Positions 1 to 64,000 of a DNA stretch of 64,000 nucleotides are shown piece after piece. Made by a program: the position numbers and the translations under genes. Position 1 is the first letter of the stretch; every line of letters begins with the position of its first letter. The stretch comes from Torpedo marmorata (Eukaryota). The notes under the pieces were generated by a model. That model saw nothing but the letters and a program-made list of their open reading frames with translations. It searched no databases and was not told where the DNA came from. Location of the stretch: positions 107,508,001 through 107,572,000 of the forward strand of contig OZ360222.1 in NCBI GenBank assembly GCA_977017645.1. The letters are read 5' to 3'.

Positions 1-1
1 G

Positions 2-1294
2 ACCTGTCATGAGGGAGAATAAGGGCCGCATGATGCCAGCTGCTGCCGGTATGAAACGATAATAAAAGTTAATCATACCGACAAACTCCTGCAGGCCCTT
101 TATCGTTGCGGGCTTTGCAAATGACCGGATGGCCTCCACCTTTTCGGGCAGTGGCCTGGCCCCATGCCTGTTAATACGGTGCCCCAGGAAATCGATGGAC
201 TCCTGCCCGAACTGGCACTTGGCGGGGTTGATTATCAACCCGAACTCCTTCAGGCGGGTGCACACCTGTCTTATATGGATGGCATGTTCAGCACGATTGC
301 GGCTGGCTATCAGTATGTCGTCCAAATAAATGAAGGTGAACTTGAGATCCCGGCCCACCGCGTCCATCAACCTCTGGAAGGTTTGAGCTGCGTTCTTCAG
401 GCCGAACAGCATTCGAAGAAACTCAAACAGGCCAAAGGGGGTGATAATGGCAGTCTTGGCGATGTCTTCCGGCTGGTCCGGGATCTGATGATAGCCCTTA
501 ACGAGGTCCACCTTTGAGAATATCCGTGCCCCCTGTAGGTTAGCGGTGAAGTCCTGGATGTGGGGCACCGGATATCTGACCGGTGTGGTGGCCACGTTGA
601 GATGGCGGTAATCCTCGCATGGTCTCCAGCCCCCTGCTGCCTTGGGCACCATGTGGAGTGGAGAGGCCCAGGGGCTGTCAGAACGCTGCACAATGCCCAG
701 CTCTTCCATCTTCCGGAGCTCTTCTTTGGTGAGATTGAGCTTCTCGGGAGGAAGGCGGCGCGCCCTGGCGTGAAGGGGAGGTCCCGTCGTCACGATATGA
801 TGCCGAACCCCGTGCCTAGATTCCGCTGAGGAAAAATGTGGCGTCATGATGGCAGGGAATTCGGCCCTAATCCGTGCCATCTCATTGTCCGTAGCTGCTA
901 CCGAGTGCAGGCAGGGGGCAGTGAGCTCAGTCCCACTCAGGGAAAGAGTCTGAAAAGTTGTGGCATGCACCAATCTTCGCCCCTTAATGTCCACTAGTAG
1001 GGAATTGGCCCTAAGGAAATCCGCGCCCAGGAGCGGCTGCCGCACCGCCGCCAGCGTGAACTTCCAGGTAAAATGATTATCCCCAAAACGGAGGGGGATG
1101 GTGCGGGTGCCAAAAGTGCGAATACCCGAATTATTGGCCGCTCTCAGTCCCTGTCCAACCCTGCTGCTGCGGATGTCGGAGCTGGAAGGGGGAAAAACAC
1201 TGACTTCGGCCCCAGTATCGACTAGGAACCGGCGGCCCGACAGGGCGTCCTGTACATGGAGTAGGTTGTGATGCAGGCCGACCACCGCAACCAT
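2..1294 (-). CDS. Gypsy/Ty3 LTR-retrotransposon pol, partial (aspartic protease + reverse transcriptase; runs off the window start)
   Basis: Manual minus-strand translation from ATG 1294 is open to position 2. It contains [11 protein letters not shown] (protease), [57 protein letters not shown] (RT catalytic motif) and FLGH. It is probably missing from the ORF track because no stop falls inside the window. Confidence 0.93.
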
Positions 1295-2832
1295 CAACAG
1301 CGGCCGGCGCTGGCGTTTCTCTGAAACGCACGGGGGAACGGCATCAACGGGCCTCGGAACCCCACCGCTGGTGGTAGAAACAGTACTTCTGACCAGTGGG
1401 CTCCGTCGGTTGGCAGGTCGACTGTTCGGGGGGGCCGCCTACTCGTTTGCCGCGGACGAGACGTGGACACTTGCTCCACTGTCGCACAGTCGTCTTTCTT
1501 CGCCGCCCAGAGGACGTCCGCTCGGGCAGCTACCTTCCTGGGGTCGCTGAAATCCTCTTCCGCGAGCAACAGCCGGATGTCCTCTGGCAATCGCTCCAGG
1601 AAAACCTGCTCGAACGGCAGGCAAGGTCTGTGGTCATCCGTTAAGGCGAGCATGTCGCTCATGAGGGCGGAAGGGGCCCTGTCCCCCAAGCCGTCCATAT
1701 GCAACAATCGGGCCGCCCGCTCTCGCCTCGAGAGCCCGAATGTGCAGGACAACAGCTCCTTGATGGCCACATACCTCTCCTGCTCTGGAAGACGCCGCAG
1801 GAAGTCCATAATCCTGGCCGCCGTCTCCTGCTCGAGGGCGCTTACCACGTGGTAATAGCGGGCGGTGTCATCGGAGATCCTTTGAAGGGCGAACTGTGCT
1901 TCGGCTTGCTTGAACCATACCAGCGGCTGCGATGTCCAGTGTTATGGACCATGACTGACCATTTGGACTGCGGACGGTCAGCAGGAAGGATGAAGTCTTT
2001 TGGAGTACACACTGGGGCCAGGTACTGAAAAAGTTAACTTCCCCAGGACTTGGTGTACCCAGACAGAGAGAGAGACAGACTGTGGAAAAGATACATTGTT
2101 GCACTTTTGCAAAAAGCAGGGGCAGATCTCTGCAAAGCAAACAGTTGTGAGTTGCAAAGGCTACAGGACACAGCCAAATCCAGGCGTGTGCATAGTCAGA
2201 GAAAAGACTGACAGGATAGCACATGGCCTCTTGTCTCAGAGAAATTCTGAGAAAAAGTAACTTCTGTGGAGAACAGGCGTGAGATCAGCGAGACTAGCTG
2301 TGAGATTCAAGCATACGCCTAAATCAGTGGTATACTGATCTGGAACTTGCAATCCTTATGAACCTACAAGAAGGGGACGTCATCAGAGAAGAAAACAAGT
2401 ATTTGTAAGCATAAACAGTCATTGTCTCTCTCCAACGTTCATTCAGAAGTACTTCTACCAGACACAGCTGAATTTGAAGCCTGAACTTAGAGAGTGAATC
2501 TTGTGGACTGTATTATTCTCTTTTTTTGACTTGTTTTTTTATGACTGACCTGGGGTTTTTGGGGAAAGTTTTTCCATTTTTACATAGGGGTTGGGCACAG
2601 ACTGTAGTGGTCTGGGCTTTACACACACACACACCTTTTAGATAAGAATAGAGTTTATAGACGTTTATAGTGGGGTTAATTGTTGTGAAATTATATGTTT
2701 ACTTGTGTTTAATAAATAATTATTTCAATTTTACCCCTTTTGCATTGCGTCTTCTGTCGTTGCTGGTTTGATAATGTAACAACAGAAGCTCAGCAGCTTC
2801 AACGAAACCACGTTGATTGAAGACTGTTCCAT
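1294..2832 (-). pseudogene. Gypsy gag, interrupted by a nested solo LTR
   Basis: The N-terminus MEQSSINVVSLKLLSF starts at ATG 2832, just after the primer binding site. It resumes after the insertion as WTSQPLVWFKQAEAQF..., then YYHVVSALEQETAARIMDFL...LLHMDGLGDRAPSALM (ORF 1294..1848). Stop TGA at 1296-1294. Confidence 0.85.
1940..2781 (+). mobile_element. Solo LTR (842 bp) nested in the Gypsy gag
   Basis: Termini TGTTA...TAACA, flanked by CCAG (1936-1939) and ACAG (2782-2785), a 4-bp TSD with one mismatch. AATAAA at 2711. Removing it rejoins the gag N-terminus (...LLSF|WTSQP...). Confidence 0.8.
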
Positions 2833-2860
2833 CTTCACGTCCAAATCGCCGTTTGGACCA

Positions 2861-2873
2861 GTCGGGGTCACCA
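2861..2873 (-). promoter_or_regulatory. Primer binding site complementary to the tRNA-Trp 3' end
   Basis: Minus strand reads TGGTGACCCCGAC, 1 nt after the LTR end. This is complementary to ...GUCGGGGUCACCA of vertebrate tRNA-Trp. Confidence 0.88.
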
Positions 2874-2874
2874 C

Positions 2875-3231
2875 TGTAGCGCGTCGCTACGGATATAGCT
2901 CTGCGCGTCGAGTTGATCATCGCTCTAGTTCTGGAGCTCAAGAGGGAGATGCACACCCTCCGAGCGTCAAGACAGAACTGCCTATTCTGCCGTCGGCTCT
3001 GCCTTTTATAGGCGGGCCAAGCCTGACTGCTGCGTCACTGATGGGGCGTGGCCTAAGGCGCAACACCCAGGATTGGTCGGGCCACGATCCATCCTTAGGG
3101 ATTGGCCTGTTCCCTCCTTGCTGTTGTGGCCTATGGGAACGGGCTGTCCGAATCACGTGCCGCCTGCACGATCGCCGTGTTCGAACACGGCTCCCTGTGT
3201 CGGCCTGCAGAGTAGGTCTCGGGCCGCTACA
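2875..3231 (-). mobile_element. 5' LTR of the Gypsy element (357 bp)
   Basis: Inverted termini TGTAGCG...CGCTACA. TATAAAAGGC on the minus strand at 3010-3001. Directly followed by the PBS and gag. Confidence 0.88.
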
Positions 3232-3744
3232 AGATATGATTGAGACTATGGGTGTGAAAAGACTTCAAACAGTTTTCTTTTTTTGTAAATAATTTATTGT
3301 GAATAAAGACTATTTTTGGAAAAAAATGAAGTGATCAAATATACAGAGTGCATACGAGACGACGGGCTGTAACAATAAGATTAAAATAAAAGTGAAAGAA
3401 TTAAACTGTTTCTTAAAATATTGGCAGACCTCTCCTGGTCCAGTCACAATAAGATGATATGCTATTGTAAGAACAAGAGCGCTGTGTAATGCAGTACATA
3501 ATTTCCAACAAATAAAAAAAAGCACAAAAGTCGAGCTAACCTCCTCAAAAGTCGCACCCTCAAAATCTCATGCTGAATTAATTCAGAATTATGCCAAAAC
3601 ATCACCATGTGCTAATTTCCTCAATACGTTAAATCCACCAAAATTTTATTCTTTCTATTAACAAGCTCCCTCCATGCAAAAGAACAGAAAACTTTTTAAG
3701 AAAGTCTTTTTAAAAAAGAAATTTTGCCGACACTGGGATATATG

Positions 3745-4750
3745 CAGAAGTGCAAGAGAAACTCAGCAGGTCACATAGCATCTATAGGAAGTAAAGGGCA
3801 ATCAACGTTTCAGGCCTGAACCCTTCGTCAAGGCATGAGCAAAAAGCAGGCAGGCGCCTGAATAAAAAGGTGGGGGGGGGGGGGGCGTGGGCATAGTGTG
3901 TGCAATTAAAATGGTTGGCCACTGGGAGCTCCCTGTTATGGCAGTGGACAGAGTGAAGGTGCTCATTGAAATGGTCTCCTAGTCTGCATTCAGTCTCTCC
4001 GATGTAGAGGAGGCCACAGCATGAGCACCGAATGCAGTAGTTGACGCCTGCAGATTCACAAGCGAAGTATTGCTTCACTTGAAAGGAGGGTGTTTCGGGC
4101 CCCGGATAGTGATTTGAAAGGAGGTGTGGGCACAAGTGTAGCGTTTCTTGCAGTCACAGGGGTAGATACCGAGGAGGCCATTAGTGCGATGGGGTAAGTG
4201 GACAAGGGAGTCCCAGAGGGAGCAGTCCCTGCAGAAAGCAAAGAGAGGAGGGGAAGAGGTGTCTGGTAAATTCCACACACCATTCCCACACCGACATGTC
4301 TATCCATGGCTTCATGCACTGCCAAACCAAGGGTACCTGCAAATTGCAGAAACAACACCTCATTGTCCGTCTGGGCACTCTCCAACCAGACAGCATTAAC
4401 ATCAATTTCTCCAGTTTCTGTTAAACACTTTCCCCAAGTCTCTCCCTTTCCCTCCTTTCCTCTAGCTCCCCTCCCCTTCCCTTCCTTTCCTATTCAGAGA
4501 GCTATCCCTTCTACTATCACCTCAGCTTTTTTATCTTCTACCCTCCCACCTATATCCACCCTTGACCTCTTACCTGTTAGCCTGTGCTCCTTCCTCTGCC
4601 CCTTCCTCCCTCCTCTCCCCCACCTTTTTGTTCAGGGGTGTGCCTGCTTTTTGCTCATGGCGAAGGGCTCAGGCCCGAAATGTTGATTACCCTTTACGTT
4701 CTGTAGATGCTGTGTGACCTACTGAGTTTCTCCAGCACTTTTGTGTTTTG
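3745..4750. mobile_element. Penelope-like element remnant (GIY-YIG endonuclease) with inverted pseudo-LTRs
   Basis: Minus ORF 3782..4135 contains FACESAGVNYCIRCSCCGLLYIGETECRLGDHFNEH (GIY-YIG). Plus strand 4270-4430 encodes the typical C-terminus HSHTDMSIHG...KLQKQHLIVRLGTLQP. Segments ~3745-3875 and ~4620-4750 are reverse complements. Confidence 0.85.
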
Positions 4751-5629
4751 CACAGAAAACACGTTACCAGGAGTGGCACCCATTTTGTCAGGCATGAATT
4801 TCTGCCCATACTTTTAAGTGCAGCCGAACGCAAAGTAGTTATTTTGAATGTTTTATAATGATTTGCTTGCAGTGAATTCGTTTTTATTTCTCCTTAGGAA
4901 AATTTGCACGGTATTTTGATTAAATTTTTCGACATCAGAAGCTACAAGGTGGAAAACGTTTTGAAACATGCTTATACCTGTATAATGGTTTAATATTTTT
5001 AATATTATTTTCATAATGTGAATGCTCAATTGGAACTTGAAAGGAAGAGGATACATGTTTTATTCTTCCTCCTGATTGTTTATTCTAATTTTGTTTACAG
5101 ACCCAATTTTTATGTTCTACTATTTCCCAGGAAATTTTCATCCATTGGACAATACACAGACATAGACATCATACCCGGAACTTCAAGCCTATTGTATTAT
5201 TTTGCAATTCAGGTAACATTCTGTTCTTTTCAGCCCTCCAAGTCTTATGGGTTTTACGAAATAGGAAACAAAGGCAATCGCACTTCAATTGTTGTTTGCC
5301 GAAGAAACTGTAATCTGGAAATCGGCTTTGAATAGATTTGGAAGTAAACTAGCCCTTGATCATCTTTTTTTTTGTAATATTTTATTTATCATTTTAAATA
5401 TACTTAACAATCAACAATCATACAAAATACAAAACATCAAGAGAACCCATCCCTCCACCCCCTCCCCTCTATATAAGTCCTATTAAACAGAGAGAGAACA
5501 AAGAAAAAGAAACGAAAAAAAAGAGCATGCCATTGTCAGTGCGTACAGTAAAACATATGGAGACACGATAATACCACAATGTTAAAATCTTTACAGAGGT
5601 CTACTGGCTAGCCAGTAGCGATCGTATCC

Positions 5630-8600
5630 CTATGTTGGTGCCAGTGAGGTACTTATATGTTCTAAATAAGGCTGCCAGATTTTTAGGAAGGTATTATATC
5701 CCTTCCTGAGATTGTATGTGACCTTTTCAAGTGGGATGCAGCTATTCATCTCTGAAGACCACCTATCCATGAGGAGATGGGAGTCAGACTTCCATGTTAC
5801 TGCTATGCATTTCCTGGCAATTTCTGTGAATTTAATTTGAGAATTAGTTAGCGATCTACCAACCCTGGTAAAGTTCCCCAGAAGACAAAGCTCTGGGTCT
5901 ACTGGGAAGGTGACTCCCGTGATCTTGGTTAGGATGTCACAAAGGTCATACCAGAAGGGCCTCACCTTCGTGCAAAGCCAGGTAGAATGTAAGAAGGAAC
6001 CAACCTCTATACCACACCTAAAACACATCTCTGATAACTCAGGTTTATATTGGTGTAATTTCTGTGGGGTGAGGTACAGCTGATGGAGAAAATTATAATG
6101 GACCAATCTATACCTGGCATTGATAGTAGTCAACAAACTTCCCTGACATAGACCAGAGTAGTTCATCAATTGTTGTGTCTAAGTCTGACTCCCATCTCAC
6201 TCTAGATTTATGCAAACCTGGCTTTGAGCTCTCACTCATCAATAAAAAGTACATTCTAGAAATAAATTTATATACATTTCCTTCATGGAGTAGTTTCTCC
6301 TTTTCAGTGAGTCCCGGTAGAGTCATTTCAGGGCCCAAATTGGCCCTAAGGAAGGATCGTAACTGGAGGTAACAAAAAAAGGTCTTATTGGACGTCATAT
6401 TTCTTCTTCAGCTGTTCAAATGACATGAAAAGTCCTTTTTCGTAACAATCTTCCAGATGTTGTATCCCCTTATGATACCAGGTTTCCAAAATTTTATTGT
6501 TCAAAGTCATGGGTATAAGTTCATTTTGTCTTAAAGGTGTCTTCGGTGACAATCCTCTTTTCAGTCCAGAGCCTCCACAGGTCTCACACCATGTTCTAAC
6601 CAAGTGTTTTAAAATGGGGTTGTCTGTCCTGCTGGCTATAATTCTGGAATTCCATTTATACATGAAATCATTATACACCTCCTCTTTTAGAGAGTGCAAT
6701 CCAATTTGTACCCAGGAGGGGGTATATTCCCTCTCAAAAAATGAAGAAATAAATCTCATTTGGGCCACCAAATAATATTTTTTGAAACTAGGCAACCGGA
6801 TGCCTCCTAATCTATAATCCCATGTTAACGTTTCCATGGATACTCTGGGTACTTTACAGTTCCACATAAATTGCCCAACATGCTTATTAAGGGTTTTAAA
6901 AAAGATTTGAGGTAGTGGAATGGGAAAGGACTGGAAAAGGTACTGCAATCTTGGCAATATATTCATCTTCACACAGTTGACTCTGCCAATTAGAGTGATG
7001 GGCAAGTTCACCCACCTACTCAAGTCTTCTTTAATTTTACTAAGTAGCGGGAGGTAATTGAGTTTGTATAAATTCTGAAAATCAATATCCACCATTATTC
7101 CAAGGTATTTAATGCCACTCGAGGGCCATTTGAATGGACTTGTTCGCTGGTACTCAGTGTGATCAAAATTTGTTGCTGGGGCGATTTCACTTTTTCCCCA
7201 GTTTACCTTGTATCCTGAAACTTCGCCGTAAGCTTTTAATAGAATCTGTAATTTAGTAAGGGAATTAATCGGATCCGTTAAATACAGGATTACATCGTCT
7301 GCCATAAGATTAATTTTGTGGTTTGTCTGACCCACCATAAAACCCTTTATCTCCGGGTCTTGTCTAATTGCCTCTGCCAAGGGCTCAATAGACAAGACAA
7401 AAAGTCCTGGAGATAAGGGGCAACACTGTCGGCTCGATCTGCTCAAAGGGAACGTTGCCGAGATCTGTCCATTAGTGGCGACCCTGGCTTTGGGTCTGTA
7501 ATAAAGAGTTTTAACCCAATTAATAAACAGTTGCCCAAATCCGAGATTGGCCAAGACTCTAAATAAATATGGCCATTCCAGCCTGTCAAATGCTTTCTCA
7601 GCATCCAGACCCACAGCAACACTCGGTTCAGCCTTAAGACTTTGCATAGTGGATAATATTGAAGAGCCTACATAGGCTGTTGGCTGACCGGCGTTTCAGA
7701 ATAAAGCTGCTCTGGTCTGGATTTATTAATTTCGGCAGGTATTGGCCAAGCCTGTTAGCCAGGGCCTTAGAAATCAATTTGTAATTTGAGTTTAGTAATG
7801 AAATGGGTCGAAATGAGGAGCATTTTAATGGGTCCCTGTTTTTTTAATGAATCACAGTAATTAGGCAGTAGAAAATGATTCAGGGAGAGTTTGGGTTTTA
7901 GATGCTAAGTTAATTACATCCATGATGAGGGGTATAAGTAGATCATTAAATTCTCTATAAAATTCTGGTGGGAAACCGTCCTCCCCTGGTGATTTATTGG
8001 ACTGTAGTGAGCCCAAGGCTTTTTCAATTTCTTTTGAAGTAAAGGGGAGGTCCAAATTTGCTTGACCTTCTTGGTCAAGTTTGGGTAGTTCAACAGTGGA
8101 TAAGAAGTCATCAACCTTAGTTAGGTCTTCTGGGGACTCTGATTTATATAAGTTTGTATAAAACTGTTTAAATGTGTCACTGATTTCTGTTGGATTATGT
8201 GAAACTGAGCCCATTTCAGTCTGAATTGAATTTATTGTTCTCGAACTCTCCTCTGCTCTCAATTGCCAGGACAAGACTTTATGTGCTTTTTCTCTCAGTT
8301 CATAATATCTTTGTTTAGTTCTTAGAATGTTTTTTTGAATTTTATAAGTGTGCAGTGTATTGTACTTGAGTTTTTTTGTTTACAAGCACTTTATATGTTT
8401 CTTTGGAGCTAGACTGTTGAAACTCCATTTCCAATTGCAGAATTTCTGTTTCCAGCTCTTCTATGTCTGCTATGTATTTCTTCTTAATACCTTTTGTATA
8501 TGAGATTATCTGTCCTCTAAGGTAGGCTTTTAACGTGTCCCATAGGATAAAACTATTGGGAGCAGAGGGACAGTTTATCTCACAGAACAACTTTATCTGG

Positions 8601-9537
8601 TCTCTAATGAATTTTCAAAATTCTGGTTTTTGGAGTAGGGTAGGATTCAGACACCATCTGTATGAGTTAGTTGATTTTTCTGGCATCAAAATAGAGAGAG
8701 TCAGAGGCGAATGATCCGACAAGGTTCTAGATAGGTATTCAGATTCTAATGTTCTGTGAATTAACTGTGTTGATAACAAAAAGAGGTCAATCCTAGTATG
8801 GGAGTCATGGGGTGCGGAATAAAAGGAGTAGTCCCTGGTTTGAGGGTGTGTTTGCCTCCACACATCTGTCAAATTTAAATCTTTCATAAAGGCCAAAGTG
8901 GTTTTGGCCACTTTTATTTTGTCCAGAATGGGATCCAAACAAAAATTGAAGTCACCTCCTACAAGTATATTTTGTCGTCCCCCTGAAACCTTAAGGAAGA
9001 TATCTTGAATAAAGGATTCATCATCATAGTTAGGTGCGTATAGGTTTAAAAGTGTCGAGGACTCTGAGTAAAGTTGACAATTAACTAATACATATCAGCC
9101 TGACGGTTCAATGATAGTTTCTCCAATTGTTACTGGAGTATTTTTGTATATCAGGATGGCTACCCCCCTGGCTTTGGAATTAAAAGATGACGACATTACA
9201 TGTCTTACCCACTCTCTCCTTAGTTTCTTATGTTCCTGTGCAGTAAGGTGCGTTTCTTTTATAAAGGTAATATCATTTTTCATTTTTTTCAGGTGTGCCA
9301 AGACTCAATACAACTGGGATTGTCTGATCTTGGAAGCTAAGCAGGCACAGGACTGGTCAGTACTTGAAGGGGAACACCAGGTGCTGTAGGCTTCTGTGAG
9401 GGGCTCTGGACAAAGTAGCGACCCTCTGTCTGCCTTACGGTGGACAAAAATGGAACCTTTATCTTTACTCGTTTCCTTTTAACCGGTCCATTCAGCCCAT
9501 TCACATTAAAGCTAACAAATTTCACTACCTTATTCAT
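5630..9537 (-). pseudogene. L1 ORF2 (APE endonuclease - reverse transcriptase - CCHC), frameshifted
   Basis: Fragments MNKVVKFVSFNVNGLNGPVKRKRV, GGDFN, RIDLFL...LSDHSP, KSPGEDGF, LDAEKAFDRLEW, RQCCPLSP, MADD, KYLGI and CFRC...H...C are spread over several frames. Confidence 0.92.
9307..9466 (+). mobile_element. 5S rRNA-derived SINE (SINE3-type), copy 1, inserted in L1 ORF2
   Basis: GTCTGATCTTGGAAGCTAAGCAGG...CTGGTCAGTACTTG...GGTGCTGTAGGCTT matches 5S rRNA and is followed by a non-5S body and tail. Flanked by ACTC (9303-9306 and 9467-9470); it splits L1 codons KRKRV|LAHL. Confidence 0.85.
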
Positions 9538-10049
9538 TAATTTTACCTCCTGTAAAATCTCCATACAAGTAAAAATGTGTCTCCTGTGACAGAGTAGCAA
9601 AAGATCGGATAAGGCACTGACATGCTTGACAAATTTAAAAATAAAAATAAGAATAAAAATAAAAAGCCCTCCCCATGCCGACCTCTGAACATTCAGCATT
9701 ACCTTCCCCATTAGGCTGGGATGTGCATCCTGCACTCACTAAGTATAGAATATCTAACTAACTCTTAAACATTTTACCCAGCCCAGAGCTCCTATCTAAA
9801 AAATATAAACTATTATACAAGATTATGCAACTTTGAATACAACAATAGGTTTTTTTTTTAAAAAAACGCTCAACTCAGAAACAATTACTGTGAAAATCAG
9901 CCGCCATAAAAAACTAGTCAGTTTAAATTGGAACTCGTCTATCTATTGTAGGTGGAAAAAGTGACTACAGTTTAAGGCACATATCCATGGCAGTTCGTGA
10001 GGACGACGATTGCCTATCCAATTTTACTCCACCTTCTCTTGCTCGCCAT

Positions 10050-10965
10050 TTTATTCTCCTTCTGGTCAATTACACAAGATTGTCATCGCTTCCCCGGGCA
10101 CCTTGAAGAATCTCCTCCTTCCATCAGGGAGTACGACCCTCAGTGTTGCCGGGTGAAGTAAGGCAAATGGGATGTTCTTAGACTGGAGCTCCTTCTTGAC
10201 CTGGTCCACTTAGGTCGGGAAAAAATAGCACTGGCCTGTTATCGTATGTAACGGGGCCCTTGTCCTCTCTCGCTCGCCGCGCGGCGATGCGCAACATTTT
10301 ATCCCGATCCTGATACCTCAATAGACGTTACAGGATGTGTCTCATTCTCTGGCCCGCAGATGTGCCAGGCGCAGAGACTCGATCGGCCCGTTCAATCCCT
10401 ATTGGTTCACTAAAGTGTTCTCGTCCCAGAATGTCTGGGATCCAGCCTGTACAAAATTCTATGGGTCCCTTTCCCTCAGAGCCTTCCTTCAGATTAACGA
10501 TATGGACATTATTATACCAGCTGTAATTTTCTAACTGGTCTACTTTTCCCAGCAGAAAGTCATTTTCCTTCCTTAGCGCCTCAAGGGAGGAGTCCATCTC
10601 TGTTAGTTGATCCTCTACCATCCCGACGCACTCCTCCGCGGCAGCCACCCGGGAGGTCAGCTGGTTTAACATGATTAACCTGAGATGGACTGGTTAATCT
10701 CCTTCGTTTTGACATCTAATTTATTAGAGATGGCTTCGTTACCTCTTTGAATCGCCTGAAGGAGGACACGTGAATCCCCCTCCTTCAGTAGTTGCTCCTG
10801 AGCTGGCCCCGTTCCAGGGATGGATCTCTCCGCAGACCTCAAGGCTTTTGAGGCCGCCATCTTGCCGTTTTGCTGACGTCACGTTGCTGAGATGGATTCC
10901 ACTATCAAGGCTGAATTCTGGTCAGTAACTGTATTTCTTTGTTTAGTTCTTCGTTTCTTGCTCAT
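10050..10965 (-). pseudogene. L1 ORF1 remnant (coiled-coil/RRM type); lower-coordinate boundary approximate
   Basis: ATG AGC AAG AAA CGA at 10965; coiled-coil-like stretch LTSRVAAAEE...LRKENDFLLGKVDQLENYS, then NVHIVNLKEGSEG and IERADRV. Contains internal stops. Confidence 0.8.
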
Positions 10966-11188
10966 GCTCTAGCAATTCAGCTGGTTTAAAGGCGATTTTA
11001 AGCATTTTTAACGGTTTTAAACTGCCGCCATCTTGTCGTTTTGCCGACGTCCTGTTGCTGAGATGGATTCCACTATTAAGACTGAATTCTGGTCAATAAC
11101 TGTATTTCTTTGTTTAGTCCTTCATTTCTTGCTCTAGCTATTCAGCTAGTTTAAAGGCAATTTTGAGTGTTTTTAACGGTTTTTAACT
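10853..11188. repeat. Tandem duplication (~170 bp x2) at the L1 5'UTR/ORF1 start
   Basis: 10853-11023 and 11024-11188 both begin GCCGCCATCTTG and align throughout. Confidence 0.92.
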
Positions 11189-12890
11189 GAATTCTTCAGA
11201 GGAGCCCCGGGGCTCGCGTCCTCCTATCTCCGCTGCATCATGTGATCCCCTCCCTTGATCATCTTTGTACAACTGAATGTTTCCAAACTTCTTCCAAGAT
11301 GTATTAAAAAGCCAAACAGCAAAGTAAACTAAACAAAATGCATTGACAGTAAACACATAATTCAATCATACCAGCATTGTCTATGCAGTAAAACAATAGT
11401 GGGTACACCATAAACTGCTGTGTAATTGGCCAAAATAGATTCCAGGATAGTACAGTAGTTTGTAACAGGCATACCAGCACAGACATCAAATTACATATTC
11501 AGCCACAAATAAAGATCTACAAACAAAAATGATTAAGGCATTCAAAGACCAAAAGTGCAATTATAAAGGATATATTTTAGGATGAGTTTGTGAAATATTG
11601 TATTCATTTAAAATAAATTGCCATTAAAATTGCTTTCAATAATGTAGGTGTCAATTACTGAGAAAACAAATATCGCAGCCACCAAGGATTTTGAGTGATT
11701 TGATCGATTCCTTTTCAGCCATTGGTAGATTTGGCTGACTTTTTTTATTTGGCTGACTGTTTAATCTCAATTTGTTGTCAGTATTATTCATCAATTGGCC
11801 TTCATTGATAATTTTTACTTGTAAGTAGTTTACCTCTTCACTTTTAACTTACTATACATTTATGAATATAAAACACAAGTTCGAAGTAATCATGAAATAC
11901 AGAAAATTTGTGTGCATGTTCAAGAGTATGCCAAAATGATACATCTGAAGTGTTAGCGACCAAATAATGCCAGATGTATATTTTAATATTAAAATTTATA
12001 GCCTTGTACAAATGGAAATGAGAGTAAATAAATGTCAAAACAATCTTGCTTCAACCACTAAAGTGGCCATTAGAGTAAAAACATCAGTAAGGTAAATTTC
12101 CCCTTTAGGCTCACAGAATGCAGACATTATTAAAATAATTTCAGCATTTACACAGATGTACAATTGCAACTCCAAATTTCAAAGTCAGCTCATGTATTCT
12201 ATGTTGCTGCCCTATGCAGTACTTGGTAAATTTGGAAAAAAAAAAATTCTAATTATTCCACAAATAAAAACACCAAACTGACCAAGGTCTGGCAATATAC
12301 TGTAAATATGAAGACAACTCCAGAAACAGCATTTAAAGATGAATTATTCAATTGTTTTCATTGAGATGAATTTACTCAGGATTGATCATAATACATTACA
12401 ACAGTAAAAAAAAATGCATCAAAGAAACTTCACAGGTTGTAAAGTACTTTAGAACATACTCGGGTTGTGAAAGATGTGATACAAATGAAAATTTCTTTCT
12501 GTTCCACAATCTTTGGTTAATTCTTCATGTACAGCTCAGTCTGCTTGTTCAATATTAAAATGAGACAATAATACTTACACTTATACAGTGTTTTTATTAA
12601 ACAATAAATTATGTTACAGCACATCAAGCAACTGATTACTTTTTACATGTGGTGCCCATCAAGAAAAGCAAAGACATAATAAGCATGGTATAGCCAGAAA
12701 GAGGAAAACAGAAGGAATTAACATATCAGTAATTCTGCTCGTGTACATTCCTGCTGACTTGTCCTGAAAGCATAGGTGGGTCAACCTTCAGTTGAGTTAC
12801 TCACCCTCAGTTGCCTTTTTAATATCTGAACCTGACAGATTAGTAGGTGCAGGAGATAATAAGCAAGAAGCAATTTGAGATTTAAAATTA

Positions 12891-13911
12891 CCGTATTTCC
12901 CCAAAAAAATCGCCTCAAAAACCACCCCGGGTCTTATACGCGAAGGTGACATTTTGGTGCCGCCATTATGGTGCTGCCATTTTGGGCACTGAGTGGAGTC
13001 CAGGAAGCGGGCCCGCAGCTTCGCGTACCACCTTCCCTTGGGTGGCCCGTACTTTCTGGAGTCGCCGCCGCCGCTCACTTCCCCCGGTAAGAAGGCTCGC
13101 TCTCTCCCTCCTTCCCGCCCACTCTCTCCCTCCCGTTCGCTCTACCCGCCCGCCCGCTCACTCTCGCCCGTTCTCTCCCCGCCCGCTCTCGTCCGCTCTC
13201 TCCCTCCCGTTCGCTCTCCCCGCCCGCCTTCGCCCGCTCTCTCCCCGCCCGTTCGCTCTCCCCGCCCGCCTGCTCACCCGCTCCCTCCCCGCCCGTTTGC
13301 TCTCCCCGCCCGCTCGCTCTCGCCTGCTCTCTCCCCTCACGTTCGCTCTCACCAACAGTGCTTTGAGGGGAGCGCTGGGCCTCGATGATCAGCCTTTTTT
13401 GTTCAACGAGTACGGACCCTCGAGCAAATTGAATGAGGCGCGGGGTCGGGTGGCAGTGAGCGAGCGGCCTGTCAAGCTCAGCTCAACAGGCCGCCCGCTC
13501 GCTCACTGCCACCTGCGCCTCATTCAATCTGTTCGGGGGGCCGTGTGCATCGAACAAAGGCTCAGAGTGGAGCCTGATCACTGAAGCCCAGCGCTCCCCT
13601 CAAAGCAAGCGATCGATCGATTGTCTGCTCCCCACGACGGTGGGCCTGGGCCCTGCCCGTTGTCTTGGCTTCTCTCCCTCCCACCCTTGTGCGCCCGCAG
13701 GTCCCGGCACACCTGTTAATCAATTAGCGTTTGGACGGTGGGGGGGAAGCAGCCTGAGCCTCGGCGTGTGGCGGGCAGGAGGACGTGTTGCTGCTGTGAA
13801 GGTAAATACACAAACAATTTTTTCCTGAAATCTCATGCTAAAAATGGGGGATTCCTATATGCCGTCAAATATGGTAGTTTAAGAACGAATCCTATATGCC
13901 GTCAAATACGG
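12891..13911. mobile_element. Non-autonomous TcMar (Tc2/pogo-like) DNA element
   Basis: TA|CCGTATTT at the left end; AAATATGG|TA (13874) and AAATACGG|TA (13911) at the right. No transposase. Contains an internal C/T-rich minisatellite and a long palindrome. Confidence 0.7.
13095..13350. repeat. Pyrimidine-rich degenerate minisatellite (CTCTCCCCGCCCG-like units)
   Basis: Repeated ctctccccgcccg / ccgttcgctctc units are visible directly. Confidence 0.85.
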
Positions 13912-13922
13912 TAGTTTAAGAA
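13853..13922. repeat. 37-bp-period tandem duplication spanning the MITE right end
   Basis: TCCTATATGCCGTCAAATAYGGTAGTTTAAGAA at 13853 and 13890. Confidence 0.92.
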
Positions 13923-16094
13923 AGAATTGAAGAGCACTTTACACATTAAATAAAAATCATTTTCTAAACCCGAGGTGGTACTAATCAATCCCCAGCCATG
14001 GAGTTAAGGACAGTAAAAGTTGGGTTAAAGCCAATGGTCAAGTCTTATTTACCCCATTTATTTTGTACCCGATGACATTGAGGTTCAAAGAGAAGAATGC
14101 TTTCACTATTTCCTCAGAATTAATCAAGATCCATTCCTATGCTCCCACACCTTTCTTGGTCAGTTCCACTCACTAACTTAAGGCTTTGGACACAGAAAAT
14201 GGCATTTTTAAAACCTTAAATTGCAACATTTTCTTCTTCCCCAAAACATGCCCCAACATCTTGAGAAGCATAAAATGAACTCTACATCATCAGCACAGTT
14301 CATGCTGTGACAGTAATTTCAATGATAGTGGGCACTGTCAGTGGGGTGGAAAGAGCAATTTAAATTTCTCCTTTCACTTTTGTGAGCTTCTTGCATATGT
14401 GAACCTTGACCCATCATGGTGGAACTCCACTCAAAGAGACCAGACAGACAGAATGGTTCAGAGAATGAGGACAAGCAACACATTGATCCACATATTAACA
14501 CAGGAGAAAATACTGTCAGTACAAAGACAAACAGTTCCATTTAAATGAACAAGTACCTAGACAGCTTGGGGCAAGACAAGGGTTAGAATTTTAGAAAATA
14601 AAAGCAATTCTTTGGAAGTTTACACTACATTTATTCCTTTTAAATAAATCTGGTTAATAAAATACCATAATAAATACACAATTCCGATAGAACTTTATAA
14701 AACACCCCCAATAATCATCGACAGTATTTATGGCGTGGGTTTCTTTCTCTCCTTCTGCCAGACAGCCAACAGAACACAGCGCAAGTTCTATAGTTTTCTG
14801 TGCAAAAGCAGGTTTCAGTGAAGTTCCTGAATGCAGCTTTGGAATTGGCATAAAAACTTGTGGTGCCAAAGGTGTGAGGTGACCTTCAATTTGCTTTGCA
14901 GCAGGGTGGAAGACAATCAACTCTGAGCCAGACACATAAATTTAAACACAATGATTTTACCGGTTTGGAGATTGGCAAAAGCAGGACCCGTTTGAAACAG
15001 GAGGGCAATTTCTTTTATCATCCTCATCAAATTGCATGCCGCGACTTCAAAAACATGCAACAATAAACATAATCCAGGCATCACTTTTTCTAACTGGCTG
15101 CCCTATTAGAGAGCTATGACAGGCGTAGCGATAACAGTCTACCGCACAATAAACTGCATGGAACATCTTCACAATTTTTTTTAATATACATTTTGGCAAA
15201 CAGATAATGCTGTGCCTTCAGTGGTTTCATTCAGTCAGAAGAGCTGAAAGGTGTGTTGTTTTTCTTTGAAAGTATTTTAGGCGGGCTGTAGTGCAGGAGT
15301 ACGCCTGTTCACCAAGAAACACAAACTGAGCCAACCAAAAGCCTGAAGCTTGGGCAGCAATAAGAGCACATGATTACTGGCCAAGTGTTCACTCCTCAAA
15401 GTTCCCCCACTCCCCCCTCTGGCCTTTTAATAGCTGGGAAAAGCTAGTGCAAAATTTTTAACTCTGATTTTAGGACAGTCATTCCTATTGAGAAAGTAAG
15501 CACTTAAGTGAGCACAGGGAAAGTAGCCAGAAGCACTTGCTTATGGAAAAGAACAGGCTTTATTGAGAAGATCAGAAAGTTTAGACCAAACAATCCAGAG
15601 CTCAAAAGAATTGTGAAACTCGGAAGAACATATTAATACGAGGCCACTCTGACTTAAACATAATATTACTGACAGCAGAACAACATCAGTGCTTGGCTCT
15701 GAAGACACAACATTAACACTTAAAACAATAAGCTATCGGATGAAATAATTTTAATCATGCTACATCCCAGTTTGTAGGATTAACAAGCTTCCTGCTCACA
15801 CATGTCCTCCACGTGAAACGATCTACAAACAGGGATAGTGGGTTTATATATTGCTAACTTGAAACGCTGATGTTCAAAAAGCTGCACCATTTTAGTTGCA
15901 ATTCTGAATTATTTAAAAAAGATGAACCTGGATCTTGAAATTACTTCCTCTCTTTAATCAATAAAATTTTAGTTCCACATTCCCAGCTGTGGGACAAGGT
16001 CTGGGATATTTTACTAGTAATCATTCTTCAGTCTCGAGAGGCCACAGGAACATGCAAAATCCCAGTCACATTTTGTAGTAATAAAGTGTGTACC

Positions 16095-16760
16095 GAACAT
16101 AGAACAGTACAGCACAGGAACAGGCCCTTCGGCCTACATGCCTGTGCTGAACATTATGACCAAATCAAACTAAAACTGCTGCTTGCACTTGATAGATATC
16201 CCTCCGTCCCCTTCAATTCATGAGTCTATCCAGAAGCCTCTTAAATACTACTATAGTATATGCTTCTACCACGACACAGGCAGCCCGTTCCAGGCACCCA
16301 CTATTCTGTGCTAAAACCTTGCTCCGCACATCTCACACAGTACATTTACTCCCCCTCACCTTGAATGCAAGTCCTCTGGTGTGTGACACTTTGATCCTGG
16401 GGAGAAGATTCTAACAGTCCACCCTATCAATGTCTCTCATGATTTTATTAAATTCTATCAGATCACCCCTCAGCCTCCAAAGATGCAGAGAAAACAACCC
16501 AAGTTTGTCCAACTTCTCCCCATAACTCATACTCTCTAAACATGGTAAAATCCTGGTAAACCTCTTCTGTATCCTTTCCAAAGCCTCCATATCCTTCCTG
16601 TAATGGAACAACCAGAATTACACACTGTATTCCAAATGCAGCCTAACCAAGCTTTTGCAAAGCGACTCCCTTCTTTTTGTTCTCAATGCTGATCCAATGA
16701 AGGCAAGCATACCATTCACCTTCTTTATCACCTGATCCCTCTGCACATCAGATATCCTCT
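16095..16760 (-). mobile_element. CR1-clade LINE 3' fragment
   Basis: ORF 16411..16611 reads YRKDMEALERIQKRFTRILP...LGLFSL..RLRGDLIE, followed by the CR1 3' tail (GGCCGAAGGGCCTGTTCCTGTGCTGTACTGTTCTATGTTC). Confidence 0.88.
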
Positions 16761-16859
16761 TAAAAAGGGGAAAAAACCTCATGAAATACTGTTAGTCCAC
16801 CTCTACCAATCATCTTCAATTGAAGTCTATACCTTGGTTTACAAACTGTGGGATATAAC

Positions 16860-17005
16860 TTAATCGAGTATAGCCTTATAGCGGAGTCAAGGGATATGGG
16901 GAGAAGGCAGGAACGAGGTACTGATAGTAGATAATCAGCCATGATCACAGTGAATGGCGGTGCTGGCTCGAAGGGCTGAATGGCCTACTCCTATTGTCTA
17001 TTAAC
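16860..17005 (+). mobile_element. CR1-type 3' end (second family)
   Basis: AAGGGATATGGGGAGAAGGCAGG...GCTCGAAGGGCTGAATGGCCTACTCC is a CR1-type 3' stem-loop tail. Confidence 0.7.
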
Positions 17006-17130
17006 GCTTCATTGAAATTTAAAATGATAACCATCACCTGAAAATATAGTATAAAATGACAATTGGTAAACTGGTAACATAGAACCCCTTTAAATAGATC
17101 CCAGATAGTTTGCTTTACGCTTGTGATATC

Positions 17131-17980
17131 AAAAAAATGGCGGTGCTGCCAGAGCCGGTGTAGCGGCAGCACTGCCGCTGGTGTGGACCTGCGGGGAGCT
17201 AGGGAGCAGAGATACAGCGCTCCCGCGGGGTCCAGCCGCCCAGTCGACTGCCGTCGGTTCCGCAGGGGCTTTGAACGGCCCTTGAGGGAGCCAACGGTGG
17301 TCTTATTTAAGATCCCGCGACCACGGGGTCTGCGCCCAAGATGGCAGTGCCTTTTAACCGGCAGCAGCCACGAGGGGCTGCAGATTTCAGGGAAGCGGAG
17401 GACTGGAGCAGGGCACCAGAGGACGGGAAGATCACCCCCCCCATCTGAGAAGGAGAAGCGGAGGAGACGACCCACAGGATGGTGACCACGGCGGCGGACC
17501 AGTGAGGGGCTCTGAGGCTGAAGGACCAGTGAATGCGGCGGGCTGCTGGCGACTCGAGGCGAGGAACCCGCGGAGGCTGTGGGCTGCTGGAGACTGCTGT
17601 CAGGGGACTCACGCCGGGCTGCGGACTGCTGGAGGCTGGCTCGAACTGGCTGGAGGAGTACCAGGTATCGGAACCGGGATGCGAGAAGGTGCCGAGGGCG
17701 CCGTGACCGTGTCGGAGGTTCGGATCCGGAGCTCCGGTTGCCGATGGTTTGGACTGGACTCTGTGTGGCTGCGGAGGCTGCAGAAGCACTGGAGGCGAAT
17801 CTACGGACACACGGTGACTCTGGGGGGGACTCTCTTTTGCTTCTCTTTCTCTGACTGTAAGAGGCGCTTAGGCAATTTCTGCCAGTGGTGAATCTGTCTG
17901 CCTTGCAGCAGGCAAAAAGAAATTTCATGTAATATGACACTGTTTTATTACTATGACAATAAATTGAATCTTGATTTTGA
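17131..17980 (+). mobile_element. GC/CpG-rich non-coding retroposon with a Rex1/Babar-like 3' tail
   Basis: Sharp GC-rich block in AT-rich flanks. Ends in AATCTGTCTGCCTT...AATTTCATGTA...TGACAATAAATTGAATCTTGA. No protein motif in any frame. Confidence 0.65.
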
Positions 17981-18524
17981 ATGGATTTCTTTTTTTGTCT
18001 TACAATGAAAAATACCCACTATGACTAAAATCTTAAACTCAGCTTTAAAGTATTTTTTTTAAGAAATAAACAGCAATTGTCAGTTTTTTTTTAATACAAA
18101 TTATATTTAATTTTTAAAAGTTCATTTGAATATGATATTAAACATCCAACATTATTTCAAGCCCTCAGGGTCCAACGTGAGCAGATGCACAAAGTTCAGT
18201 ACAGTATTGCATTGCTACATGTGGCCAATTCAGAAAATACAAGTTTGAACTTTGCTTTTTTTTTCCACTCTGGAATCATTCAACATAACAGTTCTTATTT
18301 CAGTGCAATTGCCTAAATTAATAGAAATCTCAGCAGCAGCAAATAAAGATCTCTCTCCAAATCTTCCTGCTGTCTCCTTCCTCCATTTGGCAGTCACAGA
18401 GAATACTGGCATGGCCGAGTGCCATTTCTTACAATCAATCATCTAAATATGCTCCTAGGATGAGATGCATGAATTCAGGTATGTCTCATTCATCTGCACT
18501 CTACTCCAAAGCTGACATTTGTTA

Positions 18525-18762
18525 ATACCAATAGCCTAAATACGACTGGGATTGTCTGATCTCGGAAGCTAAGCAGGCACAAGACTGGTCAGTACTTGGA
18601 GGGGAGACCGCCAAGAAACATCAGGTGCTGTAGGTTTCTGTAAGGGGCGCTGGACAAAGTAGCGACAATCTGTCTGCCTTACAGTAAACAAAAATTAAAG
18701 AATTTCATGTATGTTACATTCTAAATGTAGTATTACGTGACAATAATGAAACCTTTACCTTT
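18525..18762 (+). mobile_element. 5S rRNA-derived SINE (SINE3-type), copy 2, more complete
   Basis: GTCTGATCTCGGAAGCTAAGCAGG..CTGGTCAGTACTTGGAGGGGAGACCGCC..GGTGCTGTAGG covers 5S box A, the intermediate element and box C. Same body as copy 1, ending in (ACCTTT)2. Confidence 0.88.
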
Positions 18763-19404
18763 ATTCATAGTCAAAATGGATCTCTTTTTTTCCCCTCATT
18801 GTGCACAATTCCTAACATTCAAATCACTAATTCCATTTGTTCAATGGCAGAGATTGTCAGTAATGGTGCAATGAGCCATGTCTTATTCATAAGTTACTAA
18901 CTTTTTAAAAATAATGATTTTAATTTAAAATTTATTTTTGAGGCTCTCTCCTCAATCCAAGCGTGTGTATGACAACAGCCTGGAAAACTAATCCCATGCC
19001 ATGAAATGGTGAGGAAATAGGGATTTGACTAAGTGGACATGGGCAACAAAATTCTCCACATGACCAACTTTGAAAATAATGACCTCCCTCACTCATACCT
19101 TAGACCTTTAAATTCACACTGATGGATTTTCTTTACAAAATAAAATTATTAAATTTGTGTAATTTCAGCAACACACCACCACAATCCCCAACAATTACTT
19201 CCAGTACAGTCATCAGTATCAGCAATCGAAAGCACTGCAACTGCTCACATTTTAATAAAAGCATCTAATTATGCTGGTTTACCAAATAATTGAGCCTTCA
19301 TTTGAAATTCAGGACATTAGACCTCTGAAGCAAGTAAAATCAATCTGTCGAACTACTTCAGATTGGCTTCTGCTAACTGGCTGGTATGATGGCACATTGT
19401 TGCT

Positions 19405-19700
19405 GAGGACAGCACTGTGGTTAGTGCTATTTCCATGCAGCTCCAGTGACCTTGGTTTGATCCTGCTTTCCAGTGCTGTTTGCGTGGAGTTTGCATGTTC
19501 TCTCTGTGACCTTGTAGATTCAGTGTTGATGTTCCACTTTCTTCCCACATTCCAATGACATGCTGATTGATCAGTTGATTGGCTTTTGTAAATTACCCCT
19601 TGTGTGGGTGGGTGGTAGTTAATAAGCAAGTGAGCATTCGTTACAGGTAAATAAATATGGGAATAGGATTGGTCAGAGACTTGATGGGCTCAATGGCATC
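19405..19700 (+). mobile_element. Old tRNA-derived V-SINE (HE1-like)
   Basis: Degenerate A box (TGGTTAGTG) and B box (GGTTTGATCC), V-domain core GTGGAGTTTGCATGTTCTC, and a CR1-like tail GACTTGATGGGC. Confidence 0.75.
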
Positions 19701-22700
19701 CAATGTCCTAATGATCGACAAAAGAACCACAAATAAGATTTAAGAAGAAACCATGAGCGTGCTCAACACTTTAAAACTCATGGCTATGTCACAAAGGTAG
19801 ATTCAAAAAAATACCTGGTCTAGTGGCTAGAAATACTGGGGAAAATTACATCAGAATAAATTCACAGCTGCAAATTATACATATTCTAAAAGCAGTGGTG
19901 CAATAATGATATCTACCCTACTGAATACTGAATCGTGGCTTTTGGGGTAAATGAAAAAGCAGCTTTCTCAAGAAGTCTTTAGTATAAATATTTTAGAGGC
20001 ATAGCTTCAGAAGAACTGTCAGTTCCACGCTGGAGTATTGATTAGGTTTTCAGCTGTGAACCAGAGGCATTTCCTTCCATTCTTAGCAGCCCATTACACT
20101 GATCAGAGAACAACCCCCCTCCAAAAAAAAAAGCACTTTTCCATAAAACGATTAATATCATTGTTGTGCGGTTCACACCAATACACCAAAAGTAAGCTGC
20201 AATGAAAATATTCAATGTGTGAAGGCACTCATAAATTATACAAGAACAGCATTAACATATTCTGAGGAAACATTTTTTTTTAAAGAAAAAGGAATGACCT
20301 ACAACAGACATGATGCATTGTGACAGAAATAAAATGCTGGAGAACTGCTCTTTGTACTGGGAGCTCATCATCGAGTACCAGAATAGTTAGCACTCAGAGT
20401 ACTGTAAATTATCACTCGTCAAGGCCATTGATTTTCTGTGTATTATTTCTTTGAGATCAGAGGAACAATACAGCCTTACTAACACCTTATCAGCAGCTTC
20501 ACCATTCACAAGACTGGGGTCTGAACTGCCAGCACCAGCTCTTTTAGATTTTTTTCACCCCTTTTTCCCTCAGTCTTGTGTCCATCATTTACAATGCATC
20601 CTTTTGTCCTCGTATCCCCCTCCCTTTGCTGTCACATCACGTTTCTAGACACCACGTGTGGATTAGTTTGCAGATGATTTCTATAGGGCAAGTTCAACCT
20701 CTCCTATTTATGAAAGACTCTCAAGTTAATTTGCTTGCACAAACACCAAACCCCGCTCTCTTTTCTCTCCCCCCTCTCTCTGCGCACCACCCCTTGCCAC
20801 AACCACCACCCCCCTCTGTCCAGAGCCCTCGGGTTACTGGCATTATCACAAGTCTTTACAACGCAAGCCAGGAAAGACGATAAGAGCCCGCCCGCAAGGC
20901 CAGGCAGACCAGTCTCAACTGGTTCTCAAGATAAAAATTGAGCCGTGTCGGCTTTTTACCCCCTGAGCCAAAAGACCCAGGAGCATTAATGCTGTCAGCA
21001 GGTTAAAAAAAACTGCTCGATGACTATGACACTCTCATCAAAAGTCTGGAGCCAAGCCAAGTTCATATATGTTAATGGACAGCCATCATCAGGGCCTCCA
21101 ATCTTCTCCCCTCCCCCACTAGAAGCTCCTCCACCCTGCAGGTCTACTCTTCTACCCCTCAGCTCCTAAAAGCTAGACATAGATTATGTCTGCCTTTCCC
21201 TTTCTATTCGGGATAAACAAAGTGCTTCAAGTTCAGGGCACACCCTGGGACCTATGACAAAGCAATCTATCATTCTGTCTGCTAAACCAGTCTGGCTGCA
21301 CCAAGGCTAAAGAGACTAATGGTTCAAATGTACAATTTCCCTTTGTGCTGCTGCCCCAGTGCTGCTAACCCCTTTTCTTTCTCGTCTTCAGACGAGCAGA
21401 TGTGCTTGACCGCTCTGCATAAGCCCCTCCCGGCCAAGTTCAGTTTAATAAAAAGCTGAAGAGGAGGAAAAGCACAAAGCTATATTAAATAAAAAGAAAG
21501 TGACTGTTCTCTTTCCCTGCTTGAAAAAAGTTTTTTTTTTTTAAATCCATGTGTCCGGAATGAAAGTACCCCGGTAATTTCTAAATGACAGGATTTTAAA
21601 AGCTGCTACTGGTGATGCCGAAAAGAACAGGGTCAAGGAAACGGCAAATAAATTATTACAGGATGCCCTTACCTACTTTAACTGTTTCACTTGTGGCAAA
21701 AAGGTTTGGAAAACATTTCTGTTAGAACTTCCTTTGCTAGAAAAAGCTTTCAAGCTGCTTTTCATCTTGGCCCCTTGCAAATAGTCGTGTGCTCACATCA
21801 CACATCCCTAATTCTGTTTGTCTCTGTGTACATTAGACATTTTTAAAGTACTTCATTTTGCTCTTTATCACCTGTATCTCTGCACATTTAAGGCAGCATC
21901 AGGTTTAGATTGATCTTTAATAAATCTACTCTGGGGGTGGTTTATTTCAGATAAACTATTTTCTGTGCTGGTGTGCACAGATTGGTTCATTAACAGCTCA
22001 TGCAGTGAGCTGAATCCATTCACGTCTGCACAGGGAAACCAATTCAGATTGATCTGAAATAGTGAAATTACCATGGGGAGCTTACAGCCAAACGAGTCGG
22101 ACTCAAGCTGTCAATAAGCTGATTTATTAAAGACCAATTCAAACCGATGTCGCTATTCACGCAGCCTTTGAGCAGCGACACCCATCGACTCTCCCAACCC
22201 CACACTTCTGCATTGCCAGTATCTGATGTGAACTCATCATCACCAAAAATTAGCCAGATTGCAACTCAAACTTTTGAAGGGATTATTAGAAAAGCCCCCA
22301 CTATTAGACTGTCCATTATTACTCACATGCCTGTACTAGGTTGTATTCCATTTTCATTTCTTGTGAGGAAAGGCACAAAGCTGCAATGCATTGGAGGACA
22401 GAACAACTCTCCAATGTTTACTTTGCACAAGCTGATTTCTCTTCCCTGTGTGTAAATTATAAACCACAACCAGAGAGAGTGAAACAGTTGAAAATGGGTT
22501 AATATCAACTATAACAGAATATTTTAACTTAAGCAAAGGCAGCTAACGAAGAGAAAGAAAGAAATCCCAAATAAGTGCAGCATACTATATAGTCAGCTGC
22601 TCGGGGTGGGGGGGGGGGGGGGAATTATGTTCAATGCTTGCATCTTGGATGATTTCTGTTCAATCCAAATAGTAAGGGCAGGTACATTTGTTCTCTATAT

Positions 22701-23951
22701 TAATTTGGATAGAGTCCATGCTCTTTATTATCAAGGCTCCTTACATTTGAATTCCTTGGTACAGAACAGCTTTGTCACTAACCCCTTAACTCTAGTTTGA
22801 TAGAAACTCTGATAGAAAGATCAGTGATAAAAATCGCAGTTTTTTGTGGACTTTTCATCAATCTGCAGCAACAATAATCTTAAAAGAATTTAACAAAATG
22901 CTTTTCATCAAATCGTACAGGTTTTCGGAGACAGATTCTCTCCGATGAACTCAGGCAAAAAGGTGCATTTATTTCTCCTGTTTCTGTAGTGACAATGCTC
23001 AGTGCCTTAAGCAATTAAGACAAATTCCTCAATACATTAAAGTGCTGCAGGATTACCAATGGTCATTAGTGAGGGAAAGGGAACATTATGTTCCTTGCTC
23101 CAAAGTGAAAAGTAACTGTTTATCTCAAACTGTAAAATGACAGGTTTAATTCAGTAGTATTGAACTATTTTGTTGAGAAGAGGGCATGATGCCAAAATCA
23201 AGTCATTCTAACTGCTTTGCAGACACACAACAGCAGAGCAAACAACGTGGCATGGAGCACCTTTATAGCAGGATTTTTTTCTCCTACCTATCCAACCCCT
23301 TCCTTCACTCTGGTCTTCAATTCTTAACACATAAAAAGGGGGAAAAACATAAATTATCCATTAGATTTCATCGTATCTTACTAATGCAATTACATCAAGA
23401 ATATGATAGCGCGTGTGGAATCAATTATGCATACACTTGGACCAGGACCAAAGGCTACGAAGTCAGATAGGACTGCGCACACGGAAAAAAAAAAAACTGG
23501 AACTCACAGATGGACCCCATCAGTTCATCTTACTGTCGAAAAAGTTCATGCACTTAATAATTTATTTGTGTTCTGGATACTGTTTCGCCAATGAATATTA
23601 ACAACTCTGAAGCATGCTTTCAGCATAGCAGAAATGGAGGAAGTGGCGGCTTGCTGGTTTTGACTACAGCATCTTTGGGAAAAGAGCCACAGTGGCAGCT
23701 TCTGTGCTAATGCAGAAAACATGATCAAAAGTGATTAACAACAGCTTCGTATGCAAATTACATTAATAAAGGAGTGCAAAGTCATCATGTAAATTAAATA
23801 TGTCAAATCTCTTGGTGAACTTTCAATCTTGAGGAAAGAGACACTGCTTTAATTTACAACATCAATTTTCCAAGATCGGAAATACTCAAATCTTGGCGAT
23901 ACAAACAATATTCACCTTTTCTTCTGCAGTATTCTGACAAGCCCGTCTGAT

Positions 23952-24147
23952 NNNNNNNNNNNNNNNNNNNNNNNNNNNNNNNNNNNNNNNNNNNNNNNNN
24001 NNNNNNNNNNNNNNNNNNNNNNNNNNNNNNNNNNNNNNNNNNNNNNNNNNNNNNNNNNNNNNNNNNNNNNNNNNNNNNNNNNNNNNNNNNNNNNNNNNNN
24101 NNNNNNNNNNNNNNNNNNNNNNNNNNNNNNNNNNNNNNNNNNNNNNN
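23952..24147. other. Assembly gap
   Basis: Run of N. Confidence 1.
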
Positions 24148-27100
24148 CAGCAAGATTCATCCAGGAAGCGCAGGTTGTTCTAAGCTATTTCTTTAAGTTT
24201 TTTTTTATATGCAAAAATATTAGGTCCGTTAATCTCAGCTTGCTACAAATAAGGATCCTCAAGACAAGTCACAGGAACAATAAAAGCACCAGAATAATGA
24301 CATGCATTGGCATCCATGAACCAAAATTCACATTCGGAAACCTACCAATAGATAAACTAACAATCTTGTAAAAAGCACAAATAGATTAAAAACCACCCAC
24401 ATGACAATTGGCTAACCGTGAATGCTATGATGGAATATAGCATATGGCGCAACATTTATAATCATCTTTAATTGTAGGGTATCAGACAACAGCTATCTCC
24501 ACAACAAGATATACCATGAGCAAATAAATAATTTAAAATTTTGGGTGGTTTCATCATCTGTCCATACACATGGATGGATGCCCACATCATACCTCACAGT
24601 GCCCAATGCTTCTCAGCGCATTTTCTGCATTTCCAAAAACACTCAGCAGAATTCCGTCTTACACAGGAAAAGGGCAATGAGGAGAACAGATACAATGGTT
24701 TGGTGGAAAAATATAGATCAAAATTTATCAAGGTTCTTTGATACTTAATTTGTGACTGCATAAATATTCGCATTGTGGAGCGCATTGCCCACTAGTCTCG
24801 CTTTTACATCACGGTCCATCAAGGAACTCTGCAATCACCACACCCGTGAACAGGGCTGTGGAAATGAAGAGGAAATGACAAGCAGCTGCTCCATCAAATA
24901 GCCACAGTTATTTGAGCATTTCAAAGGAAAACCCAGGAGTAACAAGAGCAAAACACTTGTGGCCACACGTTCTTCTGAACAGATTGCTGCTCTTGGATGT
25001 TAACAGCATTCCAAGAATAAGACAGCTTCCCAAGTGCAGAGCATTTCATTGTCTAAATATCATGAAGTGGGGTAGACCCGTCTCTTCATCTTTCTCATTG
25101 ATAGTTCTGACCATTTCTCTAACTAAACAATCATTGTATCGTAGTGTGATCAAATATACACAAAATAAACAACTGCTGTTAAAAAACAGCTAATTCAATA
25201 CAAACATCTTGCTTTCATGGCAAAGAGAATATCTTCCTCTCCTGTTTCCTATACCTTTCCCTCCCCTATGTCCAAAACCACATATGTATTAAAGTTACAA
25301 AAGATGTTTATTTGATTGACCAAGTAATATTCTCCCCATCTTAATTAAACAATACTACATCAAACTGCCAGAAAAAAGGTCAAACTTCCCATTTAATTGC
25401 ATTCAGAACTATGTTAACATCATACTGAATTAACGCCAGCAAACTAGTGTCATACTTGGTAGCCAAAACACATGACAATTCCTTTAGGCAAAATATTTAA
25501 AATGATGATGATTTCTTATTTTGTAGCAAAATTTAACTGATGTTTTTTGTAGGAAAAGAGCTGCTCAAATATACACAGACTCCAATATAACAAACACGAC
25601 AGGCAAATTTCACTTTCGTGGGAAAAAAATTGGCAATGGCAACGCATATTGTAAAATTAATTTATCATGAGCGAATATTCATCATGTAACTGTGAAACTC
25701 TTCAGAAGAATTTTCATTTGTTTAAAAAGATCTGTGCCCATTTCCCAAAAGGCGCCACGCCCAGAGCTGCCATTTCTAGTCTAGCGCAATATTGCAGTGC
25801 ACTCATGAATAACATTAATATTACAGCATGGCATCTCACACGACATTTACATGATCCCATCTGAGCTTACACCTGAGGGCCACACTCAGGCTTAGTAATT
25901 GAGCTCTGATTGTAAAGGCAAATGAAGAACACTAAAATCCTGCTGGGATCTACATTGACCTCTTTCCTACCTGCACCTTGCTCTTTCCAGTACCAAGATG
26001 GTTCTCAGACAGTGAATAAGAACATATTAGGACACAGTTGTCAAATCAATATGGGATGGGGTGAGGTGGGCAGGGGGTTGGGGGGGGGGGGTGCGCAGGG
26101 GATTGCCAGTGCAGAGAAAGGGGGAGAAGAGAATATCAGGAATATCATAAAATGAGTGGAACACAGCGGGCCTGGTATGCACTGCTGCGCCAGTGTTCAA
26201 TATTAAACTAGCACAGAGCATGAAGCTGAATACTTAAGATACCCAGTGCTTTGAGCTTTTGGGAAAAAGGTGGCATGATGCCAGGAAATGGCCGACTAGG
26301 CACTAAATGCTTTTATTTCACAAAGCTTGCCAATAAGTATGTAAAATTTTTGACAGTGAATTGTTCTCTGCTAAGTAAAGCAGTTCTTTTGATCACATTT
26401 TATAACTGAAAATATATTCCAAAAAAAAATTATTTTTTTTTTAAACCTTTATCAAGGGCAAATTATCACAAAAAGAACAGAGTGCAGGCACCCTGACTGG
26501 GTTGGTGTCAGTCAACAGCCGCTGATTACCAAGGTTAATAAACCATTCACCACATTAGGATACTGGTCTTGCTTCTACTTTTAACAAAACTGGAATTACA
26601 TACAGCTTTCAACTGAACACAAACTAATTAAAGAAATCGAGTAACAATTTTCAAATAAATTTAAGTAACAAAAAAAACTTTTAATGATCAGTCTATTTTA
26701 TATAATGCAAGCTCATGGATGTACTGCAATATTTATTGCCTTTATGCAATATTTCATAACAAGGTAATAACTATCTTGACTAAAATTTTAACAGGTTCCT
26801 GGGAACCCTATTCAATACATTGTTAATATGAGCCGTGAAACTACATCAGATTTGTCACAAAACATTCAAACTTTTCCCAAACACTACAAATAAAGATGTG
26901 ACAGCACAGAGAGTACTAGGGCGTATGAATGCAATTTGTACTTATGGGAACATTTATAATGTTTGGTGTTTTATTTTATTTTACCACATTGATCAGAATT
27001 TAAATATTCAATGTGGTAAAATTCATATACATAAAAGATTTACAGAACATTTATCATTTGAAAATAGTCTTCAAGAGACAACACATTTCATTTTCATGAA

Positions 27101-28281
27101 TGAAGTGGCTCTTACACTGCATTCAGGAGTCTAAATTCCTGCTGTGCAAGTGCAGGTTTGTGTGTCTGTTGTCCAACACATTCAAAGCTACTGTGCACTC
27201 TACTGGCTTTTAGGCTCTGCTCGATGCAACCTTGATCTCATCTGTTTGAGGGTATCTGAATGGTACATCTCTTGAGCTGCTTTCCTCAATATATAAATAG
27301 GTGGTTGCATTACTCTAGAAATAGTCCATATTTGGCTATTTAGCATGGCTTTTTCTGTCTCCAAAGGCTAGAAGCCCCTTCCGACAAACTCTTGGTTCAT
27401 TAATCATGCCCTGTATTTGTGTTCATTTTCCTTCACATCTGAGACAATGCATGTAAATGGTCACTGCATTATTTGTCCCCTCAAAGTATCTCCAACCCAC
27501 TTCTCAAAGGAAAATAGCAGCTTCACTTGTGTAGGAATAATAATGCAACCCACTGCCTATCGCACAAAAAAGGTAGAAACATAATTTATCTAAAGCAGCT
27601 GGTTGTAACAAACATTTTGTTCTAAATAAATGCAATTTTCTGGTATAGGGTGAGTATCTTCCTATATAATTGGCTATCATTAAATAAATATAATCTGCAA
27701 TGCACATTTTATCTTATTTTTGGGGGAAGGTATTAACATCTTTGATTGAAGCAGCTATGTAAGCAAAACATGGCCACATTCAGCTTTAAAAATTACTAAC
27801 TTAATGTGCACAAAGATTTAAGATTTTGTTTAAATTGAGAAATAAGTTTTTGACTTTTCCAGACTCTCATTCACCAGGAAATAAACCACATGAATTAACT
27901 AATAAATTTTATCTCAGATAACAACATTTTCATAATAAGTAGCTTAATTTCCAACTTAGACATTAAAAAGGAGCTGACCTAGAATGTAATAACTAAAACA
28001 ACTCTTATTTTGTATCATCATAAATTGCTTGCAAAGAGCATTTCTGGAGATTTAGTTATTTCAAATCAGTCATAATTTACTTACAAGCCAAAAGCCTTCA
28101 AATTTTCTTTAATATTATCACTCTTAATAGTTTAAATAAACCACAAAACAAAGAACGATAATGTTAAAAAAAAAAAACAAATATAAAGAGAAAGATTGCT
28201 ATCAAATTTCTGTATTGGCTCAAAGAAAACAAGTGAATGAAGGTTTGACATCATTTCTCAAGAGAATATGAGAAATACTGT

Positions 28282-28420
28282 GAGGTGGAAGGACCTGGGA
28301 ATGGGCAGCACAAGACAGAAAGGGAGGTGGAAGGACCTGGGAATGGGCAGCACAAGACAGAAAGACTGTGCGAGGTGGAAGGACCTGGGAATGGGCAGCA
28401 CAAGACAGAAAGGGAGGTGG
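28282..28420. repeat. ~41-bp tandem repeat, 3 copies plus a partial
   Basis: GAGGTGGAAGGACCTGGGAATGGGCAGCACAAGACAGAAAG at 28282, 28324 and 28372. Confidence 0.95.
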
Positions 28421-29100
28421 AGTGGACACACGTTTAAAAGGTGAGAGCGAGAGATATCAGCGAGAAAGAAACAGAGAAAGAGGAAGTGGGGTTGGAGCGT
28501 CTGAAAGATGGACAGGTGCGTACCTGGAAGAGGTGATATAGAGCAAAACGCCCAGAGAAAAGGAATACACAAGTGAGGGGCAGCAGGCAAGAAGCAGAGG
28601 GAGTGTACAAACATATACGAAAGCGGAGCACAAGAACAGAAACTGGCATATGAGAAAGAGCGTGAAGGGGTATGCATGCAAGAGATCCTGAATTTATGCA
28701 AGCACCTAACAGCAACAGAGGAGAGCAGAAGCAGGAGATGCAGGAGGGAGAGGAAGGGTGTACACGTACAGGAGGGATGGGGAAGCAAAAGCATGAGAGA
28801 ACAGCATTGCACACGGGAGAGAGAGAGAAGGCGAAGAGAAGAGAGAGAGCATGAGCGAACAAGGAGAGAGAGAGACACAGCACCTATACACGAGGGTGTG
28901 TGCACATGAGGTGGGGATAAGAGAGGGCACGTACTCAACAGATAGAGAAAGAGATTTAGAGAGACTATGAGATTGAGTTAGAGGGAGAGAGACAGTGTGC
29001 CGAGAGACAGACAGAGACAGTGCATGCTGAAAGAAAGTAATACAGAGAGAGTGCGAGCGAGGTTGAGTGGGAGAGCACAAGAAAAGGTGCGAGAGTGAAA
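28420..29100. repeat. GA-rich low-complexity tract
   Basis: Strong purine bias on the + strand with interrupted (GA)n. Confidence 0.75.
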
Positions 29101-29534
29101 TGTTGCACAGGATACCAAAAAAGAAAAATCAAGATACATCTGTCAGAACCACATCAGCAACAGAGTACGAGAGCCATTTATCATTCCACTGAGGAGTCGG
29201 TGCATTGAGTGGACTTTCCTATCAAACCAACCTTTGAAATTTCCAACATGCCCTTAAACTTTTGAATAAGCAAGTCTGAGCGCTTCAGTAACTGCCCTCC
29301 TAACTCTGGCCTGGCTGGTATAAATGGCATCTTAAAGTCAAGGTCACCCATGTCACTTTGCCATGGGGCTGTGCTTAATTACAGTGCAATGCTGACAACT
29401 AATATAGACTCAGGACTAGCAGCAGCAGTTTGATTAAAGATAAATAAATAAACAGAATACATCAAGGCATACGTTTTTCTTTTCTCTGCTTGTTTCTGCT
29501 TGTGCAAGTGGAGTGTTTTGTTTGCTTTTTTTAC

Positions 29535-29867
29535 CTGTTGCTGTGCTTTCCTGTTTGGGGCAAACTCCCTTGGATGACGTAGAGAGACAATCGTCATCGT
29601 CTGGTGTGACCTGGATGCCAACCTCAACAGGTGTGGATGCCTTTTTGAGTTCACTGGGAGAAGGCGACGGTGGCTTATCCACAGCTTTGTCCAGACAGAG
29701 GCCGCCATTGCATTGCTTCCTTTTGTGCTCAATAAAGATTAGAATGTCCCCCAGTGGGAAATTCATCTGACACTGGCCACAGGTAAGGAGGTCGTGGTCA
29801 CCCTCAGGAGCTCCCAAGGTGCCATGCTCCTCTTCATCATCCGTGAGAATGTCTTCAAGGGAATCAG
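29535..29867 (-). CDS. BCL11A: BCL11A coding exon 2 (333 nt; C2HC zinc finger ZF0)
   Basis: Acceptor ctttgctgtag|CTGAT (AG at 29869-29868) and donor ACAG|GTAAAA (GT at 29534-29533), phase 1-1. Translation (P)[110 protein letters not shown] closely matches human BCL11A exon 2 as I recall it. Confidence 0.97.
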
Positions 29868-29947
29868 CTACAGCAAAGACAAACAGGAGAGGAAAATTAT
29901 GAAAATCAGTTGATTCTTCTTAGCAAATTTATGCATCATCAAACTTC

Positions 29948-30025
29948 ACCCCCCCTCCCCCACCACCCCCCTCCCCCACCACCCCCCTCCCCCACCACCT
30001 CCCCCCCCCCCCCCCCACTTTCCCC
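29948..30025 (-). repeat. G-run tract (G-quadruplex-capable) on the BCL11A sense strand
   Basis: The + strand has repeated CCCCCCTCCCCCACCA units and a long C run. Confidence 0.75.
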
Positions 30026-33000
30026 ACAGTAACAGGTCTAGTTAACACAAATAGCTGTGTTTAGAGCACGGGGATCACTGTATGCATCTCAGAAATTTAT
30101 CACAGCATAGCAATAACTGGGCATAAACATATAAACATCAAGTTTTCAAAATTACTTAATTTGATTTCAAACAAATGAGCTCCTTCACACAAACAAAAAC
30201 ACACCAGAACAGCAGAAGAAATTTCACAAGAATTCCCAACAGATGAACTGAGTTCTGTAGGAAATGCTGGTAATTTAAATTATAGCACAAGTACAGTCAA
30301 AGTCATTTCAGATCTTTTTCTTCATCAAAATAAATTTTAGTCATTTAAAAATTTTAAAAATTATAGAAATTATGTGGCTTGATTGGCACTAAGGAATTGG
30401 CTTGATTATATCGATTGTAGTGGCCATATAAACCAGCAGGCTGCTTTACATTGCATGGCTTCAAATACCCATACTTAGGATATCCTTTGTGATGGAAGCT
30501 CTTTCCTCCCTTGCTGTTTTTGTTAAATGCTTCCTATCAAAACCCAAATAACCATTTAGTCTGCACTTAGCACAAACATTATTAAATTATTTTATCATAA
30601 ACATTAATACCATTGAAATGGTTTCCCTTCATATGCAAGGTATCGTAACCTCCTTTCACAGAATGTCAACAAATTGGTTTTAATTACACAAAGCCACAAA
30701 GAATCACACATCCATTTTGGACTTGCATTAGAGACTTCTAACATATATATCTATAGGTTTCTGATCCCCGCAGGTGAAGTTTGCTTTCTGGTAGTGAAAG
30801 AGATAATCAATTTTATCGCATACATTTCATGACAACTTAAATTTAATGTGAATACGTCTCACCGACTTTCACACACCTGGCAACCAACTTTGACATTAAA
30901 GTGTCTACTATCCAGAAAATTACGTTAATCAAATACACAATTTGCATTGCAAGACTTTTATGTATGTCGTTAAGATAAAATATTTGCATAAAAAGTGCAA
31001 ATGCATGTCCACCAATAACTTGATTTAATTTAAAAGAATCAAGACAATTAAATAGAATTTGCACCAGCACTTAATAGGAAATATACTGTGTAACTATGAA
31101 GATACCGTGAAAACTTGATTTTAAGATTTTGAAAGCAAAAAGTACTAAGGAATGGGAAGGAGATGATGCAAAAATATTTCAGTTTATCCTCTGAATTTTT
31201 CACAATCTATTACTGAAACATTTTGAATAGGAATTTATTTTTCTATCATCTCTTGTTTTGAACCCGTGGTGAGGGTAAGCCCTCAGAAAAAAATAAACAT
31301 AACAAGCTGAAATATAATTACTGAATAGGCTGCAATCCAGAAAATCAGCCCCATAATTTTGCCATTGGATTTGAAACAGCAATAAATATTCATTATTAAG
31401 CAATAGCATGTGTATTTATATCTACATACAGTTACTGTTTCGTCCATGAGATTCCCCTTCACCAAATTAATGGCTTTCTTGCTGCAAAATATTATAATTC
31501 CATACTTCAACACTTATGAGTCCTGCTTTATGCATTTGAAGATGCAATGTCATTGCTGTAGACTCGGCTGATACTGAGAGGTTGATTTTGTGCTTTGAGA
31601 GTTTTCAATGAGAAATGGTATATCGTCCTTGACAATATAAAAATAGAAATTACACCGCTTCAAATCGCAAGAACAAATATTTTATTTCTATATGATAACA
31701 AAACGGGTTGAAATTTGCTTTTGGTTATTTTGAATGATTACTGAGTGTAATGAAGAATTGCACACAGTACAATTCAGACACTCGCATACACTGGAGGCAG
31801 ACGTCTTGAACACTTTTACATTCAGCTTCCAATAAAACTGAAAGCATTTTTAAAATATTTCATATTATTGACTCGCCAGCACTACCTCGAGTCTCAGCTG
31901 TCAAAATCTATTCAAACAATATCACTGTGTTTTTCCCTCTGAGTAGAGGCTTCCGCACCATTTTTGAGCGAATCTACAACGATATTGTGCGAACCATCAT
32001 GTTTTTTTTCTACAAAATATAATTTTGCAAAACTGTTGGGAAGTGCTGATTCGAAAGGGTTTGCGAATGAAAATAAAAGTTACGAACGATGCAGTGCAGA
32101 GCAAAATCTATTGCCACTGTGGGTGAGAGAAAGCAATAGAAACCGAGAGGAGTCGTTCTTGACAAACTAACACTTGCTCGCCGAAGCTCCAGTTACCCTC
32201 ATTGTTTCGGGCTTGTGTTCTGTTTCAAAGCCTTTTCCGCAATAATAAAACCATCAGCGAACACTGAACTCCGCACACGTGCATCAAAGCAAAGGATTTA
32301 CACAAACTGAACCGTTTTATATTCGCAATTGTATTTAAGAAAACGGCTGGTTTTCTTTTGATCTCGATTTCTAATTATGAGATGAGGTGCTGCAAATGAA
32401 AAAACTGAATTCAGATTTCCTTTAAAAAATAACTGATTATTTTTTTTTATTCGGTCATCGATTTTAAACACACGGTGAAGTTCCGGCCAGTTTATCCCAG
32501 TGTGCGGAGCCCTCATTCAGTTGAGCTTCAAACAATTCCTTTACCTGAAATACCATCAGATAGAAAACGGCCACTGAAGCGGAGAGGGTTTTGGGGTGGG
32601 GGTGGGGAGAGAGTTTCAATTTCTTTTTTTTTTTGATGGGGTGAGTGTGAAGAGAAGAAACCAGAACAGTTAAGACATGGTGTTGAAGTTTGTGTAGCTC
32701 AGCCGAGCGCCTTGTCTTGTTCTTTATGTTATTCTGCCTCCTAGCGACATGAACCGACTACATCGACCTCCCTTCCCTGCTCTCGCACATTAAACAACTT
32801 GACACATCTCTCTCGCTACATAACCACTGTGCCAATACTCTGCACTGACACAATCCAACGCTGACTTAACATAGAAAAATATACAGGAACCTGAAAGCCC
32901 GGCATTTCTTCTGACTGTTACCGTGAAATCACCGTTAGCTTCCATTTATTTCCTTATTGGAAATAAATACACCTTTTCTAAAAACTTGTGTTTTTAAGAA

Positions 33001-34328
33001 GCGTTTAAATGCAAACGAATCTCCTTTAAATTGACACATTATATTCGCCAGGTTGTTGGCGTCTAGCGCGCAAGCCGACCTTTCTCTATTCAGTTGGGGC
33101 AACTGGAAGTCCCTGGAACCGAGGATCGCGATGCAGCGCCACTTCAGTTTCTGGTGAGAAACTAGCGGGGTTTCCCCCGGAAAAAAAAAACATTAAAATT
33201 GTCATCCGCGCATACACACACAGAAAAAAACCTCTCCTCTACCAGCCAAAGAGCTGAACAATTTTCAGGGAGTTTGTGCAGCGGGAGGGTGGGCGGGAGG
33301 CATGGTGGTTGGGAACGCACGGAGCTCCCCCGCCAGAGCGGCGGTCTCCAGGCCAGGCGCCCGTGGACGCTCCGCACCCGGTCCCGGGACCTCGGCGGCT
33401 GCAGAGCGACTCAATGGCACGTGCGCTCAAACCCTGAGAACCTAAAAGTACGTGCCGAGGCTGTGCACATGCCACATAGTTGCATCAACTCCAAATGTTA
33501 ACCATTCCAGCTGAGCTTGCCGATTATTATTCATAATAATGCTATTTATCAGGCGGAGAGTTGCGAGGGTCTGAAGAGAAGGGCAACGGTGGCGACGCCG
33601 GCAACAACGCGCGGGAGCTGGGCTTTGCACAGGAGGTTCCGCACACGCGGAGCCGCAGCTTGTTGTAAACATTCAGCACGAGATTTTTCCCAATCACAAG
33701 CAAGTTGTAGCTTTTTTTTTTTGAAAATCTTCCAAAAACACAACTGAGGACGGAGTCGAAAGTTGAGTGGCAACTAAAGTTAGGGGCATGAGAAAGTCCG
33801 GACGATTTCAGCCCATCTCAGGAGTCGAGTGAAGGTAGAGGGGGGCGGGAGGGGGCAAAAGAAGGCGAATAAAACGCCAAGAGTTCGACAGCGGGGAAAT
33901 CGGGTGCCTTTTGAAGATGGGGGGGGGGGGGGTGGTATGAGGGCTGGAGAATCACTGGTGCAAATTCACTCAATGCCAGAAAGATGGGAGAATTCACGCC
34001 GGGCTGATCGCAAACTCTCCCGAGTTGTACTTGTGGAGAAGAGGGTGACTGTGTGGCTGGGCTGCCGCCCGCCCGCCCGCCGCGCTCGGGTCGGCACCAG
34101 GCTTTGCCCCGCTGCCCTCCCTCTCTCCTCCTGCATCCTCGCTCCCCGCTTGCCCCACTCGTCTCTCCACTCTGGCCGCCCGCTGTCAAGCCTCCAGCGA
34201 CCCTGCGCTCCTGCAGCCATTAACTCTTCTTTCTCCCCCCTACTCTTTACTTTCACATGGGCAACTACACGCTTTTTTTTATAAAATGAGAAAAGTACAA
34301 CAACAACACAAAATCAAAAGATACTTAC

Positions 34329-34383
34329 GTGAAAATTCCCGTTTGCTCAAGTGCTGAGGGTTGCCCTGCTTGCGGCGAGACAT
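34329..34383 (-). CDS. BCL11A: BCL11A coding exon 1 (55 nt; N-terminal NuRD/RBBP4-binding motif)
   Basis: ATG TCT CGC CGC AAG CAG GGC AAC CCT CAG CAC TTG AGC AAA CGG GAA TTT TCA C|GTAAGT = MSRRKQGNPQHLSKREFS. Perfect donor; phase matches exon 2. Confidence 0.97.
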
Positions 34384-34580
34384 GCTCGGTCACATCGGGA
34401 GCGGGAAGAAGGAGACTCCAGAGAAAATATCTTCATCAATGGCTTGACATAAAATAAATTAGAAATAATACAAAGATGGCGGATGGAGATGAATTGTGGG
34501 ATAGCCGTCATGGCTTTAAAACCACCAAGTTCAAGTGCGTACGTGACGTGCCCGCGAACTTGAACGTCAGGAGGTGGCTG
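34384..34580 (-). other. BCL11A: BCL11A 5'UTR (transcription start approximate)
   Basis: The blocks CCTGACGTTCAAGTTCGC, AAGCCATGACGGCT.TCCCACAATTCATC, CGCCATCTTTGTATTATTTCTAATTTATTTT and GATGAAGATATTTTCTCTGGAGTCTCCTTCTT match the human BCL11A leader as I recall it (not aligned computationally). Confidence 0.75.
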
Positions 34581-34599
34581 GGCAGGGCGAGAGGAGAGA

Positions 34600-34885
34600 G
34601 CAAGCCAATGATACATACCCAGGGACACGGGGCTGGACAAACCCCTGTGATCAGAGAGAGAGGGAGAGGGAGGGAGACACACACATACACACTCATACAC
34701 ACAGCTGCACTCGTCCAATAGGCGCAGCTTCGAGCTGCTTCCAATCAATCCATCCATCATCCCACCCCTCTCTCAAAGCCACTCCACCCTCCAAATCCCC
34801 CGCCCCCCATTTTCTCTCTGCCAGCTCAGGGCTGTTTGCAACTCATGGGCACAGAGTTTATTGGCTAAATTAATGCAAATAAGCA
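34600..34885. promoter_or_regulatory. BCL11A proximal promoter motifs
   Basis: CCAAT boxes (~34605, ~34715, ~34741, and ATTGG at 34860-34864), GC box CCCCGCCCCC at 34797-34806, octamer ATGCAAAT at 34873-34880. Confidence 0.6.
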
Positions 34886-37800
34886 ATGAGCTTACATATC
34901 TTCTGCACAAGTGCAAGAAATCGGAAATTAGAACGCACACACCCAAATGTGTGTGTGTGTGAAAGTGATTTCTGTCAACTACAGCAAAAGGCAGGCTTTA
35001 TTCATGAAGCTGGTTATTGGGGAAGTGAACGAGGTTTGCAAAGTATTCTACAGAATAAATAATAAAACAAGGATTAGCTTTACAATTTTCGATGGCGCAC
35101 ACGCGAATCCAGATTGTGTAGACGGAGAATATTATTTGAATATAATTATACATTTAAATCAGAAATCTAGTCTATGAATTTGTCACACTCTCGTGCAAAA
35201 AAAATGTTCGTAGAGGTTGCTGACACTTTCTGTGCGTACATAGTTTTTTAATATATATTATCATGTTTGTTTTGTAAATAATATGTGTCCTCGACTATCT
35301 GTTTTGGGGGACCTGTTAACCACTGCTCTGGTGTTTTCAGTTATAGGTGAATATTTCACAAGGCTTAAAATGCATCAAGCGAATCTGTAATGCAAAGTGA
35401 AAATACTAATCCTATTATTTTTCTATCCTTTGTGCCGCTCTTCTATGCTGTATATTAAACCGAGGGCGGATTAATAATTGAGCTTCACGCATTTCATTCT
35501 CGTTATTCAATGGATTTGCAGGTATTTTAGTTGCAGGTATTTGAGTTGAATGCAAATCATAGTTAAAATTGCAATGCTGCTTCTCGTTTCGTGATACATA
35601 TCCACCGTATTCATTTATGTGAGATGAGAAGAGTTTTCAAGTAACCTTTTAAGATTTTGCATCTGCATCGATCGTTTTATTTAAAAGGTAATAAGATTTC
35701 AAAGCACATTATTTTTAAAGGAAAAATGATTCTGTTAATTATGTTGCCTATGGTGATACTTGAATGATTTAATTAAAGACGATAGCTAGAACTCTGATAA
35801 ATCAATAACAAAATAAAAAAAAATGCTAAATCTGCCCTTCCATCTCGATTTAAAGCAAAGTTTGCACAACAAACTAGAAAAAAACGTACTTTACAATTAG
35901 AGAATCATAAATAAAGAAGAATTCACGCCGAATAGATGGCAATGGAATTCAGAGAAATGTTGACCAGTACAGATAGTTGGGGAAATTTTGCCCTCAAAAC
36001 TTATACTATGCTATATATTGATGTAACCGGGATCATTGAATGCGGAAGGATTGAGAATCGTCTTTAAATCGTGGTTTCCGTTGATTATGAGAACTGTACA
36101 CCACCACTCCACCAACTCCCGCCCCCAACTCCAAAACGTGACCCTGTGTTGGTGCTTATTTTCTGGAATATAAACGCTTTTAGCTGGAGGCTCTGAACGT
36201 GAATATGGCCAACAAAACAGTTTAGGCAGCAGAAGTGAAATTGAACTCATTTGTGATCAATGATGGGACCTGTTAACAGAAATTACACCATTTTTTGTTT
36301 TCACTAGATGTGGCAAGTGGTTGAATGGTTAACTATTTTTACTCTTGACACTCAACGATCAGATAAGACCTGCGGTTGCAGCTGTAGGGTCTCTCTTTCA
36401 GGAGGAAGTTATGTTACTCTAAGTCATGAATTTTAAACTAAATGGGTTTGTAACTCCTTACCCAGGGAGGATGGCACTTTATTAAAACGGTGAAAGTATA
36501 TCTCCCATCTGTATGGATTCCAAGTGACTGTTGGTTGTTTTGTTTTGAGTGTGCGGTTTTCTGCAGGAAAAGGGCTCTGTAAATTTATAGGGAGAGAGGG
36601 CAAAGAGCCGCCGAACTGCCTGAGAGCCAAATTCCTTCCAGCACACCTCCCCCACTTCTAATGCAAAATGATTTCTGATCTAATCTGCATCTGGGAGCTG
36701 GCTGCTAACCTGGTCAGCTTTTATCTGCCATCTTATCCAGTAGTCACTGAACTAAGCGAGCTGATCCATTTATTGCCGAGACACCCCCCCCCCCCCCAGC
36801 CAAACGAAAACGCAGTCCTTGTTTGCTCACTCTTTCGTGATTAAAACTATTGGCGCAGCCAAATAAAAAAAGTTACTTTGTTGCATGTAACGTTCGGCTA
36901 CCGAAACTCCGATGCAGCAGCACAATGATCATCATAAAAGCGATCGAATGACTAGAGAAGGGAGGGGGCGGTTGCACGCATTCAGCTACGAATTGCGGAG
37001 AAGTCTGTAATGAAGGAGTTAATTCTATCTTTTGATTAGCTCACTAACAATAACTTTATGCCATGCATCCAATGACTGGCGCTGTGTATTCAAAGTCGGC
37101 TGATTTGTTTAATAAATGTGCCGAGCATATATCTGCTTATGTCTTTTTTCAAAGAAGTGTTTGGCTACTCGTATTTTTAATGCATCTAATAATTATTTTA
37201 GCATTCAGAGCAGCGTCGAACCGTTTCACTTGTGACTCCTTTTATTCGCAGAAACCCCTATGGGTGCCTCCGAGCAAAGCAAGTCAACGATCTATCACGC
37301 AGCCGATTCAATAGCAGGCTGAGCTAACCTTGACCTTTACCTAGACCTCGCTCCATCTGGTGCCAGGGTGTTTTTCATAATGTTGATGCCTTGCAGTCAA
37401 AATTGATCAACGCGGAATCGACCGCCTGACCTCCTCAAGGGGCGTTGCGAGGTAACCTGACTGCTTGAAAATCGAGAGAGCCATGTGCAAAACATGGGCA
37501 GGAAAATTGAGTGTCCGCTTGGTCGCATTTCAATATGTAAATGATCAGGCATTAGCAAGTCGTGACCCATCCGCCAAATAAATCAAACCTCTCTGCTGTT
37601 CTGTCATTATTTTTTTCTACATCATTTAGTAAATTGACTTCTTTAAAACAGTGTGTTGCAGAATTTGTTTCCCCCCCCACCCTTGCTCGGCGGTCAGGGC
37701 CTTTTTTGATGCTGATTGTGATCAGATGTTTTGCATAATCTACATACAGTATCTACGCTGGCCAGTGGTCAGCGGTTGGAATAATTCTGAAGTTTAATTT

Positions 37801-40800
37801 CATGGTAAGGCAGGTAAAGGCTGGGTCTTAGTTAGCAACATGACAACCAATGAACGAATAGCTAATCGATATGTCTCAGATACTTCCCGTTATTTTGCGA
37901 CAAAGGAAGAACAAATAAAAAGATTTTAAACGGTGGTATTGGAAAACTAGACAGCTGGAGCATGAGACTTTCTCTGTTTCCACTGGATTGAAATGAATGC
38001 ATTAATTGATGGCTATCCCATCCGTTGACAAGACGGACTAATAGCACTAATGCAACACTTTCCCTGTCTTTCTCTCAATATTAGATACAGTGCGCTTCAT
38101 TGGAAAGGTCCGTTGCTGTGCCTATTGAGGATAAAGGCGAACTTGGCGGTGTTTTTGTATTGTCTGCGGGTTCCTGACGTGCCAGTGCTTGCTAGTAAAA
38201 ACGAGTGTCAATTACAAGCTTCCATATTCCATCCCACATATTAGGAGGCACTTGAGCAGAAAGCGTTCAGATGACGTTTGCACTATATTCAGAAGTGCAA
38301 ATCGTGTAGGCTTTGTACCAAAACTAATCGCGAACAAAAGATGTGTGTCTCGGCATACAAAATTGAGTGAGAAAGTGTAACGTTTGAAATACCCCTGCTG
38401 TACAATCCAAACGTAATTGGTGGCATGCATGCTGCGTGTTATGTTATACATATGGATCTGGTGCTATAATATTCATTGCCTTTGTTCAAGATGAGACAGG
38501 CAACCGAGAGGTAGTGGTACAACAAAGATTGTTTTGTCTGTAGTTGAATCTGTGTTGCGCCCCTCCCCTCTCCCAGCGTCCCGTCCAGGTGTGAGAAAAG
38601 GGAAACTCGTAAAACTGGATTTTATGTTCCAAAACGTAAGGTGAAACAAGTGCCTTTCATTGGGATACAAATCGCTTTCATTAAAAAAAAACGAAGGATG
38701 ATCTATTGCAAGGTATAAGAAATTATGCCATGCTGACTTCTTCCACTTACTTTTTTTCTCTTATTTTTTTAAACTCAATACCCAAATGACAACGTTGTTC
38801 CATGTAAGTCAATTGAAAGCTCCTCGAGGCTACATTTTTGAAGTACTGGATATCCTCTCTACTGCTCATCAACCCGCTTTATCAATATTATCTTTACAGA
38901 ATAATAATGTGTTTACATTTTCTCAGATTTTTTTACATTTCTGCACACAAATTTGTATCAGGAAGCAATCATATTTTTTCTTAAAGTTTTGTAACTTTAT
39001 TCATTTTTGAAAAAAAAATCAAATCAAACGATAATCGTTTTTTAAGCTTATTTTCTTTTGTGGTAACAGCTTCTTAAAGTAAATGTACTCTTCATTTTTT
39101 GTTTCGTCACGTGGATGCATTTTGCAGGTGTTGTGCGAGCCCAGATATTGTCTATGTGTCCGGTAATACTGATTTCTTTATTCAAGGAAACCCTGTAACC
39201 ATTTACTTTTAACGTGCAGAAATTCCTATACATCAAAAGAGGCACCCTGTTTGACATTTTAAATTTCGTTATATTCAAATGTCACTACTCTGGTAAACTC
39301 TTGAACATTTAGTTAGTCCAGTTACACGCCATTTCACCTTTTTGGGGCCAGACATAAGCACACAAGGACCTATTGAATCTGTCTGGACTCAAGTGCAGAC
39401 AGATGGACGACGCAGAGAGCCAAGAGGTTACGTTTGCCAAGCCCTGCATCGACCCTTTCAGGGGGATTCCGCTCAGCCAGTCTGTTGTTAGAGCTGAATT
39501 ATAGCCTTGCGCAGACACTACTGCACATTATTAACCGGCTAGCGACCACTTTACATAGGAGGTTTATTTCGAAGTGTATTTTTTACGAAACCTACAGCAA
39601 CTAGTCAAAATGTTCAGCCAAAACGTGCGTCAGAATATCTAGACGTAGTATGATATTTAAGCAGTAAATAAACCAGAGTGGAGAATTGTCCCTGCAATGC
39701 ATACACGTGATTTTACTATGGTATTTATTTGAGCTTCTTTATATTGTCACATCAAGTTGTAATGTACGCTTTATATGAGGAGTAAGGGCACGGATTCATT
39801 TATACACAAGATAAGTGATCTAAATTAATTATACTGTATATTACCTCAATTGCAGTAAGATTCTGAAATACTTTCAAATAGCTGAAACTCTTGAAAGTCA
39901 AGTTCAAAAACCACCACCATCCTCCGGTAATGCATGTCACCTATGAACCTCTCATAATCAATATATTTTGATAAAGATACATAATTTTGTACACTGTTTA
40001 GTAGTCTTTATATATCTATGTGTATGTGTGTAGATCAGCAGATTATTGTCAGTGCCCATGTAAAGATGGAATTAGAAAACAACAATTGGATTAAAATGTA
40101 TTATCTGGGTTATGTTAGATATTTACTGGTTTTAAAATAACGAGTTAAGAATTAAGTTAAAATCTCAGCCACTGCTGCATGGTGTTTTTGTTGAAAACGC
40201 AATCGTCAGTGTTAGCAGTTCAGTCATCAGAACAGGTTTAAATGGGTAGCTGACAAATGAATATTAATGTGAAGATTCCATACTGGGTATTATCATACTG
40301 TGAAACGATTATATTATCCAGGTTTTGGCAAGCATTGGTCGTAATGAAAAGGGATTACTTGACCAGCAAAAAAAAACCATTTGAACTAATTTTATGTTTT
40401 GTCCATTCTATTAATTTGTTTTAAAAATGATTGTTACAGGATTTGTATGAGATACACAAATGACATGGGTTGTGCATCCTTCCTAATGATAAATTTTTAC
40501 ACCCCATCTTAAACATCATAATGGTCTTGCATTTTTTTAAAAATAAAATTTGAATAATTCTTTCGAACAATTGAATTGTGTTACACAAAAATTAATTATT
40601 AATGCGAAGCATGTAATAACTTTTAAAAATGTGAATTCATGCATAACATTAATCGATCGCGCTGTGTAAAATTTGGGTATAGTCGTGTAAATGTAACCTA
40701 GCTTTCAAAACAAAACAGAATTTAACGTTATTTTAAATAAAATCATTTATGAAATCCATATCGAAAAAATGTTAGTTGGAGTCCATGCATTTACAGGACT

Positions 40801-43304
40801 TACACTTTACTGTCAAACAAGAACCTCCTCCGCGTGCGAAAAAGTCGATTAAACTCCATATACATTTTACTTTTTTAAATCGTTTGTTTCACGGCGTACT
40901 TATTGCTGCCCACTGTCCATCAATCTATCGTAATGTATGATCTTGTTTATAACTGGTGTAGTTAAGTTGTTGTTAATTTTACACTAAACGGTTGTTATGA
41001 TGACAAATGAGGAGGCTGTGATCACACACATGGGACCACAAACAATTTATCTCACGCGTGAAAAGCAGGATTTTGATTCGGGAGGTTGGCATTTCTTCAA
41101 TATGCCTCGGGTGGGAAGTGACTGAAGGTCCCCGTATCTTCACGAAACCCGTTCACCTTCGGAATCTGGGAAAACGGCTATTGAGCCAATAAAGGAAAAG
41201 GGAAGATTTGTTTTAAATCTGGCTGTGCAACGTTGAGGTTCAAATGGAAGTATGTAGATAGATATACATTGCATCACCTATTTATAATACTATACTAACG
41301 GAACAACAAATGATTTACAATCGTATGCATATTAACAGAGAGATAATTTGATAACATTTCAAATCCATCTTTAAGATGTATTTACATGCCGAGGTGAGCG
41401 CGTTTATTCCGTGATATTTATATAAATTCTAATCACTAGTTATATTTGAATATATTTTTCTGAACCTAGATTAAACCAAACTTTCGTTTTACTTTGCGAC
41501 TTTTTTTTCTCTTTAAAAGCATTATGTCCCACATAGGATGAATTTTATTAGGGGGCCATGCTCAATTGCTAGTCAGGAATATTGCAGATCAAAGCGGGAA
41601 AGAGACAGGAAACGATAAAGATCTATTTCAATTTTATGCCGACAGATTGAAAAACTTATGTGTTTAGATCGGCTCAGATAAGCGCGCTTTTCAGTGGTGA
41701 GCAGATTGGCAGAAAAAGAAGAGTTTGTGGTTGTCAGAGGTGCTGCACTGTGCCACAGTTTGTAATGAACGCGCGCCATCCACAGGGCAAAAGCAGCAGT
41801 GTCGACCCAACAACCACAGAACCAGGTCACAGCTCACATACACGTTGCCAAAGATGCTCGGTGAAACGTGTATCAATGGAAAGCCTGTTGCTGAGACAAA
41901 TATGTCTATATTAATAATACAGTTGAGATTTCCCTTCTTAGAATATTAATATTTGAAAGAAAATTAGAACGAAACGGGAGTTGCGATAACTTTAATTTAC
42001 AGTTTTAGAAGGGATAGTTGCACCTAGAAAAACAAAATCAGTTTTAAATGTTTTAGCTGGATTTAAGAAAATAATTATATCAAATAAATTTAGTGAAACA
42101 ATTAATTTGAAATTTCACATACTTTCTCTCCAAACTGCAATGTAAATCACATTTCATGTTGTGTAAAAATGTTTACCACGTGCTGATGTAAACATGAGTA
42201 CAATTTACCGCGAGTTCCCCGTTTCTTCCATACACCATGAGCGAGGAATCAATAAAAGCAAGTGCAATGGTAAAACAAAAATATCAGAAGATATCGAACC
42301 CACTCAGACTAATTGCTGAAAGAATCAAGCAATGAAATTCAGAAAGTTAAGGTATACGTTCGGTATACGTATATGGTTAGGGGTGATGGTGGGGCTGGGG
42401 AATGTGGTGGCAAAGAGGAGGGCTTTGGAAATTGATATTAGAATTTAGTTGGTGTCGTGTGCATTCAAGATGTATGGTAAGAAATGTTAATTACAATTTT
42501 AAAAGTGCTTAATCGGGGAGAAAGTGGATCAAGCATTTGGCTCGTTACTTTTACCCGAGTGGAAATAAAACAAAGTACAAGCATTACAGCAGTGAGAACA
42601 GGTTCCAAATTTAAGAAGTTAAACAAAGGAAACTAAGGCGAAGAGGTGATCACGAAATGGAGGGAAAATCTTAAGAACAAATAGAAGAAATGATCGATGG
42701 ATGTAGGAGGAAAACGTGTCCTCAGGGGCAGAACAATCTATGAGGAAATGTCTTCACAGCAGCAAAAGGTTCCAATAGTCAGTCTCCAAGTGAACTACCA
42801 CAAGGTCTCCAAGGTCCCCCCGGTGGATAAGGGATTACATTGTGCAACGAAACAAGAGCGGTTTAGATGGAATGACAGTAAAGCGCGAAATTAAGGAGCA
42901 ACCCTAAAAATAATAACTTGCTGAATACAACTCAAAGAATGCACCTTGTTGAATTAAACCCTTGAAAAATAAGCGTATCAATACCCTGAGAGGTTAACTG
43001 ACAACTTTTAGACTTTTGAGGTAGCTGGAATAATACTTTATCCAATCTGAAACTACTTTTGTGTGCTTAAGAGTTAAATTGTCAACTTGATTCTCAGGCT
43101 ATACTCTTACTTTCAAGCCAAATATAATATTCATAATGTAGAGTAGGGCTTTGGTTCCCCTTGCCAATCCCTTTTTATTTTTTTTTTCTCATATGGGCTG
43201 GATTTCCACAAGATTAAATAATTTATTCTGACAAAGCATCATTGACCGGAAATATTGGCTCTGTTTTGCCTCATCTGCGGAGTATTTCTGGCATCTTCTT
43301 CATT

Positions 43305-45005
43305 AGTCAGAGTGTAGAATATAAGAGTTGGAACAAATTATAGCAACTTTAGAAAATGCATTTTGTGCTGCCCTTGGAACATTGTGTACAATTCTGGTCA
43401 CTACACTATGGGAAGGATGTGATTGCACTGGAGAGAGTGAAGAGGAGATTGGAGAATTTCAGTTATGGGGAGAAATTAGATAAGCTGGGTTTGTCTTCCC
43501 CGGTGCAAAGGAAGCTGAGGAGAGACCTGATAGGAATGTGCAAAAATGTAAGAGGCAAAGGTAGGCAGATAGTCAAATAGTTTTCTCATGGTAATGGTAT
43601 CAAAAACAAGAGGGTATTAAGATGAGAAGAAGGGGATCTGTGTGGTAGGTTTTCTGAAGGATGAGGATCGGCAAGGATAAGGCCTTAGACGCTGTCTCTA
43701 TGAACTCTAACAAGGCTTTTGACAAGGTCCTGCATGGTAGGCTGATCTGGAAGGTCAGGTGGCTTGGGATCCAGGGTAAACCAGACAATTGAATACATGA
43801 TTGTTTTGGTGGATGGAGATAGAGGGCAGTAGTGGAGAGTTGTTTTTCATATTGGAGCCTTATAGCCATGGACGTGCTGCAGAGATCACGAGAAATTAGG
43901 TGGCATGAGTAGTAAGTTTTCAAATGACACCAAAATTAGAGGTATTGTGGACAACAGGATCTGGATCAACAGGGAAAGTGGCCACAAAATGGTAGATGTA
44001 AATACAAAAAATGTAACTCAGACAAGTACAAAGTGTGGCCTTTTAGGGAGTTAAACCAGGGCAGGACATATACAGTGAAGAGCAGAGCCCTGCGGAGTGT
44101 GGTAGAACAGAAAGACCAAGGAGTAGAGGAGCACAGCGTCCTGAAAGTGGTGACACAGGTAGACAAGTTGGTGAAGAAGACATTTGCCTTCATCAATCAG
44201 GGCAATGAGAACAAAAGTTTGGAAGCCATGTTACAGCTATACAGGACATCGGTGAGACTACCCCTGAAATACTATGTGCAGTTCTGGTCACCGTACTATA
44301 GGAAGGATGTGATTAAGTTGGATAAGATGCAGAAAAAATGCACATGGGATTACCGGGATTGGAGGGTTTGAGTTATTAGGAGAGCTTGGGACTGTTTTCT
44401 CTGAAGCTGAGACTGACGGGTGACCTTATAAAGGTTTATAAAATCATGGAAGGTATAGATAATGTGAATGGTCATAATCTTTTGCCCTAGGTAGAGGAGG
44501 ATAAAACTAGAGGGCAAGGCTTTAAGATGAGAGGGGAAGAATTTAAAGGGGACCTGAGAGGCAAGTTTTTAGTCAGAAGTTGGTGGGTATATGGAGCAAG
44601 CTGCCAGAGAAAGTGGTTCAGGTGGGTTTAAAAATCATTTGGATGGATACACAGATAGGAAAGATTTTGGAGAATAAAGGCCAAATGCAGGCAAATGGCT
44701 CTAACTCAGAAAGACAACTGGGTCGGCATGGACATGTTGGACTGAAGGGCCTGATTTCATGCTGTATAACTCTGACCCTCTATGACTGTTTTACACAGAG
44801 TGGTTGATACCTGGAACTCACTGCCTGAGGAGGTGATGGAATCAGAATCAAGAATTAGAAAAATGTAGACAAACACATAACGAGACAGGGCATAGAAGGA
44901 TATGGTCCTACTGCAGGCAAATGCAATCAGTGTAGATGGATGAAAAGGTCGCCATAAACACAGTGGGCTGCAGCACCTCTTTCTGTTCTCTATGACTCTT
45001 GAACT
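43305..45005 (+). mobile_element. Cluster of degraded CR1 LINE 3' fragments
   Basis: Peptides LEHCVQFWSLHYGKDVIALERV..., KAFDKV.HG.L and YYVQFWSPYYRKDVIKL; CR1 tails near 44780 and 45000. Confidence 0.85.
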
Positions 45006-45689
45006 CTATTTTTTTAATAAAACTCTCAAACCCTAAGAAAAAGTCAAGAACTGCTTCAAAACATATAGATTAAACGACTAGTTGTTTCATAGCAAAACAT
45101 GAATAATCCCCACAACAGGAAGGTGAAATTGATAATAAAAAGCTGAAACACACATAAAGAAAAAACCGCATAAAAAAGGGATGAAGATTGTAAAGATGGG
45201 ACTGGAAATAAGGAAAAGATACTAGATATTGAGGACAGAGACAGTGCTACATAAGTCAGTTTCATTAGCTGAGTTAGAACTGAAAATAGCATACTGAACT
45301 GGTATATGATACCACAGGAGATGCATACCTTCAGGCAAAGGAAAATAAGCAATGTCTGCTTCAGTCAATGGAGATAGACAAGTCAGAATATAAACGTTGA
45401 CTGATACAACCAGAATTTACAGTTATTGCACAGTTTTTTTGGACAGCCAGAAGATTCACTGTTCTCTCAAGCATAGTCAGATAAAAATATAAACAATGAT
45501 GCATTAATAAATATATGATGTCATAACAGCAGAAATGTCAGCTAAACAAAGCAACAATTAAAGTATTAATTGTTTTGTTCCATGAAATTACAAACAAAAT
45601 TACAACTTTAAAGTGAAATCTTCAGGCACAAAGCATTACAAAGGAAAATAACCTGAAAACCCCTGTTATGATAAATAGGACAGATTGTG

Positions 45690-47235
45690 CAGCTCATAAC
45701 TGTATAACAAAGCTCTGCTATCCTACCACATTTGGTTGTGAATGGTGGTGCACAGCTAACAGAAGGAGGCTCTAAGGACATCCTCATCCAAGATGATGGC
45801 AGGGTGCATGATAAGGTAGGAACATTTTCTGCCATGTCCAACCACAAAATGCCATTTCAGCTTCCTTCTGAGATCCCCGCTAACACAGAAGTCAATAGTT
45901 TGCCAATTCGATTCAGTCTACATCATTTTAAGAAACAGTGGAAAGCACTGGATGGAGGAAAGATTATGGGACCAGATAACATTCTGTTTGCAGTACTGAA
46001 GTCCTGAGCTCTAGAACTAGCCATGCCTCTAGCTAAGCTGTTGCAGAACTGGCATTCAGCTGATATCGCCCAAGTATGTTTTGCCCACAATAAGCAGGGC
46101 TAATTGAATCCAGCTAATTACTGCCCAGCAAACGGAAAGGAAATGTCATCAACCGTGCTATCAAGTGGCAGATACTATCCAATAATTTGCTCATAAATTT
46201 TCAGCTCAGAGTTTGGCAGAACCACAGAGAAAGCTTCATCATAGCCATGGTCCAGAGATGAAGTGAGAGTGACCTTCCTCCCTTGATATCAAAGCAGCAT
46301 TTGACTGTGTGTGCATCAAGGAGTCCTGGCAAGCTGAAATCAATCTCTGAGAAAATTTGTACCTCAGACAAAGAAAGATGATTGTGGTTGTTTGAGATCA
46401 ATCATCCCATCCCAGGATCTTATTGCAAAAATTATTTGGAGCAGTTTCTTAGGCCCAGTTATCTTCAAATACTATAGACCTACTTTCCATCTTGAGGTCA
46501 GAAGTGGAGATGTTTGTTGATGGCCACACAATGTTTAATTCCAGTCACAACTGCTCAACAAGTAAAAAATGCCATCATTGCGAGTAACAGGGCAAGGGCA
46601 GCATTCGGGCCTGGCTTAAAAACTGGAAGTAATATTTGGCAATGACCATCTCCAACAAGAGAGTGCTTTAGGACCTATCCTTGGTCTTCAATGGAATTTT
46701 TATTGCCAACTTGCCACCATATTGTGGAGCTCTTCACTGACCAGAAATTAAACCGGACCAGCCACATAAAAACTACAGCTACAAAAGCAGGCCAGAAGCA
46801 GGGCATCCTGACATGAGTGTCTCACCCCACCCCAAAATCCCAAAGCTTTTCTACCATCTATAAAACACAGCAGTGTGATGGAATACTTTCCATTTCTCCT
46901 GGATGACTGCAGCTCCAACAACTTTCAAGAAGCTCAAATCCGTCCAGGACAAAACAGCCCACCTGATTAGTGCCCCATCCACTATCCTAAACATTTACTC
47001 CTTCCACCACCACTGCAGTGCACACCATCTACAAAATGCACCACAACTATTCACTTAGGCTAATCAGAAAGAATCTCTCAAATCCAGGATTTTTACCATA
47101 ATGAACAGCAGTAGAACAGCACCATCAGTCAAATTCTTACATCATGGAAGTACTTCCAAAGGAAGTGACCACTGTCACTTTCTCAAAGGCAATTTGGGAT
47201 GGATAATAAATGCTGACCTTGCCAGAAACACCTAT
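45690..47235 (+). mobile_element. Old, heavily degraded CR1-group LINE
   Basis: Remnants KALD..K.MGPDNI..AVLK, PLAKL, LDIKAAFD and FVDG. 3' end GGCAATTTGGGATGGATAATAAATGCTG. Confidence 0.65.
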
Positions 47236-47544
47236 ATCTCAAAAACTGAACAAGTGTATGCCCTCTAATTCAGAAATAAAATTTAGAGGGATTCTCACTA
47301 CCCTGTAGCTCATTCCATTTGTACTGCAGGGGGATTTCACAGGTCTAGTAAGGTGCATAGAGGGAAGTCATTTAAAGTCCCAACCGCAGCTTTCACTTTC
47401 TCACTGCAGACCTTCTGTAAAGGCTAAAGTGAGTTTGTGTGAACCAGCGGTTCTAGCCTGCTTGTGCTAACTGATTGCAAATTCTGCCCACAACCGGAAG
47501 CCACGGTTAGTTGTGACTTTGGCAGAGAACAAGAACAACTCATA

Positions 47545-48570
47545 GTTCAGAATCAGAATCAGAATTTATTGTCATGAACAAGTCATGAAATTCGGTGTTT
47601 TGCGGCAGCATCATAGTGCAAACATTCATATTATAACCATCTTACGACATTACTATAAAAAAATTAAAATAATAGTGCACGAAAAGTAAGGCAGTGTCTT
47701 TGGATCATTGATTATTCAGGAATCTGATGGCAGCGGGGAAGAAGCTGTCCTTGTGCCGTTGAGTGCTCATCTTCCGGCTCCTGTACCTTTTTCCCGATGG
47801 GAGCAGAGTGAAGAGGGCATGGCCTGGGTGGTGGGGGTCATTGAGGATAGAGGCTGCTTTTTTAAGACACCGCCTCATGTAGATGTCCTCGATGGAGTGA
47901 AGTTTGGTGCCTGTGATGTCACAGGCCGAGTTAACAACCCTCTGGAGTTTATTCTTGGCCTGAGAGTTGGCGCCTCCATACCAGGCAGTGATGCAACCAG
48001 CCAGAATGCTCTCCACGGTACACCTGTAGAAGTTTACGAGAGTCTTCGGTGACATACCGAATCTCCTCAGACACCTCACAAAGTATAGCTGCTGGCGAGC
48101 TTTCTTTCTGATTGCATCAACGTGGAGGCTCCAGGACAGATCCTCGGAGATGTTGACACCCGGGAATTTGAAGTTCTTGACCCTCTCCACTACTGAGCCT
48201 TCGATGAGGACTGGGTCGTGTTCCCCTGACTTCCTCCTGAAGTCCACAATCATTTGCTTGGTTTTGCTGACGTTGAGCGCAAGGTTGTTGTCGTTACACC
48301 ATTCAACGAGCTGATCTATCTCCCTCCTGTACGCTTCCTCATTGCCGTTTGTGATTCTGCCGACAACTGTGGTGTCAAACTTGTAGATGGCATTGGTATT
48401 GTGCCTGGCCACACAGTCATGGGTGTATAAGGAGTAGAGCAGTGGGCTAAGCACGCATCCTTGGGGTGCGCCTATGTTAATAATCAGTGAGGTGGAGACG
48501 TTGTTTCCAATTCGTACTGATTGTGGTCTTCCGATGAGAAAGTCAAGGATCCAGTTTCAGAGGGGGGTAC
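47545..48570 (-). mobile_element. Rex1/Babar-type LINE, 5'-truncated
   Basis: ORF 47705..48454 reads [13 protein letters not shown]...YKF(AD deleted)DTTVVGRI...LNVSKTK...[12 protein letters not shown]. Tail GAATTTCATGAC...TGACAATAAA(TTCTGA)3. Confidence 0.88.
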
Positions 48571-49611
48571 CTAAAGCGAAATATTCAGATTCAGTCACCA
48601 GAATCAGCTCTTGTTCTTGGGGTTGGAATATATAGGATACAAGTAAATTTGAAGGGTAGAAAAATTGAACAGGGTGTTTAGACCATAATTCTAATGTCCA
48701 TCTAAATATTTCAACAATCATGCATAAGAAACTGGCAGATATTTTTAAATTTAATTCTTCCTCCTATCAGTATTCTGTTTGAAATGTCTAATTTCCTGTG
48801 AACAAGATTCATGGTTTTCATATTCAGTTAAAGAAGTAGGATAGTCTTTCTACGTAAATGCATTTAGTTTGTGAAACTCATTAAAGGTAGATGCATTTCA
48901 ATTGAGAATTGTTCGTTATGATGAAGTGCTTTGTACTGCAATTAGTCCCTGAAAGTGAAGAGTCTTCATCAAATTCATCTGATATGTAGATGAGAGAAGT
49001 TCCCCAGTTTAAATTTCTTTACATCTGCTTTTTTTCCAGGTAGTATCAGGTGACTCTTTCCATATTCATCAGGCAGCTGTTTAATGTTGTATCATGGTCA
49101 CTAATGTTCTGTTCATGCCTATTTAGCTACTAACCCTCCCATTGGAAGAGAGAGGGAGAAAAGAGAGAGAGAGAGAGAGAGATCCATGTTTCCACATGCG
49201 TAAATAAAAAAATGACAGAGTGACTGTGTCCCTATCATTTTCTGGCAATCCCCTTAGTGACATGAACAGGAAATATTTTCATTCTGAAAGATTGTTGGGA
49301 AATAACAGCATTATGACAGCTTCTTGTATGCTGACACCAATCACCTTACACTATGTGTCAGAGTAAGGTACACAAAAAGCTGGCATAATGCTATCTATAC
49401 CCAAAAGTTTGTCTAAGGCATTTAGCCTTGTAGCCAGATAACACTAAAGACATAGATTTACTTGGCATTTTAATATTTTAAAAGTCCAAAATTCACACTA
49501 TAAGGTACACTAGAATTTTTAGGATGCTCATTCAAAAGCTTAGTATTTATAGAATTTAAGATGTGGCTTAACTAAGAGGAAATGGTTATGGAAATAGAAA
49601 TTAGAAATCCA

Positions 49612-50909
49612 AAGCAAATAATTTCCTTAATTTCTTGCTTGATAGTACAATAAATTTCAATACCTTTTTTACCCCAGCTAGTGGGGATAGAGGGTTCCAG
49701 ATTTGGCAAGATCACGGTATATGTTCATTTAAAAACTTGTTTATAGATTCTAATTTTATTACTTTTGAACAGTTGGTTAATAAGTATAACTTATCTAGAA
49801 ACAATTATTTTAGATACTTTCAAGCTAGGAATTTTATAAATTCCTTGAGATTGGAGTTTCCTTTAGATTTAAAGTTAGTAATCATAGAAAAGGTTTTTAC
49901 TATCACTCCTGATATACCAAAACCATTGTCAGTATTTTATAACCTTTTAAAAGAAAATGTGATACAGCATGTGGATAAAATAAAGGAGGCTTGGGAAAGA
50001 GAGTTTTTAGAAGTTTTTTCACCTTCAGTGTGGTCCAATATTTTGGACCGTATCCATACCTCTTCATTATATGCAAGACATAACTTAATTCAATTCAAAG
50101 TAGTTCACAGAGCTCATTACTCGAAATCTTTACTGGCTAAATTTTCATCAAATATATCATCTATGTGTGATAGATGTTATGTTCATGAAGGTACATTATT
50201 TCACATGTTTTGGTTGTGCCCTAAGTTAGTTAGATTTTGGAACAAAATTTTTTGCACTCTTTCTTTGTTCTTAGCTACTCAATTAGATCCAAATCCATTT
50301 ATAGCAATATTTGGTATAAATGATCCTAGTAATCATGATCTTACTAATAATCAAAAACATATGATTGCTTTTTCTTCTCTGGTTGCAAGGTGACAGATCT
50401 TGCTAAAATGGAAGGATGGTAATCCTATATATGAAGATCGGCTATCAAGTTTAATGTCCTATTTAACATTAGAAAAGATTAGATGTTCAAATATTAAATT
50501 AAACCTAAAATTTACTAATATTTGGGGTTCCTTTATCGACTATTATCAGAGTTTATGATTCCTCATGATTTGAATTTATATTATTTCTACAGGTCAGTGC
50601 AATTCTGGGGTGGGGGTAGGTGGTAGGCTAGTTTAGATTGCTTTAGCTTTTATAAAAAAATGTATTATGATAAAATTACTATATTATCTTTTTTTTTGTG
50701 GCTTGGTTCTTTTTATACCTATTGGTATTATAATACTAAATTGTAAAGAAAAAAAATTGATATATATCTGTAATGTATACTCTGTTATGGATGGAGTAAT
50801 GGAACATGTGATAATGCTTTTCTTTGGTTTTTTTTCCTGTAAACGTATATAGTGAATGAACTGTTATATCCATGATTTTATGGAATTAATAAAGAGATTT
50901 AAAAAACAA
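49612..50909 (+). mobile_element. 5'-truncated L1 with a 16-bp TSD
   Basis: TSD AGAAATTAGAAATCCA at 49596-49611 and 50910-50925. ORF 49635..50393 carries the L1 C-terminal CDRC...HMFWLC motif. AATAAA plus A-tail. Confidence 0.92.
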
Positions 50910-51799
50910 AGAAATTAGAAATCCAGAAATTAGGCCTAAGTTATCTGGTTAACCCTGCCAGTGGAGGATGGAAGGAAATCAGGCCAGCACTGGAGAAACA
51001 CAGATACCTTGGAAGGTTGAAAGGTTAAAGGAGGTTGTACAAATAGACACGGACAATGCTGTGGCCGCCTTCGAAACACAAATTAGAATTTTAAAATCAA
51101 TTGTTTCTGGACTGGAAGCACTATCATTCAGTGAGCACAGAGGTGATGGCAAACAAGACATTCTGCAAGTTAAGGAATGGACAACAGTTTTGAATGAACT
51201 CATTTGCACAGGATACAAGATCTGAGAAGTAACAAGGACATGGGTGAAGGTTCCTGAAGCAGATAGCATCAGATGGGATGGAACTGGGCAACAGACTGAA
51301 CTAGGCAACTTTGGTGATAAGAAGTCTACAAGTTTGCAAGTTCAGCTCATAGCTAACTAAAACATTGTGACTGCAAGAAGTTTGGTTCATGTTCAGTCAG
51401 TGGCCGTGAAGCATAATAGAGCTGTTAGTGGAATTTGTGGCTAAGTCCATGTGTAATGGTTTTTGTCTTCCCAATATTTGATTGTAAGAAATTTACTCAA
51501 GTAACATGTGAGATCTACTGGGGTCAAAGAGAAACCATTGCAAGAACTTGGAAAACAAACAAAACTGAGGATGCTGGCATTTGAAACAAAATCAGAATTG
51601 CAGGAAGAATTCAGCTTGTTGGAAATAAAAACCAATTAATGTTTCATGTCAGGGACCCTATATCAAAACTGTACGAGATTATTTGATGACAGGCGCAAAT
51701 AAGAATGGAACCAGATAAGGAGTTCCCTTTGGCTGTATAGCGGGATTATTTTTGCTCAGAATTATCCTTTGCTATGTTGCATACGAGAAAGTGGAGCAG

Positions 51800-53500
51800 T
51801 AGCGAAAGGGACTTTAAATCAGGGGCATAGATAAGCATTTCTCTGGATACAAACGAGACTTCAGAATGGTGTGTTGCCTACTGGTGCTAGGATTAAAAAT
51901 GTCTCTAAGCAGGCACGAGACATTCTGAAAGGGGAGATTGAGCTGCCAGACGTTGTGATCCATTTAGGCACCAAAGACCAAGGCAGGAAGAGAGATTAGG
52001 TCCTGCAAAGGAAAGTTAAAAAGCAAGTTTAAGTATATTGCCACATGAACCAAGGTACCAAGTAGCAAGCAGGAGCTTTAGGGTTATTCCCAATGCCATG
52101 TGCTAGCAAGGCAATAGGAAAATAGAACAGCTGAGTGAATGACTAAAGAGCTGTTGTAGGAGGGAGGGCTGTAAATACCTGTATCATTGGGATCTCTTAC
52201 AGGGCAGGTGAGACTTGTACAAGAAAAATGGGTTGCACCTGAACTGAAGGGGCACCAATATCCTTCCAGAGAGATTTGCTGGTGCTACTCAGAAGAGTTA
52301 AAAATATTGTGGCAGATGGCTGGGAACTGGAACAGTTGATCAGCAGGTAAGTGATTAAAGAGAAGGTAGAAGTAGGTCTAATAGGAAGAACAGGCACGGC
52401 ATGGAAAGGAATAACGGTCTGAGTGTATTTATTTAAATCCAAGACATATTAAGAATAAGGCAGATGAGTTTAGAACCTGGATTAGTGCATGGAACTAAGA
52501 TGTAGCCATTTTAAAAACTTAGTTAAGAGAGGGGCTGGACTGGAAGCTCAATGTTCCAAGGTTTAGATGTTTCAGATGTGATAGAGAGGCATGGTCCTGT
52601 CTCATAATGTTGATTGAGTTTTGTGAGGAAGTGACAAAGACAATTGTTGAAGTAGGGCAGTGGATGTTGTCTACGTGGACATTAGTAAAGCATTTGACAA
52701 GGTCCTCGTGGTAAAGTGGTCCAGAAGATTAAGTCACATGGGATCCACTGTGAGTTGGTAAACTGGATACAAAATTGGCTTCTCATAGAAGACAGGGACG
52801 TGCTGGAGGTGTAAATTTTTGACTGTGACCAGTTCTGNNNNNNNNNNNNNNNNNNNNNNNNNNNNNNNNNNNNNNNNNNNNNNNNNNNNNNNNNNNNNNN
52901 NNNNNNNNNNNNNNNNNNNNNNNNNNNNNNNNNNNNNNNNNNNNNNNNNNNNNNNNNNNNNNNNNNNNNNNNNNNNNNNNNNNNNNNNNNNNNNNNNNNN
53001 NNNNNNNNNNNNTTACAGATGACTCAAAAATTGGTGGAGCTATGGATAGTGAGGAAGGTTGTCAAAAGATACAGCAGGATATGGATCAGTTGTAAATTTG
53101 GGCAGAGAAATGGCAGATGGAGTTTCATCTAGACAAGTGTGAGGTGATTTGACCTCAAATGTAAGAGGAAAGTAAAGAGTAAATGGCAGGACCCTTGTGA
53201 GCATTGTTGTACAGAGCAATCTTGGGGTGCAAGCACATAGCTTCCTGAAAGTAGCTATAAGTGCGATAGTGGTAAAGAAGGCAATATAGCAAGCTTGCTT
53301 TCATGAGTCGGGGTATTGAGTATAAAAGTTAGCAAGTAATTTAACTCTATTACTTGCTGTATAAAACATTATTTGGGCCACATGTGGTGTACTGTGTGCA
53401 GTCTGGTCGCAAGACTACAGGAAGAATGTGGAAGCTTTGCAAAGTGTGCAAATGAGGTTTACAAGGATGTTGCCTGGATTAGAGCTCATTAGCTTTAAAG
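51800..53500 (+). mobile_element. Degraded CR1 LINE (ORF1 esterase-like and ORF2 pieces) spanning a gap
   Basis: VCCLLGARIKNVS...ILKGE...DVVIHLGT (SGNH-esterase-like ORF1), VDVVYVDISKAFDKV and EALQSVQMRFTRMLPGL. Confidence 0.75.
52838..53012. other. Assembly gap
   Basis: Run of N. Confidence 1.
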
Positions 53501-53584
53501 AGATTCATAGATATCACCAGATGCTGAGTATCTTCTCTGATAATGCTCTGCTGGACCTCTACTATAACCATCTTCAGCTCCTGC

Positions 53585-55038
53585 CTATTTCAGGGGCTTG
53601 TCCCCTTAAGTTTTCTCTTCAGCATATGGAAGGCATGCTCAATTAGATTTAGATTGGGTGACTGACTTGGCCATTCAAGAATTTTCCAGTTTTTAGCTTT
53701 GAAAAACCCCTTGGTTGCTTTAGCAGTATGTTTGGGATCATTGTCTTGCTGTAGGATGAAGCACCATCCAATGAGTTTGGAGGCATTTGCTCGAACTTGA
53801 GCGGATAAAATGTTTCTATATACCTCAGAATTCATTTTGCAACTGCCATCAATGACAATAAGTGCGCCAGTACCTGTGGCAGCCATACATGCTCAGACCA
53901 CAATAACTCCACCACCATGTTTCACAGATCTAGGGCAATTCCTTTACGCCTCCACACTTTGCTCTTGCCATCACTCTGATATGGATTAATCTTGGTCTCA
54001 TCTGTCCACAAGACCTTTTCCCATATTCTGCAGGCTCTTTTAAATACTTCTTGGCAAACTGTAATCTGGACATCCTGTTTCTGTGGCTAATTAGTGGTTT
54101 GCATCTTGCAGTGTAGCCTCTATTTCTGTACATGAAGTCTTCTGCCGACAGAAGTCATTGACACGTCCACACCTGCCTCCTGAAGAGTGTTTCTGTTGTG
54201 CCGGACAGGCATTTGGGGATTTTTCTTCATTATGATGAGAATACTTCTGTCATCAGCAGTGGAAGTCTTCCTTTGCCTACCAGTCCATTTGCGATTACTG
54301 AGCTCACCAGTACACTCTTTCTTCTTAATGATGTTCCAAACAGTTGAGTTTAGTAATCCTTAGGTTTGGGCGATGTCTCTTACTGTTTTATTTTTGTTTT
54401 TCAGCCTTAGGGCGGCATGGTTGGCATAGCAGTTAGCGCAACGCCTTTACAGCACCAGCGATCGGGACCGGGGTTCGAATCCCGCGCTGTCTGTAAGGAG
54501 TTTGTACATTCTCCCCATGTCTGCATGGGATTTCCCCGGGGGCTCCGGTTTCCTCCCACCGTTCGAAACGTACCAGGGGTGTAGATGAATTGGGTGTCAA
54601 TTGGGCGGCACGGAGGCCGAAATGGCCAGTTATCGTGCAGTATGTCTATAAAAAAATAATGGCTGGCTTCTTTGACTTTCATTGGCACAACTCTGGTCCT
54701 CATGTTGAAAAATGGCAACTGTGGACTTCAAAGGTGATGAAAAGCTAAGAAGCAAGCCTAGCTCTCTTATACCTGCACCAATGAAGCAATTAAACATACC
54801 TGACGCCTGTGAAGGCAAATGTCCCAAACATTATGGTGCCCTAAAATGAGTGGACTATGTATAAAAAGTGCTGTAATTTCTACATGGTCAAACCAAAATG
54901 TATAAAAATAACCTTTAATAAAATCTGGAATGTGCACTTTAATCACATGCGAATTGTTTGATTACAAATTTAAAAGTGTGGAGCACAGGGGCAAATAAAG
55001 GAAAAAGGTGTCTGTCCCAAACATAATGGAGGGCACTG
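53585..55038 (-). mobile_element. Tc1 DNA transposon (IR/DR type), truncated at the 3' end
   Basis: Transposase remnants FILQQDNDPKHTAK...WPSQSPNLNLIEH and ARCKPLIS..RLQFAKKY. Terminus TA|CAGTGCCCTCC at 55040-55028. Inner direct repeat TGTCCCAAACATWATGG at ~54820 and ~55013. Confidence 0.92.
54409..54657 (+). mobile_element. tRNA-derived V-SINE inserted in the Tc1 element
   Basis: A box TGGCATAGCAG, B box GGTTCGAATCC, core GGAGTTTGTACATTCTCCCC...CTCCGGTTTCCTCCCAC and an A-rich end. Confidence 0.88.
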
Positions 55039-55040
55039 TA

Positions 55041-56555
55041 CTTCACACCTACTGCCCTATCTTCATCAATTTCTTGTGTTACCTCCTCAAAAAACTGAAT
55101 TAGGCTCATGAGGCACGACCTTCCCTTCACAAAGCCATGCTGACTATCCCTGAGAAGACAGTACTTGTCTAAATGCTCGTAAATCCTGTCCTTAAGAATC
55201 CTCTCCAATAGTTTGCCCACCACTGACGTAAGGCTCACTGGTCTATAACACTGGACAACAAATTTTTTCAAAAGGTTTGCTTCCTGAAAAAAAATTGGGG
55301 ATTATGATAGACAACTTCAAGCTGAACACAAAAATAATTTCAGATTTACTGTATCACGTAGCAAGTTGGAGAAACATTAAATGAACTTTTATTGAATTTA
55401 GCATGTTTAATCGCATCATGATGCTGACACATTGCATTAGTTCAACTGACCTAAAAATGTTTTGCCACTGATTTTCATTTGTACTGAGCATCTGATGCCT
55501 CTCGTGTCAGTATCCAACAATAGTCGGCCAGCATTGATGAATTCCAGTTGTCCTGATACCGCTTTTCCACGGTTGCAATGTCCTAGTGAAACCTTTCACC
55601 ATGTTCATCACTAATTGTACCACGATCAGCAGGGAAGAAGTCCAAGTGCGAATGCAGAAAATGAATTTTCAATGACATGTTGCACTTCCTGGTTTTGTAT
55701 GCTTGAAGCATGTTGTCAATCAGCTGGATATAGTTTGGTGCTCTGTAGTTGCCAAGAAAATTCTCAACAACATCTTTAAATGCCTTACATGGTATGTTGT
55801 ACTGAATCTTCCTGAAGACAATAAATGCTATTGTTAAGTACACTCACTATGCTATCGCCTGAAGAACGTGTGCATCAACATGCGTTCAATCTATATCAAT
55901 GTAATGCATAACATCTGTATATGTGAGCTGCTTTTATAGCCTGTCTGCATCTATCCTGACTAAGCATGCCCAGGCCTAAGACAACATTTGCATCGCACAT
56001 GCACTGAATGCATGCCCAGATATGCTTGGACTGACCAAAACAACTTACTTTGTGGGCGAGTAGACTTAAAATATGACAGGAAATTACTAAACTTAGGTTA
56101 TATCTAAAAAACGGTATGTGATAGGAACATTTTAAGGTGATTTTTGTGATCAGCAGCCCAAAATCCATAAAATACACCCAAAAATATTCAGGAACCAAAA
56201 TCTTTGTTGTCCAGTGTAATTCCCTGGATTCTCCCTATTACCCTTTTTAAAAAAGGGGACGACATTTGCCATTCTCCAATCCTCCGCCACCACCCCTGTG
56301 GTCAAGAAGGATGCAAAGATCATCACTAATGCCCAGGCAATCACTTCAATCCCTTCCCATAGCAACCTGGGGTATATCTCGTTCGGTCCTGGGGATTTAT
56401 CAATCCTAATGTTTTTAAGAAGATCCAGCACTTCCTATTTCTTAATCTCAACATGGTCCAACAGATAAGCTTGTTCTATTCTGACCTCACTTTGACTAAG
56501 ATGACTTTTCTCTGGTGAATACTGAAGCAAAGTATTCATTTAGGACCTCCCCAAC
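55041..56555 (-). mobile_element. CR1 ORF2 fragment split by a Chapaev3 element
   Basis: KSPGPNEIYPRLL...WRMANVVPFFKKGNRENPGNY | YRPVSLTSVVGKLLERI...SQHGFVKGRSCL is contiguous once the insert is removed. Confidence 0.9.
55249..56216 (-). mobile_element. Chapaev3 (CMC superfamily) DNA transposon, internally deleted
   Basis: TIRs CACTGGACAACAAA...TTTGTTGTCCAGTG, 3-bp TSD TAA (55246-55248 and 56217-56219), and transposase C-terminus FLGNYRAPNY...CNMSLKIHFLHSHLDFFP...SDEHGERFH...RYQ...MLADYCW. Confidence 0.88.
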
Positions 56556-56559
56556 AATC

Positions 56560-56780
56560 GCACTCTTTTTCCCAGGGTGGAAATGTCAAGTACTAAAAGG
56601 CATCGGTTTAAGGTGAGAGGGATAGAGTTTAAAGGAGATGTGCAAGGCATGTTTTTTTTTCACAGAGAATGGCAAGTGCTTGAACACACAGTAAGGGGAG
56701 CTGGTAGAAGTAGATTCAACAGCAACATTTAAGAGGCATTTAGACATGTGAACAAGCAGAAAATAAAGCGAAATGGATCA
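56560..56780 (+). mobile_element. CR1 3' fragment
   Basis: CTTTTTCCCAGGGTGG...GGTTTAAGGTGAGAGG...TTTAAGAGGCATTTAGAC, typical of CR1 3' ends. Confidence 0.7.
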
Positions 56781-56784
56781 TCAA

Positions 56785-57180
56785 GTATCCACACTACTCA
56801 GGACATGCTCTGTTCTCGTTGCTGCCATCAGGAAAGAGATATACGGTAGGTGCCACAAGACTCGTACCTCCAGGTTCAGGAACAATTGCTACCCCTCCAC
56901 CATCAGACTCCTAAACAACAGACTCAATCAGAGACTCATTTAAGGACTCTTACTCTGCACATTATTTACTGCTGAATTTTTTTTTTTCTGTATTACAGTC
57001 AGTTTGTTTGCATTTCTTTCTTGTTTACATTTCTCTCTTTTGTACATGTATCTTTCTTCTTATGTACAGTTTACAGTTACTGACAAGTAGAATTCTGCCT
57101 GGCCCACAGGAAAAAGAATCTCAGGGTTGTATATGATGTCATGCATGTATTCAGACACTAAATTTGAACTTTGAACTTTA
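56785..57180 (+). mobile_element. Rex1/Babar-type 3' end
   Basis: HYSGHALFSLLPSGKR...RTSRFRNNCYPSTIRLLN, then a tail ending (TTTGAAC)2. Confidence 0.75.
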
Positions 57181-58159
57181 AATTCAGGTAGATTGGATTA
57201 GTTTCGATTGGCATAATGGTTGGTGCAGTCAGTGGTACAATTAGTCTCAAGTTCAAATTTATTTATTATCTGATTGTACAGGTACAACCTGATGAAACAG
57301 CGTTCTCTGGTCCTTGGTACAACACACTGCCAACATACATACAAGCACACATACAGACAAACGATACATATGTATACAAATCTTAAAATAAATAAATATT
57401 ATTGTTAAATAAATAGTTGAGTCACAGAGGGTTTGTATGAGCAGTTCATTAGTCGTTTGGCAGTCTCACTGCCCGTGGGAAGAAGCTGTGTCTCAGCCTG
57501 TTCTGTGCTATACTGTACTGTTTTACTGTTCAATTGTTCTATTGAAAGCCTTTCATATATACACGGAACTGTAGAGAGAAAGGGGCTTTTAGGACTATAA
57601 AAGTTGAGCCAATTATGATAATTTTCAAGCCCTCTTGGAGGCCTTGACTGCAGCTTGCAGGGTTCTGCATGCAATTATATTTTCAAGAGGCTTGCTCATT
57701 CTGCGTGGAAAGTGATGAAGTTCATGTGGGCAGAGGTGTATTGGAATCAGAGGATGCAGAACAAGATTGCCAGGGAAAGGATACACAATTTATATATTAG
57801 TAACTCATTAAATAAAGCAACTTTATATGATAATGACAATCATGATAATGTTTATTGTTTTATATATATTGTGCAATGTACATATGCACCAAAATTCTTG
57901 CTTGCTGCAGCTGAACAGGTACTTTGTAAACTAAAACCGCAATGGTATACTTAATTGAATTAAAAAGAAACAATAAATACAAAAGATAGATTGATAATAA
58001 ATATGCAATATTATCCACGTCAACATTCGTGGCAGTTCAACCATTGCTGACTACTATCACCTTCACATAAATACTTCTTACAAATAAAGCAGGCAACTTC
58101 TTGATTACATGTAAAGGTTTAACATAAATACAGAACTGATTGCATTGAAAAAATTTTTA

Positions 58160-58335
58160 AATGCAGATGCTGAAAACCAGAAATAAAAATAGAAAATGCT
58201 AGAAATGCTCAGCAGAAACATTTCACATCGAAGATCCTTCATCAAGTCCTTGACCTGAAACAATAATTCTTTCTTTTCACCACTGATGTGGCGTAACCTG
58301 CTAAAGTTTCTAACATTCTCTGTTCTTGCTTTAGA
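58160..58335. mobile_element. Short Penelope-derived inverted pseudo-LTR remnant
   Basis: AAATGCTAGAAATGCTCAGCAG ... CCTGCTAAAGTTTCTAACATT form imperfect inverted arms similar to the 3745/4750 ends; central CCTTCATCAAG and CCTGAAAC. Confidence 0.55.
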
Positions 58336-59894
58336 ACTGATTGTATTACTGGTTATGTTTATACAATTCTTAACTTTCTTAGCCAAGCTTCCTATCATGC
58401 CTTAAGATGGCAATTTTGCAACCAATAACAAATAAAAGATCAAGAGGGGTTTACTTGACTTATCTTTCCTTGATTTCAATGAAATATTGCGGCACCTTTG
58501 TCTGTTTATAGGATTTTAGAAATGGATTTTATTTTTATAAAAATCTCTTTGTAGTTTATAGTCTAAGTTATGTTCTGCTGTGCTCCAAAGCTTGGTAGGT
58601 TTTAAGAAGGCCTCTGATATAACCAGTAAGTCAAAAATAGTAATGTGACCTCTGGCCACACTGCATTGCCAGATACTGGGTGTGTAAAGGGATGCATTTC
58701 ATATGGGGCAAGGTTCACTGAGATGAGTGGTATTAGGCTTAGAGATGTATCTAAATAAAAATGCAAACACGTAAGAGAAACTGGCATAAAGATCATAATA
58801 ACAAATAAAAGAGCTTCTGAAATATAAAGAGAGTCAATAAACATAACATTCCTATTTCAATGTTTGAAAGCTTTTTTTTTTGACAAATTGCTTTAAAATT
58901 AAATATGATAGTCATGGTGGGCTCCAATTTTAACAGGTTGTTTTTGCTCAGTAAATGTTAGAATATTGATATCTATCTCTGATTTAGTATCTCTATAAGT
59001 ACTTCATATCTAATGTAATCAGCCTCTTATTCATAAAATGAAACTCAATAAAGTAACAATTTCTATTCCAAAGATCTCAAATAAGAAAATCTCGTTTCCC
59101 AGGAAACATGCCTTTTGAATCCTCCGACTTAAAAAACCATTTTCTTTGAAATCACCCAGACTAAATATTCCCATTGTGCAAATCTCTGACGTGCTACTTA
59201 CTACTCAATGGATTGCATTTTATATTGACAAATATGTGCTGTTGCACACATATGAGCAGTGGATTCCCCCACAGCTAGTGCCAGATCTTGCCTCATTCTA
59301 TAACGATAGCAGTTAATTTGTCAGATAACATCCATCTTTTTTGATGTAAACTCTCTGTGGTCTGTGGAAGGTTGCATGCTGGCCCTTTGGATGACTGGCT
59401 TTTGCTCTTCCACTTTCATCTCTAATTGCATCTGGTCCATTGTGCATTGTTTATGCACCAATTTAAAACAGTTGATCAAAATTCCTTGTCATAGACTATT
59501 CTGGTGTTCTCCATTCTATGCCCAGGTTTCTATTTATCTGGGTCAAGGCAGGAAAGTTGATGGCAGAAGTGTATGCATGGGGTGGCCAGGAGGTTCATGA
59601 CCCAAAGTATGCATTAGGTATGCTAAAGATGTTGGTACATTCTCATTGTGTTGAATACGTGTGCTTAATATTTTCCTCCCACAGAGGTCAACGTTAAATT
59701 CCTGGGAATTTGCTTGGTTCTTGGGGTGTCACTTGCAGATAGCTTGTTAGGATAATGCCTAAAAGATTTGCTTTCAAACAATGCTTACGTATTTGGATGA
59801 TATTGGAATGGTGGCATCATCTTTAGTTCCATTTCTGAGAGTAGGCTATTGATCACTATCCACCATAAGCTCACTGACCACAACAAGTATTACA

Positions 59895-60820
59895 TTGATA
59901 TCAATGATCTGGATGATAATGTGATAAATTGGATCAGCACGTTTTCAGATGACACAAAGATTAGAGGTGTAGTGGACAGCGAGGAAGGCTTTCAAAGCTT
60001 GTAGAGGGATCTGGAGCTCCTGGAAAAATGGGCTGAAAAATGGCAGGTGGAATTTAATGCAGACAAGTGTGAGCTGTTGCCCTTCGGAAGGACAAGCCAT
60101 GGTAGGACATACACGGTAACCGGTAGGGCACTGAGGAGTGTGGTAGAACAGAGGGATTTGGGAATACAGATTCATAATTCCTTGAAAGTGGTGTTACAGG
60201 TAGATAGGGTCATAAAGAGACCTTTTCGTACATTGGCCTTCATAAATCAAAGTATTGAGTATAGGAGTTGGGATGTTAAGGTGAAGTTGTAAAAGACATT
60301 GGTGAGTATTGTGTGCAGTTTTGGTCACCTAACTACAGGAAGGATTGACAGAGTGCAGAAAAGATTTACAAGGATGTTGCTGGGACCTGAAGAACTGAGT
60401 TACAGGGCAGGGTTCAACAGGTTCGGATTTTATTCCTTGGAGCGTAGAAGAATGAGGGGAGATTTATAAGGGGCATAGATAGAGTAAATGCAAGTAGGTT
60501 TTTTCCACTGAGGTTAGGTGAGATAAAAACTAGAGAACATGGGTTAAGGGTGAAAGGGGAAAAGTTTAAAGGGTACATTAGGAGGAACTTCACAGAGAGA
60601 CTGGTGGGAGTGTGGAATGAGCTGCCAGCTGAATTGGTGGATGCAAGCTCAATTTTGACATTTAAGAAAAATTTAGACAGGTACATAGATGGGAGGGGTA
60701 TGGGGGGATATAGTCTGGGTGCAGGTCAATGAAACCAGGCAGAATAATAGTTTGGCACAGACTAGAAGGGCCGAAGGGCCTGTTTCTGTCCTGTAGCGTT
60801 CTATAGTTCTGTGGTTCTAA
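59895..60820 (+). mobile_element. CR1 LINE 3' fragment
   Basis: INDLD...FSDDTKI, EFNADKCELLPFGR, ending GGGCCGAAGGGCCTGTTTCTGTCCTGTAGCGTTCTATAGTTCT. Confidence 0.9.
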
Positions 60821-60829
60821 GTACCTGTA

Positions 60830-63330
60830 CATTGACTACATTTCCTCCCATTCTACTTCTTAAAGGTATTCTATTTCAATTGTAATTCAATTTCTCCATC
60901 TTAATCACTTGTTCTGGTGATACTACTGACATATAAGTGCACCTGTTCTGTTTTCCTTTCTCTGCAATCAAGAACTCCCCATTATTTTGGTTGACAGAGC
61001 CCTCAGCTATGTTTGTTTCATTTCCTGCATTCCTGCTCTCAATCCTCCACCTTTCATAGCTACGAACAGATTCCCACTGGCTTCATCTTCCAATTCACCA
61101 GCCACTTTACTCAATATATAATTTTCCACCACCTCTTGATTGAAAGCACCACCATAGGCACCCCTCCCCATCTCTCATTTCCAAACATTTGTGTCCAATC
61201 TTCAATCATCCCAACACCTAACCCCTTCCCATTGCACATTCCAATGCAAGCGCTAAAGATACAAATCCTGCCTTTTTATTTCTATCCTTCCTAACATTCA
61301 TGTCCCAAATCTTCTGTACTGGTGAAACTTATTGACCTGTCCTTTTAATTTAGTGCACTGCATTCACTACACATTGTGGTATGCTCTGCAGCAGTGACAC
61401 AAACCAACTCTCCGAGGTCTTCACAAAGATCTTCAACCTGTCCCTGTCTACATCCACCATCCCACCTTGCCTGAAGTTTGCCACAATCATTGCACTGCTG
61501 CAAAAGACTGTCATCAGCGGCCTCAACGATTACCGTCCGGTAGCACTCACACCGGTCATCATGAAGTGCTTTGAGAGGCTGGTTTTGCAGCACATCAAAG
61601 CCAGCCTCCCACCCACCTTTGACCCATACCAGTTTGCCTACAGAGCAAATAGGTCCACAGAAGACGCCATTGCCACTGCTCTTCACACTGCACTGACTCA
61701 CCTTGAACATCAGGGGAGCTATGTGAGGAGGCTTTTTATAGACTTTAGCTCTGCCTTTAACACCGTCATCCCGGGCAGACGGGTTACCAAAATTAATGAC
61801 TTAGGCTTTTCTCAACCCATCTGTCACTGGATCAAGGACTTTCTGACCAATTGCCCCCAGACTGTGCGATTAGGCCCTCACCTTTCCTCCACCCTTAAAC
61901 TCAGCACCGGCTCTCCACAGGGCTCTATGTTGAGCCCCATTCTCTATGCCCTCTACACTCATGACTGTGACCCCACTCATTCCACCAACACCATCATCAA
62001 GTTCGCGGATGACACGACTGTGGTTGGACTTATCTCAGGAGGAGATGAGACAGCCTACAGGGATGAAGTCCAAAGACTGACACCGTGGTGTTCAGAGAAC
62101 AATCTCGTCCTGAACTCCTCAAAGACAAAAGAACTCATAGTAGACTTCCGGAAGAACAGTGCAGACCCCGACCCACTATACATGAACGGGGACTGTGTGG
62201 ATAGGGTCATCACTGCTTTCAGGTTTCTGGGTACGCACATCGCAGAAGACCTCTCCTGGTCTACCAACACCACCTCAGTAGTCAAAAAGGCACAGCAGCG
62301 ACTCCACCTCCTGAGGATTCTCAGGAAAATCAATCTGCAGGAGAAGCTGCTGATGTCCTTCTACCGCTGCTCCATCGAGGGTGTGCTGGCATACTGTATT
62401 CCTGTGTGGTATGCCAGCTGCTCAGCAGCGGGCAGGAGAGTTCTTCAGAGGGTCATCAATATCACTCAGAAGATCATCGGCTGCTCACTGCCCTCTTTGG
62501 AGGATTTATTCAGCACTCGCTGCCTCAGTAGAGCAGTCAATATACTAAAAGACCCATCCCACCTTGGACATCATCTGTTTGAGCTGCTACCCTCAGGTAG
62601 ATGCTTCAGGTCCATTAAATCATGGACAAACAGACTTAAGAACAGTTTCTACCCCAGAGCCAAACGAGAACTAAACACTGCCAAGCACTGATACCGACTG
62701 GTTGGGATCTGTGTGACTATCATCACTACAATACTACAGTCACATCTATAGAACAGTTGTATACAATTATAACTGCACCTTTTTATGTATATATTCCGGA
62801 CTGCATTATTTGTACATAGAGCCACTACATTACAACTGCACTTTTGTATGTAAATATTCCCAACTGCACTACTTATATAGAGGGCCACTGCAATTTTCAA
62901 TCCCAGTAAATGTGCAATATCCAGAAGTGCAATATCTCAATATCTCAGTTGTTTTCGTATTGTTTTAATTGCTATTGTATTGGTTTTATATCTTATTGTT
63001 TACATTTTTTTCTTTTTTTTTAATTTCTGTTTGATTTGTGTGAATGCACCATTAGGATTGCTAATTAATTTTGTTGTACTCTGTGCAATGACAATAAAGG
63101 AATATCTATCTATCTCTATACAAACCAGATTGAGTGACCACCTTGTGAAATATTTGTGTTTAGTGCACAAGTGTTACCCTAAGTTTCTGGTTCATTATGA
63201 CTAAATTTCCGCCCCACTCCCAATCTGACCGCTCCAGTGGAGTTCACCTCAACTCATTTTAAGGGCTCACAGATATAACATTGAGTTTATCAACTTCAAG
63301 TTGCAGTCATAAATCCCGTTTTGTAGAATG
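60830..63330 (+). mobile_element. Old Penelope remnant (60830-61380 and 63115-63330) interrupted by a Rex1/Babar LINE
   Basis: KGILFQL..QFLHL at the start; the GIY-YIG-like text [11 protein letters not shown] | ...TRLSDHLVKYL is split by the Rex insertion. Confidence 0.55.
61381..62691 (+). CDS. Rex1/Babar-type reverse transcriptase ORF (5'-truncated, 436 aa open); element extends to ~63115
   Basis: [68 protein letters not shown] and FLGTHI. Tail TGACAATAAAGG followed by (TATC)n. Confidence 0.92.
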
Positions 63331-63699
63331 CAATTGTTGGCAACAGTTCTGTTATCACACTTGCACCTCTTGTACACTTATCCTGTGAGGCAGCAGAAAC
63401 AGAAGAAATGTACAACACTGCAATGTATAACCTCATAGCCTGGTGTATCCCTCATTTTGCCAAGGTAATAGTTCAATTTGGAGTGCAGAAGAGCATGCCA
63501 GGAGCAGTAACAAGCATATCAAAAAATGATGGAGTGTCAGATTGGTGGAGCTGCAGTATAGGATTGTATGATGCACAGCTGTGAAAGCAGCAGAACTAAG
63601 TGATCTTACAACCAAAGGATCAGATCAAAGATCTGAAGTCCTTCCACATCTAGTCATGAATGGTTGTGGATGCCTAAAGAGCAAGTGAAGAAGAGTCCC

Positions 63700-64000
63700 T
63701 CAAAACATCTGCATATTCAATAAGGCAGAATCCAGCATGTAAGGACTTAAAAATAAAAAGCTGTAGCATTTGTAACTGTATTCAGACAAACGTGCTCAAT
63801 AGAGGTCCATCTAAGCCTCCTGAAATCCTCACCATCATAAAAGCCAGTCTCCTGCCAATTCAACACTTTACATATACTGTAATATCAAGAAGTGGCTGAG
63901 AGTCCTGGTGACAGCAAAGGTGATGGGATGAGACAACATTCCATCTGAGGAACTGAAGACCTGTATTCCAGAATTAGTGGTATTTCTAGTAAAAACACAA
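63700..64000 (+). mobile_element. Old CR1-group LINE fragment, same family as 45690-47235
   Basis: Similar text to 45860-46030 (CCTCCTGAAATCC...CCAATTC...AAGAAGTGGCTGAGAGTCCTGG...GACAACATTCC...ACTGAAGACCTG). Confidence 0.55.

Follow-up and report, generated by a model that had tools for sequence, protein, structure and literature searches.

A young, high-copy 5S rRNA-headed SINE in Torpedo marmorata shares its body with a tRNA-headed sister and an ~850-bp element and is likely copied by a Rex1-type LINE

The window analysed here, a single stretch of 64,000 nucleotides of the Torpedo marmorata genome, contains two copies of a SINE, an ~850-bp GC-rich non-autonomous element, an L1 ORF2 and two 5′-truncated Rex1-type LINEs, called RexA and RexB (Table 1). 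The SINE consists of a head derived from 5S rRNA and a 125-nt body, ~240 nt in all. The more complete of its two copies, the focal copy, lies 550 bp downstream of the ~850-bp element. The limits of boxes A, IE and C in the focal head follow the standard 5S numbering. On the minus strand, positions 29434–29919 hold an exon with a BCL11A-like CCHC zinc finger (PF25491), and both SINE copies may lie within the following intron of this BCL11A-like gene. At 13359–13607 the window has a long imperfect palindrome, which matches itself at 71% across 269 nt and is embedded in GC-rich sequence made up partly of short tandem units; a ~170-nt tandem duplication (87%) lies at 10853–11189, upstream of an L1 ORF1-like frame. 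A 215-aa open frame at 1294–1941, on the minus strand, presumably resembles a Gypsy-type gag fragment.

Table 1. Features of the window, with positions counted from its first nucleotide.
Feature	Positions	Strand	Remarks
Focal SINE copy	18527..18762	+	Almost complete; initial 5 nt of the consensus missing
5S rRNA-derived head of focal copy	18527..18636	+	5S positions ~10–119; Rfam RF00001
Box A of 5S head	18567..18581	+	13/15 identical to 5S gene (consensus)
Intermediate element (IE) of 5S head	18584..18589	+	5/6 as in 5S gene
Box C of 5S head	18597..18614	+	15/18 as in 5S gene
Body hairpin 1	18641..18671	+	Moderate support for likeness to the extreme 5′ terminus of Rex1-type LINEs
Body hairpin 2	18671..18690	+	8 bp in consensus, weakened in focal copy; from folding
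Terminal stem-loop	18705..18746	+	Ends in TGACAATAA; from folding
ACCTTT repeats at SINE terminus	18751..18762	+	From sequence
~850-bp GC-rich non-autonomous element	17135..17983	+	Starts AAATGGCG; ends TGACAATAA plus short repeats
3′ module of ~850-bp element	17855..17975	+	Homologous to entire SINE body; from alignment
Second SINE copy	9307..9466	+	5′-truncated; 12-nt box C deletion; 54-nt loss of terminal stem-loop; antisense in L1 ORF2
Target duplication, left	9303..9306	.	4 nt, ACTC, again at 9467–9470
Host L1 ORF2, broken	5630..9545	-	Endonuclease and RT fragments; interrupted by the 9307–9466 copy
RexA, 5′-truncated Rex1-type LINE	47545..48556	-	Commonest family; age as SINE; shares only GAATTTCATG and TGACAATAA with SINE
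RexB, 5′-truncated Rex1-type LINE	61354..63115	+	Tail no nearer to SINE than chance

The two copies in the window align with 83% identity over 163 nt (E 3e-47). An earlier note, made from the letters of the window, had placed the second copy exactly and had recognised that it sits inside L1 ORF2, where it lies antisense and is flanked by the 4-nt ACTC duplication; its start for the focal copy, 18525, is corrected here to 18527. The insertion point of the second copy is ~25 codons into the endonuclease part of L1 ORF2, where the flanking frame reads ...KRKRV on one side and LAHLKKMK... on the other. Three losses account for the shortness of this copy, namely the 5′ truncation, the 12-nt deletion in the head and the 54-nt deletion of the terminal stem-loop. 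A separate short subfamily represented by the 9307 form was ruled out, as the 54-nt deletion is found in 0 of 29 other best matches. Exact junctions of the 12-nt box C deletion number 51 genome-wide, several of them within one amplified unit; one box C-deleted copy has multiplied passively as part of a larger repeat, which is found for the most part on small contigs. The rarity of the deletion (51 versus 19,201 exact head-body junctions) is as expected if copies without box C cannot serve as sources. A clear target-site duplication was sought at the flanks of the focal copy, and none was found. Across 100 copies, duplications of at least 6 nt occur in 9, while shuffles give 4.7 on average and 10 at most; there is thus no clear excess in a test that covers duplications of 5 nt and more.

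The genome-wide search and the consensus for which the earlier note had called yield a real, young, high-copy family. Searching the genome with the SINE gave 2,142 candidates, and the 40 that were scored are 95–100% identical. Exact 18-mers across the head-body junction number 19,201, with 0 for the backwards control, and exact 18-mers of the tail loop number 25,277, with 2 for the control. Of the 84 headed copies along the initial 17.6 Mb of contig C1, 65 retain the exact junction, and on this basis we estimate ~25,000 headed and ~33,000 tail-bearing copies; a negligible copy number, which the earlier note had named as grounds for giving up its reading, does not apply. Seven copies were found in 80 evenly spaced 10-kb samples (800 kb), which scales to ~54,000 with a Poisson range of ~22,000–112,000. 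Forty copies taken in order along contig C1 are on average 2.3% distant from the consensus, and 18 of the 40 start at consensus base 1; 5′ truncations occur. At consensus position 92, where the consensus has A, the 5S-gene base T is present in 18 of 40 copies, and the T/A split suggests two head subfamilies. The non-5S substitutions, the common body and the ACCTTT-type end, which the earlier note had seen to be shared by the two window copies, are all family-wide (30 of 30 loci). Contigs from four public runs, belonging to four organisms, cover the head and body of the SINE, so the family is not limited to the Torpedo assembly.

The head consensus is identical to the genome's own tandem 5S gene at 93 of 115 positions (81%), and the family begins at 5S +5. 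Upstream of the boxes, 32 of 45 positions are as in the 5S gene; the corresponding values within the boxes are given in Table 1. The three elements of the type 1 Pol III promoter that typify SINE3, boxes A, IE and C, are thus recognisable by sequence. The Rfam 5S_rRNA model scores 34.1 bits against 18527–18636 (E 0.003), which is below its gathering score of 38. The T5 terminator of the 5S gene is shortened to TTT in the SINE and no T4 run is present anywhere in the element, so that read-through into the body would be possible. The head folds with -44.7 kcal/mol, a value reached by 4% of equally mutated controls; inspection by eye suggests that the changes at 28–36 would turn loop C into a longer helix. 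The 5S rDNA array itself lies at ~86.2–86.56 Mb of contig C25, in units of ~3.1–3.8 kb; an L1 fragment and a piece of a Rex1-type RT lie in the spacers.

SINEBase (PMC3531059, in the excerpts available) defines a SINE by its size and number (less than 1 kb, interspersed, at least 100 copies), by a head that is 60% or more identical to tRNA, 5S or 7SL RNA along a minimum of 60 nt, and by its distinctness from RNA pseudogenes. The Torpedo family is ~240 nt long with its exact junctions interspersed on many contigs, its head has the identity to 5S given above, and 22 fixed changes together with a constant body are found in 30 of 30 loci. We give almost no credence to the idea that the copies are processed 5S pseudogenes or dispersed rDNA fragments, since the shared body and the diagnostic substitutions already refute it: the head is indeed a near-complete 5S that still folds stably, but it carries the 22 fixed differences from the gene, the constant 125-nt body is missing from the rDNA flank, the ~25,000 copies are dispersed, and the same body also stands under a tRNA head.

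This second head is tRNA-Thr(TGT)-like. The bodies of the two SINEs are ~97% identical, differing at ~4 of 129 positions. Exact 17-mers of the tRNA-headed sister number 951, and all 30 fetched sites have a tRNA-like head followed by the same body; ARAGORN calls tRNA-Thr(TGT) in 5 of 7 copies. The sister is 2.2% distant from its consensus, the same age as the 5S SINE. 5S-headed copies outnumber tRNA-headed ones by ~17 to 1 (84 versus 5 of 100 tail sites). The tRNA head has also been seen as a loose end in the public run of one other organism.

Judged by alignment, the nearest relative of the SINE body is the non-autonomous ~850-bp element. Over its full length the body is colinear with the element's 3′ module in its older form, with a score of 109.5 and, for the tail, p < 0.001. 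Because the whole 125-nt body aligns to the module, no room would be left for a Deu domain; that is, the end-to-end alignment leaves no apparent central segment. The element is non-coding and has no RT similarity. It was matched in 17 of the 80 10-kb samples, and from this figure it may exceed 100,000 copies. Its interior matched none of the LINE sequences tested, and against the 5′ regions of RexA and of RexC, a third Rex1-type family, it gave nothing better than E 0.1, except for nested copies of the element itself. Young and old subfamilies of the element exist. At its 5′ end it has a strong hairpin (z -3.3), and AAGATGGC recurs as a second start ~200 nt inside, as if the element had been made by serial 5′ additions. 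One young member of the family sits antisense within a tRNA-headed SINE copy, so the activities of the two either overlapped or followed in that order. The earlier note had missed the tRNA-headed sister, the ~850-bp relative and the probable derivation of the body's opening part from a 5′ end.

At its 3′ end the SINE has the layout of the Rex1-type LINEs. All Rex1-type LINE tails recovered terminate in TGA(C/T)AATAA followed by a short repeat, the motif by which they were chosen, and the SINE ends in the same way. Folding of the SINE tail gives z -3.3 for one intact copy and -1.3 for the focal copy. In stringent LINEs the reverse transcriptase recognises a 3′ terminal hairpin, according to excerpts of PMC5135761, and by analogy the terminal stem-loop with TGACAATAA is likely the reverse-transcriptase recognition site. 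The LINE ends compared with the SINE tail were of Rex1 type and CR1 type. In an anchor-preserving shuffle, the SINE tail resembles the RexC tail with p 0.0005–0.0045; against the RexA and RexB tails, p is 0.59–1.0, which is chance level. The tail parallels that the earlier note had drawn at 47545–47620 and ~63090 consequently hold for the motifs, which are present, and fail as alignments.

It is improbable, in our estimate, that the SINE is mobilised by CR1 or L2, as was reported for zebrafish SINE3-1. Such a partner would agree with the published SINE3/AmnSINE1 partners, which are CR1-4_DR-like (PMC3747384, in part), and a CR1-type end consensus from 14 mixed sites does resemble the SINE tail with p 0.009–0.04. 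However, this consensus is without TGACAATAA, the window's own CR1-type end compares with the SINE tail at below chance (p 0.98–0.99), and the terminal motif and short-repeat end of the SINE agree with Rex1-type LINEs.

LINEs bearing the exact tail of the SINE were looked for in several ways, as follows. Among 100 consecutive tail sites there was no LINE: 84 were 5S-headed, 5 tRNA-headed and 11 truncated, one of the truncated copies lying inside an L1 frame. None of 30 old-type tails runs into RT. The pattern of the body start without a 5S end occurs at 86 sites, and the 30 that were read were 13 5S-headed, 6 tRNA-headed and 11 truncated copies, with no LINE. That is, the near-identical 3′ end on an autonomous LINE that marks a stringent SINE/LINE pair was not found at the 100 tail sites, and the similarity is the diverged one to RexC; a rare partner may exist. 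The proposal of the earlier note, a SINE3 mobilised by Rex1/Babar, is upheld in that the family is a high-copy SINE3 with Rex1-type 3′ architecture and that its best-aligning tail is Rex1-type; the elements it named cannot be demonstrated as donors, and no LINE with the same tail was recovered at the sites just listed. In samples picked by pattern, and so biased towards young copies, 23 RexA tails have a median distance of 2.2% and nine RexC tails one of 4.2%. By this measure RexC copies look older than the SINE. RexC, closer in sequence, is the likelier sequence donor of the body; RexA, which equals the SINE in age and is commoner by a factor of three, is at least as likely a source of the enzyme.

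The three full-length RexC copies are 3.1–3.8 kb long, and in them the start motif of the endonuclease follows the 5′ end by ~320 nt; the RexA 5′ ends lie 550–780 nt before the query site in the endonuclease region. These lengths fit a single EN-RT frame without ORF1. The RT homologs of these LINEs are fish and frog proteins with PF00078 and PF09004, at 55–71%, and no clade name appears among the 120 matches listed. PF09004 is linked to Rex1. The peptides S-S-A-F-N-T and then K-x-R/Q-Q-x-L, ~500–550 nt apart, are present in RexA, RexB and 5 of 8 RexC copies, and are not present in L1 and CR1-type controls; these motifs come from the RT segments targeted by published Rex1 primers (PMC3728117, in part). 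On the DNA of these LINEs, the primers themselves match no better than on controls. A single EN-RT frame without ORF1 is the description of Rex1/Babar in PMC13343379, the excerpts of which also report heavy Rex1 content in rays. The putative Rex1 identity of RexA, RexB and RexC thus draws on the lack of ORF1, the primer-region peptide motifs and PF09004, rather than on an RT tree.

We consider it quite probable that the family is a young, high-copy 5S-derived SINE whose 125-nt body is common to the tRNA-Thr-headed sister and the ~850-bp element, and that it is transcribed by Pol III and copied in trans by a Rex1-type LINE. The steps would be as follows. TFIIIA and TFIIIC would bind the internal boxes of the 5S head, and Pol III would pass the shortened TTT terminator, enter the body and end at a flanking T run. 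A Rex1-type ORF2 protein would bind the terminal hairpins and TGACAATAA and then nick the target. Target-primed reverse transcription would start on the ACCTTT repeats, leaving short target duplications or none. The body would have arisen in the lineage of the non-autonomous element, probably from two ends of a RexC-like LINE joined by internal deletion. A 5S or tRNA head would have been gained by template switching, one head later replacing the other.

How the body originated is the step that can be read in two ways. Over its first ~35 nt the body is similar to RexC at the latter's extreme 5′ end, which suggests, with moderate support, a bipartite Rex1 unit. A(A/G)ATGGCG opens both full-length RexA and full-length RexC, and it opens the ~850-bp element too; the LINE 5′ ends then carry GGCGCC, a short spacer and GGCGACT, and the identical pair opens the SINE body. 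The resemblance was spotted by eye before it was tested, and the 11 RexC 5′ ends used in the test were picked by the second motif of the pair (GGCGACT) and are related copies, not independent ones; against them the median per-window p is lowest with the old module (0.0009), followed by the tRNA SINE (0.002) and the 5S SINE (0.026). When the halves of the old module are compared with full-length RexC, the best windows are the first (position 0) and the last in 3 of 3 copies; for the 3′ part, nhmmer gives E 0.003–0.13. The first half of the old module scores 24.5–28.5 on the RexC 5′ end versus 10–12.5 on the 3′ UTR immediately upstream, and the 5′ end outscores the adjacent 3′ UTR for 22 of 23 individual old copies. 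That hairpin 1 might be part of a continuous RexC 3′ UTR was ruled out, the scores being at background. RexC also has TTCTGC at both putative joints.

The other reading takes the family to be an ordinary SINE3 with a Rex1-derived 3′ tail only. On this view the non-autonomous element's interior would have supplied the first 35 nt, and their likeness to the LINE 5′ end, a small CpG-rich hairpin, would be due to chance or convergence. This departs from the mechanism given above in the step on the origin of the body only, and we would put it somewhat below an even chance. It agrees with the weak direct similarity of the 5S SINE to the RexC 5′ end (the p of 0.026 above), which is the SINE's best window in only 1 of 3 full-length copies, and with the hairpin 1 profile, which matches 1 of 3 RexC 5′ ends with E 0.26. 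It also agrees with the absence of a free, head-less two-ended unit from the 1.81 Mb searched and with the folding of the LINE 5′-end hairpins, which is no better than that of shuffles (z 0 to -1.6). The much lower p values of the older module and the tRNA sister, the best window at position 0 in every full-length RexC, the preference of nearly all old copies for the 5′ end and the TTCTGC at both joints stand against it. A two-ended Rex1 origin of the body is, in our judgement, slightly better than an even prospect.

It is tempting to propose a broader scheme, which we regard as falling barely short of even. Rex1 LINEs, like RTE and Vingi, would yield a minimal unit of a ~35-nt 5′ end and an ~85-nt 3′ end joined at TTCTGC. 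In this lineage the unit would have been driven by a 5S promoter, by a tRNA-Thr promoter and by a GC-rich leader of ~720 bp whose own beginning resembles a Rex1 5′ end. The SINE would now be copied by a Rex1 family that is not the donor; if so, RNA shape rather than shared sequence would be what is recognised.

RSg-1 is a Rex1 element. In salmon and trout, OS-SINE1 has a 5S head, a Deu domain and an RSg-1 tail (excerpts of PMC3747384, PMC3272025 and PMC5135761), and like the Torpedo SINE it places a 5S head on a LINE-derived tail common to tRNA-headed SINEs, in its case SlmI and HpaI. In contrast, the Torpedo SINE apparently has no room for Deu and belongs to another host lineage, and no near-identical partner LINE tail was found for it. 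CoeSINE4 and CoeSINE5 of the coelacanth and HaSE1 and HaSE3 of Helicoverpa, with RTE-derived bodies (PMC5786205 and PMC3272025, in part), resemble the Torpedo pair in that a tRNA-headed and a 5S-headed SINE stand on one LINE-derived body. The CoeSINE4/5 body is made of the 5′ and 3′ ends of a LINE, as reported in the same excerpts, but that LINE is RTE, whereas the Torpedo ends look Rex1-type; and HaSE3 is reported as the rarer one of its pair (PMC3272025, in part), whereas in Torpedo the 5S version is by far the commoner. Zebrafish SINE3-1 and AmnSINE1 share with the Torpedo SINE the 5S-derived head and type 1 internal promoter; they are DeuSINEs with a CR1-4_DR-like partner (both from excerpts of PMC3747384), whereas the Torpedo body is different and shorter and has a Rex1-type end.

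The bipartite non-autonomous LINEs RIME, RTE-N and Bov-A are ORF-less, keep both LINE ends and seed SINE bodies (PMC5786205, in part). Unlike them, the Torpedo ~850-bp element has the unmatched interior described above. The sections of Kojima 2018 (PMC5786205) at hand name RTE, Ingi, Vingi and R2 as the only bipartite sources, and mention Rex1 0 times. Cartilaginous fish also have SINEs with LINE-derived tails, namely the shark families HE1, SacSINE1, SINE2-1_CM and the CmiSINEs (PMC3747384 and PMC5499810, in part), the three tabulated in the excerpts of PMC3747384 being tRNA-headed with CR1-type partners. No 5S-headed or Rex-tailed SINE of a cartilaginous fish is given in the portions of PMC3747384 and PMC5499810 at hand. 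A 5S head on the salmonid RSg-1 tail had already been published, as the excerpts cited above record. Neither the Torpedo SINE family nor bipartite Rex1 elements were described in the literature searched; Dfam, Repbase or SINEBase may list the family. We conclude that this is a real SINE3 family, apparently undescribed in the literature searched, and of a known general kind. It stands out as a variant by a body that is possibly a two-ended Rex1 unit and that three kinds of element share.

Few SINEs carry a 5S head, and those that do are said to be handicapped by their promoter. The ~17 to 1 excess of the 5S version over a tRNA-headed sister of the same age and with a near-identical body allows two types of Pol III promoter to be tested against each other in a natural pair. 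The general understanding of retroposition is unchanged by the finding. Should the body prove to be a two-ended Rex1 unit, Rex1 would join the few LINE clades from which SINE bodies are seeded, in agreement with its lack of ORF1, and the hairpins would map the needs of the Rex1 reverse transcriptase, which has been little studied. The tens of thousands of 5S-like copies will confound 5S rDNA counts and FISH, and the young SINE insertions are usable as lineage markers.
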